Virus record (IMG/VR): IMGVR_UViG_3300030331_006276
From: a virus
Direction: 5' to 3' (one strand)
DNA: 64,000 bases
Part shown: piece after piece, positions 1-64,000 of the stretch
Layout: each line of letters starts with the position of its first letter
Numbering within the stretch: position 1 is the stretch's first letter
Notes under the pieces: generated by a model
Database searches by the model: none
Seen by the model: only the letters and a program-made list of their open reading frames with translations
Told to the model about the DNA's origin: nothing
Made by a program: the position numbers and the translations under genes

Positions 1-317
1 TCAGGCTTTCTACCAGCTCTACGCTTTCTAACAGCCTCAGCTGCTGCTTTCTTTTCTTCTTCACAAAGCTTACCGTCTTTATTCTTATCAAATCTTTTAA
101 GAAGCATTTTCTTTCTTGTTTCAGCTGCTACTTTTCGTTCTTCTTCGCAAAGCTTACCGTCTTTATTCTTATCAAATTTTTTGAGCCACTCTTTGCTAAA
201 GGGTGCAGAAATACCAGGTTCACCTCTACTTTTTCTTTTTTCTTCTTTTTCTGGTGTTCCACTAGCCGTAGCGAGTCCTGCTGTAATTGCAATTAGAGCA
301 ATAAATTTACTTTTCAT
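1..317 (-). CDS. Secreted EF-hand repeat protein (partial, runs off window edge)
   Basis: Hand translation MKSKFIALIAITAGLATASG... gives a signal-peptide-like N-terminus, then two FDKNKDGKLCEEE EF-hand-like loops 28 aa apart. No stop before base 1. Not in the ORF track. Confidence 0.75.
   Translation of the reverse strand, partial: MKSKFIALIAITAGLATASGTPEKEEKRKSRGEPGISAPFSKEWLKKFDKNKDGKLCEEERKVAAETRKKMLLKRFDKNKDGKLCEEEKKAAAEAVRKRRAGRKP
64..177. repeat. 30-bp direct repeat, period 84 bp, encoding the EF-hand loops
   Basis: caaagcttaccgtctttattcttatcaaat occurs at 64-93 and 148-177. Confidence 0.9.
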
Positions 318-349
318 ATAATACATTATAACTACTATTTATAAATAAT

Positions 350-877
350 CTACTTAAAAACTGGATCTAATAAGAGATCAACAAATCTCTTAATAGTCCG
401 ATATATTTTTGACTTAGTAGTAAACCCCCATCTTTTAGGAGCAGTAACTCTAATAAAAGATCTAAAATCTGTACCCATTTCTGATTGACGAGCATGCCAG
501 TCACAAACCATCTCAGCAATCTGTTCATCATTCATTGCTGTAATACCGTCCACATGATATTCAGGGTGGTGATCATTTGTTTGTTGATGTTGATGTATAG
601 CTAGCTTTAGCGCACTTTCATCTTCATCTCTATGCAGTGTATCCCACTCTATGCCTTGAAATTTAGATAAATCATGTCTACTGCATCGCTGAAGAAGGCG
701 TCTAGCTAACTCTAAATCGTTTTTAGTTTCAGCATTATCTATAAGACGTGTAGATAATTTTACTGCAGCTGCTCTTACTGCTTGAGTATGCTCCCAAACA
801 GAAAGTAATTTTCTTCTATATTCTTCTCTAACTTCCAACGGAAGGATAGATGGACCATCATTTTCATCTTTGTCCAT
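350..877 (-). CDS. DUF5662-like (HD-related) protein
   Basis: HQHQQTNDHHPEYH and EMVCDW motifs. Confidence 0.65.
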   Translation of the reverse strand: MDKDENDGPSILPLEVREEYRRKLLSVWEHTQAVRAAAVKLSTRLIDNAETKNDLELARRLLQRCSRHDLSKFQGIEWDTLHRDEDESALKLAIHQHQQTNDHHPEYHVDGITAMNDEQIAEMVCDWHARQSEMGTDFRSFIRVTAPKRWGFTTKSKIYRTIKRFVDLLLDPVFK

Positions 878-885
878 AACATAAC

Positions 886-1230
886 TTACCCATATTTAAC
901 TATGTCTCTTATGTCAGCGAGAGCTGCTGCAGCAGAAGCATCTGTTTCTGCTTCATCTATTAGCATCCGTATATACTTCATTGCTAATTTTGCAGTAGAA
1001 TGCTCTTCAGCATCTTCTTCAACTTTAACAGGCTCCTCTTTATGTGGAGCACGAGGTCCTCGATAAAATTTTTCTCTCTGCGCTTCTTTATGCAAAAGAC
1101 GCTTCCACCTTGGCATATCGTAATCATGATCTTGATTATGTGCTTCTGTTAAAGGTTTTTCTTTACTAGCAGGATTATACATTTCAGTATAAATGTTTGC
1201 AAGGTTATTAACATACTGTGGATCAGTCAT
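886..1230 (-). CDS. Hypothetical protein
   Basis: 114-aa ORF with a TAAATA-type element just upstream. Confidence 0.7.
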   Translation of the reverse strand: MTDPQYVNNLANIYTEMYNPASKEKPLTEAHNQDHDYDMPRWKRLLHKEAQREKFYRGPRAPHKEEPVKVEEDAEEHSTAKLAMKYIRMLIDEAETDASAAAALADIRDIVKYG

Positions 1231-1265
1231 ACTATTATTTATTCATAATAGAATATTTTAGTAAT

Positions 1266-1604
1266 CTAACCCCATGGAGCAGTTGGTTTTATTTCAATCT
1301 CTTTTTCTACTATATTACCATCATCGTCTATTTCAGGTACCCCATCTTTTACCAACTCTACAGCTATTCGTATTCCAAAAATTGACATTAATGTAATAAA
1401 AGATATTACACATAGCAAAATAAATGCTGCAAAGCTTAAGGGTACAATAACGATACAAGGTATAAAAAATAAAATTGAAAAAATAGATCTAGTAATTAAT
1501 TTTTCTTTATCTGAAGCAAGCATTGCTCCGAGTGTAGCAGCTAAAAGCAACGATGTAATAACCCAACAAACAACTCCAACAATAATACAAGTTTCAATTA
1601 ACAT
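1266..1604 (-). CDS. Hypothetical membrane protein
   Basis: Two to three long hydrophobic segments. Confidence 0.7.
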   Translation of the reverse strand: MLIETCIIVGVVCWVITSLLLAATLGAMLASDKEKLITRSIFSILFFIPCIVIVPLSFAAFILLCVISFITLMSIFGIRIAVELVKDGVPEIDDDGNIVEKEIEIKPTAPWG

Positions 1605-1635
1605 ACTCTTAATTATAGTATAGACATAAGAAAAA

Positions 1636-2160
1636 TCAACATTGGTAAATTTGATTATGACGTCTATAGCATTGTTTTAATACTGTTTGCGCTACAGATT
1701 TTCCATGCCATTCACCAACTTCAACAAAACTATTATTTAAATCTTTATAATGCTTAAAAAAATAAGAAGCTATTTTTATAAACATAGGATCAATATCTTT
1801 CAATGATCTGTAGTTCCTTACATGAGAAGTAGGAGCGCCTAGTATTTTCCAATCCCTACCCCCACTATCAGTCATATCTAAAGCACCTATAATGTTACAT
1901 TCAACTAAAGTTCCTCTATTAATAGGAGTTTCATTGTATATTAATATATCTAGAGGATCAGCATCTTCTGCTAAAGTAGAAGGAATAAAACCATAGGAAC
2001 ATGGATATACCATAGAACTCGGTAAACATCGATCTAATTGGAACGTATCTATTTTTGGATTATATTCGTATTTAGCAGATGTTCCTTTAGGTATTTCTAC
2101 TATAGCATTAACAATTTGAGGCGATTGTTTATGGGGTTCTATAAGTTCTAAGTTCCTCAC
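1636..2160 (-). CDS. ppa: Soluble inorganic pyrophosphatase (family I)
   Basis: VEIPKG..KYEY, YPCSYGFIPSTLAEDADPLD, DSGGRDWKI and FFKHYKDL motifs. GTG start. Confidence 0.95.
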   Translation of the reverse strand: MRNLELIEPHKQSPQIVNAIVEIPKGTSAKYEYNPKIDTFQLDRCLPSSMVYPCSYGFIPSTLAEDADPLDILIYNETPINRGTLVECNIIGALDMTDSGGRDWKILGAPTSHVRNYRSLKDIDPMFIKIASYFFKHYKDLNNSFVEVGEWHGKSVAQTVLKQCYRRHNQIYQC

Positions 2161-2193
2161 CTACATATTTACTCATGTAAGTAAACATGTCAA

Positions 2194-2547
2194 TCATAGC
2201 TTTTCTCCTTTACCTACAGGAGGCAATACAATATCTTCAGGGTTTTTACCTGACATAGTTTTAACTTGAAAAGTATTACTTGGTGCTGAAGAAGTAGATA
2301 AATGAACATCATCTTGGGCTATAATAACACCTGGCTGTTGTTGTGGTGGTGCAACCGGTGCATGATGTCCGTTGCCAAATTTTACTTTAGCAGCAGTATG
2401 AGCTCCTACATTACCACCAACATATATACCAAATACCCACTTCATCATATCTGCCCATCCTGTAAAGTCAGTATGGTTAGTAAAAACAAAAGCAGTAGAA
2501 GCTATAAACAAAGCTAAACCTGCTATAAATTTACGTGACTTAATCAT
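2194..2547 (-). CDS. Hypothetical membrane protein
   Basis: Two N-terminal hydrophobic helices (SRKFI... and W..MMKWVFGIYVGGN). Confidence 0.6.
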   Translation of the reverse strand: MIKSRKFIAGLALFIASTAFVFTNHTDFTGWADMMKWVFGIYVGGNVGAHTAAKVKFGNGHHAPVAPPQQQPGVIIAQDDVHLSTSSAPSNTFQVKTMSGKNPEDIVLPPVGKGEKL

Positions 2548-2816
2548 TAGAGTGGTGTATCTTCGTCAACCTCTTTAAAACCTTCTGCCTCGTCAGTTAT
2601 ACCTATATCTTCTTTACCTTCAGCATCTTCCGGCAAAGCAGCAGAAATACCTATAAGCTTATCTAAATTTGGACATCCCTCTTCATCTTCGATATCAGGA
2701 TCTAACTCTGCCATAGGACCGGGCAATTCACCTTCAGCATCGTAGGTATCGGCATCTGGATTTCTGCGCTCATTAATGAGAGCTCCCCAAATAAGCTTAT
2801 CGTCGTCTTTAATCAT
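2547..2816 (-). CDS. Acidic hypothetical protein
   Basis: ORF overlaps both neighbours by 1 nt. Confidence 0.65.
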   Translation of the reverse strand: MIKDDDKLIWGALINERRNPDADTYDAEGELPGPMAELDPDIEDEEGCPNLDKLIGISAALPEDAEGKEDIGITDEAEGFKEVDEDTPL

Positions 2817-3256
2817 TAGTCAGTTGCGTGACCTTTTCCTGAGCCAGTGAAACCATGAGCTGCGCCCATCTTGTTCATCTTCTGCTCATATGACTCGTCC
2901 TCATGATGGCCTTCTGCATCTTCATGATCTTTAGCTAACTTCCTTTCAGCAGCGCCATAAGCATCTCTTGCAAGAGCATCTCTTTCATGATCAGTAAGAG
3001 ATCCTTCTTTTTTAAGCCGCTCTTTAGCAGCATCGATTAAACGATCACCAGCAGTGCCCATTCCTTCGACTTTCTTAAGAAGATCAGCATCTGACAGCTT
3101 ACCTGTCTTATCATGTTCAGCGTCTTCTTCTGCCATATGGTCGGCAGCTTGTTGAGCTAATCCTCCCATACTCATGTGTGCTCCACCCATCATAGCGCCA
3201 TATGCTTCGCTAAGTAGGTCTATATCTTTTTTGAAACTTCTGTGTTGTTTGCCCAT
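2816..3256 (-). CDS. Hypothetical late protein with N-terminal LLSEAY motif
   Basis: TAAATA lies 5 nt before the ATG. DIDLLSEAY motif resembles those of other late ORFs here. Confidence 0.7.
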   Translation of the reverse strand: MGKQHRSFKKDIDLLSEAYGAMMGGAHMSMGGLAQQAADHMAEEDAEHDKTGKLSDADLLKKVEGMGTAGDRLIDAAKERLKKEGSLTDHERDALARDAYGAAERKLAKDHEDAEGHHEDESYEQKMNKMGAAHGFTGSGKGHATD

Positions 3257-3285
3257 AGTAATATTATTTATACTAACTGATTAAA

Positions 3286-4035
3286 TTATACAACTTTTTT
3301 TACAACTGCAAGTGCATAGTCACGATTAAGCTTAGCTATATTAACAGCAGGTATATCTTTCGGGCATACAGCTTCACATTCATAATGGTTACTACAACCA
3401 CCAAACCCTTCTTCATCCATAGCTTTTACCATTCTTATAGCTCTTCTATCTTTCTCAGGCTTACCTTGAGGTAGACTATTAAGATGAGTAACCTTAGCAC
3501 TTACAAACAACATAGCACTAGAGTTCTTACAAGCAGCTACGCAAGCACCGCAACCAATACAAGCAGCAGATTCAAATGCATGATCAGCATCTTCTTTAAC
3601 AATAGGTATACTATTAGCATCAGGAGCAGAGCCAGTACGTACGGAAACGTAACCTCCAGCTTGAATAATACGATCTAAAGCAGATCTATCTACAGCTAAG
3701 TCTTTTAATATAGGAAATGCTTTAGCTCTGAAAGGCTCAATCCATATAGTACTACCATCTTCGAAATGACGCATATGAAGCTGACAGGTAGTAGTAGCAT
3801 GCTCTCTACTATGAGGTACTCCGTTAATAGTTAACGAACACATACCACATATACCTTCTCTACAATCATGATCGAAATGGATAGGCATATCGCCCGAAGT
3901 AATAAGATCCTCGTTAACTATATCAAGCATCTCTAAGAAAGAACACTCAGCAGGTATATTCTTAGCATCGTAATCTTCTATACGACCTTTATCATCTGCG
4001 CTATCCTGGCGCCATACCTTAAGCTTCAGATCCAT
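3286..4035 (-). CDS. sdhB: Succinate dehydrogenase/fumarate reductase iron-sulfur subunit
   Basis: [13 protein letters not shown] (2Fe-2S), [11 protein letters not shown] and [14 protein letters not shown] cluster motifs. Full length at 249 aa. Confidence 0.95.
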
Positions 4036-4118
4036 AGCTAAACATATTTAATCATAAAGGATCGAAGATCACTCGGCAAAAAATTTCTCCTTTGGTCTCT
4101 TTGGTCTTAAATATTTAT

Positions 4119-4349
4119 ATGGCAGAAAAAGAAAACAAATATACAGATAATGTACCTGGCCCATATTACGTAGATGAAATGTGTATTGATTGTGATGCTT
4201 GCCGTCAAACTGCACCAGATAACTTCACGCGAAATGATGATGAAGGATATTCATACGTATATAAGCAGCCAGTGAATGCTGATGAAGAAGAGCTATGCTT
4301 AGAAGCTTTAGAAGGATGTCCTGTAGATGCTATAGGAAATGACGGTTAA
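4119..4349 (+). CDS. Ferredoxin (single-cluster 3Fe-4S/4Fe-4S type)
   Basis: YYVDEMCIDCDACRQTAP...CLEALEGCPVDAIG. Start moved to ATG 4119, which lies 5 nt after TAAATA (4108-4113). Confidence 0.92.
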   Translation: MAEKENKYTDNVPGPYYVDEMCIDCDACRQTAPDNFTRNDDEGYSYVYKQPVNADEEELCLEALEGCPVDAIGNDG

Positions 4350-5320
4350 ACGTCAATAACTGTTTCAGATTGTCCTCCTAACTTAGCATAGGCGGCAACT
4401 AAGTCGTCGTATCTATCTGAACTACTATCTAAAAGATACTCTACTGTTAATGGAGTATTATGATAATCTTTTACAGCCTTATCGTACTCTTTCTCAATCA
4501 TGCGCATACCTCTTTGATATGGATGATTACTCATAAAGTCTTCTAGCTTATCTATCTCATCGTTAAGCTTGTTCATCTCATCCTCTTTACCTTCTCTACG
4601 CGCCTTGTTACGATCCATACTTAATTTTGTCTTATTATATCTAGCTTCTCTATATGAGTCGTAATCATTCTCCCTTTTAAACTCTTCTGTCTCATATTCC
4701 CTTTCTTTAGGTCTCTTCTTACCTATATCTCTATTAACAAATTGCACTAGCTTATTAGCAAAGTCCATAGCGTCTCTATCACTGCCTTCTCTCTGACCAC
4801 CAATACCGTGCTTATTGCTCATGTATAAAGACATGTAAGAGTTATCATCTAAGATCTGTTTAATTGTCTTACCTTCTAAAGATCTAAGAAAATCCTCAAG
4901 GGTACCCCCTTTCGGTATTAGAGCTGTAGTTCTATCTTCTTCCATCTCACCATGCGTCTTATTAGATGGTGCACTAGGAGGTCGGGTACGTCTATATCTA
5001 CCCCCAGAGCCATCTCTAGCTGCATCTACATTACTAGGTGCACCGCCTCTAGACATATCAAATGATTTACCTTTAGGTGCCTTCGATGTACCTTTCTCCC
5101 AATTCTCTTTTAAAAGCTTATCTTTAAGACCAAAGTCTTTTACAGCTTTCTGTATCATAAAGCAATTACAATGTGGACAATCATCACCGCATTTACACTC
5201 CATTACTGGAGAGCCGCAGCAATCTTTAGAACACATCAATACTCCGTTTACAGCCTTCTCTATAAGGAGCTTAGTATCGTAAGCTTCGGCTAAAAATCTA
5301 AATTCGTTTTTTGCACGCAT
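4346..5320 (-). CDS. Hypothetical late protein with Cys cluster
   Basis: N-terminal FRFLAEAY motif and CSKDCCGSPVMECKCGDDCPHCNC. Confidence 0.7.
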   Translation of the reverse strand: MRAKNEFRFLAEAYDTKLLIEKAVNGVLMCSKDCCGSPVMECKCGDDCPHCNCFMIQKAVKDFGLKDKLLKENWEKGTSKAPKGKSFDMSRGGAPSNVDAARDGSGGRYRRTRPPSAPSNKTHGEMEEDRTTALIPKGGTLEDFLRSLEGKTIKQILDDNSYMSLYMSNKHGIGGQREGSDRDAMDFANKLVQFVNRDIGKKRPKEREYETEEFKRENDYDSYREARYNKTKLSMDRNKARREGKEDEMNKLNDEIDKLEDFMSNHPYQRGMRMIEKEYDKAVKDYHNTPLTVEYLLDSSSDRYDDLVAAYAKLGGQSETVIDV

Positions 5321-5327
5321 TATTTAT

Positions 5328-5661
5328 ATTTATGCTAATTGTTATTTTATTTGCCACTGGTTATATAATCCATATCTTCTGGGTCAAATATATCAGTAAG
5401 TGCCCCAACTAATTCTTTAAGTGCATCAGCTACTTCATTGACGTTAATATCTTCTGGGTGTCCATCGATGCGAAGCTCGTCTTTAAACATCTCTAACGCT
5501 TCATGAACCTTTTTAATACCCTTGGCATGATCTGAATCATATTCAGCATCTTCATCTTTATAGATGTTATCATAAGCTTCTGCCATTAAATGAGCTTCTC
5601 GGGCATTCTTATTATAAATTTTATCTGCCATAATATTATTTATGCTAATTGTTATTTTATT
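5328..5661 (-). repeat. 24-bp duplicated stop/late-promoter junction
   Basis: atttatgctaattgttattttatt occurs at 5328-5351 and 5638-5661. Its reverse complement contains the upstream stop codon and CATAAAT(A). Confidence 0.85.
5347..5631 (-). CDS. Hypothetical late protein
   Basis: Start MADKIYNK follows TAAATA. Contains AHLMAEAY motif. Confidence 0.7.
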   Translation of the reverse strand: MADKIYNKNAREAHLMAEAYDNIYKDEDAEYDSDHAKGIKKVHEALEMFKDELRIDGHPEDINVNEVADALKELVGALTDIFDPEDMDYITSGK

Positions 5662-6019
5662 CCCAAGGTACAGCACATAAACCAATAGTTGGAGTTTGTC
5701 TGGTATCTTCTATACTACCAGTTAAGTAAGACATTAGAGACCAATAACGATTGGTAGCAAATAGGAACTGCTTACAATCATCTTCTGTTAAACCAGATAA
5801 AGGAACGAATCCCGCGGGAGAGGGAGGTGGTATCTCTATTGTAATATTATTAAGTGAATCACCAAAGGTTCCGTTCCAATTAGCACTAAGAGTACAATTG
5901 ATACCTAATACAACGTTATCTAATTCCCCACTAGTTCTCCATTCCCCCATATCTTTATTATAGAAATACTTAAACTGAACTTCTAGATCATATATATGAA
6001 CTGATGTATTATACGCCAT
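5657..6019 (-). CDS. Small phage protein ending in -VPW (DUF7936-like)
   Basis: Pattern WR.SG...FVPLSGLTEDD...AVPWE recalls a common phage tail-associated family (from memory). Start lies 5 nt after TAAATA. Confidence 0.5.
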   Translation of the reverse strand: MAYNTSVHIYDLEVQFKYFYNKDMGEWRTSGELDNVVLGINCTLSANWNGTFGDSLNNITIEIPPPSPAGFVPLSGLTEDDCKQFLFATNRYWSLMSYLTGSIEDTRQTPTIGLCAVPWE

Positions 6020-6192
6020 ATACATATTTATTACTACCCCCTATATAGGAACTTTCGCGGGAGCGCTAAAAAATTTTTTTGAGACATGTCAAACCCAAGG
6101 TTAAGGAACACCCTCTCTATATAACCAATCTGGAGCGCTGACTGTCTCTAGCAGGGGGTCTCTCTGAGAGGGGGGCACTCGAGAGGCAAGGC

Positions 6193-6226
6193 CCCTCTCG
6201 CTCAGTTGCCCGAAACGAGAGGGGTG
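6193..6226 (-). terminator. GC-rich hairpin downstream of the RadA-like gene
   Basis: cccctctcg...cgagagggg inverted repeat. No clear U-tract. Confidence 0.45.
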
Positions 6227-6252
6227 TTTGTTATGCCGATGAGAAAGTTATA

Positions 6253-7158
6253 TTAGATCTTCTTCCATACTGCGTTAGAACCTCTGCCGTACTTCTTAAG
6301 CTTCTTATCATCTACTAGAGCCTTAAGCGCTACGTAGGTCTGACCTTTAGTTAAGTTGAAGGTAGACATTACCCGCTGCTCAGTAATATTAGGCGGGTCC
6401 ATCTTAAGGATATTCTTTTTAAGTTCAGCCTTCCTATCCTTCTTAGACTTAATCTTCTTACCAGTCGTTACCTTATCGCCGATATGGAAGCCTTTATGAC
6501 CCATAATAGCCTGAACGTCGATACACTGACCGAACCTATTCTTCGATACTGAGATAATACGAGTAGTATCATCGTCGTTCTCGAGGTCATGAGTAATCAT
6601 CATATTAACATCCACACTATGCGGTACGAGGGTCGATCCCTTCAGCTGGCCGTTCTTAGTAAGATGCATAATAAAGATCAACACACACTCGGTCTCCTTA
6701 GCTTTATTACAAAGAGTACTGATAGCGTACTGCTCGAGCTGCCTACTATTCATCTTAGTCTTAGTAGTCAGGGCCTGGAACGAATCGACGACCATCACAT
6801 CGTTATCCTCCATAGCCTTAGCGATCGTATCGATATCGGTAACGTTAGCGATCTTAACGTTCTTAACAGCAAGGCGCCTACAAGTAAAGGCGAGCTGGAA
6901 GCAGTTCTCCTCCCCGGAAGCATATCCAGTAGAGTAGCCAGCCTGCGACAAATGCTCAAGAAGCTGCAGGGCAAAGGTAGTCTTACCGCACCCAGCCTGA
7001 GCCGTCAGCGTAATAGAGGCCCCCGGGAGTAACCCTTCGCCAAAAAGCTTATCGAAGTCCTGTACTCCGGACTTCATCCGATTAAAAAAGATCTCAGGGA
7101 TCTCGATCTTACCTACTGCGGTAAAATCAGTCTGGTCAATACCTAGTTTCATCTGCAT
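6253..7158 (-). CDS. RadA/Sms-like RecA-family ATPase (no Zn finger or Lon-like domain)
   Basis: Walker A AQAGCGKTT, Walker B VMVVDS, HLTKNGQLKG..LVPHSVD and the RadA-type KNRFG motif. Confidence 0.85.
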   Translation of the reverse strand: MQMKLGIDQTDFTAVGKIEIPEIFFNRMKSGVQDFDKLFGEGLLPGASITLTAQAGCGKTTFALQLLEHLSQAGYSTGYASGEENCFQLAFTCRRLAVKNVKIANVTDIDTIAKAMEDNDVMVVDSFQALTTKTKMNSRQLEQYAISTLCNKAKETECVLIFIMHLTKNGQLKGSTLVPHSVDVNMMITHDLENDDDTTRIISVSKNRFGQCIDVQAIMGHKGFHIGDKVTTGKKIKSKKDRKAELKKNILKMDPPNITEQRVMSTFNLTKGQTYVALKALVDDKKLKKYGRGSNAVWKKI

Positions 7159-7179
7159 AACAATATTATAGTATAGTTC

Positions 7180-7359
7180 CTAAAGCCAATCCTGGCACCT
7201 TGCCTCTTCGTGATCCTTCAGCGCCTTCTTCAGCCGCTCGTTAATAACCCTATCATCGGGATTATTATTAGTATAACCAACAAGCCACATAAGCTCGTCT
7301 CTAAGTAGGGTAGCGGCTGAGCGCTCCTCCGTAAGTTTTTCAAAGTCTGTTTTCGGCAT
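7180..7359 (-). CDS. Small early hypothetical protein (59 aa)
   Basis: MPKTDFEKL... begins 6 nt after the motif. Its TAG stop overlaps the next motif copy. Missed by the ORF track. Confidence 0.75.
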   Translation of the reverse strand: MPKTDFEKLTEERSAATLLRDELMWLVGYTNNNPDDRVINERLKKALKDHEEARCQDWL

Positions 7360-7380
7360 ACTCTTATTATAGTATAGTTC

Positions 7381-7539
7381 CTATTGAGTCAGTTTATCTT
7401 CCAAAACATTCAACATTATCTCACAATCTTCATTGATCGCTTCTGCCTCGGTCCTGGTCACTCCTTCGATCGTATCGATGAAATCAACGATCAGCTCGGC
7501 AGCCTTAATGACTTCTTTGTTAGTAATCTTCTCTCTCAT
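7381..7539 (-). CDS. Small early hypothetical protein (52 aa)
   Basis: MREKITNKEV... begins 7 nt after the motif. Its stop overlaps the next motif copy. Confidence 0.75.
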   Translation of the reverse strand: MREKITNKEVIKAAELIVDFIDTIEGVTRTEAEAINEDCEIMLNVLEDKLTQ

Positions 7540-7563
7540 CCCTTTTATTATATCAGAGTTCCT

Positions 7564-7719
7564 TTACCACTTCAACCTATCCTCTAAATTACACAACTGA
7601 TTTTCTAACCTCTCACTCCACAATCCATCCTCTTCAGTATCATCATCCAAAAATCTCATAATCAGACGACAAGCATCAATAACCTCTTCTTCTCTATCAA
7701 TCATACTTTTCTCTCTCAT
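7564..7719 (-). CDS. Small early hypothetical protein (51 aa)
   Basis: MREKSMIDREEE... begins 7 nt after the motif. Confidence 0.7.
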   Translation of the reverse strand: MREKSMIDREEEVIDACRLIMRFLDDDTEEDGLWSERLENQLCNLEDRLKW

Positions 7720-7741
7720 CTCCTCTATTATATCAGAGTTC

Positions 7742-8077
7742 CTAAAGCAGGCCCTTCTTCAGATATTGATCAGCAGTGCCTATGGCGTTCTTGAGATAGG
7801 TGAGGTCGACCAGGATATCGTCCAGCATCTCCCTAGCATGCATACAGTCGCGACCCGCTTCGATGTTGCCGCCTACTAGGTCCATGATGTGCTCGATGAG
7901 TTTATCGTGTTCGGGGTACTGCCGATCCTCTGGGGGCAGCGGTAGCTTCGCACCGGCGATGCCGTTGCTCGCTCCGAGATACTCCTCCTCCAGCCCAGTC
8001 CGGATAGCGCGTTGAGCTGCTATTTCTTTCCGCATGTTAATTCTGGCAGCATAGTGATCGACGTTATTCTTCGGCAT
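7742..8077 (-). CDS. Early hypothetical protein
   Basis: Likely start MPKNNVDH lies 6 nt after the motif. The ORF-track extension KELAYN is the translated promoter. Confidence 0.75.
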   Translation of the reverse strand: MPKNNVDHYAARINMRKEIAAQRAIRTGLEEEYLGASNGIAGAKLPLPPEDRQYPEHDKLIEHIMDLVGGNIEAGRDCMHAREMLDDILVDLTYLKNAIGTADQYLKKGLL

Positions 8078-8105
8078 ACTCTTATTATAGGCTAGTTCCT
8101 TTTCC

Positions 8106-8198
8106 ACATATCGATCAGATCGACCTATTACCAACACATATCGAAATTCCCCTGTTTTTTCGACCTATGTTGCGGACATGTCGATCAGATCAACCTAT
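8106..8198. repeat. 23-bp imperfect direct repeat with internal dyad, in a non-coding gap
   Basis: acatatcgatcagatcgacctat (8106-8128) and acatgtcgatcagatcaacctat (8176-8198) match at 21 of 23 positions. Confidence 0.8.
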
Positions 8199-8438
8199 AC
8201 GTCTTAACGGTTATTATAACGTCGACGAAATTATTTCCCCGGGAAAAGTTATTTCACATGTATTGTTGTATTTCGGAGACTCTCCTTCTACGGCAGATCT
8301 GGTTTGTGCAAAAGGAACTCTTAACATAACCCTTTGATTTATAATGGTTTTGGGCAGTTTTTAGCCGTTCACGTTGTTGGCTAGACTTGCCCAGGTCTCT
8401 ACTGCAAACTCCCCTTTTTGGGAAGATTCTTCGTTTTT

Positions 8439-8720
8439 CTACGATTTTTTCTTAATTTCTGCTCTCTTTTTCTTAGAGACCTTAGTAAACTTCCTTACTG
8501 TCTTAGCTGATACTTGATCATATGTCTCAAGCTTCTTAGCTAGTTCGTTTACTTGTTTTACTGACGTAGCAGCTTTAAGTGTTTCGATAATTCCTAGTTT
8601 CTTTTTCATATTATTTGATTGTCTCCGCTCTTCTGCTTTAGTTATTTCATGCTGCATACACATATCATTGTAATCGCATGTTACAGGGAACTCACACGTC
8701 TTTTCGATACATTTCATCAT
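8439..8720 (-). CDS. Hypothetical protein
   Basis: N-terminal Cys-rich C.EKTC...C....C and a basic C-terminus. Confidence 0.55.
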   Translation of the reverse strand: MMKCIEKTCEFPVTCDYNDMCMQHEITKAEERRQSNNMKKKLGIIETLKAATSVKQVNELAKKLETYDQVSAKTVRKFTKVSKKKRAEIKKKS

Positions 8721-8982
8721 AGAGCTTATCTGCTATTTCAAGTTGTGCTTCTACCCACTTAATTTCTTCTTTGCTAATCTGCTCATCCTGTGCTTCTAAA
8801 GTAGCTTCATACAAGCTATCTAACCACTCTTTCTCCTTCTCTAATGAAAAATTATCTATTGTACTTTGAACCTTATCTATCTTTTGTTCTTTATTAAGAA
8901 TAATCTGTTTATGAGCTTCTTCTAGAGATATTTTATTATCAATAGCGTAATCTACGACGCGTTTAGGGTAGTGTTTATCCAT
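8692..8982 (-). CDS. Hypothetical protein
   Basis: 96-aa ORF. Confidence 0.6.
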   Translation of the reverse strand: MDKHYPKRVVDYAIDNKISLEEAHKQIILNKEQKIDKVQSTIDNFSLEKEKEWLDSLYEATLEAQDEQISKEEIKWVEAQLEIADKLYDEMYRKDV

Positions 8983-9053
8983 TTTTCGAATTTTTTTGCC
9001 GGGCCCCTACGAGGGTTTTAACTGCTTTATTATATACTAGGGAACTCATATCT

Positions 9054-9305
9054 CTACTGTGAAGAAGGAAAGCGGTTGCCTGGGCGGCCTCTTCGTTTAT
9101 CCTGACTGTAGAGCTCATCAAGATATTCATTTCGAGATATTCCGCGCTGATCAGCTTCATATTCTATGAGAACCATTTCCTCGAGATTCTTAAGTGTTCT
9201 TTTAAGATTATTCTTAAAGTTACCAGGTGTTTCGGACTGCTGGTGAGTCCAGGCATAAAAATAATCTACGAGATTGCGCATTGAATAAGGATTTTTCTTT
9301 TCCAT
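9054..9305 (-). CDS. Hypothetical protein
   Basis: TAAATA lies 6 nt upstream. Confidence 0.6.
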   Translation of the reverse strand: MEKKNPYSMRNLVDYFYAWTHQQSETPGNFKNNLKRTLKNLEEMVLIEYEADQRGISRNEYLDELYSQDKRRGRPGNRFPSSQ

Positions 9306-9313
9306 AATACTAT

Positions 9314-9559
9314 TTAATCCAGAACAGTAACTTGCGATACACTCAATATAAACGTTTCATCGTGCACTGCTTTAAAGATTCCAATCTCTCTTTGATCAGC
9401 TTGTCTATCGTAGACGTCTTTGTTTCGGAGGTAGAATTCTTCGCATTCTTCTGCAGAGTTAAACATCGGGGAATGAGCTAACCTAGTCCAATAATCTTTA
9501 TAAATAGAGCCTTCGACTCCGCTGATCTTGTATTTAAGAATATAATATTCTCTTCTCAT
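9314..9559 (-). CDS. Hypothetical protein
   Basis: 81-aa ORF in a tight minus-strand run. Confidence 0.6.
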   Translation of the reverse strand: MRREYYILKYKISGVEGSIYKDYWTRLAHSPMFNSAEECEEFYLRNKDVYDRQADQREIGIFKAVHDETFILSVSQVTVLD

Positions 9560-9563
9560 ATCA

Positions 9564-9884
9564 CTAACATTTAACGCCTGCCATGGCAGAACCTTGAGTA
9601 AGAAAGAGCTCAGGACTTACTTTATAAACCCATCTGCGTCCTACTTTTTCTCTACTTCCTCCGAGAAGTAAAACAGATCTATAGATATGACGGTTCATTC
9701 TATCGTTAAAGCTATCCCAGTTCCAACTTACAGAAGGCTTTTCCTTCCTATAAAGCTTATCAAGATAACTCCTGTCAAGCAATTTATTATTAACATCAGT
9801 AGAGTTAAACTCTCCTCCGTTTACAAAAGCAATGCGCTTAAGTTGCTCTCCAAGATACTCATCAAACTTCCATTTCTTTGCCAT
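9564..9884 (-). CDS. Early hypothetical protein
   Basis: ATG lies 6 nt after the motif. Confidence 0.75.
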   Translation of the reverse strand: MAKKWKFDEYLGEQLKRIAFVNGGEFNSTDVNNKLLDRSYLDKLYRKEKPSVSWNWDSFNDRMNRHIYRSVLLLGGSREKVGRRWVYKVSPELFLTQGSAMAGVKC

Positions 9885-9905
9885 ACTATTATTATATTAG
9901 AGTTC

Positions 9906-10106
9906 CTATTGATGTACTAGAGTAAATGCAACTCGATCTTCTCCTGGAATCGCTTGAATATCGGCATCAATGATTGGTACTTGAACTTCTTCTCCATCCA
10001 TAGTTCCGCAAGTTCCAATCTTTCCGATAATTATCTCAGAAAAATCATTAACGTAATTATGCTTCTCAAAGAATTTGATATGCTCTTTTAGCTCACCTAA
10101 TCTCAT
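9906..10106 (-). CDS. Early hypothetical protein
   Basis: ATG lies 6 nt after the motif. Confidence 0.75.
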   Translation of the reverse strand: MRLGELKEHIKFFEKHNYVNDFSEIIIGKIGTCGTMDGEEVQVPIIDADIQAIPGEDRVAFTLVHQ

Positions 10107-10131
10107 ACTATTATTATATCTAAGTTCCTTA

Positions 10132-10323
10132 CTCCCACCTAGCCTCTCCCTTTCGGGTTGTAGGCGTGAAGATTTTGACGCCTCGTTAATTGCTAGGAGC
10201 AGACCTGGGCAGGATTCGAACCTGCATTCCTTCTATAGACGCACCGGTGCGCGCATCGCGGCGTATGGTACCGTTCGCCGCTTGGTTTTTTACAGAAGGT
10301 CTTCCCTATTAGATGACCGGGTC
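10132..10323 (-). ncRNA. tRNA-like structured RNA with 53-nt insert at the anticodon loop and a 3' multibranch domain
   Basis: Acceptor-like GACCCGG/CCAGGTC, D-like arm, TTCTGTA/TATAGAA stem and a canonical GCAGG-TTCGAAT-CCTGC T-arm. It has its own promoter at 10339-10355. Confidence 0.7.
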
Positions 10324-10344
10324 ATATTTTATTCTTATATTATA

Positions 10345-10539
10345 TCAGAGTTCGTATGCTTCTTCTTCTTCTGATTTCCAATAAAGGTTGTTCCAGTATT
10401 TCGGATCAGAAGATTCAGATTGAACTAAACTAATTATCCTATTAATTATTGCATTTCTAGCAATATCAGAATCAAGATTAACATCATTGAAATCCTTCAA
10501 TACATCATGCATTTTATCTCGTATATTTCTATGCTTCAT
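10345..10539 (-). CDS. Hypothetical protein
   Basis: 64-aa ORF with an ATGA overlap. Confidence 0.6.
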   Translation of the reverse strand: MKHRNIRDKMHDVLKDFNDVNLDSDIARNAIINRIISLVQSESSDPKYWNNLYWKSEEEEAYEL

Positions 10540-10748
10540 GATAGATAATTATCTATTGTTTCGTTATGAATAGCTCTAAGATCACCTTCAAGCTCAATTA
10601 AAAAATCTAACAAATGCTCTTCAAAATCGTAAATGTCTCCGCCTCTCCCGATGATTTCATCTAAGCTTTTATTTACAATATCTCCGTAACCATCAGTCGA
10701 TATCGTCGAATCCTCCTCCGAATCGTTTCCATGGTTGACGGCAGACAT
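10536..10748 (-). CDS. Hypothetical protein
   Basis: Acidic 70-aa ORF. Start is uncertain. Confidence 0.45.
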   Translation of the reverse strand: MSAVNHGNDSEEDSTISTDGYGDIVNKSLDEIIGRGGDIYDFEEHLLDFLIELEGDLRAIHNETIDNYLS

Positions 10749-10792
10749 GAACTAATAAAGTAAAGGTTAAAAGTAATAAGAACAATAGCATA

Positions 10793-11008
10793 TTATCGAT
10801 ACTCCTTTCGGTCTCCATGAAATGCAGCATCATCCCATCCAAGCTTATAAGCTTCAACTTCCTCTTCAGTCATATTACTCTCTTCAACTTTAGCAGAGTT
10901 ATAAGTATCACCAATATAATAATGTGGAGCGTAAGGTCTGCTATAATAATAATCAGCACTTCCCCTATCAAAGGCTCCACCATGTCTTGTATGTATCTTC
11001 TTCGGCAT
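10793..11008 (-). CDS. Conserved-type phage hypothetical protein
   Basis: RHGGAFDRGSADYYY..PHYY...Y..GW pattern. ATG lies 6 nt after the motif. Confidence 0.75.
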   Translation of the reverse strand: MPKKIHTRHGGAFDRGSADYYYSRPYAPHYYIGDTYNSAKVEESNMTEEEVEAYKLGWDDAAFHGDRKEYR

Positions 11009-11031
11009 ATCTTTATTATATCAGAGTTCCT

Positions 11032-11223
11032 TTAGTTGTTGTAATATTCTCCAACAGCTTTGTAATGATCAACTACTTCTTTCTCCGTGATTGTTGCTAG
11101 CATTCCACTCTTCATAAGGTTGCTATGAACAACATGCGCTTGCTTATATCCAACAGGTCCAACTTGACCTAGTGGTTGAAAGCTCGTACTAAAAATCTCT
11201 ACAATATATTCTTTATTTGACAT
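11032..11223 (-). CDS. Early hypothetical protein
   Basis: Start MSNKEY lies 6 nt after the motif. Confidence 0.7.
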   Translation of the reverse strand: MSNKEYIVEIFSTSFQPLGQVGPVGYKQAHVVHSNLMKSGMLATITEKEVVDHYKAVGEYYNN

Positions 11224-11340
11224 ATCTTTATTATAGCTTAGTTCCTTATTAGCCTGTTGCGCAAAGTGCAATAACTACAACAACAAGAAACACTAAACAA
11301 CCAAATGTTACAGTTTCGAAAAACTCTCGATCTCGTTTTT

Positions 11341-11556
11341 TCATGCTACAGAAGCGGGGTAAAGTTCATTCCAGTCTTCAGGAGATATTCCTGACATGAG
11401 AAACTCTCTTTCATCAACACTAAGATATGGAAGAGCATCTTGAATATTTGTTTCTCTTTTCTGCCATCTAACGTAATCGTTAGGATTCATCTTAATCTCC
11501 ATCGTATTGACTTTTCCAGTCAACGGAGAAGTTTTTTCGATCTCATACACTTGCAT
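11341..11556 (-). CDS. Conserved-type phage hypothetical protein
   Basis: SPLTGKVNTM...IQDALPYLSVDEREFLMSG pattern. Promoter motif upstream. Confidence 0.75.
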   Translation of the reverse strand: MQVYEIEKTSPLTGKVNTMEIKMNPNDYVRWQKRETNIQDALPYLSVDEREFLMSGISPEDWNELYPASVA

Positions 11557-11578
11557 ATCTTAATTATAGCTAGGTTCC

Positions 11579-11941
11579 TTATGAATGTGGAGGGTCAGGT
11601 ACTATGATTGGATCTGGTGGAGGTATGAGTTCGAGTTGAATTTCTTCCTTTTCAATATCTTTACAGCTTGCCATTAACAATGCTGCAGCGCCTACTCCTG
11701 CTCCTGACATCCAGCTTAATGAACCTTTAGGAGCTCTTTTCTGAACATCATGTTTCATCTCCATGTAACTCTCTTGATGATATCCTCTTTCAAGTTCGAT
11801 ACAACGCTTCAATGTTAGAGGTATATAGTCACCTACGATGAAATGGGTTCCTACTAGCGTCTTGCCAATATCAAAATGACCTTTGTAAATCTCTCGATAC
11901 CACCCTAACCTAATACAAAGTCTATGTAGTTTGTTTTTCAT
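11579..11941 (-). CDS. Hypothetical protein
   Basis: 120-aa ORF with a Pro-rich end. Confidence 0.55.
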   Translation of the reverse strand: MKNKLHRLCIRLGWYREIYKGHFDIGKTLVGTHFIVGDYIPLTLKRCIELERGYHQESYMEMKHDVQKRAPKGSLSWMSGAGVGAAALLMASCKDIEKEEIQLELIPPPDPIIVPDPPHS

Positions 11942-12017
11942 AAAAATATGAGCAGTTTAGTTTATAAGGTACATGCTTAGGTCCTTTTATTTATTGTTGT
12001 TGTTGGAATATTGTAAA

Positions 12018-12278
12018 TTAATTATAGCTAAGTTCTTTTTTCTCTCTTCTCTTTTCTTTTCGTTTTATCTTTTCAACGTCCTCTTTTATCGTTTTTCTGA
12101 GCTCTTTACACATATCGTAAAGTTTAGGAAGATAGACGATATCGTCATCCATATATTTTACTCCGTTTTCAAGATAAGCTAATAGTAAATCTTGAAGAAA
12201 GAAATGAGCATCTCCAATATAGCCTCCTAAAGCTAATCGTTCAGCTCTATTTGCATGTCTTTTACTTTTTCTTACCAT
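12018..12278 (-). CDS. Hypothetical protein
   Basis: Ends KELSYN, which is the promoter motif embedded in the 3' end. Confidence 0.6.
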   Translation of the reverse strand: MVRKSKRHANRAERLALGGYIGDAHFFLQDLLLAYLENGVKYMDDDIVYLPKLYDMCKELRKTIKEDVEKIKRKEKRREKKELSYN

Positions 12279-12442
12279 TTTATGCGACAGTTATATTGCG
12301 GTACATCACGATAAAGCTGTCTGCGCTTTTCTCTTTGCTTTCGCTCCCATTCTCCTTCTTTATGATAAAGATTAGTATAGGATCCTTCAGTTACACGTTT
12401 AATCGTATTTGATCTGATTGCTTGTTTTGCATGCTTACCCAT
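12272..12442 (-). CDS. Basic early hypothetical protein
   Basis: Start MGKHAK lies 7 nt after the motif. Confidence 0.65.
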   Translation of the reverse strand: MGKHAKQAIRSNTIKRVTEGSYTNLYHKEGEWERKQREKRRQLYRDVPQYNCRIKW

Positions 12443-12464
12443 AATGCTTATTATAATAGAGTTC

Positions 12465-12896
12465 CTATGTTTGGTTATACTTTTTATTAGATTCTTTGAG
12501 TAGTAAAAGATGCCACGTTCCATCAGGCCAAGTGTTAGGTAAACTTACCTTTTTGTCGCTTTTAGGTTTAGGAAGTTTTGTTGACTTCTTTGTTACTTTC
12601 CACACTCTAAGCTTTGTATCTGTAATAGCTTGTTTAACTTCTCTTCTAGTAATATTATCTAAAGGTGAAATAAAGATAAGCTCGTGCCACCCATTTTTCC
12701 TTTCCTTTACCTTAATTCCATTAGCCTGAAACTCTTTTTTAAATAACGGCTCGAGAACAGGTAGATGTTTTTCTTGTTCTAGTTCTGAAACTACAACAGT
12801 ATACTCTCGCATATTAGCATGAACGGGAATAGACAATGCTGCAGTTAGTAGTAGTACTGTTAATGATGTTAGCAATGGTATGTTTGTCGTTTTCAT
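12465..12896 (-). CDS. Secreted hypothetical protein
   Basis: Start MKTTNIP lies 6 nt after TATAAT. Signal-peptide-like segment LLLTAALSIPVHA. Confidence 0.65.
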   Translation of the reverse strand: MKTTNIPLLTSLTVLLLTAALSIPVHANMREYTVVVSELEQEKHLPVLEPLFKKEFQANGIKVKERKNGWHELIFISPLDNITRREVKQAITDTKLRVWKVTKKSTKLPKPKSDKKVSLPNTWPDGTWHLLLLKESNKKYNQT

Positions 12897-12911
12897 ATTA
12901 TTATTATAGAA

Positions 12912-13088
12912 AGTCTTCAGGAGATGTCCACCGTGCCACATGGATTAAGCGTCAAGGCACTGGCCGACTCGTAAGTCAATCTCGCCATCTCCACGCTAGA
13001 ATTCTCTGAGGGCTCTAGACTGGACCCACCTTCCTTGATTATTTTATGACTTATGGAAGGCTTAACCGTGTTTATACTCACTTGTCAG
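12912..13088 (-). ncRNA. Candidate structured ncRNA
   Basis: Lies downstream of promoter 13094-13110 with no nearby ATG. Several nested stems seen by eye. Confidence 0.4.
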
Positions 13089-13379
13089 ATACTATTATAT
13101 GCTAGTTCCTTTTGTTTTTCTCTCTTCTAAGTAAGAAAAAGCCAAATTAAGTATTATCATACTACTCGATATTGCATAAAGTAAAAGACTATGAAATACA
13201 ATCGATAGTAAAAAAAGAGTCTGTCCAAGCCCAGCTAATGTCATTAATGAAATTCAATACCTCCGTCGTTCCAAAATATATCCATTTCTAGTTCAGGCCA
13301 GTTTTCTTCCATCCATTTAGATTCACTAGACCACCAAACTATTAATAATATGATTATTATTATTAAAAATAGATGAAAT

Positions 13380-13709
13380 TTACTCATACCGCTTTCCGTC
13401 AAATACGCATACAAAATAAAGAGGATACTCTTCTGTATTCTTTACCTTATGAAACACACCATCTGGAATTAAAACAGTTTCCCCGCCTGTAACCGGAAAC
13501 GTTTCATCGCCTAAAGTCATTTCTCCATGCCCATAGTGGAAGAAATAAACTTCTTCTTGCCCATCATGACTGTGACCTCTAGTTTCTTTACCTGGTAGCA
13601 GGAGCGTACTACTAACTACAAGATTGTTAAGAAGTTTGTTATCTCTGAGTAGATAAGTTTCATTATCCTTAACTATTTCTCCGCCAATATTATTAGTGGG
13701 TACTTTCAT
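13380..13709 (-). CDS. Cupin-domain protein
   Basis: GHSHDGQEEVYFF..G.G and VLIPDGVFHKVKN motifs. Confidence 0.85.
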   Translation of the reverse strand: MKVPTNNIGGEIVKDNETYLLRDNKLLNNLVVSSTLLLPGKETRGHSHDGQEEVYFFHYGHGEMTLGDETFPVTGGETVLIPDGVFHKVKNTEEYPLYFVCVFDGKRYE

Positions 13710-13747
13710 ATATTTAATATATGGTGGTTCTCTTAAATATCAACTAA

Positions 13748-13942
13748 TTATTCTATACGCCAAATTTTATTCATTGCCATAAATGGCTTACCTGCAAAGA
13801 TTATACCAGCTACTAATTTATTTAAATTATTATCACTTAATGTCTCTAAAACTTCTTTAATTGTACGTATTTGTTCTTCACTTGCGGAGGATTTTTCTGT
13901 AAAAAAATTAATTAACTTGTCAATTTTTTCCTCCTTATTCAT
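13748..13942 (-). CDS. Hypothetical protein
   Basis: TAAATA lies 5 nt upstream. Confidence 0.6.
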   Translation of the reverse strand: MNKEEKIDKLINFFTEKSSASEEQIRTIKEVLETLSDNNLNKLVAGIIFAGKPFMAMNKIWRIE

Positions 13943-13950
13943 ACAATTAT

Positions 13951-14316
13951 TTAATTCTTAGCCATATAATATTCTTTAAAAGATCTTAAGGTTTTTGGTA
14001 TTTCTTCATCAGAAATAGCTCTATAAATTTGATTAGCTATTTGTTTATGTCTTTTTTTAGATAAGCTAGGATTTTGATAATAAACTTTCATATAAATACC
14101 ATTCTTAGTAAATTTTTTACCTTTTTCAACCTTCACTTTATAATCTTTTCCTTTATAAACTTTTACCTTATCTGATTTTTCCTCTTCGTTCTCTTTCTTT
14201 TTACCGGCTTTACTAAGAGCTATAGCTACAGCTTGATCTTGAGGATAACCTTCATCACGTAACTTACTAATGTTACTTCCTATAGTCTTTTGGGATGAAC
14301 CTCTTTTTAATGGCAT
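13951..14316 (-). CDS. Basic hypothetical protein (MPLKxGSSQKTI-type)
   Basis: [33 protein letters not shown] is a pattern common in phages. Start lies 5 nt after TAAATA. Confidence 0.7.
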
Positions 14317-14332
14317 ACTATTATTTATGTTA

Positions 14333-14527
14333 CTAGTCAGAATATTTTGGATCAAGTCCTTCTCGTTCACGTTTAGCAATTTGCACCATACAAATACCAG
14401 TAGCTCCGAGTACTGGGACTATTGTTGCAAGAAGAAAAAATATTGACCACCCTGCAGCGTCGCCTCCCCCTTCTTGAAAAGACTTTGCACATGTGGTGCA
14501 TGCAGAATAAAGAGATTGATGAAACAT
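14333..14527 (-). CDS. Small CxxC plus single-TM protein
   Basis: ACTTCA...[14 protein letters not shown] followed by a TM helix. Confidence 0.6.
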
Positions 14528-14540
14528 AGATTAGCGATGT

Positions 14541-15962
14541 TTAAGTTATAATTTCTGTAATAGCATCTGCACCTTCAACTCCTACTAGCTTTTCATCTAA
14601 TCCATTATGAAAATAACTTAATACATTAGGATCTAAACCTAATTGAGTTAAGATAGTAGCATGAAGATTTTTAACTAAAAGAGGCTTCTCTACAGCTGCG
14701 CTTCCTAATTCATCAGTACTTCCAACACTAGCTCCTCCCTTTATTCCTCCTCCTGCCATCCACATAGTAAAGCCCATTGAGTTATGATCTCTTCCTGTAC
14801 CCTTAGCATATTCTGCTGTAGGTTGTCTTCCAAACTCCCCTCCCCAAACTACGATAGTTTCTTCTAATAACCCTCTTTGCTTTAAATCTTTGAGTAATCC
14901 TGCAATAGGTTTGTCAGTTCTACCAGCATGATAATCATGATTCTTTTTTAAGTCTCCATGAGCATCCCAGTTAGAATCATTATGAGCTCCTCCCGAATAA
15001 ACTTGAATAAATCTAACTCCTCTTTCAACTAGTCTTCGTGATAGAATCAACTTACGAGCAAACTCTTCAGTTCTATCATCGTTAAGTCCATACAAGTCTT
15101 TTATATGTTCTGGTTCTTTATCGACATCAATAGCCTCAGGAGCTTCTGTCTGCATTTTAAATGCTAATTCATAGCTGCTTATCCTTGAAGATAGATCTGT
15201 ATTATCTTTTCTATCAGCTAAGTGAATACCGTTTAAATGATTAAGTGAGTTAATAATAGTCCTTTGCTGCCCTCTAGATATACCGTAAGGATTTTTTAAA
15301 TTTAGAATGGGGTCTCCTTCTGATCTAAATACAGTACCAGCATAACTAGCTGGCATATAACCTGAAGTCCAGTTCTTAGCACCTGAAATAGGTCCTCCAG
15401 ACTTATCAAGCATTACCACATAACCTGGTAGACCTTCATTAAATGAACCTAAGCCATAATTAACCCATGAACCAAGAGAAGGTTTACCGCTTATTAGTGA
15501 TCCGCTATTCATCATAAGCATAGCTGATCCGTGAATAGGAGAGTCAGCTTCCATTGAATGAATAAAAGCTATATCATCTGCCATTGAACCTACTTCAGGA
15601 AAGAGATCAGATATCATCTTTCCGCTTTGCCCGTACGGTTTAAAGCCCCATTTAGGCCCAACTACCCTACCTTGATTTTTCTTTCCTCCTCTTCCAAACG
15701 TTTTAACATCAATAGTCTTATCATTTAACTCATACAGTTTAGGTTTATAATCAAATGTATCAACGTGACTAGGTCCGCCATACATAAAAAGAAAGATAAC
15801 AGACTTAGCTTTGCCTGGAATCATTTTCGATTTAGGGGCAAGAGGATTACTATATCCATCTTGTGCTAACATTCCCGCTAAAGCTAAACTAGGAAAAGCT
15901 CCTCCAACTGTATGAAGAAACTCTCTTCTAGTTTGACCGCAGAAGGTATTCTTTGGATTCAT
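14541..15962 (-). CDS. DUF1501 domain-containing protein (Tat signal)
   Basis: TRREFL, AKSVIFLFMYGGPSHVDTFDYKP, RRLVERGVRFIQ, WDAH, GEFGR and GRDH motifs. Confidence 0.92.
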   Translation of the reverse strand: MNPKNTFCGQTRREFLHTVGGAFPSLALAGMLAQDGYSNPLAPKSKMIPGKAKSVIFLFMYGGPSHVDTFDYKPKLYELNDKTIDVKTFGRGGKKNQGRVVGPKWGFKPYGQSGKMISDLFPEVGSMADDIAFIHSMEADSPIHGSAMLMMNSGSLISGKPSLGSWVNYGLGSFNEGLPGYVVMLDKSGGPISGAKNWTSGYMPASYAGTVFRSEGDPILNLKNPYGISRGQQRTIINSLNHLNGIHLADRKDNTDLSSRISSYELAFKMQTEAPEAIDVDKEPEHIKDLYGLNDDRTEEFARKLILSRRLVERGVRFIQVYSGGAHNDSNWDAHGDLKKNHDYHAGRTDKPIAGLLKDLKQRGLLEETIVVWGGEFGRQPTAEYAKGTGRDHNSMGFTMWMAGGGIKGGASVGSTDELGSAAVEKPLLVKNLHATILTQLGLDPNVLSYFHNGLDEKLVGVEGADAITEIIT

Positions 15963-16315
15963 CGCTTTCCTCCGTGATACTCTACAGCATGGCCCTCCTC
16001 TAGAAGCATTTGATTAGCGTTCTTTTTTCCATCAGAACTTACTAACTCTCCAAGTAATCTACCAAACTTACCTTTTTTATCAATAGATGTTCTAATGATA
16101 AACTTGTCACCCCATGACGCTAAGATATCAAATAGTCTTTCTTTAGCTGCTAACCCTTTTGCTTTCTCTTCTAAATCTCTTGTTCTGCATTCAGGAGTGT
16201 TGATACCTTTTAATCTAACTCTCTCTTTAATGTGCATTTTGAATCCACAATCTATAGTTACGTCAACAGTATCACCATCAACTACTCTCCTTAACTCTGC
16301 AAAGTATTCGTACAT
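15959..16315 (-). CDS. Thermonuclease/SNase-like nuclease
   Basis: RVVDGDTVDV, RVRLKGINTPE and KFGRLLG motifs. Confidence 0.88.
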   Translation of the reverse strand: MYEYFAELRRVVDGDTVDVTIDCGFKMHIKERVRLKGINTPECRTRDLEEKAKGLAAKERLFDILASWGDKFIIRTSIDKKGKFGRLLGELVSSDGKKNANQMLLEEGHAVEYHGGKR

Positions 16316-16461
16316 AATTATATTTATTTAATCTTAAAACGGTCCACATCCAAGGGCTATAGTACCGAATACCATTGCTGCAACTACGCTACCAATTGCT
16401 GCAATAGTAATTAAAGCTGCTAAGATACAAATACTAATTAGTTTAATTGCATTCAACATAA

Positions 16462-16692
16462 TTAGTAACGACAATGACGTCGTGTTGGTCTCCAGTTACC
16501 GCCATATCTCATCCAATCTGGACGAACATCATAATGATAATATCTCGTAGCGCGGTAAATAGCAGGTTGATGTAAAGGCCTATAAGTAGGATAACTAACA
16601 GCACTTACTCCAAAGCTTGCACTATCAAGCGTACAGGAAGAAAGTGAAACTGCTGCTAATACTACTAAAAAGATAGATTTTATTTTTTTCAT
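16462..16692 (-). CDS. Putative lipoprotein
   Basis: Lipobox-like LAAVSLSSC after a basic N-terminus. Confidence 0.6.
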   Translation of the reverse strand: MKKIKSIFLVVLAAVSLSSCTLDSASFGVSAVSYPTYRPLHQPAIYRATRYYHYDVRPDWMRYGGNWRPTRRHCRY

Positions 16693-16719
16693 CTTTATTA
16701 CTTATTGTAGTTTAGTTCG

Positions 16720-17868
16720 TTATGATTTAGTATTGAACATTTCAAGTTTTTGTAATCTTAAAGGATTAGTAAGCTTACGAATAGCTTTAGCTTCTATCTG
16801 TCTAATTCTTTCTCTCGTTACTTCAAATCTATCTCCTACTTCCTCTAGAGTTCTCCTTACACCGTCTAACATTCCAAATCGCATCTCCATAACACCCATT
16901 TCACGATCATTGAGAGACGATACAGCATCAGCAATTTTCTCTCTCATACCATCAAGAGCTTCAATATCAACTCCTTGATATTCTTTTTCATCTTCAATAA
17001 AGTCAGCAATAGTTGTATTACCATCACCAACTGGCGTTTGCAATGAAATAGGATGCATTGCAACTTTAAGTATAGTCTTAACACGACTTACAGGTAAATC
17101 GATTTCTTCAGCAATTTCTTCTGGACTAGGCTCACAACCCCCAGCTTGAACTAACTGTCTTTGAATCCTAAATACTTTATTAATAGTATCAATCATATGC
17201 ATAGGTACGCGAATAGTTCTCCCCGTTTCACCTACACATTTAGTAATCGCTTGACGTATCCACCACGTAGCATAAGTAGAAAACTTATAACCACGTTTAT
17301 ATTCGAATTTTTCAACAGCTTTAATTAATCCAAGATTACCTTCTTGAATAAGATCTAGCAAAGCTACACCTCTATTCGTATATTTCTTTGCATTAGCAAC
17401 TACTAATCTTAGGTTAGCTTTAACCATTTCATCTTTTGCAATTCGTAATTCGCGAAGAGTTTTAATCATTAGAGGCATTCCTTCTTTAGCAATATCTTCA
17501 CACCAGCTATCGATAATTGATTGCTTCAAGTAAAATCGCTTATATAAAGTTTTAAGCTTCGAAATAGAATTTCCCTTCTTCGTTAGCGTAGCAACTAGCT
17601 TAGGAAGCCCTTTCATAAACTTTTCCTTAGAATCACTATCAATAGTATCTTCGAATCTTTGTTTACCTTCAATTAGATCGCAACCCAATCGATTAAAGAG
17701 CATTAAAGTATTATCTACTTTACAAAGAATATTAAACGCTTTTTTCTGAGATTTTTCAATTCTTTTAAATATCTCTACTTCTTGCTCTTTAGTTAAAAGC
17801 TCCGTCTGACCCATTTGCTTCATATAGGCGCGTATCGGATCATCTACGCGTTCATTTATTTTAGGCAT
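16720..17868 (-). CDS. rpoD: RpoD-like sigma70 factor (regions 1.2-4, no region 1.1)
   Basis: DDPIRAYM, ANLRLVV..AKKY, DLIQEGNLGL.KAVEKFEY.RGYKFSTYATWWIRQAIT and TLEEVG..F.VTRERIRQIE motifs. Start lies 6 nt after the promoter motif. Confidence 0.93.
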   Translation of the reverse strand: MPKINERVDDPIRAYMKQMGQTELLTKEQEVEIFKRIEKSQKKAFNILCKVDNTLMLFNRLGCDLIEGKQRFEDTIDSDSKEKFMKGLPKLVATLTKKGNSISKLKTLYKRFYLKQSIIDSWCEDIAKEGMPLMIKTLRELRIAKDEMVKANLRLVVANAKKYTNRGVALLDLIQEGNLGLIKAVEKFEYKRGYKFSTYATWWIRQAITKCVGETGRTIRVPMHMIDTINKVFRIQRQLVQAGGCEPSPEEIAEEIDLPVSRVKTILKVAMHPISLQTPVGDGNTTIADFIEDEKEYQGVDIEALDGMREKIADAVSSLNDREMGVMEMRFGMLDGVRRTLEEVGDRFEVTRERIRQIEAKAIRKLTNPLRLQKLEMFNTKS

Positions 17869-17976
17869 TATCTTATTATATCTGAGTTCCTTTAGTAATA
17901 TAATATCTTTTGATACTATGTTCAACTAAAGATTAAAGTTTTTTTTAGAGTTCCTTATGCATAAGGAACTTTTAAA

Positions 17977-18053
17977 TGGTAGGAGCGGTGGGACTCGAAC
18001 CCACACTGGACGGATTTTAAGTCCGTTGTCTCTGCCAATTGGACTACGCTCCC
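17977..18053 (-). tRNA. tRNA-Leu(TAA), short variable loop, CCA encoded
   Basis: GGGAGCG...ACGGA-CTTAAAA-TCCGT...GTGGG-TTCGAGT-CCCAC-CGCTCCT-A-CCA. Confidence 0.92.
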
Positions 18054-18055
18054 TT

Positions 18056-18131
18056 TGGTGCGCCCGGCTGGACTTGAACCAGCGACCTGCCGATTATGAG
18101 TCGGATGCTCTAACCACTGAGCTACAAGCGC
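18056..18131 (-). tRNA. tRNA with CAT anticodon, Ile2 (lysidine) type, CCA encoded
   Basis: TAGCTCAGTGGTTAGAGC...CTCATAA...GGTCGCTGGTTCAAGTCCAGC, closely resembling bacterial tRNA-Ile2. Confidence 0.85.
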
Positions 18132-18167
18132 TTTCATAATCATATTATATCTGAGTTCCTTTAGTAT

Positions 18168-18239
18168 TACTCCTACCAAGAATCGAACTTGGATCTAAGC
18201 ATTAGAAGTGCCTTGTTTTATCCGTTAAACTATAGGAGC
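18168..18239 (-). tRNA. tRNA-Arg(TCT), CCA not encoded
   Basis: GCTCCTA...AGGCA-CTTCTAA-TGCTT...CCAAG-TTCGATT-CTTGG-TAGGAGT-A. Confidence 0.88.
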
Positions 18240-18283
18240 ATAATATTATTATATCGAAATTTCTAGATTTTCAAACAATAAAC

Positions 18284-18291
18284 TATAAATA
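18284..18291 (+). promoter_or_regulatory. T4-type late promoter TATAAATA
   Basis: Exact T4 late consensus, 5 nt before ATG 18297. Confidence 0.8.
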
Positions 18292-18296
18292 AACAT

Positions 18297-18752
18297 ATGA
18301 GACAGTTCGATAAAACAGCTAATGCAATCTTAAAAAGATTAAATGAAAATTTTATTAACAGCGCTGATGACGCTATTCAACATCAATGAGCTAAGACTAT
18401 TGCACACCCAGGTCTGGGTGAAGAAGATGAAGAGTTTCGTGTGATTGATCATAGCTTAACTGCTGATGGAGTTGTAGAAGAGTACTATGTTGATTATAAT
18501 GACGAGTTAATCTCAGTGCCGGCTGGTGAAGCTACAATTGTAGTTATAGAAGAGCATGATGAAGAAACTAAGATGCCTAAGCATAAAAAGAAAGAAGACG
18601 AGGAAAAGAAGAAGAAGAAGCATGACAAAGATCATGACGAAGACGAGGAAGAACTTAACTCTATTCGCGAAGCTTATGGGCTTTCTAAAAAGAGAAAAGG
18701 TCCTCATGGAGAGAAACCTAAACTTAACTGTAGATCAGTCCACAGTCTTTAA
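18297..18752 (+). CDS. Late protein with in-frame UGA at codon 31 (candidate selenoprotein, 151 aa)
   Basis: MRQFDKTANAILKRLNENFINSADDAIQHQ*AKTIAHPGLGEE... continues in frame into ORF 18441-18752. TGA is at 18387-18389 with a hairpin downstream. Confidence 0.7.
18405..18420 (+). promoter_or_regulatory. Bacterial SECIS-like hairpin
   Basis: CACCCAG-GT-CTGGGTG starts 16 nt after the UGA. The apical CAGGUCUG is identical to that of the E. coli fdhF SECIS. Confidence 0.65.
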
Positions 18753-18766
18753 TTTAACTTAAACAT

Positions 18767-18797
18767 AAAAAAAAGCCTCCTTTCGGAGGCTTTTTTT
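18767..18797. terminator. Bidirectional Rho-independent terminator
   Basis: A8-GCCTCC-TTTC-GGAGGC-T7 between convergent genes. Confidence 0.9.
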
Positions 18798-19053
18798 ATG
18801 AACAGACGTTTCTACTAAAGTTCTTCAACGCCGATCGCGCACCGTTCGGAGTAAAGTACTTCTTATTTTCATTCCAACTCTCCTCAGAGAGTATCTCAAT
18901 CTCGGCACCAGTCTTATGACTATATACCATTCTACCTTTCGGTCGAGAGACATCAGGGCCCGAATGCGCGCAAATCGAACAGTTTTTATATCCAAACTCG
19001 ACTCTAGGCTCTTCAACTTCTCTTCCACAACCACAAATAATATTTTCTACCAT
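18796..19053 (-). CDS. Small Zn-finger-like protein
   Basis: CGCG...CSICA motif. Confidence 0.65.
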   Translation of the reverse strand: MVENIICGCGREVEEPRVEFGYKNCSICAHSGPDVSRPKGRMVYSHKTGAEIEILSEESWNENKKYFTPNGARSALKNFSRNVCS

Positions 19054-19235
19054 GCTGCGTAAATAGCTTGCGGACTATTCTCAAAGTCCATTCGTTCTTT
19101 TTCTTGCATTTGATACCAAGTAACCATCATCTCTTCTTCTCGAATCATATCTTCCTTAAAGTCTCTCATTTCTCCGAAAGTAAGACCATGCTGCTTAGCG
19201 TACTCTTTATCACTATCAGTAAGTTCTATCGTCAT
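19047..19235 (-). CDS. Early hypothetical protein
   Basis: ATG lies 6 nt after the motif. Confidence 0.7.
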   Translation of the reverse strand: MTIELTDSDKEYAKQHGLTFGEMRDFKEDMIREEEMMVTWYQMQEKERMDFENSPQAIYAAW

Positions 19236-19260
19236 ACTATTATTATAGCAGAGTTCCTTA

Positions 19261-19440
19261 TTATTGCTCTACTTTCTTAGAATACCAATCCATTATTTCA
19301 TAATGAAATGTTTTCTCATCTATATCACGACCTACAGGAATATACCAGGTAGGTTCTGAACCCTCTCCTCGCTGATAGACAGAAATTCTACTTAATTCGT
19401 TATCCAATTCAAACGTGAATTCTCCAATTTTACCATTCAT
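19261..19440 (-). CDS. Small hypothetical protein (59 aa)
   Basis: Hand translation MNGKIGEFTFELDNELSRI... Missed by the ORF track. Confidence 0.6.
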   Translation of the reverse strand: MNGKIGEFTFELDNELSRISVYQRGEGSEPTWYIPVGRDIDEKTFHYEIMDWYSKKVEQ

Positions 19441-19669
19441 TTTTTAGCTCTTTTAGTTCCTCTGTTATTAATTTAGTAAGATATAAGTGAGAAACAATAT
19501 CTAATTCATCAGCTATATCTTTACCAACTTCTTTCTTATGTACATAATAGACTCGCATATTAGTTATGCAAGGTACAGAATGCTCAAATTCATAATAAGA
19601 GTGAACTAGTATCCCGGGCCCGTGCTCGGACTCCGGGATATAAGTTCTATGAATATTTATCCGGCCCAC
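19430..19669 (-). CDS. Hypothetical protein
   Basis: 79-aa ORF. Confidence 0.55.
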   Translation of the reverse strand: MGRINIHRTYIPESEHGPGILVHSYYEFEHSVPCITNMRVYYVHKKEVGKDIADELDIVSHLYLTKLITEELKELKNEW

Positions 19670-20496
19670 TGGATCTTAGGCTCCTTCAGTACCCTAAGTG
19701 CTTTAGTTGAGAGCGTATTACCCATCAGAGATCTTACGAGCTTCTCAGGAGACTGCTTACGGTTATGAGTTTCAAACTCAGTGAAAGCATTCAGAGCATC
19801 CCAGCGAGACTCTCCTACGTTACCTCGACCGTTCGCGTAGAGTTCTACGATACCCTCGCGCTGATTAACCCTGCGAGTAGACTCGTCCTTCTCAACCGGA
19901 ATAAGCTTTTGAGTAAGCTTAACCATCTGGTCACGTGAAAACTTATTGCTCTTCAAGAACTCAACAGTAGAGTTAAAGCCTTTGAAGTCTTCAATATTTT
20001 TAGCAATCCTATGAACCATACGCTCAACGTTTGCATCGAAGGTAGCTGAGTGACGGAGATTATCTCCACGACGCTTCTCAATCAAGTGAAGAGCATTATC
20101 GCAAGCAATCCTCGTAGTAGAAGGAGCACATTTATTAGAGCTCATTCCAGTATTATCGATGATAGTATAGAAGTAACCATCTACTTTATCACCTTCAACG
20201 TCAATCGGCTCACCGAGCTTAGACTGAACAACGACTCGTTTACCGTCACCGGCAAAGGTAAATCCTTTATGCTCAATACCGCCTACCTTATCACTAGCCG
20301 TATCAAGAATATCAAACATCTCTTCCATTTGAATTGGACGATATTTTCTTCCGCAACTACCAAGGTGTGCGCCATTATCAGAGCGTTCAAGAGCGAATAC
20401 TCCGTTATGTTCGCCGCGATCATTTTTAAGCGGCACTTTATTTACCTCAAAGCGAGGTACTTCTTCTAGCGTTTCGATTTCAGTTAAGAATCCCAT
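19657..20496 (-). CDS. DUF932/DUF945-family protein
   Basis: LG..G.KY.PIQ, RIACDNAL and G..GESRWDALNAFTEFETH patterns. Confidence 0.8.
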   Translation of the reverse strand: MGFLTEIETLEEVPRFEVNKVPLKNDRGEHNGVFALERSDNGAHLGSCGRKYRPIQMEEMFDILDTASDKVGGIEHKGFTFAGDGKRVVVQSKLGEPIDVEGDKVDGYFYTIIDNTGMSSNKCAPSTTRIACDNALHLIEKRRGDNLRHSATFDANVERMVHRIAKNIEDFKGFNSTVEFLKSNKFSRDQMVKLTQKLIPVEKDESTRRVNQREGIVELYANGRGNVGESRWDALNAFTEFETHNRKQSPEKLVRSLMGNTLSTKALRVLKEPKIQWAG

Positions 20497-20536
20497 TTTT
20501 TTTATTTTTTAGTTTGTTTCGTTCTACCCTTTTATT

Positions 20537-20989
20537 TTAACCTAGTTCCTTTAGATTAAATCTTTCAAATTTTTCTTCAGCTTTCTTAAATGAATCATAA
20601 ATTTTTATTAATTCAGTAGTCAACTTCTCTTGTTTTCTAGCGTCTCTTTCTTCTTGAGAGTTATAGTAAGCATTATAAGTAGCAAATCTCGCTATATGAG
20701 TAAAGTTAAATACGTATTCTTGAAAAGCATGCCTTAATTCATGGAGAATAGTACCAAATATATATCGTCTATTACCAGAAGTATCTAAGTTCATCTTATA
20801 GTATCGCATACTTCTAGAAGTACGCTCCATAGTTGATTGCTCCTTTACTTTACTCTTCCATATTACTACTTCAATATTGATTCTTCTCTCGAACCCCTTT
20901 TCAAATATATTAGAACAGATCGTTCCAAGTAAATCAAAATCAATTTTAGTATCGTTAATTATCCCTGTTGAAGGTAAAAACTTAATCAT
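20537..20989 (-). CDS. HExxH-motif (zincin-like) protein
   Basis: ILHELRHAFQ...EERDAR. Confidence 0.6.
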   Translation of the reverse strand: MIKFLPSTGIINDTKIDFDLLGTICSNIFEKGFERRINIEVVIWKSKVKEQSTMERTSRSMRYYKMNLDTSGNRRYIFGTILHELRHAFQEYVFNFTHIARFATYNAYYNSQEERDARKQEKLTTELIKIYDSFKKAEEKFERFNLKELG

Positions 20990-21174
20990 CCTATTTTTTT
21001 AATAACTGGTTCATGATAGCCTTCCCGTAATAATTTTTCCCGGATTTTTTCAGCATCTTTGTAATTATCTATGCGTTCCTTATAGAATCTAAGTAGACCT
21101 GCTTTCTCTTCACGATACTCAATCAGATACTTACCATATTCGAATGGCTTTATGGGAGGTCTACGTTTAGGCAT
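20986..21174 (-). CDS. Early hypothetical protein
   Basis: Start MPKRRPP lies 9 nt after the motif. Confidence 0.65.
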   Translation of the reverse strand: MPKRRPPIKPFEYGKYLIEYREEKAGLLRFYKERIDNYKDAEKIREKLLREGYHEPVIKKIG

Positions 21175-21225
21175 TTCCTTCTTATTATATGCTAGTTCCT
21201 TAGCCATGGCAACATAAATAATTAT

Positions 21226-21702
21226 GTGTTCGAACAGATTATATTAGAAAATAGCTCAGAAAAACAAGCTAAGCTTTTGGGTCCCGCGCAACGTGCTCAT
21301 AAGAAGCCGGATATTGGTGTTGAGATCCAGAATAAATCAGCCTATTATGTTATTAGAGACTGCGCAATGATTACGCAAAAGTATCTTGTTCATCACATCT
21401 GGAGTTCATATTCAGACCCTTTTAAAGCTCTAAAAGGAAAGTTTACAAAAGACGATGTAACAGATTTTCTAAAGAGAGCGGAAAAAGATGACCCTGTAAA
21501 GCAACTCAAGCATACCATTATCGGTGATATTAAAACAAAGTTTGATACTACCGTAACAACGTCAACTAACTTCGACTATAGTATGGAAGAAGAGGATATC
21601 TACAAATATTATAGCGATACAGAAGAAACAGAAAATGAAACTATAGTAGAAACAGAAATGACTGAAGAGGAGATGCTTTTAAAATTTTTTAATGTTGATT
21701 AA
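21226..21702 (+). CDS. Hypothetical late protein
   Basis: TAAATA lies 5 nt upstream. Acidic tail. Confidence 0.65.
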   Translation: MFEQIILENSSEKQAKLLGPAQRAHKKPDIGVEIQNKSAYYVIRDCAMITQKYLVHHIWSSYSDPFKALKGKFTKDDVTDFLKRAEKDDPVKQLKHTIIGDIKTKFDTTVTTSTNFDYSMEEEDIYKYYSDTEETENETIVETEMTEEEMLLKFFNVD

Positions 21703-21708
21703 TAATCT

Positions 21709-22677
21709 CTAAGATCGATATTTTTCAACGTAATATTTTACAGTTGATGATAAACTAAATTTCTTTTGCTTTTTTATAGCATCCAATTTATGTTTAGTAG
21801 CTAGCTGATATTTGAAGTCGTGTCCTTTTCTATCAGGTACAAATTCAATATATTCATCTTTCTTTCTTTTATAGTTTGGAAATTGATGCTCTACTTCTTT
21901 AATAATTTTATTAATTAGCTCTAAATTATTGCATACTAAATTGCCTGGTAAGTTATGTACTTGACAGCTATCAGTATGTAAAACTTCTAGAATAGATTTA
22001 GCATGATCTTCAGCGTTAATCCATTCGCGTATATTTTCTCCTGTACCGTAAACTGGTATTTTATTTCCTTTAATAATAGATCTAATTACTGTAGGAATTA
22101 ATTTTTCATCATCTTGCCGCGGTCCGTAATTATTACAACATCTAGTAATTGAAGCATTAATATTAAACGTTTCAATATAAGACTGTACTAATAAATCTGA
22201 ACCGGCCTTAGTTGCTGAGTATGGTGATCTTGGAGCAAGAGAACTCTCTTCTGTAAATGGAGGGTCGTCCTTTCCTAAATGACCATACACTTCATCAGTT
22301 GATACATGAACCATTCTAGATCTATGTTTTCTTACTAACTCTAATATATTAGCTGTACCTTTTAAATTTGAATCAACAAACGATAAAGGGTTATCAATAG
22401 AACGATCAACATGCGACTCAGCAGCTAAATGAATAACATAATTGATATCTTCAGATATAAAATCTAAAGGATGCGACATATGTAGCCTCCAAGCATCATC
22501 ATTAGCAATATCCATAAAATGATTTTCGACGCGATCATCTTCTACAATATTTTCTTTAGATGAGCCGATACCCATCTTATCGATATTGTATATAAAAATA
22601 TCTTCTTTTTTGAGAAGCTCTTTGATTACATATGATCCAATAAAACCACAACCTCCAGTTACAACATATGTATTCAT
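21709..22677 (-). CDS. rfbB: dTDP/NDP-glucose 4,6-dehydratase
   Basis: VTGGCGFIGS, HLAAESHVDRSI, STDEVYG, YSATKA and NNYGPRQ motifs. Confidence 0.93.
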   Translation of the reverse strand: MNTYVVTGGCGFIGSYVIKELLKKEDIFIYNIDKMGIGSSKENIVEDDRVENHFMDIANDDAWRLHMSHPLDFISEDINYVIHLAAESHVDRSIDNPLSFVDSNLKGTANILELVRKHRSRMVHVSTDEVYGHLGKDDPPFTEESSLAPRSPYSATKAGSDLLVQSYIETFNINASITRCCNNYGPRQDDEKLIPTVIRSIIKGNKIPVYGTGENIREWINAEDHAKSILEVLHTDSCQVHNLPGNLVCNNLELINKIIKEVEHQFPNYKRKKDEYIEFVPDRKGHDFKYQLATKHKLDAIKKQKKFSLSSTVKYYVEKYRS

Positions 22678-23114
22678 TTCTTTAAAACGTCAGGATTCTG
22701 CTTTATTGTCTGCTTTGTAATAAGATCTTTTAGTCGCGTAGTAGACCACCCATGAGAACGTGTCGTATATATTACTTTAGGAGGTAAATCATCACCAGTA
22801 AATGATTCTTTTTCAATATAATCTTCTCCTAAGATACGAATATCCGGTTTCCAAAACTTAATCAAGCTATAAAGCTCTTCTTCTGTTTGATACGTATATA
22901 CATCATCAATATATCTAATAGCCATTAACGCTTCATATCTATTGTATAAAGATATAACAGGTTTATATTTACTCTTTCTATGAAGAGAAGGATCTTTCTG
23001 CAAAAAAACAATAAATCTATCACAATGTCTTTTAGCTTCCCTAAAGCATCTAATATACCCAGGGTGTAATAAATCAAAATTGCCTGCAGTAAAACCTACT
23101 ATTTCTTTATTCAT
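22674..23114 (-). CDS. Cytidylyltransferase (TagD-like)
   Basis: AGNFDLLHPGY (HxGH-like) and RSHGWSTT motifs. Confidence 0.85.
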   Translation of the reverse strand: MNKEIVGFTAGNFDLLHPGYIRCFREAKRHCDRFIVFLQKDPSLHRKSKYKPVISLYNRYEALMAIRYIDDVYTYQTEEELYSLIKFWKPDIRILGEDYIEKESFTGDDLPPKVIYTTRSHGWSTTRLKDLITKQTIKQNPDVLKK

Positions 23115-23961
23115 CCTTTATTATCTTATTCAATGCACCGCGAATAGCAACCTCTTCCTTTATTGGATAAAATCCATACTTTGATCCTATCTTTGAAGTA
23201 TCTAATACGCAATTAGATCTATTTGCTCTACAATTTAATTCTTCAAACTGTACCCATTCCCAGTTACTGTTACCAAGATTATAAGTTTTCATTAGCGATA
23301 CAATATCATCTGTACGGAGTGGTTCAGGTTGAACAAAATTAATTATATCTTTTTCTTTTGCTTCCTGCCCTGAAGCAATAAACTCACTTACAAATTGAGT
23401 TAGTGAAGGTATATAAGTTTTAGAGTTAGTTAAATTGATTAAGTTATCATATTTTTTAATTTTAGTTAGATATGATCTTTCATGAAGCTTATCGCAAAAT
23501 GGCATTCTTACTCTAAAAATTAGACCATAATCACATCCTAGCTCATACGCGTGTTTGCTTTTAGAATAGGTAGAAGATTCTTCATCATGAAAACCAAAAT
23601 TAGGAATATCATCTTCTTCATAAGGCTTGTCGTATCCTGTATAAATACACCCTGAAGAAATATGAATATAATTTATACCTAAGCACTGACATATAGTACT
23701 AACTCTTAAAGGAGCAAAAGTATTTAACTCATAACATAATTCAGGCTCTAGTTCACCTTGATCAACATTCGGTCTACCAGTAAAACCAAAAGCATTAATA
23801 ACATAATCAAATTTAGAACTACAAAGATATTTTATTAGATCGTTAGCGTTAGTATAGTCTAAAAATTCTCTTCTTACAATTTCTACATCATTATCTTTTT
23901 TTAATTTGCTGTAGAGGTATCCCCCAACGTATCCATATCCGAGTATAAGTATCTTTTTCAT
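23107..23961 (-). CDS. NDP-4-keto-6-deoxyglucose epimerase/reductase (RmlD- or NRS/ER-like)
   Basis: ILGYGYVG Rossmann fold, GFTGRPNVD, HISSGCIY and YSKSK motifs. Confidence 0.8.
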   Translation of the reverse strand: MKKILILGYGYVGGYLYSKLKKDNDVEIVRREFLDYTNANDLIKYLCSSKFDYVINAFGFTGRPNVDQGELEPELCYELNTFAPLRVSTICQCLGINYIHISSGCIYTGYDKPYEEDDIPNFGFHDEESSTYSKSKHAYELGCDYGLIFRVRMPFCDKLHERSYLTKIKKYDNLINLTNSKTYIPSLTQFVSEFIASGQEAKEKDIINFVQPEPLRTDDIVSLMKTYNLGNSNWEWVQFEELNCRANRSNCVLDTSKIGSKYGFYPIKEEVAIRGALNKIIKDE

Positions 23962-25013
23962 TATATTTCTAAAGTATTAGCTTCATATATTTTACTATGA
24001 GTATTTGTACATCTTATAAACGTTGCGCATTTGCTAAGATGTCTAAGTTGATTAGCTCCAACGTAAGTACATGTACTTCTTAAACCTCCTAGAATATCTT
24101 GTACTACGTTCTTAATTTCTCCTCTATAGGGTAGTAGAACTCTTCTACCTTCTGAAGTCCTATAATCTTTAAGACCGCCATTATGTTTTTCATTAGCGAC
24201 TTTACTACTCATTCCATAGAACTCTACATATTCTTTACCGTCAATTTTAACTATTTTACCACCTCCTTCTTTACAGCCGGCTAACATTGAACCGAGCATA
24301 ACAAAATCAGCTCCAGCACCAAAAGCTTTTGCTACATCACCAGGAGAAGTACAACCCCCATCAGCTACTATATGACCGTTAAGACCATGAGCAGCATCAG
24401 CGCATTCAGCAATACTACTAAATTGAGGATAACCTACTCCAGTTTTAATTCGCGTTGTACATACACTTCCAGATCCAATACCAACTTTAATAATATCAGC
24501 ACCGGCTAGTAAAAGCTCTTCAACCATCTCTCCAGTAACCACATTACCTGCTATAATATTGGCATAAGGTATTTCATCTCTTACTTCTTTAATAAAATCA
24601 ACAAAACTCTGACTATAACCATTTGCTACATCAACGCATATATATTTTAATTTATAACAAGGTGAAAGCTCTTTAACTATTCTCTTGAGCTTTTGTAGGT
24701 CATCCTTATTTCTACCTACAGTAACTGCAAGATTATTACCTTCGGTAGCTTTTAATTCCTTAATGAGAAATTTTTCACTTAAAGATTTTCTTAAGCAAGT
24801 AAATAATCCTAAATCTCCTATCTCTTTTGAAACATCTAAAGTTCCTACCCCATCCATATTAGCAGCCATAATAGGAATGCCAAAATACGTTCCGCCATGT
24901 TTAAACTTATATGATCTATGCAAATCAACTTCTTTTCTTGATTTTAAAGTCGATCGCTTAGGACGGATAAGTACGTCATCAAAATCGTACTTAAGTTCAG
25001 TTTCTATTCTCAT
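23961..25013 (-). CDS. guaC: GMP reductase
   Basis: DFDDVLIRPKRS, IMAANMDGVG, DVANGY, KVGIGSGSVCTTR and FYGMSS motifs. Confidence 0.95.
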   Translation of the reverse strand: MRIETELKYDFDDVLIRPKRSTLKSRKEVDLHRSYKFKHGGTYFGIPIMAANMDGVGTLDVSKEIGDLGLFTCLRKSLSEKFLIKELKATEGNNLAVTVGRNKDDLQKLKRIVKELSPCYKLKYICVDVANGYSQSFVDFIKEVRDEIPYANIIAGNVVTGEMVEELLLAGADIIKVGIGSGSVCTTRIKTGVGYPQFSSIAECADAAHGLNGHIVADGGCTSPGDVAKAFGAGADFVMLGSMLAGCKEGGGKIVKIDGKEYVEFYGMSSKVANEKHNGGLKDYRTSEGRRVLLPYRGEIKNVVQDILGGLRSTCTYVGANQLRHLSKCATFIRCTNTHSKIYEANTLEI

Positions 25014-25045
25014 GCCTATCTAATTATAGTGCATATTAAATATTT

Positions 25046-25249
25046 TCAACCTATTATTTGATCTCTTATATCTTCAAGTTTAATATCACCTTCTTCAATA
25101 ATTTCAGCTATTTGATCTAAAAATCGATTTCCTAAGTCTGAAAGTTCAAAATCATCTGAACTTTCTAAAAGGTCTTTCATCTTGTAAAGCTGTTCCCATA
25201 AGTCTGCTGTTTGCTTATCAAACTTTTTGAGTAAAGAATTTCGTTTCAT
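25046..25249 (-). CDS. Hypothetical protein
   Basis: TAAATA lies 6 nt upstream. Confidence 0.6.
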   Translation of the reverse strand: MKRNSLLKKFDKQTADLWEQLYKMKDLLESSDDFELSDLGNRFLDQIAEIIEEGDIKLEDIRDQIIG

Positions 25250-25277
25250 ATCGCTATTTATTTAATAAATATAATCA

Positions 25278-25904
25278 ATGAAGTTCTTAAATCAAGTAGA
25301 TTTGCTTTTAGAAGAAGTAAGTACATATAAACCTATAGTCTTGCCTTATTCTTTAAATGCTTTAGAACCCATAGTTAATAGACAAACTACCGATTTTCAT
25401 TATAATGATCATTATAAGGGGTATGTTAAAAAGCTTAATACTGCTATGAGTAGTAAGAGAAAGCCAGCCTTAGTTGAATTAGTTAAAGAGATATCAAAAT
25501 ATAATGATCATATAAAAGATAATGCCGGTGGAGCTTATAACCATCAGCTGTTTTTTAATATGATGAAGCCTGGGGGTAGTGACTTTAATGGTGAAATAAA
25601 AGATAGAATACTAAAACGATTTGGTACTTTTTCAAAGTTTAAAAAAGAATTTATTGATAATGCAGCTGGGCAGTTTGGTTCTGGCTGGGGATGGTTGGTA
25701 GAGAAAAATGATAAATTAGATTTAGTAAGAACACCTAATCAAGATAATCCTTTAATGTTTAATTTAGGTAAGCCTATTCTCGGTGTTGATGTATGGGAGC
25801 ATAGTTATTATCTAATGTATGGTCCTAAAAGAAAAGAATGGTTAAGCAATTTTTTCGATATTGTTAACTGGGACTTCTGCTCCGCTCTGTTGCATACTAG
25901 CTAA
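25278..25904 (+). CDS. sod: Fe/Mn superoxide dismutase
   Basis: LPYSLNALEP, HYNDHY.GYV, NHQLFF, QFGSGWGW and DVWEHSYY motifs. Confidence 0.95.
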   Translation: MKFLNQVDLLLEEVSTYKPIVLPYSLNALEPIVNRQTTDFHYNDHYKGYVKKLNTAMSSKRKPALVELVKEISKYNDHIKDNAGGAYNHQLFFNMMKPGGSDFNGEIKDRILKRFGTFSKFKKEFIDNAAGQFGSGWGWLVEKNDKLDLVRTPNQDNPLMFNLGKPILGVDVWEHSYYLMYGPKRKEWLSNFFDIVNWDFCSALLHTS

Positions 25905-26567
25905 GATAGCTTCTACTTCTGCTTTCATATAGTTTACATGATAAGACAAAAATCTATCATCTTTCAAATAATAGATAACACATTTTCTACATCTCTTACT
26001 AGTCATTCTCTCGTAGAGATAAGCATACATAGATAGCTGCAATCCATATAAATTAAACTCGCAGTTATGTAAATGACTTACTGGATCCTTTAATCTTTCG
26101 CTAAATGGAGAACTAAATCTGAATCGTTTATTAGTTTTAAAGTCACCTATAGTAAACTCATTTTTATGTTCATAGATAAGATCAGCTGTACCAGCCACCT
26201 TATATTCCTCATCATATAAAAGATTCTCACATAATACATTTTTAAATGAATCTATAGATCGCTCAGCAGCTTTATCATATGATTTACATAACCACCCATA
26301 GTTATCTTTAACATCACCAAAGCTAATATAATCTTCTAAGATCTTATGAATATCTGTACCGCGGTTGCAAGCTCGTACCTTTTCCTTTTCCCACATTTCT
26401 AAAACAAGCTCCTGCGATACTCCTTCTCTATCAGCTACTCTTTTAGAATGACCTTCTCTATCAAAAGGTTGTTTGTATTTGCCAAGTAGAGTAGTTACTG
26501 AAATAAACTTTTCTTTTGTATCTTTATGCGTATAAGTATGAGACGCTTCATCAAACTTTATCTTCAC
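25842..26567 (-). CDS. PD-(D/E)xK exonuclease
   Basis: SVTTLL, GTDIH, AGTADLI...GDFKT and YGLQLSMY motifs. Confidence 0.85.
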   Translation of the reverse strand: MKIKFDEASHTYTHKDTKEKFISVTTLLGKYKQPFDREGHSKRVADREGVSQELVLEMWEKEKVRACNRGTDIHKILEDYISFGDVKDNYGWLCKSYDKAAERSIDSFKNVLCENLLYDEEYKVAGTADLIYEHKNEFTIGDFKTNKRFRFSSPFSERLKDPVSHLHNCEFNLYGLQLSMYAYLYERMTSKRCRKCVIYYLKDDRFLSYHVNYMKAEVEAILASMQQSGAEVPVNNIEKIA

Positions 26568-26655
26568 TATCTAATATTATATACGGAATAATTATAAATC
26601 AATAATAAATTTACAACTCTCTAGAACTACGCAGATTTTAATATAAATATATAAA

Positions 26656-26973
26656 ATGGAACCTGAAAAATCCCTGCTAAAAGAGTTCCTCCAAGGAGGC
26701 TGGGTCGTACCTTTGATCGGTGCTGGCGCGATGCTTGCTCGTCTACTATCTGGAGAAAATAATTATACTTGGGGACAACAACTTAAAAAGATATTTACTG
26801 CTGGTCTTTCAGCAGGTATAGCATGGTTTATACTAGAGCAAACAGAAATCTCGTCTCTTTATAAAGCTGTTACCTACGGTATTATTGGTGTTATCTCCCC
26901 AGAAGTAATAGCAGGTATTGTTAAACTTGGTAAAAAATTCGCTGATAGTCCCGAAAAAATTCTTAAAAAATGA
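26656..26973 (+). CDS. Membrane protein, possible holin
   Basis: Three hydrophobic segments and a late promoter. Confidence 0.5.
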   Translation: MEPEKSLLKEFLQGGWVVPLIGAGAMLARLLSGENNYTWGQQLKKIFTAGLSAGIAWFILEQTEISSLYKAVTYGIIGVISPEVIAGIVKLGKKFADSPEKILKK

Positions 26974-27209
26974 AACCAAGGTATCTAGTATATATTCTAT
27001 CTGCTATAATCTTAACTTTTGTTATAAGAGGCTATACTTGCGCGGAAGAATTAAAGCTTTCGTTAGAGGCTATTCAAGTCAGTGGAAATAAAGCTACAGA
27101 CTTCAATAGCCTTTGCACAACGGTTGATGGATTTAAGAAACATTTACTATTCTCTGGAATTTTTGCAATAGTTATTGCTATTTGTTGCAGGCTAAAAGCG
27201 CCGAAGTAA
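26970..27209 (+). CDS. Small membrane protein
   Basis: Two TM segments and an ATGA overlap. Confidence 0.55.
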   Translation: MKPRYLVYILSAIILTFVIRGYTCAEELKLSLEAIQVSGNKATDFNSLCTTVDGFKKHLLFSGIFAIVIAICCRLKAPK

Positions 27210-27221
27210 ATAAATATACAT

Positions 27222-29627
27222 ATGGGTAAAAAGATTACTGAGCTCAATGAAGGCGTTATACCATATACCGGAACCGAAGAGGTAGCATTAGTCGACGACG
27301 CACAAACTCGACGCGCTTCTCTGAGCTCAATTACAAATTATCTTTCAGGTGCAACTTACCAAACAGCAGCAGGTCAGCCAATCGATAGACCTATAGCCTC
27401 TCCACTGGGTAATAATTTCTTTCAAAAAACTCAATCAACAGTAGGAGACTTAAGTGCTACAGGAAGATTGTTTATTGGTGAGAGTATTGTAAGTAGTGGT
27501 ACTCTAGCCTCTGTTGTTGGTGGAACTGGTAACAGCGCAACAGGTGGTTGTTCTGTTGTCGGCGGTCAACAGAACTCAGCTACTCAAGCTAATACTAATA
27601 TTGGAGGAGGTCGATCAAACTTTGCATGTGGTGCATGCTCGACTGTAGGTGGTGGATTTAGTAACAAGGCCGGGTCTGGTGGCTGTGCAACTGTCGGTGG
27701 TGGTCAAGCTAATGATGCGTCTGGCGCCAGTGCGAGTATTTTAGGCGGTAGGCTAAATTGCGCTAGTGGTGTTTGTTCTACAGTAGGAGGAGGGTTTAAG
27801 AATAGTTCTAGTGGCTCTCAAGATGTTGTAGCGGGTGGTTTTTATAATATAGCTAATGGCAACCAAGCTTTTGTAGGTGGGGGTAAGAATAATCAAGCAA
27901 ACGCGGACTTTTCTACAGCTGTAGGTGGTCTTAGTTCATGCGCAAGATCAGATTATGCTTTTGTTGGTGGTGGTTTTGATAACTGCGCTAGTCAACAATA
28001 TGCAGCTGTTGTCAGTGGAGGTGCAAATACTGCATCAGGTTTAAGTTCATTTATTGGTGGTGGTGAATGCAATACAGCTTCAGGTAACTGTGGTTCAGTT
28101 GTTGTTGGAGGTATGAAGAGTAGTGCGACTGGCTTAAGTTCATTCATTGGAGGGGGTCAGTGTAATACAGCTGGCTCTGAAGGTAGTGCTGTAGTTGGAG
28201 GACATACTAATTCGGTAGGATCTACACTCGGTTTTATCGGCGGTGGTGTTGGTAATAATGTTAATGGAGCTAAGAGCGTTATTACTGGTGGGCAATCAAA
28301 TTCCATTTGTGGGCGCCATTCTACTATTGGTGGAGGTTGTAGTAATATTGCTTCTGATTGCGGATGCTTTTCTACTGTTGCAGGAGGAAGTAATAATAGA
28401 GCTGCGAATATTGGATTCGTTGGAGGAGGGGAATGCAATATTGGGGCTAGTACTTGTTGTTATGATACAGTTGTTGGTGGTTTAAGAAACTGTGCATGCG
28501 GTGGTAAATCTTTTGTAGGTGGTGGTGAGGGTAATAGCTCCTCTGGAACGTGTAGCATTATTGTAGGAGGTGGCTTTAATACTGTGACAAGCACTAATGG
28601 CAGTATAGGGGGTGGTGACGGCAATAAAGTTACAGGTGATGCTGGAACTGTTGCAGGTGGTAAACATAATCACATTACAGCGTCGTGTGTATTTATCGGT
28701 GGTGGTTTTGCTCTTTCAGCAGCAGATCTTTTTTCAACAATTGTTGGTGGTAATAAAAATAATGTACCTGCAACAGGAGGTGGTGCTCGAGCAAGCTTTA
28801 TAGGCGGAGGGGAAGAAAATGTTGTTACATGTGGTAGGCAAGCAGTGATTGTAGGTGGTAGTAAAAATACTACTACTGGTGACGCTAAAAATGGAGTGGT
28901 AGTTGGTGGTTTTTCGAATGTAGTTGGAACAAGTGCTTTTGCAGGCGGCGGTACTAATAACTCTGCATGTGGATCAACTAGTGTAGTTGTTGGTGGTAGG
29001 AATAATAGAGCTCATGGATGTTTTTCAAACATTGTAGGAGGTTGCAATAACGTAGCGCGTAATTGTTACTCTACAGTTGTAGGTGGTCAGTCTTTATCTG
29101 CAGCAGGAAATTGTGCATTTATAGGTGGAGGTACTGCTAACTGTACTACGACAGATCAAGCTGCACTCGTTGGTGGTTTTTGTAATGCTATTTTAAAAGG
29201 AGGCTGTCTGAGTATAATAGGTGGTGGTAGTAATCACACCACATGTGCAAAAAATAGCGTTGTTATTGGTGGAGATGCAAATCAGTTAAACTCCTGTGGA
29301 TGCTTTTCATCTATAGCTGGTGGTCAGCGAAGTTGCATATGTACTAATTTTAGTTTTATTGGCGGTGGGCTTTGTAATACTATTGGTGGCGTTGGTACCG
29401 CATCATCTCCACGACCAGGTGGTGGATCCGGAGCGAGCCGAGCATGTTTTTGTCATTCTTCAATATTAGGTTCTGATATTGTTGCAGTTTCTGGTCATAT
29501 GCTTCATACTAATAGACTCTTTCTTAGTGCTGATTGCTCTGGTTGTGGTATACCAACAAGTGATCCAAAAGTTGCGGGTGTTGTCTGGCGTTCCGGAACT
29601 GACTTAAAGATCTCTGTTGGACCATAA
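27222..29627 (+). CDS. Gly/Cys-rich beta-solenoid tail fibre or adhesin
   Basis: Dozens of ~14-aa (I/V)GGGxxN repeats, N-terminal KKITEL and C-terminal IPTSDP.VAGVVW..G..LKIS.G. Confidence 0.8.
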   Translation: MGKKITELNEGVIPYTGTEEVALVDDAQTRRASLSSITNYLSGATYQTAAGQPIDRPIASPLGNNFFQKTQSTVGDLSATGRLFIGESIVSSGTLASVVGGTGNSATGGCSVVGGQQNSATQANTNIGGGRSNFACGACSTVGGGFSNKAGSGGCATVGGGQANDASGASASILGGRLNCASGVCSTVGGGFKNSSSGSQDVVAGGFYNIANGNQAFVGGGKNNQANADFSTAVGGLSSCARSDYAFVGGGFDNCASQQYAAVVSGGANTASGLSSFIGGGECNTASGNCGSVVVGGMKSSATGLSSFIGGGQCNTAGSEGSAVVGGHTNSVGSTLGFIGGGVGNNVNGAKSVITGGQSNSICGRHSTIGGGCSNIASDCGCFSTVAGGSNNRAANIGFVGGGECNIGASTCCYDTVVGGLRNCACGGKSFVGGGEGNSSSGTCSIIVGGGFNTVTSTNGSIGGGDGNKVTGDAGTVAGGKHNHITASCVFIGGGFALSAADLFSTIVGGNKNNVPATGGGARASFIGGGEENVVTCGRQAVIVGGSKNTTTGDAKNGVVVGGFSNVVGTSAFAGGGTNNSACGSTSVVVGGRNNRAHGCFSNIVGGCNNVARNCYSTVVGGQSLSAAGNCAFIGGGTANCTTTDQAALVGGFCNAILKGGCLSIIGGGSNHTTCAKNSVVIGGDANQLNSCGCFSSIAGGQRSCICTNFSFIGGGLCNTIGGVGTASSPRPGGGSGASRACFCHSSILGSDIVAVSGHMLHTNRLFLSADCSGCGIPTSDPKVAGVVWRSGTDLKISVGP

Positions 29628-29667
29628 TAAGTATTGATCTTTTTTTACAAGGTCATATATATAACGT

Positions 29668-30564
29668 ATGGCTACTACTGTATTTCACATTGAAGGAGGC
29701 ATTGGAAAAAATGTTGCCGCAACTGCTGTAACGCATGCGTATAAAAAAGCAAATCCAAAGCGTAAGATTATTGTTGTTTCGGCTTGGCCTGAAGTATGGG
29801 TTAAAAATAAAGATATTGCTAGATTTTATAGAATAGGAAATACACCATATTTTTATCAAGATGTTATCAAAGGTAAAGATGTAAAAGTATTCGCTCAAGA
29901 CCCATATAAGCAGACAAACCATATTACAAAAAAGACACACTTAATTGACACATGGTGTGATATGGTTGGTATAAAATATAATAGTGAAGAACTTGTCCTT
30001 AATTTTAATTTTAGAGAAATAGAAGAAGCACGAGCATATATGAGTCAGTTTGCTGTTGATCAAAAACCTTTACTAGTATTCCAACCATTTGGAGGACCTG
30101 GCCCTGATCATCAACAGCATCCTTACTCTTGGACAAGAGATATGCACCCTGCTCAAGCACAAGAAGTGGTTGATGGGTTAGCAGAAAAATATAACATTGT
30201 TCATATATGTTATGAATTTCACCCTAAGTTAAATAACTGTCATAGATTTGACAAAACGATTGGTAAAAAGCCATTATTTGCAATGATTGCTCATGCTGAA
30301 AAACGAATCTTTGTTGATTCTTCTTTACAACATGCAGCTGCAGCTCTTAAACTACCTTCCGTGGTGTGCTGGGTTAATACACAACCAAAAGTTTTTGGGT
30401 ATGATATTCATACAAATATCCTTACAAAGGTTGCTAAAGATAACGGTACGGTTGATTCTTATTTTTACGATTATGATTTCGGAGGAACAATACATCAATG
30501 CCCGTATGATAGTTTAGATGAACTACATGATGTTCAAACTATTATTAAAGCAGTTGAAGCTTAA
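29668..30564 (+). CDS. Glycosyltransferase, GT9/heptosyltransferase-like
   Basis: HIEGGIGKNVAAT N-terminus, LLVFQPFGG and FVDSSLQHAAAAL..PSVV motifs. Confidence 0.65.
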   Translation: MATTVFHIEGGIGKNVAATAVTHAYKKANPKRKIIVVSAWPEVWVKNKDIARFYRIGNTPYFYQDVIKGKDVKVFAQDPYKQTNHITKKTHLIDTWCDMVGIKYNSEELVLNFNFREIEEARAYMSQFAVDQKPLLVFQPFGGPGPDHQQHPYSWTRDMHPAQAQEVVDGLAEKYNIVHICYEFHPKLNNCHRFDKTIGKKPLFAMIAHAEKRIFVDSSLQHAAAALKLPSVVCWVNTQPKVFGYDIHTNILTKVAKDNGTVDSYFYDYDFGGTIHQCPYDSLDELHDVQTIIKAVEA

Positions 30565-31382
30565 TAATACGACCCGTAAATATCAGTATCGTTAACATCC
30601 ATATCAGTAACTTGAGTTTTTGATACTTCATTTATATCATAAGGATCATGCACATTAGGATACGTCTTATCTTCTGATGCTGATTGACTAAAGAAGGTTG
30701 TAGATAGTATACCACTCTTTGTACTATCATAAATTTGTTCATTAACAGGCTCACTAGATAAGCCTGACTCAAATGAGTAGTTAAACCTCTTACCACGAAG
30801 TCTATAAACGTAGTGACCAAGTATAGGGTTTAAAGTAGATAAGTCTTGATCCATTCTTTCTGTTACTTGAAACATAACAGAACCTCTTTGATTAGGTCGA
30901 TCGCAACCTAACACTTTAAGATCAATTACATCACCTGCTTTTGGTTCTATTGCTTGTGCTACAGCTGAATAATCAAAATAGGCTGAAGCTGTAGATTGAA
31001 AACTACTTATATGTACAAAGGCAGTAAATTCATCATCTGGATCAAAACCAAATCTAGAAAGATTTACTGCATCATCAGATAATTCAACATACATTTGCAT
31101 ACCTGATAGAGGTCCTTGATATTGCCTTCTGTTGGTTTCATTACCAAAATCTTCTCCATAAAGTAAATCAGCTGCAGATAGATTAAAAGTATTAATATAA
31201 TAATCAACTGGTATACCAAAATTATTAATTAAGTCATTATATGCTTGATCAAAAATTAACTGCTCTGCTTGTAAATTAAATGGATTAACAAGCTGACCAC
31301 ATGAAGGTATTGCAGTCGCTGCTAAAACTTCCTCTGGGAGGCAGTTTAATCTATTTTGATTACATGGAGGGGTTGATGGCAT
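30561..31382 (-). CDS. Neck protein gp14-like
   Basis: EQLIFDQAYNDLINNFGIPVDYY, MYVE..D..., F.FDPDDE.TAFVH and PKAGDVI patterns. Confidence 0.65.
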   Translation of the reverse strand: MPSTPPCNQNRLNCLPEEVLAATAIPSCGQLVNPFNLQAEQLIFDQAYNDLINNFGIPVDYYINTFNLSAADLLYGEDFGNETNRRQYQGPLSGMQMYVELSDDAVNLSRFGFDPDDEFTAFVHISSFQSTASAYFDYSAVAQAIEPKAGDVIDLKVLGCDRPNQRGSVMFQVTERMDQDLSTLNPILGHYVYRLRGKRFNYSFESGLSSEPVNEQIYDSTKSGILSTTFFSQSASEDKTYPNVHDPYDINEVSKTQVTDMDVNDTDIYGSYY

Positions 31383-31383
31383 T

Positions 31384-32418
31384 TTACTTTTTTCTTAACA
31401 TTCCACAAGGTGAACCTTCGTTATCTTCAAACATTTGTACTTCTACACCTGAGTTTCCTAAGCTATTAGTTACACCAGGTTTGTAATCTACTTCATATGC
31501 TGCTAGAGTATCTAATAAAGGTCTACCCATAAGTTGTATTTGGTGAGCTGACCCATTAACAATATTATCTACATGTGGACATTTATGTTTATACTTTTTT
31601 GGTAAAGTGTTTAAGTTCTTTTTTGTTATTCCTACCCTGTTAATATTTTTACCACTACGCATATGAGGATTCATAATTGAGTTACCTTGAAAATATTCAA
31701 AAAATGTCATAAATTTTTCTGAATAAATTTTATCATAAGATGTAGAAATTATATCTATTAGATCACCAATAGCTTCGGTATTACGAAGCACTTTAAAAGC
31801 TAAATTTTCAACACTGAATTCCCCTTCACGCGCTAGCCCACGCTTGCGCATTTTAGATATTTTTTCTTTTAACTTTTTTGCCCTCTCATGTAGCTTTCTA
31901 GCTTCTTCACTATCTGCTTTTGATATTTTATCTTTTAAAATATCTATATCTGTCTCAATAGCTTTAGCTTTTTTAAATACATCTTTTGTATCTATTGAAG
32001 GCGGGTCATAAGATGGTACAGTTATCCACTTATCATCTTTCAAAGAATATAAACCAGAAGCAATATGAGGTTCATCTTTGTCTTGCATATACATTTCAAC
32101 ATCATGATCTCTAAGATTTACATTATGTCTAAGATTCCATACAAAGCGCGGTCCATCTAAAGACTTTTTAACTAAATCTTCATCTTCATTAATATCTTTA
32201 AAATCGATAAGCACATGTACATCTAAATCAGAATATTCATTATAGTTATAATTACTATTACTACCTGTTAAAGTTATATCATGTATTTCAACATCTTGTA
32301 AGTCTAAGCTATCAATAAAATCATCAGTAATTGATAAAAGCTTTTTCCTAATGTCAGGATTAAATTTATTATCTTCTGACCAAAATTTTTGATTAAGAGT
32401 ATTATTATAAAACCTCAC
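31384..32418 (-). CDS. Nucleotidyltransferase-fold protein (T4-like phage family)
   Basis: ITLTGSNSNYNYNEYSDLDVHVL (GS..DxD). GTG start lies 5 nt after TAAATA. Confidence 0.75.
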   Translation of the reverse strand: MRFYNNTLNQKFWSEDNKFNPDIRKKLLSITDDFIDSLDLQDVEIHDITLTGSNSNYNYNEYSDLDVHVLIDFKDINEDEDLVKKSLDGPRFVWNLRHNVNLRDHDVEMYMQDKDEPHIASGLYSLKDDKWITVPSYDPPSIDTKDVFKKAKAIETDIDILKDKISKADSEEARKLHERAKKLKEKISKMRKRGLAREGEFSVENLAFKVLRNTEAIGDLIDIISTSYDKIYSEKFMTFFEYFQGNSIMNPHMRSGKNINRVGITKKNLNTLPKKYKHKCPHVDNIVNGSAHQIQLMGRPLLDTLAAYEVDYKPGVTNSLGNSGVEVQMFEDNEGSPCGMLRKK

Positions 32419-32432
32419 AATTATATTTATTA

Positions 32433-32467
32433 AAAAAGCCCGAAGAGGGGTACTCAACGGGCTTTTT
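32433..32467. terminator. Rho-independent terminator
   Basis: AAAAAGCCCG...CGGGCTTTTT. Confidence 0.85.
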
Positions 32468-32493
32468 ATTGTATTTAATTTTTGAGCGACTTA

Positions 32494-33528
32494 CTATTCG
32501 AAGGCGTTTTTACCTACTGCTAAGGTACCAACTTTATTCTTTCCACCTTTACCATCATTTACAGTATGGTTTAAAGTAGAGCCGGCATCCATACCATAAC
32601 CTCCACCGTCTGTTTGCTTAGCACCACCAGCAGGCTTCAAGTTACTAACTTTATTTTTTCCTCCGTGGCCCATATCTACAGTATGATTTAATGTTGAACC
32701 AGCATCCATACCATATCCACCTCCGTCTTTCATGGCTGCTTCTTCATCTTCTTCAAACTGACTATCGGTTACTTCTTCAACATCAACGTCAATATCAACA
32801 TCAGTTTCTTGCTGTGCGATAGCAGTTTGAAGTAGGTTAGCCATCTCTTGTGCTAATTTACCAGGAATGGAAACTGTAATCTCATCTGGAACATCATCAA
32901 CTTCAACATCAACATCAGTTTCAATTCCTAAAGCTTCGAGTTCAGTTACATCTTCAGCATCTTCGCCAAAGCTTTCACTTACCATTACTTTATTATAAAG
33001 TTTATCAAATACGGATTTGCTCATAAAATTATTTAGGCCAGAGCGTGCAATTTTCTCGTGTTCTTCCAAAAATTCTTCATCTTCTTCCTTAGAATCCTTA
33101 CTCATAGACTTTTCAATAGCTTTTCCTCTCTTCTTTTCATACTCTGAAAGCTTACCATCTTTATTAAGATCTGCTTTTTTCTTATTTTTAACACTATCTT
33201 CTTCGTCCTCTTCAGGTCCAACTGCTCCTGTATATGGTACTTGTGCATATTCCGGACCTGTTGGTTTAGGCTCTTGACAATCTACTGGATCATTACCATC
33301 GCCGTATGTATAGCCTTTTATATTATAGATATTATCCTTTTTATCTTTTTCAGACATTTTAGTAATATCAATTAACGGCTCTCTAAATCCTCCTTTCTCT
33401 AATGGACCACCGGCTTCAAGAGGCGCAGCACCAACTTGACCCTCAGGTACGTTTTCATTTACAACAACTTTACTGAAGACATCTTTATATGCTTCACCTA
33501 ATGATACCCAGTCTTTCTTTTTTGACAT
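32494..33528 (-). CDS. Acidic late protein, possible prohead core or scaffold
   Basis: N-terminal SLGEAY, highly acidic, DLNKDGKLSEYE loop and a duplicated C-terminal DGGGYGMDAGSTLNHTV. Confidence 0.55.
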   Translation of the reverse strand: MSKKKDWVSLGEAYKDVFSKVVVNENVPEGQVGAAPLEAGGPLEKGGFREPLIDITKMSEKDKKDNIYNIKGYTYGDGNDPVDCQEPKPTGPEYAQVPYTGAVGPEEDEEDSVKNKKKADLNKDGKLSEYEKKRGKAIEKSMSKDSKEEDEEFLEEHEKIARSGLNNFMSKSVFDKLYNKVMVSESFGEDAEDVTELEALGIETDVDVEVDDVPDEITVSIPGKLAQEMANLLQTAIAQQETDVDIDVDVEEVTDSQFEEDEEAAMKDGGGYGMDAGSTLNHTVDMGHGGKNKVSNLKPAGGAKQTDGGGYGMDAGSTLNHTVNDGKGGKNKVGTLAVGKNAFE

Positions 33529-33560
33529 GTAATTATTTATGCTAGCTACTAAATATTTCT

Positions 33561-35294
33561 GTGGCCAGACAAGATAATATGTTTTATATGGGTAATAAGA
33601 ATTTACCCAACGTAAACTGGAAAGGTGAATATACTAAACAACAAGTAAAAGATCTTAGAAAAGCAAGTAAAAATATTCTTTATTTTGCAGAAAACTTTTT
33701 TCATATTGTAAATTTAGATAGGGGTAAAGAAAAGATACAATTATACAAGCCACAAAAAAGAGCTCTTAGACAGATGAGAGATAATCGTTTTTTCTGTTTG
33801 CTAGCTTCTAGGCAGATAGGCAAGTCAACTATGATGACTATCTATATTCTTTGGCAAGCATGCTTTAATAATGATCAACGTATACTTTTAGTAGCAAACA
33901 AAGAAGCTACTGCTATTGAAATATTTCAACGCGTAAGAATGGCGTATGAGGAATTACCTAACTGGTTAAAACCACCAGTAAAGGAGTATGCTAAGACATC
34001 TATGACATTAGAAAATGGCAGTCGTATAGGTATTACAACTACAACTGGTACTGCTGCACGGGGTCAGTCTGTTAATTGTTTAGTAATTGATGAGATGGCT
34101 TTTATTGAACCTCACTTAGTTGAAGAGTTTTGGAAATCGGTCTTTCCAATTATTACCTCTTCTAAGAAATCAAAAGTGTTTGTGTGTTCAACTGCTAATG
34201 GTACAGATAATCTATTTTATAAATTATACATTGGAGCTATCGAAGGTGATAACGGATGGGCACATGATAAAATTAAATGGAATGAGATACCTGGAAGAGA
34301 TGAAGAATGGGCTCAAGCTACTAAAACAGCAATAGGATCAGCAGATGCTTGGTTGCAAGAATTTGAATGTGAGTTTATTCACTCAGGTGAATCAACTTTA
34401 GATGACGAGCTGTTTGAAGAAATGATGTCAAAAGTATCTAAACCAAAAATAGTTCTTGATGAAGGTCACTATAAGTTATGGGAAGAACCAGATGAATCTA
34501 AGCTATATGTTGCTGGTGTTGATATATCAGAAGGTGTAGGTGTTGATTCTTCTGTTATACAAATTTTAGATATAACTGATATAAAAGACATTAAACAAGT
34601 AGCTGTTTATAGAAATAACAAAATACCACCATTAGAGTTTACTAACAGATTATATAAAATTTTACGTAATTGGGGTTCACCTTTAGCTTTAATTGAGAGA
34701 AATAATTGTGGTGCACAGGTAGTTGATAGGCTAGCTGTTGATTTAGGCTATGAAAAAATAGTTTCTTATGGAAATAAAAATGCTCATAGGCGAAATGTTA
34801 TGCGTGGAATGATTGCACATACAAATACAAAGTATAAAGGCGTTTTAAATATGCGCTATTTTATGAATGAAATTAGAGTAGTTAATGTTAATGAGCAAGA
34901 AACAGTTGAAGAACTTAGAAATTTTGTACGTTACCCTAACGGTACATGGAAAGCTAGAGGGGGTTTTCATGATGACAGAGTAATGGCTATGTTATATGGG
35001 TTGTTCATTTTAGAAAAAGAAATAACAGAGCGGTTTTTTGAAATTGTTGAAGTGGATGATATGGGTAAGCCTTCTGTTATTGAGCCGATGGATTTTGGAG
35101 TAGAATATTTTGAAGATCCAACATCGATCTATTTAGATGATGAGATAGTAGGTAATCATAATAATGAAATGAATGCTCTAGTATGGGGTATGGGTGAGGA
35201 AGTATTATCAGATAAAGATGAACTCGAAGCTTTTGGTTATCAATTACTGAATGAAAAACCACCTACTAATTGGACAGGTGAACGGATTAGGTAA
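33561..35294 (+). CDS. terL: Terminase large subunit (gp17)
   Basis: LLASRQIGKST, LVIDEMAF, STANG, WLQEFECEF, VAGVDISEG and HDDRVMA motifs. Confidence 0.95.
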   Translation: MARQDNMFYMGNKNLPNVNWKGEYTKQQVKDLRKASKNILYFAENFFHIVNLDRGKEKIQLYKPQKRALRQMRDNRFFCLLASRQIGKSTMMTIYILWQACFNNDQRILLVANKEATAIEIFQRVRMAYEELPNWLKPPVKEYAKTSMTLENGSRIGITTTTGTAARGQSVNCLVIDEMAFIEPHLVEEFWKSVFPIITSSKKSKVFVCSTANGTDNLFYKLYIGAIEGDNGWAHDKIKWNEIPGRDEEWAQATKTAIGSADAWLQEFECEFIHSGESTLDDELFEEMMSKVSKPKIVLDEGHYKLWEEPDESKLYVAGVDISEGVGVDSSVIQILDITDIKDIKQVAVYRNNKIPPLEFTNRLYKILRNWGSPLALIERNNCGAQVVDRLAVDLGYEKIVSYGNKNAHRRNVMRGMIAHTNTKYKGVLNMRYFMNEIRVVNVNEQETVEELRNFVRYPNGTWKARGGFHDDRVMAMLYGLFILEKEITERFFEIVEVDDMGKPSVIEPMDFGVEYFEDPTSIYLDDEIVGNHNNEMNALVWGMGEEVLSDKDELEAFGYQLLNEKPPTNWTGERIR

Positions 35295-35306
35295 TAAATA
35301 TATTAT

Positions 35307-35894
35307 ATGGCATACAATTCCATGCAGCAATCAATTCTCAACAAGTCAAGAGCTGATAAGTTTTTGCTTGTGTTTGATATACCTCCCATCTTGAGAGAAT
35401 TTAATAAAAAATTTAATCAAGATAACACATCAATTATAAGCGATTCTGTTCAATTTTCTATTTTTGGTTCTGCAGTACCTGAAATAACTGTACCAGCTGT
35501 AGAAAATAGATATTCTGGAAGCACGTTATATGTTACTTCACATAGTAAAAATCCTTATCCCCCCGTAAGTGTTAACTTTAATGTAGATAATGAATACAAA
35601 AATTACTGGGTAATATATCAATGGTTAAATTTATTACATGATCAGTATACTGGTACATATAATGCACGGGAAATAAATGCAAACGATCCAGATGAAAATT
35701 TTAAAGACTATCAAACTAATTTATCTATTTTTGGTAAAGACGAGTTTAATAACAATAGGATAAAATTTACCTATACTAAAGCATTTCCAACTACCATTGA
35801 TCAAATAAATTACAACTACCAAACAGCAGATGAAATTACTTCTGGATTTACGTTTGTATACTCGCAATTACATACGGAAGTTATGGATTTTTGA
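35307..35894 (+). CDS. Tail completion/terminator gp3-like
   Basis: FSIFGSAVPEI, LSV.FNVDNEYKNY..IYQWL and AFPT...INY patterns. Confidence 0.65.
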   Translation: MAYNSMQQSILNKSRADKFLLVFDIPPILREFNKKFNQDNTSIISDSVQFSIFGSAVPEITVPAVENRYSGSTLYVTSHSKNPYPPVSVNFNVDNEYKNYWVIYQWLNLLHDQYTGTYNAREINANDPDENFKDYQTNLSIFGKDEFNNNRIKFTYTKAFPTTIDQINYNYQTADEITSGFTFVYSQLHTEVMDF

Positions 35895-35926
35895 ATATAA
35901 TTGTCATGAAATAGATAAATAATTTT

Positions 35927-38800
35927 ATGGCACAGCGTACGATTAACTCTCCTGGAGTAGAAATTAGAGAAGCAGATCTTTCACTCACCGCCCCGTTAAA
36001 CGTTGGAACTAACGTATATGTTACTGGTTTCGCGCAACAGGGACCCCTTGATGAAGTTCTTAAAATTACAACTAAACAAGAACTAAATAACGTCTTTGGA
36101 CCTCCAACCAACTCATCTGAAAGATATTTCTACTATACTATAAATGAATTGTTAAATTCACCAGCTAATATATTTGCTAGTAGATTGCCATACGGTCATG
36201 GTACTGGTGATGGATTTGGATCTAAATATTCAGCTTTAGTATACCCAGTACGTAACGTTACTGGTGATTCGCAACTGGGTCAGTTAAGTGCCTTCCATCT
36301 TAATCAAAAATTTAATGCTACTAATTCACATACTGCTCTCTCTGGAGTAGAGATTCAAATTCAATCTGGTCGTGGAGTTCTAAGCTCTGTTGTCTTTGGA
36401 TTTGGCACTGCTAAACCAAGTGGTTCTGCCAACCCTCTTGTGGGTGCTAATACCGGTGCTAGTGAATTCCCTACGACGTCCTCTGTAGGAATTAATCGTG
36501 GTGGAACTACTAACGTAATTCAAATTAGTGCTAGTAAAACTGGTGGTAATACACCTCAATCGATTAGACACGTATTGTCTTCTGTAGTTCGTTTATCAGC
36601 TGGTTATGGTACTAAAGCTGCAGCTCCTGGTGTTAATAACACAATTAAAGTAGATTCATTTAACTTTGCAGCAAGTGCAGGAAATGCACCTAATACTTTC
36701 GCTAGTACTTCTATTAAAATTAGTCTTACTGGTGCTTCTGCACTTAAGACTGTTGGTGTAATTACACCGTCAGTTAATAATCCATTTACCGGTGCTACTG
36801 ATACTTTCTCTATTAGTGCTGAATCTAATCAGCAAATTTCAACTAGCTTAGATACGGCTTCAGCAGTATACGTATTAGGTCAGCCTACACACTTAGAACT
36901 TACTGAATCACAATATCTTAGTGCTTTACAAGGTACAGCGTATACTTGGTCAAAAACTGCTGGTGCGAAAGATTCTTTCAGTACTATTGCTGATGCAGGA
37001 GGAGCCGGCGCTGTTATCTTAAATAAGTCAACGTCAACTATTAATAATCAATTTGAAGGTTTTTATGTTGGTCTTGCTGATAACACAAACACAACGCCAG
37101 GTACTAACTTTAATAATATATTAACAACTAAGACGCTAACACAATCAGCTGCTGCAACAACAACATATACAACAATACCAGCAGGTACGCAAGTGTTTAA
37201 ACTATCAGCTAACTTTGAAACAGGTACAACTAATTCAGTATCTGAAGTGATGGAAAATCTTACTGATTTTGAAATCGATGGAAGAACTGATGATGATGTC
37301 TTAAGCTTAGGTGTATTTAAGTTACGTAAATCGATTTACGCTAATGAAGCATTCAAGCTTGATTATGTATTAGAAGATGGTATAGCTGGATCAATTAACT
37401 ATTATAGAACGCAGCTTAACCCAGCTGGAGGACAGGATATTCCATTCTTTGTAGAATCTCGAGATGATTTATCACGTAACGTTGTTGTTAAAGTTAATGA
37501 TTACGTATCAAATAGACTTAGAGGTACAAACGCTCTAGATGCTAATGGAAATGTTAATAAGAGAATTAGATTATTAACTACTGAGCTAGCTACTAATACT
37601 GATGCTGAGGGTGTAGCAAAGACAGGAATTGATGGATCGCAATATTCAGGCTTAGAAACTGCTGTTGGAAAAGCTGAAAGTTTATTCCCATTAGGTGCTT
37701 ATACCGAAGCAACTGTCGAAGGTAAAGAATTAGGAGATATTCCTAATAAGTTAGAAAGAGCACTTGATGCTATTAAAAACGATGATATCTACGATATTGA
37801 TGTTGTTGTTGAAGGTGGCTTAGGTACAATCTATACTATAGCAAGTGCTGATAATTTAACTTATTACGATGAGTATTCAGCAACATCTGCTGAAGCTGTT
37901 AATGGATTAAGAACATCGAATGAAATTACAGGTGCTGCAGCAACTCTTAGAAATAATTACTCGACTATCTTTAATAAATTCGAGCAATTTGTCTCACCAC
38001 CTTACTTAGGAGGTGGTAGAGGTGATTGTATATTTATTGCTGATCCATTACGTCAAATCTTTGTACAAGGAACAGAAGGTAAGATACTTGATGATAAAAA
38101 TAAGAACTTCCAGACAGATATTTACTGGCCTGTAAGACATCAATTTGAAAACGAGAATACATCTTACGCGGCAGTATATGGTAACTGGGCATTAATATAT
38201 GATACCTATTCTGGACGTCAAGTATATGTTCCGTTCTCTGGATTTGCTGGAGCTATAATGGCAAGATCAGATGCTGCAACCTTCCCATGGTTTGCACCAG
38301 CTGGCTTCACAAGAGGGCTTGTAACAAATGCTAATGACATAGCGGTTAATCCTAATCAAAAGCAAAGGGATGAGTTTTATAAAGCAAACATTAACCCTGT
38401 AGCACAATTCCCATCGCAGGGATTAGTAGTATTTGGACAGAAAACACTTTCAAAGAAATCGAGTGCATTTGACAGAATTAATGTTAGAAGGTTGTTCTTA
38501 AGCTTAGAAAGACCTACTAAGAAAGCTACTAGATTCTTTGTATTTGAACAAAATACAGAGTTTACTAGAACAAGAATAGTTAATACTCTTACCCCAATCT
38601 TTGAAAGGGCTAAGAATAACGAAGGCTTGTTTGATTACTTGATTGTATGTGATGAGAGAAACAACACACCAGCAATTATAGATGCTAATGAGTTGGTAGT
38701 TGATATTTACATCAAACCAACAAGAACAGCAGAGTTTATCTTAGTTAACTTCTTTGCCACTAGAACAGATGCTAATTTTGAAGAATTAGTCGGTGGTTAA
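35927..38800 (+). CDS. Tail sheath protein (gp18)
   Basis: SPGVEIREADL, PWFAPAGFTRG, INPV, FGQKTL...SAFDRINVRRLFL and IKPTRTAEFI motifs. Confidence 0.95.
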   Translation: MAQRTINSPGVEIREADLSLTAPLNVGTNVYVTGFAQQGPLDEVLKITTKQELNNVFGPPTNSSERYFYYTINELLNSPANIFASRLPYGHGTGDGFGSKYSALVYPVRNVTGDSQLGQLSAFHLNQKFNATNSHTALSGVEIQIQSGRGVLSSVVFGFGTAKPSGSANPLVGANTGASEFPTTSSVGINRGGTTNVIQISASKTGGNTPQSIRHVLSSVVRLSAGYGTKAAAPGVNNTIKVDSFNFAASAGNAPNTFASTSIKISLTGASALKTVGVITPSVNNPFTGATDTFSISAESNQQISTSLDTASAVYVLGQPTHLELTESQYLSALQGTAYTWSKTAGAKDSFSTIADAGGAGAVILNKSTSTINNQFEGFYVGLADNTNTTPGTNFNNILTTKTLTQSAAATTTYTTIPAGTQVFKLSANFETGTTNSVSEVMENLTDFEIDGRTDDDVLSLGVFKLRKSIYANEAFKLDYVLEDGIAGSINYYRTQLNPAGGQDIPFFVESRDDLSRNVVVKVNDYVSNRLRGTNALDANGNVNKRIRLLTTELATNTDAEGVAKTGIDGSQYSGLETAVGKAESLFPLGAYTEATVEGKELGDIPNKLERALDAIKNDDIYDIDVVVEGGLGTIYTIASADNLTYYDEYSATSAEAVNGLRTSNEITGAAATLRNNYSTIFNKFEQFVSPPYLGGGRGDCIFIADPLRQIFVQGTEGKILDDKNKNFQTDIYWPVRHQFENENTSYAAVYGNWALIYDTYSGRQVYVPFSGFAGAIMARSDAATFPWFAPAGFTRGLVTNANDIAVNPNQKQRDEFYKANINPVAQFPSQGLVVFGQKTLSKKSSAFDRINVRRLFLSLERPTKKATRFFVFEQNTEFTRTRIVNTLTPIFERAKNNEGLFDYLIVCDERNNTPAIIDANELVVDIYIKPTRTAEFILVNFFATRTDANFEELVGG

Positions 38801-38824
38801 TGAAACAAACTATTAAATAATATT

Positions 38825-39361
38825 ATGGCAACAACTATTCAAAACTTCTTTACTAGAGCTGCAGAAAAGCAATTTTCCCGTGACTTTCTATTTCGAGTTA
38901 GGCAAATAGATCTAATCGGTGGAATTAGTTTTAACGGAGAGGACGACCTAGTTTATGCTAGGACAGCAAACTTACCGGGTAGAAATATAACTAACCAAAC
39001 AGTTAATTATTTCGGTCAAGAGTTTCAGGTGCCTGGAAGATCAACTTACGCAAACGCTGAAGGTTATTCGATTGAATTCTATCATGATGAAAATTGTGAG
39101 CTTCGAACTAAAATGGAAGCTGCTTCAAGGGCAGTATTTAACAACGAAACTTCTTTAGGGCAATATGGAATGCCTGGAGAAGAATCAAGAATAAATCTTG
39201 TACAAATTGATAAGAGTTTAAACGACGTGAGAAATATTGAGCTTGTTGGTGCATCTATTAGAGAGATTGGTGATATTGAATACTCTATTGCAGAAGGTGA
39301 AGGTGCTGTATTAAACTTCTCAACTACATTTGCTTACCATTTCTATAGAGACTTTAGTTAA
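38825..39361 (+). CDS. Tail tube protein (gp19)
   Basis: Follows the sheath gene. TANLPGRNI...YFG..F.VPGR and F.TTFAY patterns. Confidence 0.85.
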   Translation: MATTIQNFFTRAAEKQFSRDFLFRVRQIDLIGGISFNGEDDLVYARTANLPGRNITNQTVNYFGQEFQVPGRSTYANAEGYSIEFYHDENCELRTKMEAASRAVFNNETSLGQYGMPGEESRINLVQIDKSLNDVRNIELVGASIREIGDIEYSIAEGEGAVLNFSTTFAYHFYRDFS

Positions 39362-39398
39362 TTACATGTTTAATTAAATTGCCGATTAAATATTATTA

Positions 39399-40103
39399 AT
39401 GGCGCGTGAACTATACGATTTTCTTAGCAAATATAGTATTAATGGTCCTTCGAGATATGTTCTCTCGTTACCAACGCTTTGGAAGATAGAATTTTCTAAT
39501 GCTGAAACTGTAAGGGGTCAGGTTGATGCTGCATTAGAAAAAGCAGGTGAATCTTGGCGTGTTGAAAATACTCCTGAAGAATTTGTTTCTAATGGTAATA
39601 CTTTAGTAGCGCGTGAAGTTTCTGTTCCAGGTGAAACTACAGAGTTTTTAGAAGCGGGGAGTGATATAAATAAAGGAGGCTTTTTACCGGCGTTCGGTGT
39701 AGAGAAAAGGCAGGGATTCTTAAACAGAAATTTAGGTGTAAATATTTTTGATACTGAGGATGATTTAGAGCATACTTTTTTTAGACCGTGGATGATAGCG
39801 GTTGGAATAGATGGCTTAATTAATAGAGGATTATTATGTCCTAATGTTGTTTTAAGGCAATATAACACTAAAGGGGAGATTCGTAAAGGTTATATTTTTA
39901 CAGATGTATTTCCTACAAACATAGAAGGCTATCAATTAGATTATGATAATGAAACATTTATGGAAAAGAGTGTAACTTTTGCATTTAAAAATTATCGTCC
40001 TATAAAAACAACAAAGGGCCAAGGAACAGATAATCAGCTACCAGTTGGTGATTTTGGTGTGCCCTTTGATCAGTCTATTGCTGATGTTGGTAACATTGCT
40101 TAA
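39399..40103 (+). CDS. Tube-fold protein (gp19 paralogue or gp54-like)
   Basis: LRQY...YIFTDVFPTNI...LDYD...SVTFAFK.Y pattern. Confidence 0.65.
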   Translation: MARELYDFLSKYSINGPSRYVLSLPTLWKIEFSNAETVRGQVDAALEKAGESWRVENTPEEFVSNGNTLVAREVSVPGETTEFLEAGSDINKGGFLPAFGVEKRQGFLNRNLGVNIFDTEDDLEHTFFRPWMIAVGIDGLINRGLLCPNVVLRQYNTKGEIRKGYIFTDVFPTNIEGYQLDYDNETFMEKSVTFAFKNYRPIKTTKGQGTDNQLPVGDFGVPFDQSIADVGNIA

Positions 40104-40128
40104 ATGTTAATGCACAATAATTAATAGT

Positions 40129-40923
40129 ATGGATTTATCCTTTACCCTTCTTAATAAGAAAGAAGTTACAGTAAAAGAAATACTCTATAGAGATCTAAGA
40201 AAGTTAGCATTATATAGCGATTCTTCTATATCAAATATAATTAAATTTTTGGAGTCGTTTATTATAACAAAAGGATTAACAGTTGTAGAAAAATTATTAG
40301 CTTTTTTTATCTTAAGAGAAAAGTGTATTGGGGAACAGGTTGCCGTAGGTTCTACTAAAGGTAACGTTAATATAGATTTACAGCTTTTTAAAAATAATAT
40401 TGGTTCTTTTGATGATATACAAGAAGAAGTTGTTGTTGATAATATAGTATGTACTTTAAATTATCCTACTAAGTTTTATACGGGTGATACAGATTTTATA
40501 TTTTCTCTTATAGAAAAATTAAAGATTGAAGATGAGGAAATAGTTGTATCGTTATTATCTGAAAAGGAATATAAAGACGTCTTTAGTCGGTTGCCAGATA
40601 GTATTTTTGGACATCTCGAGGCTTTTGTTGACAAAAATAGATCTCATTTTGATATTCTAGTGTTTGAAGGTAAAGAGAATATGAAAATAGATCCTATTAG
40701 AATTAATATGTTTGATATATCTCTTACTACTTTTATTGTTAGGCTATTTGATTGCGTACAAGATACTGATTATAGAGAAATGATTTTTACTTTAAGTAAA
40801 AGAATACCTGATGTATCATATCTTACATCGTGTACTTTTTTAGAGCTTAATGATTATTATAAATTATACTTAGATGAAATTGAAAAGCAAAACCAAGACT
40901 TGAAAAACCAAAAGATTAGCTAA
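40129..40923 (+). CDS. Baseplate hub assembly protein (gp26/gp51-like)
   Basis: Position, and similarity in layout to the next ORF. Confidence 0.45.
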   Translation: MDLSFTLLNKKEVTVKEILYRDLRKLALYSDSSISNIIKFLESFIITKGLTVVEKLLAFFILREKCIGEQVAVGSTKGNVNIDLQLFKNNIGSFDDIQEEVVVDNIVCTLNYPTKFYTGDTDFIFSLIEKLKIEDEEIVVSLLSEKEYKDVFSRLPDSIFGHLEAFVDKNRSHFDILVFEGKENMKIDPIRINMFDISLTTFIVRLFDCVQDTDYREMIFTLSKRIPDVSYLTSCTFLELNDYYKLYLDEIEKQNQDLKNQKIS

Positions 40924-40931
40924 ATATCATT

Positions 40932-41660
40932 ATGAGTAAAAATGTTTCTTCTTTTCTGAATAAGTTAGATAAGCTTCAAGATGAAACTATCGAAGTTTTT
41001 GTACCATCTTTAAAGAAGAAAGTACCAACAAAGCCTTTAAATTTAAAGCAGCAAAAAGATTTAATTTCTTCTGTGCTTGATGGTCTTAAAGGAGCCTTAG
41101 ATTTTAACAGAACACTTAATAAAATTATTATTGAAAACTCAGGCTTATCTGATTTGAAGGTATATGATAAGCTACCTTTTATTATTGCATTAAGAAAAAA
41201 TGCTTTAGGTGATAAAGTAGGTGGTATTGAATTGCAAAGCGTTCTTAATAATATTAAGAATATTCCGTTTAATATAAAAGATACTTTTACTATCAAAGAA
41301 GGTACTTTAAAATTAACGCTTAAGATTCCTACATTAAAGCAAGAAAATATTTTGCTTAATAAATGCGAGCAAGAGATTGATGGAGATCAATCTGTTCTTA
41401 AAGAAGGTGTTGGGACGCTTTATATTTACGAAATAATTAAATTTATTGATATTATACAAATTGAGGAAGATGTTATTGACTTAGATGATATTCGAATACA
41501 TGAACGTATAAAACTTGTTGAAAAGCTTCCTCTTAGTGTTTATTCTAGAATATCTAATTTCATTGAAGGTGTTAGCAAATATAATAATGACCTTCTAACT
41601 GTTGATGAAACAGAGCTTGAGATTGATGCAGAATTTTTCGATACATCGAGTGGTGATTAA
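40932..41660 (+). CDS. Baseplate hub gp26-like
   Basis: VFVPSLKKKV..KPLNLKQQKDLI pattern. Confidence 0.6.
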   Translation: MSKNVSSFLNKLDKLQDETIEVFVPSLKKKVPTKPLNLKQQKDLISSVLDGLKGALDFNRTLNKIIIENSGLSDLKVYDKLPFIIALRKNALGDKVGGIELQSVLNNIKNIPFNIKDTFTIKEGTLKLTLKIPTLKQENILLNKCEQEIDGDQSVLKEGVGTLYIYEIIKFIDIIQIEEDVIDLDDIRIHERIKLVEKLPLSVYSRISNFIEGVSKYNNDLLTVDETELEIDAEFFDTSSGD

Positions 41661-41668
41661 ATATTTAA

Positions 41669-43612
41669 GTGGCAGATGATATTATACCCATACAGCAAGC
41701 TTTAGAAGCGTTAACTGCTATGCAGCGTGCAGAAGGTCAAGCTGCACAAGATTACGATGCTGTTAATAACATTGGTAAGAATGTTAATAATTCTTCTCTT
41801 TTTGGCGTTAAGAAAAAGGAAACAGTAAAAGCATCTTTAACATCAGCAGAAAGAGGCAGACTTAAAAATAGCACAGCTATAGTTATTGCAGAATTTTTCA
41901 AATTAAAAAGTAGGTATGAAAAAGATACAAAACCTGATACTGTTATAAAGAGAAAACAAGCTGATGCTAAAAAAAGCACAGATCTTATGATGGGAAAAGG
42001 TGAAGGTGAAAGAGATGGTCAAAGTATTCTGGATTATATATCTGGTCTAATGGGATTGTTTGGTATTGGTGGTGCACTAGGTCGTCGTGGTTTATTAAAA
42101 ATGCTTGGTGATTGGATCTGGAAGGGTATAAAATTTGGTGGTGATAAAATTTGGCAAGGATTAAAAAATGTAGGATCAGCGGCGTGGACTGCTATCAAAG
42201 CAGGATTTACTGGTGTAGGTAATTTCTTTAAAAATTTATATACTGGATTTAGAAATTCATCTTTCTGGAAAGGTTTTACGGGTGCTATTAATAGCGGCTT
42301 AGCATCTGCTAAAAACTTTATAATGTCTGCAAAAAATGCACTTGCAAGTGCATTATCTGCTGTAGGTACTGCTACAAAAAATGCTCTCTCTGCAGCTGTA
42401 GCAGCACGACCTCCAAGACGACCAACACCAGCAAGAAGATCGCCGCCGAAGTCGAAGGGCCTTTTTGGAAAAATTGGTGATTTTGCTGGCAAGGCTCTTA
42501 AAAGTGGTGGGGAGTTAATTGGTTCAGGTGCAAAATTTGTTGCTGATAAAGCTGTACAAGCTAAAGACTTTACTGTTAAAACTGTAGCTAAGGGTAAAGA
42601 TATTGTAGTTAAAGGAGCTAAGCTTGTTGGTGAGAAAGCTCTGCAGCCTGTCATGATGGTGATAAGAAAAGGATTTGAAAGTGTTATTGGTAAAGGAGGG
42701 GCAAATATAGCAAGATTTCTAGGAGGTACAGCTAGAAGAATTCCTATCATTGGACCAGCTATTGAAGGATTGTTTACAGCTGCTGATATAAAAAAGCTAA
42801 AAAAGAGACATTTAGAAGACCCAACTGGATTTTCTGCTAGTCAATTAAATGAAGCTGCTGGGCGAAGAGCTATAAAAGGTATTACAGCGGCAATTGGTGC
42901 AGCAGGTGGTGCATTCTTAGGTGGTGTAGCTGGTGCAGCTTCTGGTCCATTTGCTTTCTTAGGCACACCTATAGGAGCATTTTTAGGAGGGGTTAGTGGA
43001 GATCTCTTAGGTCGCTTTATTGGTGATTTGCTTAGCACATATATAGTACCAGATTCTGCAAAACTATCAATTGGTAGATTATTTACAGGCGTTGAGGATA
43101 GGAAAATGCCTACAGAATTACAAGACTTTATTATCCAACGTGGAGTTGTTACTCCGTTTAGCGAAAAAGATGTTGTTATGGGTATGAAGCCGGGCGGAGC
43201 TATTGGCGAGTTTCTTGGTGAAACTGGTAATAGTATAAAAAATTTAATAAACGAAGTAAGACAACCAAAACGTCATACTACTGTTAGTCAAATATTTAGT
43301 GACCCATTTTTAACAGCAAATGGAAATTCAAAAGCTTTAACACTTAGTAACGCTTTAGGAAGATTACAAGTAAAAGCAATTGGTGTATCAAACAACCATT
43401 TAGCCCAACTTGTACAACTTACCCAATTATTAGTCAAAAAGCCAGCCGGGGGTAGTGTTGGCGGTTCAGGTAATACTATACTCAATGTATCACAGCCATC
43501 AGATTCTATACCCGGAACGCAAGGAGATCCAACAGGTCCAGAATTTGCTGATAGTCGAACTGAGTTTTATAATTCCGCTTATAGTATGCATACACCCGGT
43601 ACTCTGACATAA
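41669..43612 (+). CDS. Tape measure / gp29-like hub protein
   Basis: Long Ala/Gly-rich helical protein with RRIPIIGP and GAAGGAFLGG..G segments. Confidence 0.7.
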   Translation: MADDIIPIQQALEALTAMQRAEGQAAQDYDAVNNIGKNVNNSSLFGVKKKETVKASLTSAERGRLKNSTAIVIAEFFKLKSRYEKDTKPDTVIKRKQADAKKSTDLMMGKGEGERDGQSILDYISGLMGLFGIGGALGRRGLLKMLGDWIWKGIKFGGDKIWQGLKNVGSAAWTAIKAGFTGVGNFFKNLYTGFRNSSFWKGFTGAINSGLASAKNFIMSAKNALASALSAVGTATKNALSAAVAARPPRRPTPARRSPPKSKGLFGKIGDFAGKALKSGGELIGSGAKFVADKAVQAKDFTVKTVAKGKDIVVKGAKLVGEKALQPVMMVIRKGFESVIGKGGANIARFLGGTARRIPIIGPAIEGLFTAADIKKLKKRHLEDPTGFSASQLNEAAGRRAIKGITAAIGAAGGAFLGGVAGAASGPFAFLGTPIGAFLGGVSGDLLGRFIGDLLSTYIVPDSAKLSIGRLFTGVEDRKMPTELQDFIIQRGVVTPFSEKDVVMGMKPGGAIGEFLGETGNSIKNLINEVRQPKRHTTVSQIFSDPFLTANGNSKALTLSNALGRLQVKAIGVSNNHLAQLVQLTQLLVKKPAGGSVGGSGNTILNVSQPSDSIPGTQGDPTGPEFADSRTEFYNSAYSMHTPGTLT

Positions 43613-43620
43613 ATATTATT

Positions 43621-44748
43621 ATGCCGGTTGATTCGGATATAGTTAGAAATTATGACTGGACCTCTGTTCCAAGAAACTCAGCTTTGAGGGAAGAGGCGCC
43701 AGTAGCTATATGTACGGCGCATACACTTAATAGTAATCAATTGCAACAATTTGTTCAAGGTTATATGAATACTGTTCGATTCACGGATACAGTTGGTGAT
43801 GATGGTATTGCTTTTTATAAAGGTCTTTATCAAGGAGGAGAAATAATTGATACATTCTTTTTTCCTTTTTTTACAGATGATTTTCGAGCATTTAGTAATG
43901 AATATTCTGATTCCTTTTCCCCTATAAGTCAGCGAGGAGCGCGTATGGTAGGTGCAGAAATAATTGAAAACTTGGCTGGTGCAGGAGAAAAATTAATCGG
44001 TGGTGGAGCTGCTTTAGGAAAAGGTCTTTTATCTGTTGGTGCTGGTTTAGTTGAAGGTGTAAAATCTTTAAGTGATACAACAGCTGATCAGACTATGATT
44101 GGGGGGATGGGTAGGCTTGGATCATTTTTAAATGACCTAGGTAGTAAAGCAGCAACTATGCAAGGTCAAATGGCAGGTACAAAATCGATAGGTGCACCTG
44201 GATCATTTATTGAAACGCCAAAATTCTATCAATATGCTAACACTGATCAAGGGTTACAAATATCATTTGCTTTATCTAATACATTAAATGATGACGCACC
44301 TCTAAAAAATGCTGAGTTTATAAAAGAGTTTACTATTATAAATAGACCTAGACGAGAAGGACCGTTAGGTATGACCTTCCCAGCAATCTATCATATTGAA
44401 GTACCTGGATTAAGATATATAGAATGGGCTTACTTAGAAAATTTTGGCATATCAATGTTAGGTCAAAGAAGAAAAATTAACGATGTTATAATTCCTGAAG
44501 CTTATATTATAACATTAAACTTTATATCATTAACAATTGAGCCGGCTAACTTTATGAAATTTGTACAAACACCAAGTCAAAGTGGAGTTGAGTATGAACG
44601 TGAAAGGGCTGCAGCTTTAGGTCAACTGAGAGAGCAGTTTGAGACAGGTGAGAATTTTGTAGGACCACCATCAAATTTCTCACCTCAAACTTTAGCTAAT
44701 GAAAATTCCCAATTATTAAGACAAAGAAATGAAAGGTTTGGAAGATAA
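43621..44748 (+). CDS. Baseplate tail-tube cap gp48-like
   Basis: Position. ETPKFYQY and FPAIYHIEVPG patterns. Confidence 0.5.
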   Translation: MPVDSDIVRNYDWTSVPRNSALREEAPVAICTAHTLNSNQLQQFVQGYMNTVRFTDTVGDDGIAFYKGLYQGGEIIDTFFFPFFTDDFRAFSNEYSDSFSPISQRGARMVGAEIIENLAGAGEKLIGGGAALGKGLLSVGAGLVEGVKSLSDTTADQTMIGGMGRLGSFLNDLGSKAATMQGQMAGTKSIGAPGSFIETPKFYQYANTDQGLQISFALSNTLNDDAPLKNAEFIKEFTIINRPRREGPLGMTFPAIYHIEVPGLRYIEWAYLENFGISMLGQRRKINDVIIPEAYIITLNFISLTIEPANFMKFVQTPSQSGVEYERERAAALGQLREQFETGENFVGPPSNFSPQTLANENSQLLRQRNERFGR

Positions 44749-45155
44749 TGAGTTTAACAGGTACAACAGGTAAATATCAAAACCAAATTGAGGAGCTAGA
44801 AACCCTTCCTGTTTCTCGTTATGAAAGGATATTTCGTATATTTACAGAGAGTAAGCAAGGGAAAGAATTTTATTTTTATAACATACTAAATAAGATAGAG
44901 TTTCCAGATAATATAGATCCAGATTTACTTGATACGCATATTGTTAAATCACGTGAACCTCTTACAACAACATCATTTAATTTATATGGCGATATCGATA
45001 GTTGGTGGATAATATACTTATTAAACAAACCTCTTCTTAATAATTTATTTTATGCTGAAGGTGGGATGCAATTAAAATTTATTAAGAAAAACGAAAGAGG
45101 TTTAATCTATCAACAAATTACGGAAACTACTGTTTTTAGTGACAGGCACTTTTAA
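44748..45155 (+). CDS. Baseplate wedge gp53-like
   Basis: TTSFNLYGDIDSWWIIYLLN (LysM-like). Confidence 0.7.
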   Translation: MSLTGTTGKYQNQIEELETLPVSRYERIFRIFTESKQGKEFYFYNILNKIEFPDNIDPDLLDTHIVKSREPLTTTSFNLYGDIDSWWIIYLLNKPLLNNLFYAEGGMQLKFIKKNERGLIYQQITETTVFSDRHF

Positions 45156-46546
45156 TGAAACCAGGTAAAGACATTTATCCTATTAATGGAAGTGAGTTTT
45201 TCTGTAAATTTAATCTCACAGGACCGAGTATTGATCCAGACAAGCCAGGGGAAATTAACTTTACAAAAGCAGCAGTTCAAACATTTGAATTAGAGGAAAA
45301 CTTTTTTGAACCATTTGCTAATGCAAGTGTTACTGTTAATAATCCATTTGATTTTGTAGAGAATAATGTATTTACAAGAGGTGATGGTAGAGATACTTTT
45401 TCTATTACGTTGTTTAATAATCTAGATAAGAGACCAAAAGATGAAATAAAATTAGAATATGATTTTGTTATAGTTAACGAGAATAACAGTGTTTCAAAAA
45501 CTGATAGATCAAATAATTTTAAGACGTATACGTTAGTAGAAAAAAATTATTTTAAATTAAATGAGCAGATTCCATATGGAAAAAGGTATGGTGGTGGTGG
45601 TAGAGGTGGTACGGGAGTTGCTGTTGGTGATATGATAAAAGAAATTCTAGAAGATGTTCTTGAATCAGATATTGTAGATTTAGAAAATTGGGAGCCTGGT
45701 GATATGATAATAGATAACTTTCCAGAATATATAATACCTCCAAGAACATTTAGATATTCAGATTTAATTAGATATTTGTTAAGAATTTATTATTTCATTG
45801 ATGGTAATTTACCTTGTCAAGCAATGTTAACATTTGATAGAGTTAAGAAAAAGTATCAATTACGACCTATTAGTAAAATTTTTGGACAAAATTCTAAACT
45901 AACGCAAGAAGCTTTTGGTATTGGTGATTTAACTAATATAAAGAATGAAGGAACTGTTGGCAGTAATCCAATAGATGAAAAAGTTCCAGTAAATGAATAT
46001 ACTAATGCTTTAAAAAATACAAATTTTACAACACCTATGGTAACTTGGAGTAATGAATTTTTTACTAACTACACTATTTCAACTACTGATAGAGTATTAG
46101 GTACAGAAGTACAAGAGTTAATGACAATTAAAGATATAAAAGACGATTGGACAAAATCTTATGTAGATGTTTTTAAGTGTGTCGGTGGTAAACCAGAACC
46201 ATTTTTACCTATTAATCAAAGTAAAGCTGATATTTTTAAACCATTTGCTCTTCCGTTTAAGCCCGAACATGTTAGAAATATTGCAAAAGCTCAAATGGTA
46301 TCTAATTTAACATTTTATAATTTACAGCTAGCAATTGATAATATAGGAGATACAGCTAGAAAAGCTGGTAAATTTATAGATATTTTTAAGAGAAATAACG
46401 ATGAGGAAATTGTAGATAAGAAGCTATTAGGTAGATGGTTTGTTACGAAAGTAAGGCATTTATTTAATAGAGATAGATATTATAATGTAATATCTTGTAT
46501 TAAGACATGTGTCGGGCCAGGTCAAGAAATAAAAGATGTAAAATAA
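45155..46546 (+). CDS. Baseplate hub gp27-like
   Basis: GDTARKAGKFIDI and LLGRWFVTKVRHLF C-terminal pattern. Confidence 0.6.
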   Translation: MKPGKDIYPINGSEFFCKFNLTGPSIDPDKPGEINFTKAAVQTFELEENFFEPFANASVTVNNPFDFVENNVFTRGDGRDTFSITLFNNLDKRPKDEIKLEYDFVIVNENNSVSKTDRSNNFKTYTLVEKNYFKLNEQIPYGKRYGGGGRGGTGVAVGDMIKEILEDVLESDIVDLENWEPGDMIIDNFPEYIIPPRTFRYSDLIRYLLRIYYFIDGNLPCQAMLTFDRVKKKYQLRPISKIFGQNSKLTQEAFGIGDLTNIKNEGTVGSNPIDEKVPVNEYTNALKNTNFTTPMVTWSNEFFTNYTISTTDRVLGTEVQELMTIKDIKDDWTKSYVDVFKCVGGKPEPFLPINQSKADIFKPFALPFKPEHVRNIAKAQMVSNLTFYNLQLAIDNIGDTARKAGKFIDIFKRNNDEEIVDKKLLGRWFVTKVRHLFNRDRYYNVISCIKTCVGPGQEIKDVK

Positions 46547-46550
46547 TAAA

Positions 46551-47867
46551 ATGGCTATTTGTAATAAAAGTGTTGAAACATTAAGAGCTTTAGAACTTAC
46601 TAAAGATCAATTTACATCTATAATAGAAACAGATTGTAAAGATCAAGATAGAGGTCCAATTCTCGGCTATACGTTTTCAGAAAAAGATAAAGAGCTTTGC
46701 GAATCATTTAAAAAGGTATATCAGCTAGGCTTTAATCAGTTACGTATTTTTGTTGACGATCTTATAAAAGGTAATCCTGAAATAGATGAACAAGCAGCAT
46801 TATATTATATAAGATTACTATATAATGGACCATTTACAAATCAAGTAGCAGTATACGCACAAAATCCATATAGAGGATTAGGAAGAGAACAAAATTGCTT
46901 TTTTCCTTCGCCTGATATTATGGCTTGTTTAGCTAATACCGTACAGCAAAATGCTGGGGTATCTGCATATTATGGTTCATCTAGTGACATATCAACAAAT
47001 TTAACTAAAAAGACACCAGCGTTTATAAGAAGAAATCTTAATACTTGTCAAAGAACATGTTCAGATGTGTTTAATTATAATTCAGAAAGCGCTATATATA
47101 GTGATAACACTTTACCGTATATTGATAAACGTACAGTAGAGCGAGTTAATAGTGAATATCTAGGTGAATATGCATCATCTACAATTGCTGTTGGTAATCT
47201 AATGCTTAAAGATATAAAGTTTAGTAACGTGCTCCGTGGTATTGCCGACTCAATAATACAGTTAGTAGAAAGTTATCTTGGTCCTGATGCATTTAGATTG
47301 TTTAATTATAAAAGAGATATAAACTTTTTTGATCCAGAACAAAATATTTCAAAAACAGAAAATGGTAAAGTCTGTAAGTCATTTCTAATATTAAAGAAAG
47401 CATTTGATGAGCAAGGAAATGAATATATTGATGAAGAGTGTGTTGAAGTATGCTGTAGTTGTTGTTGTGGTCCTTCCGTGCCTGATTTTGGTTTAACTAT
47501 ATCTACTGCATCAGGGTCTTTCGATTTATATACTGTAGCTGGTCAAGGAGGTAGTGGAAATAATCCAAAAGAAAATAAAAATATTGGTGGTACACAATTG
47601 ACGCCACCAGAAACAGCAATTGATCGACTTGGTACTTTCCCTGGAGTTTTAAATGTAACTACTTTTACAAATCCACAGAGCGCCTCTAATAAAACATTAG
47701 AAATAACTAATGGTGCTTTATCAGGGTCACATTCTCATCCAACAAGTACTGGTGGTACTGTATGGATGCCTTTCCCTACAATGGAAGAGTTTGAAGATTA
47801 TCTAGCGCAACTTAAAGAAAGAGATATATGCGCTGATGAAGAAGGATGTAATTCTCTTAATTTTTAA
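46551..47867 (+). CDS. Hypothetical structural protein
   Basis: 438 aa, with CVEVCCSCCCGP. Confidence 0.6.
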   Translation: MAICNKSVETLRALELTKDQFTSIIETDCKDQDRGPILGYTFSEKDKELCESFKKVYQLGFNQLRIFVDDLIKGNPEIDEQAALYYIRLLYNGPFTNQVAVYAQNPYRGLGREQNCFFPSPDIMACLANTVQQNAGVSAYYGSSSDISTNLTKKTPAFIRRNLNTCQRTCSDVFNYNSESAIYSDNTLPYIDKRTVERVNSEYLGEYASSTIAVGNLMLKDIKFSNVLRGIADSIIQLVESYLGPDAFRLFNYKRDINFFDPEQNISKTENGKVCKSFLILKKAFDEQGNEYIDEECVEVCCSCCCGPSVPDFGLTISTASGSFDLYTVAGQGGSGNNPKENKNIGGTQLTPPETAIDRLGTFPGVLNVTTFTNPQSASNKTLEITNGALSGSHSHPTSTGGTVWMPFPTMEEFEDYLAQLKERDICADEEGCNSLNF

Positions 47868-48310
47868 ACATCAATAACATCATCATCTTTTTCAACTAAA
47901 GCTTTCATTATATCGTCACGTGATAATAACATTTTAGTTTGATTATCAGCCATAGTTATTCTTTCTTTAGATTCAACATCCATACGCTTTACTTCTTTTT
48001 GAGTATCGTTTCTTTCATTTGAACTATGGAGCTTTTGTAAAGTATCTATTGAACCGGCAGTTGCTTTAATAACTTCAGCTAAAGCAGCTACATCTCTATT
48101 TTCCGGAGCTGATGAAATATAATCATTGACGTTATCGACAATCTCGAGAGATTTAGTAACTAATTTTCCTGAAGATTTTAAGATAAATTCTTCTAAGTTA
48201 TCTCTATCAATAGAGATTTCTTCATTTTGAAATGATTGTACAGTTTTCTTATTGCCCTTTATTTGAGCAATAATATCGTTAACTGCTTCATCTAGCTCGT
48301 CTTCAGCCAT
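47864..48310 (-). CDS. Possible terminase small subunit (gp16-like)
   Basis: Helical ISSAPENRDVAALAEVIKA..DTLQKL pattern and a late promoter. Confidence 0.45.
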   Translation of the reverse strand: MAEDELDEAVNDIIAQIKGNKKTVQSFQNEEISIDRDNLEEFILKSSGKLVTKSLEIVDNVNDYISSAPENRDVAALAEVIKATAGSIDTLQKLHSSNERNDTQKEVKRMDVESKERITMADNQTKMLLSRDDIMKALVEKDDDVIDV

Positions 48311-48367
48311 TACACATATATTTAATCTACTCTTGAATTTTCTACAACATATATTATCATTAGGTAT

Positions 48368-48790
48368 ATGATATTGAAATTTAAGAAGCTTACTGATAAT
48401 GCAGTTTTACCTTCTAAAAACCATAAGGATGATACTGGATTAGATGTAACGTGTGTAGAAGATAAAGTTATTCCTGCTAAGGGATCTGCTGTAATTGATG
48501 TAGGTTTAAAGTTTGCTTATATTGAACCTGGTTTTTGGGTAAGAATAGAAGGTAGATCAGGTTTAGGATTTAAGCATGGCATTTTACCTCACCCTGGTAT
48601 TATTGATAGTGGATATAGAGGTAGTGCTGGAATTAAGCTTTATAACTTAACTAATACTGATTATGAAATTAAAGCTGGTGATAGAATTGCACAGTTTGTA
48701 GTTTATAATAATCATGAAGTTAAAGTTATTGAAGGTGAAATTGAAAATTCTCTTCGTGGTGAAAAAGGCTTTGGTTCATCTGGTAAATAA
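48368..48790 (+). CDS. dut: dUTPase (trimeric)
   Basis: DTGLD, GRSGLG, GIIDSGYRG, DRIAQ and RGEKGFGSSG motifs. Confidence 0.95.
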   Translation: MILKFKKLTDNAVLPSKNHKDDTGLDVTCVEDKVIPAKGSAVIDVGLKFAYIEPGFWVRIEGRSGLGFKHGILPHPGIIDSGYRGSAGIKLYNLTNTDYEIKAGDRIAQFVVYNNHEVKVIEGEIENSLRGEKGFGSSGK

Positions 48791-48792
48791 TT

Positions 48793-49713
48793 ATGATTGA
48801 TTTTGATAAAATTTGGGTTGAAAAGTATCGACCGAAGACGCTAAATGATGTTATCTTAGATGAAGAGACATTAAGAGTAGTTAAAGAGTATAAGAATGAA
48901 ATTCCTAATCTTCTTTTTGTTGGTAATCCTGGTACTGGCAAAACCACCCTTGCTAGAGTTATTGTTAACGATATACTCGGATGTAATTATCTTTATATTA
49001 ATGCTTCTGATGAGTCTGGTATCGATACTATTCGACATAATATCACTAATTTTGCTCAAACTAAATCTTTTGACGGTGGCATTAAAGTAGTAATTTTAGA
49101 TGAAGGTGATGGATTAACTGCTCAAGCGCAAGCTGCGTTGCGTAATACTATGGAAACATTTGCTAAGTATTGCAGATTTATTATTACTGCTAACTATAAG
49201 CATAAAATTATTCCTGCCTTGCAGTCTAGATGTCAGTCACTAACTATTAAGCCGGTTGTTGAACTAGCAGTTAAAAGATGTTATCTTATTCTTAAAAATG
49301 AAAACGTTAATGTACCTGAAGAACAAAAGAAAAAATTTGTACAACTCGTCAAGCGTCACTTCCCCGATCTTCGGAAAACGATCAACGAACTCCAGAAAAA
49401 CGTTATTGATTCAGAGCTGTGTATTACTAGCATTGTTAGTGATAGCGAGTTGCTCGAAACAATCTACAGAAAAATAAGTTCTAAAAAATGCCTTGAGGCG
49501 AGGAGATACTTGATAGAAAATGAAGATAGGTTTCAAGGTGATTATGATACTTTACTAAGTAACTACTTAAACTTTATCTACTCTGCAAATATTGACGATA
49601 TTAAAAAGAAAGAGATGATTGCTATTATCGCAGATCATCTCTATAAAAGTGCGTTTGTTGTAGATAAAGAAATTAACGCCTTTGCGTGTCTAGTAAATCT
49701 AGAAAAAGTTTAA
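48793..49713 (+). CDS. Clamp loader AAA+ subunit (gp44)
   Basis: WVEKYRPKTL, GNPGTGKTT, VILDEGD, RFIITANY and SRC motifs. Confidence 0.93.
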   Translation: MIDFDKIWVEKYRPKTLNDVILDEETLRVVKEYKNEIPNLLFVGNPGTGKTTLARVIVNDILGCNYLYINASDESGIDTIRHNITNFAQTKSFDGGIKVVILDEGDGLTAQAQAALRNTMETFAKYCRFIITANYKHKIIPALQSRCQSLTIKPVVELAVKRCYLILKNENVNVPEEQKKKFVQLVKRHFPDLRKTINELQKNVIDSELCITSIVSDSELLETIYRKISSKKCLEARRYLIENEDRFQGDYDTLLSNYLNFIYSANIDDIKKKEMIAIIADHLYKSAFVVDKEINAFACLVNLEKV

Positions 49714-50306
49714 GCTTTTTTAAGATCAGACAAATACTGATTTGTGTATGATGTTACAGCAGGAGATGGCGTTGCTGGGTCACTTGGAATATCAGTATTT
49801 TGCTTAGGTAAAGACCTTTCGGTTGGAGAAAGATCGTGGGGCTCGAGTCCGCCTCTATCAGTCCTATTTGCGCGCATCTCTTCGTCTTCTACATACTCTT
49901 CAGGCTTGATAGTTACAGTACTCTTTCTCTTAAGAGCGTCTGGTATAGGCAAAAGATTAGGCGCGTATTGTATAGCATGGCCCATCGTACCAGGTACAGT
50001 TACGTAGTGTGAATATCTTCCACCGCCCTCATCGAGAGCAAGATTTAAATTTACATGTAGGGAAGATTGTTGCGAGCTGGCCGGGAAGCGCGTCGGAGCA
50101 GTATCTTTTATTCCTGTAACTCTAATATGCAGACCTGAGTCTATCATTTTAGTAATAAGATCTTTTGTAGCTTTACCTAATGCTTTATAACATTCCATTG
50201 ATTGGTAATCATCATTAAACTTAAAAACGTCACCTACGAGAAAGCCTCCACGCTCATACCTTCTCATATACGATTCATGTAAACTTACAAACTTTTTTTC
50301 GGCCAT
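49710..50306 (-). CDS. Hypothetical late protein
   Basis: Start MAEKKFVSLHESY lies 5 nt after TAAATA. Confidence 0.7.
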   Translation of the reverse strand: MAEKKFVSLHESYMRRYERGGFLVGDVFKFNDDYQSMECYKALGKATKDLITKMIDSGLHIRVTGIKDTAPTRFPASSQQSSLHVNLNLALDEGGGRYSHYVTVPGTMGHAIQYAPNLLPIPDALKRKSTVTIKPEEYVEDEEMRANRTDRGGLEPHDLSPTERSLPKQNTDIPSDPATPSPAVTSYTNQYLSDLKKA

Positions 50307-50344
50307 AATATTATTTATGCCAGCTTGCAAAGAATCATACAGTT

Positions 50345-50629
50345 TTAGCTATCTTTAAGAAAGAAACGTAAAGTATGATAAGCTTGGAAGATTTCAATAT
50401 CTTCTTCATCTACTGGTCCTAAACTTTCTTTAAGTTGAAACGAATGAGAAGTATTAACATCTTTTTCTATAATCCAACGACTGTTTCCGTCATCGTGTAG
50501 TTCAGCCGTAACCTTGCCTTCATTAGGATGAGGAAGCTTTAGCTTTTTATGAACTTCTACTTCAAGAGTATTAAGAATATCTTTAAAAGAAACATCAACC
50601 TTTACATCAGCTTTACCAATTAACTCCAT
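50345..50629 (-). CDS. Hypothetical protein with early-type promoter
   Basis: AGGAACT-ATAA-TATAAT at 50635-50651, 5 nt before the ATG. Confidence 0.7.
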   Translation of the reverse strand: MELIGKADVKVDVSFKDILNTLEVEVHKKLKLPHPNEGKVTAELHDDGNSRWIIEKDVNTSHSFQLKESLGPVDEEDIEIFQAYHTLRFFLKDS

Positions 50630-50634
50630 ACGTA

Positions 50635-50651
50635 ATTATATTATAGTTCCT
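50635..50651 (-). promoter_or_regulatory. Isolated AGGAACT-N4-TATAAT promoter in the structural region
   Basis: Exact motif match. Confidence 0.8.
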
Positions 50652-50682
50652 TAATCCTGATATGCTACATTAAATATTGTAA

Positions 50683-51171
50683 ATGGCTCTTATTAAGATA
50701 ACAGATGTTTCAGTAGATAAAGGCAGCGAAGCAGCCTTAAAGGAGGGATATCTATTTAAAGATCTTTTTTTAGATCTAACACCTGAAGTATACTACAACA
50801 AACAACTTAATAAAAATGTTATTTTAAAAGATGTACAGGGTTCATATGATTTAGATGCTATTAAAAATAGTATTATAAACATCTTTTTAACTTCACCGGG
50901 CCAGAAAATTTTAAATCCAGAATTTGGATTAGATTTAAGAAGATACTTATTTGAACCGGTTAATACCTCAACAGCATATAAGATTAAATATGATATTGAA
51001 GTATTATTACCTGGGCAAGAGCCACGAATTCAATTAGAAAATGTTACCGTGGATGCTATTACTGATGCACAAGAATATTATATTGCTATGCAAATAAATA
51101 TTCCATCACTAAATGCGTTCGGGATAACTCTTAAATCATTATTAAATAGTAACGGATATTACGTCTTATAA
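50683..51171 (+). CDS. Baseplate wedge gp25
   Basis: AIKNSIINIFLTSPGQKILNPEFG.DL..YLFEP and EPRIQL motifs. Confidence 0.9.
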   Translation: MALIKITDVSVDKGSEAALKEGYLFKDLFLDLTPEVYYNKQLNKNVILKDVQGSYDLDAIKNSIINIFLTSPGQKILNPEFGLDLRRYLFEPVNTSTAYKIKYDIEVLLPGQEPRIQLENVTVDAITDAQEYYIAMQINIPSLNAFGITLKSLLNSNGYYVL

Positions 51172-51173
51172 CC

Positions 51174-53018
51174 ATGCCAACTAATACAAACGAAACCTCA
51201 AACAAGTTTTTAGATTTTAATCTACCGCAAGACGCATATGTAGCGTTTGATGCTGTAAGTTTAAAAGATTACATTATCAATCGATTAGATGAAAATGAAA
51301 AATTTACAGATCAAAACTTTGAAGGTAGTAATTTAGCAGCAGTAATTGATATAATTGCTTATTCATATCATGTTCTTTTATTCTATTTAAATAATTCAGC
51401 AGCTGAAGTAAATTTTGATCAAGCAACTTTATATGAAAATATGAATAAGATTGTAAAGTTGATAGGCTATAAACCTGCTGGAAAGCAAACTTCAATTGTT
51501 CCTATAAATGCTGTAGCGACTGCTTCATTACCTATTGGTAATTATACTATCCGTAAATATTCATACTTTCTAGCTGATGGCGTACAGTATAATTTTATTA
51601 ATGATATATCTTTTAATAAAGCTACTAATAATCAAGAAACATTACAAACAGTAAATGATGAAACAATTTTATATCAAGGTACAATTAAAGAATACCCTGA
51701 TTATACAGCGCAAGGTGAAAGCTTTGAAACTCTTCCTATTGTAGTTGATAACATAGTAGATAGTAATGATGATAAATTTATTGCTGATGGTACTATAAGT
51801 GTATATGTAAAAGAGTTAAGCAACAATACATACTATGAATATGAAATTGTTGAAAGCTTATATCTTTCAAAATCTGTTGAAAGAGTATGTGAGTTAAGAT
51901 TAAATGAACATGGCCATTATGAAGTAAAATTTGGTAATGGTGTGTTTGGTAAAAAATTAGATAGTGGGGATATTGTGTCTATTGATTACATACTTTCGGA
52001 TAATACTGCAGGTGTAATTAGTAAAAATGTTATAAATGGTAATAAGCTTTTTGTTTACGATTCGACAAGACAGCGAGAGCTATTTCAAGATTTATATCCT
52101 AATAAAGATGAAACAACCTTTTTAAATATCTCTAATAGTCCAAAAATTACCTTTAATAATCCTTTAAATTCTTCTGCTCTCTCAACAGAAGAAACTGTTG
52201 AGCAAATTAGACAAAATGCTCCAAAAATGTTTTCTTCTCAATTAAGACTAGTAACAGAAAAAGATTTTCAGTCATTCTTAGAGAGAAACTTAGCTAATGT
52301 AATTACCAGCGCAAGAGTTTCAAGCAATGATAGCTACGTTAATGAATATATACAATATTTTTATGATATATGTGTTGATCCTAATAAAGTAAATAGAGTT
52401 ATTATTAATCAAGTTAATTTTGCTGACTCATGTGATTTTAATAACATTAATGTTTTTGTTGTACCTCGATTTAAAGTAACACAAGATAAATTTTATCCAC
52501 CATTTTTGAGTAACTCATTTAAAAATTATATAGTTACTCAAACTCAAGATAGAAAAATGCTATCTAATACTGTCGTACCTCGAGATCCTATATACATGGC
52601 ATTTGGTTTAGGTATAGGAGATTCAGCAAATCTAACTCTAGATATTTTAGATCAAACAAAATTATACGCTGTTAGAGAGACGAATAATAAAATTAATAAA
52701 ACAACTTTAAAAGCAAGAATCGGTAGTTTAATTGAAAAGTTTTTTGATCCTGAAGATAATATTTTAGGTGGTAATTTACAATTAACAAATCTTGCTAATG
52801 ATATTCTTTCTTTAGAAGGAATAAAAAGAATAGAGACCAGAAATGAATTTACTGGTGAAATATTTACTGGAGGTATATCATTTTTATCATTTAACCCACA
52901 ATATCCGGAAAGTGACATAGAGTTAGTGAATCAAGATAAAACGTTGCCGTTTTTTAAATTTCCATATCTATATTCACCATTATCTGTGACTGACCGTATT
53001 GTTATAACAGATGAGTAA
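51174..53018 (+). CDS. Baseplate wedge gp6
   Basis: FTDQNFEGSNLAAVIDIIAY, YEVKFGNGVFGK and SQLRLVT..DF motifs. Confidence 0.9.
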   Translation: MPTNTNETSNKFLDFNLPQDAYVAFDAVSLKDYIINRLDENEKFTDQNFEGSNLAAVIDIIAYSYHVLLFYLNNSAAEVNFDQATLYENMNKIVKLIGYKPAGKQTSIVPINAVATASLPIGNYTIRKYSYFLADGVQYNFINDISFNKATNNQETLQTVNDETILYQGTIKEYPDYTAQGESFETLPIVVDNIVDSNDDKFIADGTISVYVKELSNNTYYEYEIVESLYLSKSVERVCELRLNEHGHYEVKFGNGVFGKKLDSGDIVSIDYILSDNTAGVISKNVINGNKLFVYDSTRQRELFQDLYPNKDETTFLNISNSPKITFNNPLNSSALSTEETVEQIRQNAPKMFSSQLRLVTEKDFQSFLERNLANVITSARVSSNDSYVNEYIQYFYDICVDPNKVNRVIINQVNFADSCDFNNINVFVVPRFKVTQDKFYPPFLSNSFKNYIVTQTQDRKMLSNTVVPRDPIYMAFGLGIGDSANLTLDILDQTKLYAVRETNNKINKTTLKARIGSLIEKFFDPEDNILGGNLQLTNLANDILSLEGIKRIETRNEFTGEIFTGGISFLSFNPQYPESDIELVNQDKTLPFFKFPYLYSPLSVTDRIVITDE

Positions 53019-55260
53019 TATACAAGTTAACTTTGCAACGTTTGATGTAGAAGATTACAAGCGCGAAGCTAAATTATCTTCTTATAATTTACCCTTTACC
53101 CCGCTTACTTTTAAAGCACGCATTCCAAGCTCTCTAGGAGGTGAAGCTGTAACCACGCAGTATAATAATCTTAAAGCCACTTTTGATTTCGGTGATGGAA
53201 GTTTTGGAAATTCTTTAACAAGCGCACATGTATATCAGTATCCAGGTGTTTATAACGTGCGAATGATTTTACGGGACTGTAGTAATAATGCTATACTCGC
53301 ATCATTTAGTACTAATGTAACTATACATGATTATCTTACTAATACATTTACTATTACAGCTGGACCAACTAAAACTAATATATTAGAACTATCAGCAAGT
53401 GAATTTTCGAAACCTATTACTGTTTATTCACAATCACCATTTTATCAAGATTTTCAAGACATTTACTTTTCTGTATCTGGTTGTGACGTGCCAAATTATT
53501 TTAACTTAAAACCTAACAAATATAATAATCTTAGAGCATTTCATTCTTTTTATAAGAAAAATTATGTAGATACTTTATCAGGGCATGAATATGAAGAATT
53601 AAAAAAACTATCTCTATCTTCTGCTAATATATATGTTCGCTTAAGTGGTAATAATCATACATCTGGTAAAGGACCAACTGCATTTTCTATAGTTAATACT
53701 TTAAGTACGCATATCTCAAGCTTTAATGTTGGTAGCTCTGGTCAAGATATATTTTATTTTAAAACTGATAAGCAAAAACAGCCTTATAGACCTATAAACA
53801 TATCTTTATTTAAAGATAGAAATAATATATTTTCAGATACGACTTCAGGATTTAAAAATAACAACTATTCCAATAATTTTACTATTACGTTATCTTCTTT
53901 AGTGGGTACAGTTTCATCACAAACTATTAGTAGTATAGCAATAACTTCTAATGGCATTCCTGGAGAGGGTGATAGTGTTGAAACGTTTCAAATTTCCCCT
54001 GTGCAGTTTAAAGGATTAGGAATTCCATTTATTTTATCTCCTAAAAATACAGGATACTATACAATGAAGTCGTTATCGAGTAATACGACACCAACGTTTG
54101 AATTATTATCTGGGACTGCACCAGAAATTATACCAGGTGTTAGTGGTGTTGTAGTTGCAACGTCACATTATGATATACAAAGCTTAAGCGGTGCTCCTTT
54201 ATCTGCTTTTGATACGAGATTCTGGTATAGAGGTTTGTTAACTTTTAATGATAAAACTCTTGCAACTCTTTCTGGTCGACCTTCATTTTTAACTTTAAGT
54301 GCAAAATGCGTTTATGAAGATACAGCTACATCAATAAAAAATACTGTTACAGGTGCTACATCATTTACCTGTTACCCTAAAGATTTTTATGAAGCATATC
54401 TTCAAAATGAAGATTTTGATTTCGAAGAGACAATTAAAGATTTAAGATTTCAAGAAGTATTACTAGACAAAAATATTCTTTTTACAGATTTTCTAGGTAC
54501 GATTTTTGGTAATGTAAGTAGTAATTACACTGTTTTAGGTAAAAAGCTTTGGTCAAAAATACAAAACTTTACTTCTAATAATGCTGATTTAGATTTTTGC
54601 GATATTAATTCTCTTATTAATTTAACAAACTTAGCAGATGATGATGGTTTAGTATTTGATAGAGCTTTAGCGCAACAACCAGAGCTTGTTGATAGATTAA
54701 TGAGTATGTTGAGTGTAAACTATAATAAATTTAGAGGTACTCAAAATAAATTTAACGAAAACTATAACCCTAGAGGCGAGACGACAAAAGTAACGTTTGG
54801 TAAAAATTTAAGCTCAATAATTGATACATCTACATATCAAATAACAGCTGGTACGGATATTGTAGCTTACGAAAAATTTAGTGAAACTTATACAAGACTA
54901 AATACATTTCAACCGCTCTGCGCATTAAGCGGTAGTCAATATTCTAAAGCCGGTGCATCAACTACATATATGCTTAGTGATTTTACTACATTACATGATA
55001 GAACAAGCAGCGGGCCTAATTGGGGATGGCCTCTTGTTTTGCCTTCTTCTTTTGATACTATAGCTGAAGTAGATAAATTTTATTTGTTTTATAATCTATC
55101 TGGTGGTTTTGATAATACTATTGAAGGGGGATTAGTTGATTATAAAAACGGTTTAACAACATTAGAATATAATACACCGTTGAGTACGTTGGAAGGAGAC
55201 AACAATATATTTGATGTTATGATTCGAAATTCTTTATTTAGTAGTCTATCTCTGTTTTAG
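53011..55260 (+). CDS. PKD-domain baseplate or structural protein (gp7-like position)
   Basis: FDFGDGS...HVYQYPGVYNV PKD motif. Follows gp6. Confidence 0.65.
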   Translation: MSNIQVNFATFDVEDYKREAKLSSYNLPFTPLTFKARIPSSLGGEAVTTQYNNLKATFDFGDGSFGNSLTSAHVYQYPGVYNVRMILRDCSNNAILASFSTNVTIHDYLTNTFTITAGPTKTNILELSASEFSKPITVYSQSPFYQDFQDIYFSVSGCDVPNYFNLKPNKYNNLRAFHSFYKKNYVDTLSGHEYEELKKLSLSSANIYVRLSGNNHTSGKGPTAFSIVNTLSTHISSFNVGSSGQDIFYFKTDKQKQPYRPINISLFKDRNNIFSDTTSGFKNNNYSNNFTITLSSLVGTVSSQTISSIAITSNGIPGEGDSVETFQISPVQFKGLGIPFILSPKNTGYYTMKSLSSNTTPTFELLSGTAPEIIPGVSGVVVATSHYDIQSLSGAPLSAFDTRFWYRGLLTFNDKTLATLSGRPSFLTLSAKCVYEDTATSIKNTVTGATSFTCYPKDFYEAYLQNEDFDFEETIKDLRFQEVLLDKNILFTDFLGTIFGNVSSNYTVLGKKLWSKIQNFTSNNADLDFCDINSLINLTNLADDDGLVFDRALAQQPELVDRLMSMLSVNYNKFRGTQNKFNENYNPRGETTKVTFGKNLSSIIDTSTYQITAGTDIVAYEKFSETYTRLNTFQPLCALSGSQYSKAGASTTYMLSDFTTLHDRTSSGPNWGWPLVLPSSFDTIAEVDKFYLFYNLSGGFDNTIEGGLVDYKNGLTTLEYNTPLSTLEGDNNIFDVMIRNSLFSSLSLF

Positions 55261-55275
55261 AGATAAATATGTTTA

Positions 55276-58245
55276 ATGGATACTATTGTTACAGGCTACC
55301 CTGAAGTAGATTTATCTATAACTAATCCTAATGTCAAGCGAGATGACGCATTAGATAAATTTACACCATATTCTTTCGTTCAATTTATTGAAACGGTAAC
55401 AGAGCAATACGACCCTGAAACATTAACGACATTTTATAAAACTTATCTGAATCGCTGGAATTCTAAAACTAGCTTACAAGGTAAAACTAACAAAGAAGTA
55501 ATTATTGATCGATATCGAGATTTCTTAAAAGACATTACTTTAAATTTTTCAACTAATGCTGAGCGTACATTTCTTACTCAGCTTGATTTTACTGATGCAC
55601 AAGACTTAGAAATAGCAATGTCTTTCTATAGTAAAAAAATACGAAGTATTATATCATACTATAAAGATAAAAGACAAAAATTATTTTATGCTACTACAAA
55701 AGCCAAAGTAAAAGGTAGCTCTTTAGGGGTAGAGCAAGCAGCTATTGATCTTATTTTAGAATTTTTAGAAAACCGTAGTACAGCTGCTAAAGACTATGAT
55801 ATAGAAAAAATTAAACGAGAGTTATCAATATCTACTACAGAATATTTTGATAATTTTTCACAATATTTTAACAGAGAGCCAGATGCGTCTTCATATGGTA
55901 GATCTTTTAAAAGTTATGATCCAACACAAGCACCACTAGATAATATCTTTTTAGCAGAAGATAGTGAACTTATACAAGAAGTTTTTGCTAATGTTGCTAG
56001 TGATTTAATTGAGCTAAAGGAAGTTCGCAACACTTTAAATTTTAACGTTGAGTCTGATTCTTTATTCAATAATAAAAGAAAACTAACCCAAAAATATATG
56101 GGTGCTGATTTTTATTATCTTGCAACTGATGAAGATGGTAATCCTGAACTTGACGAGAACAACAATCTTAAATTATTGTTTAAAGCTGAAAAACCTTATG
56201 CAAACTTCTTAAACCAAGAGTTTCCGTCAACAGCATCAGTTTTCTCTAATGATATAGTTAGTGAACGTGACTTAGGGTTTTTTAGACCACAAAATTCAGC
56301 AATAGTAGTTATAGAAGGTAAACGATTACAGTTTTTTACAAGAACAAAATATCCTCCTAATCAATTATATATTTTTCCAGATCCTAATCTTTTTACAAAT
56401 ACAGAAAATGTTTTAACGTTTATAATTGATACTTCACGTTCAGTAAATAATGCGAGTAAGGGCATTGCAGTAAATCAACCTAATACAGATAGAGATAGTA
56501 CAGCGTTTATTGGGTATAATTCTGAAATGGGTAAAGATAGAAATGTTAATACAGATTTATCATATCTATTTGACGAAGGGTATATATACGATAGTAAAAA
56601 AGACCTTTTTGGAAATATATTTGGATTAGTAAAAGATGAAAATTATTATCGAAATAATGTTGTCTTGGAAACACCTAAAAAAATAAAAAGCTTGCTAATG
56701 AACGGCTATCAATTTTTTGATAGTTTATATGGTGAGGGTTATAATTTTTCTTATAAAAAAACAGATAGTTCGACATTTTCAGAAACTATTAGATCCGGTC
56801 TATCTACATTTACAAATGGGTTTACTGGAAGAGGTGATCTACCAGATACGCCCAGCACATGGACGAGTTTTCCAACTTCTGCTTATAATATCTTCTTTAG
56901 ATATTTTAATCCTTATCAAGGATTAAAAGAACCTTCGAACTTTTTAGAAGTAGATTATAGAAGACCAGAAGGATTTACAATAGATGCTGATGTTAAAGAA
57001 GGTGCATATTTTAAGTTTTCAGATAGTGAAACGCTTGTTGATCCTACTAGTGCTACTGATATAGGTACATCTAATATTTCAGATTTAAGTTCTTATGCGA
57101 GTAGTACTGCTCAATTTTATTTCTCTGAGTTGACTGAAGGTGGTATTGGTGAGTTTAATTCTACACCTCCATATCCAACATCTTTTCCTAATAAGACTAT
57201 TTTTACAGCGTTGTGTGATCCAACAGATAATTTTACGAAGAGCTTATCTGGTAATTTTAGCTTTAATGTTCGTTTATCTGGAACAAACGGAGTGAAAGAT
57301 TATGATGGTGGCTTCTTTACTGATAATATCATATTTAATTATACGCAAGATAGAGAACAATTTGAATTTAATTCAAGTGTCTTTGAAAAAACTTCTATAT
57401 CTAATGTTACTTCAGCTCGAGAAGCGTTTTTTGATAAGCAAGATCATCTAGGTAAAATATATGTTAAAAATATAAATAAAGCTCCAGCTGCGCCTGCTGT
57501 TAGAGAATTAACACAATCCTTACCGTATCTATCTACAAAATATAATAAATCAATCTGCAATGAGCTTTCAACAGCAGTTGTTGATTTTGATATCTTTTAC
57601 AGTACTCTTTTTATTGAAACAAGCAGTCACGTTATAATTGAGAGAACTAATTACGATAACGATAAATTTAAAACTCCAAATACATTTACTAACTCTTTAA
57701 CTATCAATACTAACTTTTTTGATAAAGCAAGTAATCGATTAAAAGTAGGCGATGATGTTTTCTATTGTAGAATGAAAAGAGAGCAAGTTGGTTATAAAGG
57801 AGATAGATTTTATCCAGAAATTTACCGATATAGTTATACAAAGGACGAAAGTGAGCAAATATACCCTACGACCGGTAACCCTGCTATTTCTTCTGCGGCA
57901 TATTTTGCTTTAACAGCTGAAGACTCAGTATATATAGAATGTAGTAAGCCAATACTAACTTATAGTAGTGATAACGAGCAGTTTAACCTCGCTGTTATTT
58001 TAAAAGATCAAAATAAAGGACCAGTTTTATTTAACTATCTCTTTCAATATAAAAACGATATTGAAATTTGTAATACAGAAGCATATATTTGTAATAATAG
58101 TAGATTTACTTTTAATTTTACTCAATCAGCAAAAAATATACGTAACTTAGATAATATTAATTTTGTATTATCTTCTACGGTACCTGCTTTAACAACAACA
58201 TTTGTAGAGCCATCACCTCTATCTGCAGCAGCTTTAATACTATGA
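55276..58245 (+). CDS. Large structural protein
   Basis: 989 aa, TAAATA upstream, within the baseplate cluster. Confidence 0.65.
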   Translation: MDTIVTGYPEVDLSITNPNVKRDDALDKFTPYSFVQFIETVTEQYDPETLTTFYKTYLNRWNSKTSLQGKTNKEVIIDRYRDFLKDITLNFSTNAERTFLTQLDFTDAQDLEIAMSFYSKKIRSIISYYKDKRQKLFYATTKAKVKGSSLGVEQAAIDLILEFLENRSTAAKDYDIEKIKRELSISTTEYFDNFSQYFNREPDASSYGRSFKSYDPTQAPLDNIFLAEDSELIQEVFANVASDLIELKEVRNTLNFNVESDSLFNNKRKLTQKYMGADFYYLATDEDGNPELDENNNLKLLFKAEKPYANFLNQEFPSTASVFSNDIVSERDLGFFRPQNSAIVVIEGKRLQFFTRTKYPPNQLYIFPDPNLFTNTENVLTFIIDTSRSVNNASKGIAVNQPNTDRDSTAFIGYNSEMGKDRNVNTDLSYLFDEGYIYDSKKDLFGNIFGLVKDENYYRNNVVLETPKKIKSLLMNGYQFFDSLYGEGYNFSYKKTDSSTFSETIRSGLSTFTNGFTGRGDLPDTPSTWTSFPTSAYNIFFRYFNPYQGLKEPSNFLEVDYRRPEGFTIDADVKEGAYFKFSDSETLVDPTSATDIGTSNISDLSSYASSTAQFYFSELTEGGIGEFNSTPPYPTSFPNKTIFTALCDPTDNFTKSLSGNFSFNVRLSGTNGVKDYDGGFFTDNIIFNYTQDREQFEFNSSVFEKTSISNVTSAREAFFDKQDHLGKIYVKNINKAPAAPAVRELTQSLPYLSTKYNKSICNELSTAVVDFDIFYSTLFIETSSHVIIERTNYDNDKFKTPNTFTNSLTINTNFFDKASNRLKVGDDVFYCRMKREQVGYKGDRFYPEIYRYSYTKDESEQIYPTTGNPAISSAAYFALTAEDSVYIECSKPILTYSSDNEQFNLAVILKDQNKGPVLFNYLFQYKNDIEICNTEAYICNNSRFTFNFTQSAKNIRNLDNINFVLSSTVPALTTTFVEPSPLSAAALIL

Positions 58246-58808
58246 ACACATTTACATTTTCTATATCTACAACCTCAGCAGAAATTAGTAAAGTTTATGA
58301 AACTACCAATCTCTTTGATATAACTAATTTTAAATTAAATTTAGTAGATGTATTTACTGATACATTTCCTAATTATGTTGCAATTGATTGGGGCGACGGA
58401 ACTGAAGTATTAGAACCTGATGTTACTATTTTTCGTGATTATACAAAAGATTCTATTTTCCCAGAAATTAATAAAGGAGTTGCGCCGAAATATTTAACTG
58501 ATACATATAGTCATATATACGAACCATCAAACTTTGCATTAAATAAATCTGTTATTTTAAAAGTCAATATAGGCTATGTAACAGGTGAAACTACTCAATT
58601 GAGTGCTCCAATAAATATTCGTACTAATGGCTACTACCAGTCTATAGAAGATATAGATTTAATTGGATTAGATCTCCTTAATAAAGCTGATAACCCATCT
58701 AGATTTACTTTTCTTACTAAAAAGGATGATTATATAGTACAAATGGATAATGATCAATTTAAAGAAGACCCTTCTAAAGGTGGTGCAGGTGGAGTTGGGC
58801 AATACTAG
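58242..58808 (+). CDS. Structural protein with PKD-like motif
   Basis: IDWGDGT...HIY. Confidence 0.55.
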   Translation: MNTFTFSISTTSAEISKVYETTNLFDITNFKLNLVDVFTDTFPNYVAIDWGDGTEVLEPDVTIFRDYTKDSIFPEINKGVAPKYLTDTYSHIYEPSNFALNKSVILKVNIGYVTGETTQLSAPINIRTNGYYQSIEDIDLIGLDLLNKADNPSRFTFLTKKDDYIVQMDNDQFKEDPSKGGAGGVGQY

Positions 58809-58829
58809 TATATAGCATAAATATTGTTA

Positions 58830-61208
58830 ATGGGATCTTTAGTAAAATCTAGTCTAAGTGCACTTAGCTCTGCAGAGGCTAGCTTTTGTCCAATGAATAT
58901 TGAATTAGATCAATTTCCTAGGACATTTAATGGCGGTTTTAAGATAAATTTCATACAGGCTCTTTCAGGTGCGCAAAGCTTTAAGAATTTAAACTATACA
59001 AATTTTTATCTTACAGATAATGTACTGTTAGATAGTGTTACTACTTATAATGCGCCAAAAATAAAACCCGATAAATATACAACAACGTTAAATTTTGGAT
59101 TTAGTGCTTCTGCTTTTTGCAAATTTAAACAAGCTTCTTTAAGTACGTTTAAAATAGAAAATAAAATTTTTGAAGCTGAAAACTACGGTACAGCATCAAT
59201 TGATTCAGTTAGTGGTGATATTTTTGAAATAGAATTGATTGATGATTTTAATTGTAGGGTTGCAACTCGTGTTAATAATATAAGATATTTTCTCGTTGTT
59301 GAAGATGATAACGAAGCAGGATTTAAAGATACTCGAGATGTTTTATTTGTTTCAGAAAGTCAATTACCTCTTTCAGGATTTAATTTAAATTACAACTTAT
59401 GTAAATATACTTCAATAAGTTATCTTAATTTATATTCAACAAAGCAGAAGGGCAGTACGCGTATAGTTTATGCTTTAACTAGTAACGGTAATAAAGTTGT
59501 TGCTACAAAACTTGACCCATCAAAAAATTATAATGAGTTTGTAGTTACAAATTTTAGTATAAGGCTTGATCAAGAATTAAACTTAACCATACCATCGCCT
59601 TACAATACATCTTATATAACATATAACGAAAGTGGTAAAATAAGAGATACAAAAAGTGATTTTAATTTACCATCAAATTATTTGCTGTTTAGTTCAAGTG
59701 ATAATGATAAGCAAGTTTTTGATTTTCTTACTTTAAAGAATATAGTTAATACACAAGATTCTTTTACATCATCAAATAATTTATTATCTACTTCTGAAAC
59801 ACCTATATTCGCGCAAAATTTAAGAACATATACGAGTATCTTTACTGATATTGATAGTGAAAAAAATGAAACTTTAGCATTAAATTATGTTTATAATAAT
59901 TATGACTTAGTTATTAAACCTGGAACAACACATTTTACTACGCCTTCGTCTCTTCAACCTTTTGATAAAATTAATATTAATGATACTAAATTTGCAGATT
60001 GTGGATCATTTTCATTTATTGCACCAGATTTATCTGACCGTGTATATAATTTAGATGATGATACCGTACAAAGTGAAGATGTAACTTATCTTTGCACTTG
60101 GTTATCGGGCGGTATAGGTACTCGTGGAACGTGGGTTGATAGATATTATTATCCTGATTTAGTTTCTAAAGAAACAGCCTTAGGTGGAGTTGCTTCATTT
60201 AATATAACATATGATCAAGCAGTTGAAAACTTAATAATGACTAATTCTAGTCTTAAGAGTTCTGTTACACAAAAATATTATTTTGATAAAAGAAGTGATC
60301 TTGTTTTTGAGCCATCAAAAAGATACAAGTATGTTAGAATTGCAAAAGAAAATTTTGCTATGAAGACACCTACTAATTTTTGTGATATATCAATTATAGA
60401 TGAAAAAATTAATAATTATTTTTCTTCAATAAATGAAAACGGTGGTTTTGGTTTAGGGTTTACGATACAAAATGATACAGATGATTTTTATTTAGAATCA
60501 GAATTTAATTCAATACACGGTGGTATATATTTTGAAAAGAGTGGTAAAAATTGTAAGTTAATTTATAGACTATTTGATAATAGTACTGAAGGTATAAGCT
60601 TATCAGCAAGAATAGATCAAACTACATATGAATATGCTTTTGAAATAGATTTATTCGAACAAAATAATATCTTTATATCTTTTGATGCTGTTTTAGGTGA
60701 ATTTAGATTATATTTAAATTCGAATGAATTATATACATTTGAAATTAATGCTTTTCAAATGTTTACAAAGCGATTGCTTTTTGGAGATATTTTTATCTAT
60801 TATAATGATAATAATAATGTGCAGCAGAATATTGAAATATTGCGTAATGCAGCTAGTGATCCAGAAGATAGAATTGCAATAGATAATTTATATCTTTCTT
60901 TAGAACCATTAAATGAAAATGAAAGATTAGCATTTTTGTTTAGTACAAATATTAATAATATACAAGATATAACTTTATCACTACCATGTGGTCAGAGAAA
61001 TTTAACAGATAATATTCAATTAGTTAATTCTATTAATACTAATCTTAAACATAAGAGTAATGAAGTGGATATTAATATTAAAAATTTAAATATATCAGAT
61101 AAAGATATTCGGGAAGAAGTAAAAAATATAGTTATAACTAATATTAAAAACTCTATACCGGAAACAGCTAATATTAATGAGATTAAATTTATAGATTATA
61201 AAAAATGA
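58830..61208 (+). CDS. Large structural protein
   Basis: ATG lies 6 nt after TAAATA. Beta-rich composition. Confidence 0.65.
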   Translation: MGSLVKSSLSALSSAEASFCPMNIELDQFPRTFNGGFKINFIQALSGAQSFKNLNYTNFYLTDNVLLDSVTTYNAPKIKPDKYTTTLNFGFSASAFCKFKQASLSTFKIENKIFEAENYGTASIDSVSGDIFEIELIDDFNCRVATRVNNIRYFLVVEDDNEAGFKDTRDVLFVSESQLPLSGFNLNYNLCKYTSISYLNLYSTKQKGSTRIVYALTSNGNKVVATKLDPSKNYNEFVVTNFSIRLDQELNLTIPSPYNTSYITYNESGKIRDTKSDFNLPSNYLLFSSSDNDKQVFDFLTLKNIVNTQDSFTSSNNLLSTSETPIFAQNLRTYTSIFTDIDSEKNETLALNYVYNNYDLVIKPGTTHFTTPSSLQPFDKININDTKFADCGSFSFIAPDLSDRVYNLDDDTVQSEDVTYLCTWLSGGIGTRGTWVDRYYYPDLVSKETALGGVASFNITYDQAVENLIMTNSSLKSSVTQKYYFDKRSDLVFEPSKRYKYVRIAKENFAMKTPTNFCDISIIDEKINNYFSSINENGGFGLGFTIQNDTDDFYLESEFNSIHGGIYFEKSGKNCKLIYRLFDNSTEGISLSARIDQTTYEYAFEIDLFEQNNIFISFDAVLGEFRLYLNSNELYTFEINAFQMFTKRLLFGDIFIYYNDNNNVQQNIEILRNAASDPEDRIAIDNLYLSLEPLNENERLAFLFSTNINNIQDITLSLPCGQRNLTDNIQLVNSINTNLKHKSNEVDINIKNLNISDKDIREEVKNIVITNIKNSIPETANINEIKFIDYKK

Positions 61209-63238
61209 TTGAATATTTTAAATATACAGCAGCTGGATCGTTTACATTAAGTGGAGCTTCGTATTCTGGTTTTGTAAACGTTAGAGATGGCGTAGCATAT
61301 ACCGGTAAAACTTTTACTCAAAATTCTAGTATTTTACAATCTTTAAATACGTTTTTTGCAAATAGTGTTTTAAATAAATTAGAATTTGATAGAACAACGA
61401 CACCAACAAATGAAAGAGATATATTAACTAAACCGGTTGTATCGCCTAGAAGCGTAATAGATCAATCTTTCGTTGATACAAACTTAGGTATTTTAAATAA
61501 AAATAATTTAAATTTATATGCATTAAATATTACTTCGCGTAATGATTTATTAAACTTTAAAAATTCAGCAAAAAATGGTGATGCATACTTTTTAGGATTA
61601 TCTAGTGGTAAAAATGATATACGAAACAACGATACGAAGCAAGCAAAAGATAATTTGTTTCCTATTCAAATTGACCCATTTAGTTTTATTGATAAGGTAC
61701 CTGGTGTAAGTGTATTAGATGATACAATTGATAGTACTTTGTTTGTATACAACGATGAGACATATTTTTATTTTACTACTACACCTACAACGTCACATAC
61801 TTTCTCAGGCAGCTTTACCAAAAATAGTAGTTTAGTACCAATAACACCTGATGAAGATACAGGTGAAACATTATTTAAAGGTGGTACGAGATTTACATAT
61901 GATAACTCAACAGATATTTTATATAGTTTATCAGCTGGTACAAATGAAATTGATCTGAATCTTTATGATAACAGTTTTATTAATCCGTGTGGTAAATTAA
62001 AACTTGTTGATAAAATAACATTAGAAGAAAATATTATAGATGAAACTGTTAAGATAGGAAAAAATTTACTAGGTTATCGATATAATGAAGTAGATAGTGA
62101 AGAGGGTATCGATACTACGTTTATTTCTATAAGAAATAAATATTCTAATAAATTAATTAAAACAATAACGACAATAGAGGATGAAGATATAATTGCTTTC
62201 GATATTAGGGACTCAGATGATTCAATATTAGTTATAACTGAGCCTGGACAAGCTCCTCCGGATATAATTGAGCAAAGTACAAGCAGTGAAGGTATATTTT
62301 ATTTATATCAATTAGATGCAGAAAGAATAGTTGATTTAGGCCCTGAATTAAATCCGAAAATTATTTATAGACATAGACCTTCATATGATTTTACATCAGT
62401 AAATGAAGATGATATTGATATCTTCTTTTCACAAAATGATTCAAATATTTTTATTATTAACGATAGGGGATTTATAACAACAAGATTTATTTCTAATCCA
62501 GCAGAAGTTTCAGGATTTGCAGATCCGAATAATTTGCAATATCTATCTGATATGTATTTTGATAATACAAGTGAGCGTTTTAATCTAATCGAAAAGAAAT
62601 TTAATTCTAATATACTTAGATCAAACTATTTTAATTATATAAACTATATAGTAGCAAAAAATGATACAGATTTATTCTTTTTATTACATAATATAGGTCG
62701 TATATATTTGTTTAAAGAAAGTAGTTTATTATATCAAAATTTTGTACCTTTAGATCTTAAAAATTTATATGAAAAAATTATAAGTTGTGAATCAAGCTTA
62801 GGAAGTTCTTTGAATAGTGAGATACAAAATATTGTTAAAGATACTGTAAATATATTTTTGAGCCTTAGTCTTATACCAGCTCCGGCATTAATAGATAATA
62901 TACCTATACTAAGAAATTATATAACATATAAAGGGTTAGATATTAATTTTAGAGATATAGAGTTTCATGAAAATGAAGCAGTAGACTATAATGTTATTTC
63001 TCGTGTAATAAATGAACTTTTTGAACTTCAGCAACAAGTTTTAAATAGTATAGTAGATAAATCTGTAGTATTAGAAGAAGAACCAGAAGATGACTTTGCT
63101 GGTGAAATTGTTATAGGTGAGGTTGATTTTAGTGAGTTAAATCCTGCTAGTACAGGGTCAAGTAATACGACACCTCCCCCGCCGCCTCCACAGAGTCCGC
63201 AGAACTTCCGACCTAGTAGTGGTTCTACTGGTTACTAG
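61205..63238 (+). CDS. Large structural protein
   Basis: ATGA overlap and a Pro-rich tail. Confidence 0.65.
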   Translation: MIEYFKYTAAGSFTLSGASYSGFVNVRDGVAYTGKTFTQNSSILQSLNTFFANSVLNKLEFDRTTTPTNERDILTKPVVSPRSVIDQSFVDTNLGILNKNNLNLYALNITSRNDLLNFKNSAKNGDAYFLGLSSGKNDIRNNDTKQAKDNLFPIQIDPFSFIDKVPGVSVLDDTIDSTLFVYNDETYFYFTTTPTTSHTFSGSFTKNSSLVPITPDEDTGETLFKGGTRFTYDNSTDILYSLSAGTNEIDLNLYDNSFINPCGKLKLVDKITLEENIIDETVKIGKNLLGYRYNEVDSEEGIDTTFISIRNKYSNKLIKTITTIEDEDIIAFDIRDSDDSILVITEPGQAPPDIIEQSTSSEGIFYLYQLDAERIVDLGPELNPKIIYRHRPSYDFTSVNEDDIDIFFSQNDSNIFIINDRGFITTRFISNPAEVSGFADPNNLQYLSDMYFDNTSERFNLIEKKFNSNILRSNYFNYINYIVAKNDTDLFFLLHNIGRIYLFKESSLLYQNFVPLDLKNLYEKIISCESSLGSSLNSEIQNIVKDTVNIFLSLSLIPAPALIDNIPILRNYITYKGLDINFRDIEFHENEAVDYNVISRVINELFELQQQVLNSIVDKSVVLEEEPEDDFAGEIVIGEVDFSELNPASTGSSNTTPPPPPPQSPQNFRPSSGSTGY

Positions 63239-63252
63239 GATAAATATAAATA

Positions 63253-64000
63253 ATGCCTGAGAGTCTTACACAGCAACGTATATCAGATCAATATACATCA
63301 TTACTACATGTAAGTGGTGGTGATATTAGTTCTTCGGATCAGCGTAGTATAGGTGGTGAAGCAAAAATTGCAAAAGTGTATGATGGTGCGGGTAACGTTA
63401 CTGGTATATCTTTAAGTTCAGTAGATGATAGATTTGTAATTAATAATTATGCTGAACCAGTTGGTTTCTCATATCAAACAGAATGGTTAGATGCTTTTTT
63501 TCCTATAAACGTCATAATAATGACAACAAATTTTGAGAATCCAGAAAAGAGAATAAAGGGAACGAAATGGATTTTACAATCTGAAGGGTTATTTGCAGTA
63601 GGCGCAGGAACTCATACAGATAAAAATGAAGATACATTTACGTTTACACCTGGAGGCATAAAACAAAAAGATCCAGAAAATTTAAAAAATGGGGATTTAG
63701 CAGGAGAATATAGAGCTGGTATAAAGTTAGAAGATTTACCTAACCATACACATAGTACAGATACTAGAACAGAAATAGTACCTGAAGGAAAAGAAGGTGA
63801 AGGTACTAATGTAGGTTTTATATTTTATTTTGGTGATAGTATTAACCCGCAACAATTAATAGGTGATGATGCGCGTTATTTAGATAGTGATGCAATTGTT
63901 GCATTTCAAAATAATACTAGATATAAAGATATACTTAATTATCGTGATCATATAATTAGGGAAAATCACAATGCTGGAAAAGTATATACAGATGCTGATT
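63253..64000 (+). CDS. Baseplate gp10-like or tail-fibre collar-type protein (partial)
   Basis: Hand translation MPESLTQQRISDQY...FFPINVIIMTTNFENP...GTKW...GLFAVGAG...LPNHTH is open to the window end. Confidence 0.7.
   Translation, partial: MPESLTQQRISDQYTSLLHVSGGDISSSDQRSIGGEAKIAKVYDGAGNVTGISLSSVDDRFVINNYAEPVGFSYQTEWLDAFFPINVIIMTTNFENPEKRIKGTKWILQSEGLFAVGAGTHTDKNEDTFTFTPGGIKQKDPENLKNGDLAGEYRAGIKLEDLPNHTHSTDTRTEIVPEGKEGEGTNVGFIFYFGDSINPQQLIGDDARYLDSDAIVAFQNNTRYKDILNYRDHIIRENHNAGKVYTDAD

What the first reader, a model, noticed from the sequence alone, without database searches (positions are those of the whole stretch)
18297..18752. Candidate phage-encoded selenoprotein: in-frame UGA plus fdhF-like SECIS hairpin under a late promoter
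Seen: a perfect TATAAATA promoter puts ATG 18297 at the usual 5-nt spacing. The frame hits TGA at codon 31 (HQ*AKTIAH) and then continues for 120 more sensible codons. A perfect 7-bp hairpin, CACCCAG-GT-CTGGGTG, starts 16 nt after the UGA. Established: bacterial SECIS elements lie just 3' of the UGA with a G in the apical loop, and the E. coli fdhF SECIS has the same CAGGUCUG apex (here about 3 nt further from the UGA). TGA is an ordinary stop elsewhere in this genome (e.g. 15959), so this is site-specific rather than a code change. Inference: from memory, related T4-like proteins carry H-x-C-A-x-x-V-x-H, so Sec would replace Cys. A late (possibly virion) selenoprotein using host SelAB/tRNA-Sec would be very unusual. 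No selA, selB, selD or tRNA-Sec is seen in this window.
Basis: partly seen in the sequence, partly recalled or inferred. Interest (0 to 1): 0.92.

Follow-up and report, generated by a model that had tools for sequence, protein, structure and literature searches.

The report
Selenocysteine-coding gene in marine phage
A small late gene of an uncultured marine T4-like phage has an internal UGA "stop" that every related phage sequence keeps where cyanophage relatives have cysteine, always followed by a co-varying RNA hairpin of the bacterial selenocysteine-insertion type, so it most likely encodes a selenoprotein, which I found reported for no virus of bacteria.

Summary

- **Gene layout:** ATG 18297, an in-frame TGA at 18387-18389, and a hairpin at 18405-18420. 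These sit in one unit that runs from a late-promoter box to a terminator.
- **TGA conservation:** All 119 homologous loci I fetched carry TGA at this codon (64 distinct downstream sequences, down to about 30% identity).
- **Cysteine relatives:** More distant relatives have Cys there (TGT or TGC) in the same motif, H-x-C/U-A-x-H. About 270 cultured cyanophage records are among them, and cyanobacteria lack selenocysteine (Sec) decoding.
- **Hairpin coupling:** A hairpin with GU at its tip follows 62 of 64 distinct TGA forms. It follows 0 of 56 Cys forms and 0.8% of background codons. At least eight different stem sequences occur. One pair switches G-C to A-U with no mixed cases. Synonymous sites are frozen only inside the hairpin.
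- **bSECIS model:** The window's hairpin meets every constraint of the published bacterial SECIS (bSECIS) model. It shares the apex CAGGUCUG with E. coli fdhF.
- **Evolution:** The TGA forms make one clade nested among the Cys forms.
- **Open points:** The host is unknown. The phages carry no tRNA-Sec, selB or selD. Nothing is shown experimentally. The protein's function is unknown; it folds as an SH3-like barrel with three invariant His plus Sec/Cys.

This scan has already flagged other candidate phage selenoproteins on other DNA.

The parts
18284..18291 (+). Late-promoter-like box TATAAATA, 5 nt before the ATG
   Evidence: Read. ATAAATA-N5-ATG occurs 12 times in the window against 0.87 expected, in front of the sheath gene and other late genes. 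The same box precedes the start codon of the upstream part of the gene in most of the related IMG/VR loci.
18297..18752 (+). Whole gene: 151 codons plus the TAA stop, with UGA at codon 31 read through (candidate selenoprotein)
   Evidence: One search gives the translation. Full-length relatives cover 100% of it. Synonymous variation with conserved residues is seen on both sides of the TGA.
18387..18389 (+). In-frame UGA, proposed Sec codon (U31), inside the invariant motif H29-x-U31-A32
   Evidence: TGA is present in 119 of 119 homologous loci. Cys (TGT or TGC) occupies this column in 56 distinct distant forms (alignments A4 and A7).
18405..18420 (+). SECIS-like hairpin CACCCA-GGUC-UGGGUG, 15-nt spacer after the UGA, loop 21 nt after the UGA
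   Evidence: Energy is -7.9 kcal/mol. 99.6% of cells are paired, and pair 25:28 is G-C in 25 rows and A-U in 14 rows. The hairpin is present in 62 of 64 TGA forms and 0 of 56 Cys forms. It meets the bSECIS model quoted in PMC13188914.
18381..18557 (+). Conserved core domain (residues 29-87): five-strand SH3-like barrel carrying invariant H29, U31, A32, H52, G58 and H87
   Evidence: Invariant columns come from A2 and A7. The AlphaFold2 domain model has pLDDT 82 and pTM 0.68. The same domain occurs in cyanophage proteins at TM about 0.7 and rmsd 1.6-2.6.
18768..18797 (.). G+C-rich palindromic stem flanked by A/T runs, 16 nt after the stop codon; it closes the one-gene unit
   Evidence: 13 pairs, scored on the - strand. 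The stem is palindromic, with an A run on one side and a T run on the other.

Best explanation
The gene at 18297-18752 is one late-transcribed gene. Its codon 31, UGA, is most likely decoded as selenocysteine.

**Proposed mechanism (inferred from the known bacterial pathway):** The hairpin at 18405-18420 acts as a bacterial-type SECIS. It presents a GU dinucleotide at its tip and recruits the host's SelB·GTP·Sec-tRNA(Sec) as the ribosome reaches the UGA. The phage itself supplies none of this machinery, so it depends on a Sec-competent host.

**The product:** It is a 151-residue protein.
- The N-terminal part is variable.
- The core is a small SH3-like beta-barrel in which Sec31 sits beside invariant His29. 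Two further invariant His residues are His52 and His87.
- Next comes a highly charged disordered stretch, followed by a conserved C-terminal motif, PHG-x-[KR]-PKL.

**What the residues suggest (inferred):** A His3 plus Sec/Cys set points to a metal-binding or redox centre in which Se replaced S once in this phage clade.

**Shown here:** the conservation of the TGA, the Sec/Cys pairing, the hairpin tied to the UGA, translation of both halves in one frame, and the domain fold.

**Inferred:** SelB binding, Sec incorporation, and the protein's chemistry and role.
For: 1. **TGA conservation.** TGA stands at the aligned codon in 119 of 119 loci from IMG/VR and metagenomes, covering 64 distinct downstream sequences. 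Three further very distant forms also carry it (L224-L226).
2. **Database 'W' calls.** The 103 full-length database proteins showing W at this column appear to be code-4 gene calls of TGA. All four I looked up translate only with TGA=W.
3. **Cys relatives.** A profile search of 1.84 billion representatives finds relatives with Cys in the same H-x-C-A-x-H motif. The codons are TGT in 47 and TGC in 9 distinct forms. These forms occur in about 270 cultured Synechococcus and Prochlorococcus phage records. Cyanobacteria appear to lack Sec use (PMC9312934).
4. **Hairpin tied to the UGA.** A hairpin with a GU loop, at least 5 bp, and a 10-18 nt spacer is found in 62 of 64 TGA forms. It is found in 0 of 56 Cys forms and in 0.83% of 15,831 background codons.
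5. **Co-variation.**
   - Stems differ between clades: CACCCA/UGGGUG, CAUCCA/UGGGUG, UGCCCA/UGGGUG, GCRCC/GGYGC, CUCCUC/GGGGAG, GUCCUC/GAGGGC, AGUGGC/GCCACU and AGUGGAA/UUCCGCU. All keep GU in the loop.
   - Pair 25:28 is G-C in 25 rows and A-U in 14 rows, with no mixed rows. No shuffle out of 500 reached the observed score.
6. **Frozen synonymous sites.** Freezing occurs only inside the hairpin: CCA 54/54 and GGT 53/54 in group A, and CCT 15/15, GGG 13/13 and GAG 13/13 in group B, in a 34% G+C genome. Neighbouring codons vary freely.
7. **bSECIS model.** The window's hairpin meets all four published constraints: loop 3-9 nt, stem 4-16 bp, G in the first two loop positions, spacing 16-37 nt, and energy at or below -7.5 kcal/mol (PMC13188914). 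It shares its apex with E. coli fdhF.
8. **One gene.** There is one promoter box and one terminator. Residues 32-47 are conserved with synonymous change, although no start codon precedes them.
9. **Phylogeny.** The 21 U-form representatives make one clade (support 98/84) nested among 67 Cys-form rows.
Against: - The host is unknown, so its selA/B/C/D genes could not be checked.
- The phage window has no tRNA-Sec, and a 93%-complete 197-kb relative has no tRNA-Sec, suppressor tRNA, selB or selD.
- There is no experimental evidence: no 75Se labelling, no mass spectrometry, no reads.
- The hairpin is short. The 61-nt local fold is no more stable than shuffles. 20 of 64 TGA forms miss the -7.5 kcal/mol cut-off when only the ungapped hairpin is scored.
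- The loop lies 3 nt further from the UGA than in fdhF.
- No Rfam family reached its gathering score on this gene, and the E<=10 scan of 18340-18480 listed no SECIS family.
- All TGA forms descend from one switch. The conservation therefore counts one origin plus long retention, not repeated origins.
Confidence: 0.8

Rival explanations
1. Programmed leaky termination. UGA31 mostly stops translation, giving a 30-residue peptide. A small fraction of ribosomes read through with a near-cognate tRNA (Trp in bacteria). The hairpin acts as a stimulator or pause site, as in the coat-protein read-through of phage Q-beta. A fixed ratio of short to long product would then be what selection keeps.
For: UGA is the leakiest bacterial stop codon (general knowledge). 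The TGA is strictly kept, which a ratio-setting stop would also explain. No Sec machinery is encoded by the phage.
Against: - The column is Cys in all 56 distinct non-TGA forms and never Trp. It sits inside the most conserved motif of the family rather than at a domain boundary.
- The part upstream of the UGA is the least conserved part. The UGA falls at codon 30 to 116 in different relatives, so it is unlikely to be a functional product on its own.
- No TGG variant exists among 119 loci.
- The hairpin keeps the GU tip typical of SelB-binding SECIS elements.
Confidence: 0.09
2. Recoding of UGA by some other route. This could be an unknown phage factor, or hosts that read UGA as a sense codon in certain contexts, inserting Cys or another residue without the Sec pathway.
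For: The host is unknown. The phages carry tRNAs, and one relative carries a tmRNA, so they do act on translation.
Against: - TGA is a normal stop for many genes of the same phage, some with ATGA overlaps. Only one site in 64 kb shows the signature.
- ARAGORN finds no tRNA with anticodon UCA in the window or in the 197-kb relative.
- The signal has the shape of a known bSECIS.
Confidence: 0.07
3. There are two separate genes or a broken gene: a 30-codon ORF ending at TGA, and a 103-codon ORF starting at GTG 18441, as gene callers annotate it on long contigs. The hairpin would then be an unrelated RNA element.
For: Gene calls of 100-107 residues starting at M/VIDHSL exist on long contigs.
Against: - The two parts are in the same frame in all 119 loci.
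- Codons 32-47, between the TGA and that start, are conserved as protein with synonymous change.
- In many relatives there is no start codon at that place (LVVDH and AVVDH forms).
- The invariant His29 lies upstream of the TGA and is part of the domain shared with the Cys forms.
- A stop inside a broken gene would not be kept down to 30% identity.
Confidence: 0.02

Closest known systems
Bacterial selenoprotein genes with an in-ORF SECIS read by SelB (prototype E. coli fdhF; bSECIS consensus model, PMC13188914)
   Same: In-frame UGA, with a stem-loop directly downstream inside the coding sequence. There is a G followed by U at the tip of a small apical loop. The spacing of 21 nt falls within 16-37 nt. 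Cys-containing homologues exist. The apex octamer CAGGUCUG is identical to that of fdhF.
   Different: The gene lies in a phage genome that has none of the Sec machinery. The protein family is unrelated to any listed selenoprotein family. The loop is 3 nt further from the UGA than in fdhF, and there is no bulged U. SelB binding is not shown.
Cys-form homologues in T4-like cyanophages (for example Syn33_183 of phage Syn33; PHROGs 22379, 11470, 764; often mislabelled 'cytidyltransferase')
   Same: Same domain: H-x-C/U-A-x-H ... H ... G ... Y-x-V ... H, as an SH3-like barrel. These are also phage genes, and the Syn33 copy lies near a head-protein gene.
   Different: They have TGT or TGC instead of TGA and no hairpin (0 of 56). 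They are often longer, sometimes with two copies of the domain or fused or adjacent to a nucleotidyltransferase. Their hosts are cyanobacteria, which lack Sec decoding (PMC9312934).
Selenoproteins of eukaryotic viruses (glutathione peroxidases of molluscum contagiosum virus and fowlpox virus; PMC8310308, PMC1802603)
   Same: A virus-encoded UGA-Sec gene that relies fully on the host's Sec machinery. In fowlpox the SECIS also lies inside the coding region.
   Different: Those are captured host GPx genes with eukaryotic-type SECIS elements. This one is a phage-specific family with a bacterial-type hairpin.
UGA read-through of the coat gene in RNA phage Q-beta (A1 protein)
   Same: A phage gene in which a UGA is passed by some ribosomes to give a longer protein.
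   Different: In Q-beta the stop ends a complete functional protein, Trp is inserted, and no Cys homologues or GU-tipped hairpin are involved (general knowledge). Here the UGA sits in the conserved active motif.

Membership tests
Bacterial selenoprotein gene (Sec-UGA plus bSECIS) | In-frame UGA conserved at the same codon in homologues | tested here: met
   TGA in 119 of 119 loci, 64 distinct downstream sequences, plus L224-L226.
Bacterial selenoprotein gene (Sec-UGA plus bSECIS) | Cys-containing homologues with Cys aligned to the UGA and conserved flanks (Sec/Cys pair) | tested here: met
   H-x-C-A-x-H in distant relatives. 56 distinct Cys forms use TGT or TGC.
Bacterial selenoprotein gene (Sec-UGA plus bSECIS) | bSECIS model: apical loop 3-9 nt, upper stem 4-16 bp, G in the first two loop positions, 16-37 nt from UGA to loop, energy at or below -7.5 kcal/mol (PMC13188914) | tested here: met
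   Window: loop GGUC, 6 bp, 21 nt, -7.9 kcal/mol. Across the family, 44 of 64 pass the strict ungapped version. 62 of 64 pass a version with a GU loop and at least 5 bp. The Cys forms pass in 1 of 56 and 0 of 56 respectively.
Bacterial selenoprotein gene (Sec-UGA plus bSECIS) | Structure supported by compensatory change | tested here: met
   Pair 25:28 is G-C (25 rows) or A-U (14 rows) with none unpaired. 99.6% of cells are paired, and no shuffle out of 500 reached this. At least eight stem sequences occur across clades.
Bacterial selenoprotein gene (Sec-UGA plus bSECIS) | Organism (here the host) has selA, selB, selC and selD | not testable with these tools
   The host is unknown and no whole genome is held. 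The one genome-collection scan found nothing useful. The phage contigs themselves lack tRNA-Sec, selB and selD.
Bacterial selenoprotein gene (Sec-UGA plus bSECIS) | Selenium actually incorporated; SelB binds the hairpin | not testable with these tools
   Needs 75Se labelling, mass spectrometry or binding assays.
Rfam SECIS families | Match to a curated SECIS covariance model | tested here: inconclusive
   No SECIS family appeared at gathering score or at E <= 10. Bacterial SECIS elements are said to be poorly represented in Rfam (bioRxiv 10.64898/2026.04.03.716425).
Cyanophage H-x-C-A-x-H domain family (PHROGs 22379 / 11470 / 764) | Significant sequence or fold match to the family's domain | tested here: met
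   The family profile reaches the Cys forms, and these hit the PHROGs at E down to 2e-35. The domain model matches cyanophage proteins at TM 0.63-0.72 and 25-31% identity. The window protein alone hits no PHROG.
Whole-genome stop-codon reassignment (code 4 or 25) | TGA not used as a stop; many in-frame TGAs in genes | tested here: not met
   TGA ends 8 of 59 long ORFs, and several TGA-ending ORFs overlap the next start by ATGA. Only one in-frame TGA with open flanks and a hairpin exists in 64 kb.
T4-type capsid-internal proteins with an N-terminal targeting peptide | N-terminal MKTYxEF-like peptide ending in (L/I)-x-E, cut by the prohead protease | tested here: inconclusive
   Some members start MKTYNEF or MKTFNEF, and the group around the window has L-N-E at residues 15-17. 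However, the window's own N-terminus, MRQFDK, is only loosely similar. No virion data exist.

The most novel reading that the evidence does not exclude
A whole, widespread clade of marine T4-like phages makes a selenoprotein by using the host's SelB and tRNA-Sec. In this reading the protein is a late, possibly head-packaged and injected, small barrel whose His3-Sec centre binds a metal or performs redox chemistry early in infection. That would tie the host range of these phages to Sec-competent bacteria. It would also make phage particles carriers of selenium in the ocean.
Probability: 0.3. Interest if true: 0.92.

Novelty: new variant of a known kind. Interest (0 to 1): 0.85.

Why it matters
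**Novelty.** Selenocysteine decoding is known in bacteria, archaea, eukaryotes and two poxviruses. I found no phage-encoded selenoprotein in the reviews and full-text searches available to me.

**If true, it shows three things.**
- Phages can depend on, and exploit, a non-universal part of the host's translation system.
- It gives a sequence marker (a TGA form against a Cys form of one gene) that may report whether an uncultured phage's host can decode Sec.
- It adds a new selenoprotein family with an unusual His-rich site.

**A practical point for annotation.** Gene callers either truncate this gene or, on short contigs, switch to code 4 and write Trp. Phage selenoproteins are therefore systematically hidden in databases.

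Tried and rejected
- **Close relatives among deposited phages.** None was found for the locus, the read-through protein or a tail protein. The terminase is only 34-39% identical to those of rhizobial and other T4-like phages.
- **Host identification.**
  - No whole genome is held.
  - The single genome-collection scan, run with the phage sigma factor, returned one irrelevant Parcubacteria locus.
  - The protein atlas gave only a weak hint: the nearest sigma-factor clusters are commonest in Myxococcota and Thermodesulfobacteriota.
  - Loci of the more distant TGA forms had almost no DNA match to cultured phages.
- **Read support and expression.** The 119 independent assemblies make an assembly error implausible anyway.
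- **Function.**
  - Pfam gave only low-complexity noise.
  - Foldseek and VIA-align against PDB gave only generic SH3, Tudor and KOW barrels, with E above 0.1 and Z below 5.
  - The ESM Atlas fold search failed twice.
- **Earlier marine selenoproteome work.** The GOS families GOS_A and GOS_B are different proteins, and the motif strings of this family are absent from the held supplements.
- **A suppressor tRNA.** The tRNA-shaped element at 10201-10323 is not called by ARAGORN, even with introns allowed.
- **HMA reading of the second candidate.** I read the second candidate in relative G001 as a heavy-metal-associated (HMA) domain. Pfam does not support that.
- **First attempt to fetch Cys-form loci.** The attempt with the wide alignment A4 failed for lack of conserved stretches.

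Full report
**1. What is in the window**

The window is 34% G+C and carries a T4-type large terminase, a tail sheath and a baseplate wedge protein. It also carries a sigma-70 gene and three tRNA genes.

On the + strand, TATAAATA at 18284-18291 is followed after 5 nt by ATG 18297. The frame meets TGA at 18387-18389 (codon 31) and then runs on to TAA at 18750-18752. A strong palindromic terminator-like stem follows at 18768-18797.

The box ATAAATA-N5-ATG occurs 12 times in the window against 0.87 expected. It stands before the sheath gene and other late genes. The stretch therefore looks like a single late transcription unit.

The hairpin CACCCA-GGTC-TGGGTG lies at 18405-18420, 15 nt after the TGA.

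TGA is otherwise a normal stop. It ends 8 of 59 long ORFs, and several TGA-ending ORFs overlap the next start by ATGA.

**2. The TGA is conserved, not an error**

A protein search with the read-through product found 163 relatives. All 103 full-length ones show W at position 31. Those W are apparently artefacts of gene callers that chose code 4 on short contigs. All four genes I looked up translate only with TGA=W. On long contigs the gene is instead truncated to about 100 residues.

I fetched the DNA of 39 IMG/VR loci and 80 metagenome loci. The aligned codon is TGA in 119 of 119 loci, covering 64 distinct downstream 60-mers.

The relatives diverge to about 30% identity. The part before the TGA varies greatly, so the TGA falls at codon 30 to 116 in different relatives. 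Yet the two parts are always in one frame. In most of the IMG/VR loci the late box precedes the start of the upstream part.

**3. Both halves are translated**

Among 54 distinct sequences of the window's group, codons just before and just after the TGA keep their residue while using two to four synonymous codons. An example is Ala+1 as GCT, GCG or GCA. Residues 32-47 are thus under protein-level selection, although no start codon precedes them. In many relatives the start used by gene callers does not exist.

**4. Cysteine in distant relatives**

A profile of 25 diverse TGA forms was searched against 1.84 billion representative proteins. It found relatives with the same core but with Cys: H-x-C-A-x-H-V ... 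H-[ST]-L ... G ... Y-x-V ... H.

In 56 distinct Cys-form DNA segments the codon is TGT (47) or TGC (9).

These Cys forms belong to PHROGs 22379, 11470 and 764. They occur in about 270 cultured Synechococcus and Prochlorococcus phage records. One example is Syn33_183, which is mislabelled cytidyltransferase and lies near a head-protein gene.

A review states that Cyanobacteria are among the few lineages that appear to lack Sec use (PMC9312934).

Across Sec and Cys forms together, His29, His52, Gly58 and His87 are invariant (A7). A maximum-likelihood tree of the domain puts all 21 U-form representatives in one clade (support 98/84) nested among 67 Cys rows. This fits one Cys-to-Sec switch followed by strict retention. 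The domain is short, so deep branches are uncertain.

**5. The hairpin goes with the UGA**

Every one of the 64 distinct TGA forms has a hairpin starting 10-18 nt after the TGA with GU in the loop. The stems differ between clades:
- CACCCA/UGGGUG
- CAUCCA/UGGGUG
- UGCCCA/UGGGUG
- GCRCC/GGYGC
- CUCCUC/GGGGAG
- GUCCUC/GAGGGC
- AGUGGC/GCCACU and AGUGGAA/UUCCGCU in three very distant forms

I applied a fixed rule: at least 5 bp, GU within the first three loop bases, a spacer of 10-18 nt, and energy at or below -3 kcal/mol. The results were:

| Set | Pass the fixed rule |
|---|---|
| Distinct TGA forms | 62 of 64 |
| Distinct Cys forms | 0 of 56 |
| Background codons in the window's long ORFs | 0.83% of 15,831 |

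In the alignment of 49 same-register sequences, 99.6% of cells pair. The innermost pair is G-C in 25 distinct rows and A-U in 14, with none mixed. That switch changes Gly to Ser together with a synonymous Leu change. No shuffle out of 500 reached the observed values.

Synonymous sites are frozen only within the hairpin. Examples are CCA 54/54 in one group, and GGG 13/13 and GAG 13/13 in another, despite the AT-rich genome.

**6. Comparison with the known signal**

The published bacterial SECIS model asks for four things (PMC13188914):
- a 3-9 nt apical loop on a 4-16 bp stem
- a G in the first two loop positions, mostly followed by G or U
- 16-37 nt between the UGA and the loop
- energy at or below -7.5 kcal/mol

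The window's element has a GGUC loop, 6 bp, 21 nt spacing and -7.9 kcal/mol. Under a strict ungapped version, 44 of 64 TGA forms pass. That compares with 1 of 56 Cys forms and 0.74% of background codons.

I read fdhF of E. coli K-12 directly. TGA is followed by 18 nt and then a GGTC loop, and the octamer CAGGTCTG is the same as in the window.

Rfam gave no SECIS match. That is weak evidence, because bacterial SECIS elements are poorly covered there.

**7. Who decodes it**

ARAGORN finds no tRNA-Sec or suppressor tRNA in the window or in a 93%-complete 197-kb relative. That relative has the same three tRNAs plus a tmRNA. Searches of five related phage contigs found no selB or selD, and no tRNA-Sec above the cut-off. 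Decoding must therefore use host factors.

The host is unknown. Abundant low-G+C marine bacteria with complete Sec machinery do exist. One preprint reports this for Actinomarina and reports that Pelagibacter lacks selC. This shows plausibility only.

A second candidate exists in the 197-kb relative. It is a signal-peptide protein with T-U-x-G-C and a hairpin 16 nt after its TGA, kept in its one fetched relative. This weakly supports a Sec-competent host.

**8. The protein**

AlphaFold2 on the domain gives a five-strand barrel with pLDDT 82 and pTM 0.68. Sec31 lies at the start of the first strand. Solved structures give only generic SH3, Tudor and KOW matches with Z below 5. Predicted viral structures return the cyanophage Cys-form proteins at TM about 0.7.

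The function is unknown. The invariant His3 plus Sec/Cys set suggests a metal or redox site, which is an inference. Several features make a virion or internal protein possible but unproven:
- late expression
- a charged disordered tail
- T4-like MKTYxEF starts in some members
- a position near head genes in Syn33

**9. Alternatives**

Read-through by Trp-tRNA, another recoding route, and two separate genes are each considered under the rival explanations. The Cys-only column, the place of the UGA inside the conserved motif, the GU-tipped hairpin restricted to TGA forms, and the in-frame conservation all argue against them.

**10. Literature and the scan**

I found no phage selenoprotein in the reviews or full-text searches. 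The GOS families GOS_A and GOS_B are different proteins.

Earlier notes of this scan report other candidate phage selenoproteins on other DNA. By sequence, only this genome held this family.

**Verdict**

This is a new selenoprotein family in a new setting (a virus of bacteria) that uses a known decoding mechanism. My confidence in Sec decoding is about 0.8. The host and the protein's function remain open.

Noticed in passing
window, 12 sites, e.g. 18285-18299, 27210-27224, 35915-35929, 43609-43623: ATAAATA lies exactly 5 nt before ATG at 12 genes (0.87 expected). With a T4-type late promoter so close to the start codon, the late mRNAs would be almost leaderless, or the box may double as a translation signal.
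   Followed up: partly
It has an acceptor-like stem and a good T-arm, but a 53-nt G+C-rich two-hairpin insert stands where the anticodon loop should be. ARAGORN does not call it even with introns allowed, and there is no Rfam hit.
   Followed up: partly
window 16720-17925 (- strand): A phage-encoded full-length sigma-70 (RpoD-like) factor (PHROG 351, E = 3e-91). This is unusual for a T4-like phage. The nearest atlas clusters are commonest in Myxococcota and Thermodesulfobacteriota.
   Followed up: partly
L213:15777-16193 (- strand), 197-kb relative IMGVR_UViG_3300030419_007641: ARAGORN calls a tmRNA gene in the related phage, with tag peptide AANKVVDFVLPQAEPQFALAA.
   Followed up: no
L214:6386-6760 (- strand) and L228:1501-1884: A second candidate selenoprotein in the related 197-kb phage. 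It has a signal peptide, then ...EMTGVT-TGA-AGCK..., a U-x-x-C motif. A hairpin AUGUCC-GUG-GGGCAU lies 16 nt after the TGA. Both the TGA and the hairpin are kept in the one relative found (70% identity). Pfam gives no domain, and there is no homologue in this window.
   Followed up: partly
database proteins P0002-P0121; L040, L224-L226: Gene callers hide this gene in two ways. On short contigs they switch to code 4 and print Trp at the Sec codon (103 entries). On long contigs they start at an internal GTG or ATG and lose the first 48 residues.
   Followed up: yes
L130:2339-3877 (Prochlorococcus phage Syn33, Syn33_183): The cyanophage Cys-form proteins are widely annotated 'cytidyltransferase'. 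The nucleotidyltransferase motif is actually in the neighbouring gene (Syn33_182), or in a fused domain in some phages. The H-x-C-A-x-H barrel itself has no such similarity.
   Followed up: partly
P0139, P0145, P0147, P0179: Some Cys-form proteins carry two copies of the H-x-C-A-x-H barrel in one chain.
   Followed up: no
window 49710-50306 (- strand); L014, L029, L033 downstream of the Sec gene: The late gene starting MAEKKFVSLHESYMRRYERGGFLVGDVFKF in the window is the immediate downstream neighbour of the Sec gene in other clades. In this phage it lies 31 kb away.
   Followed up: no
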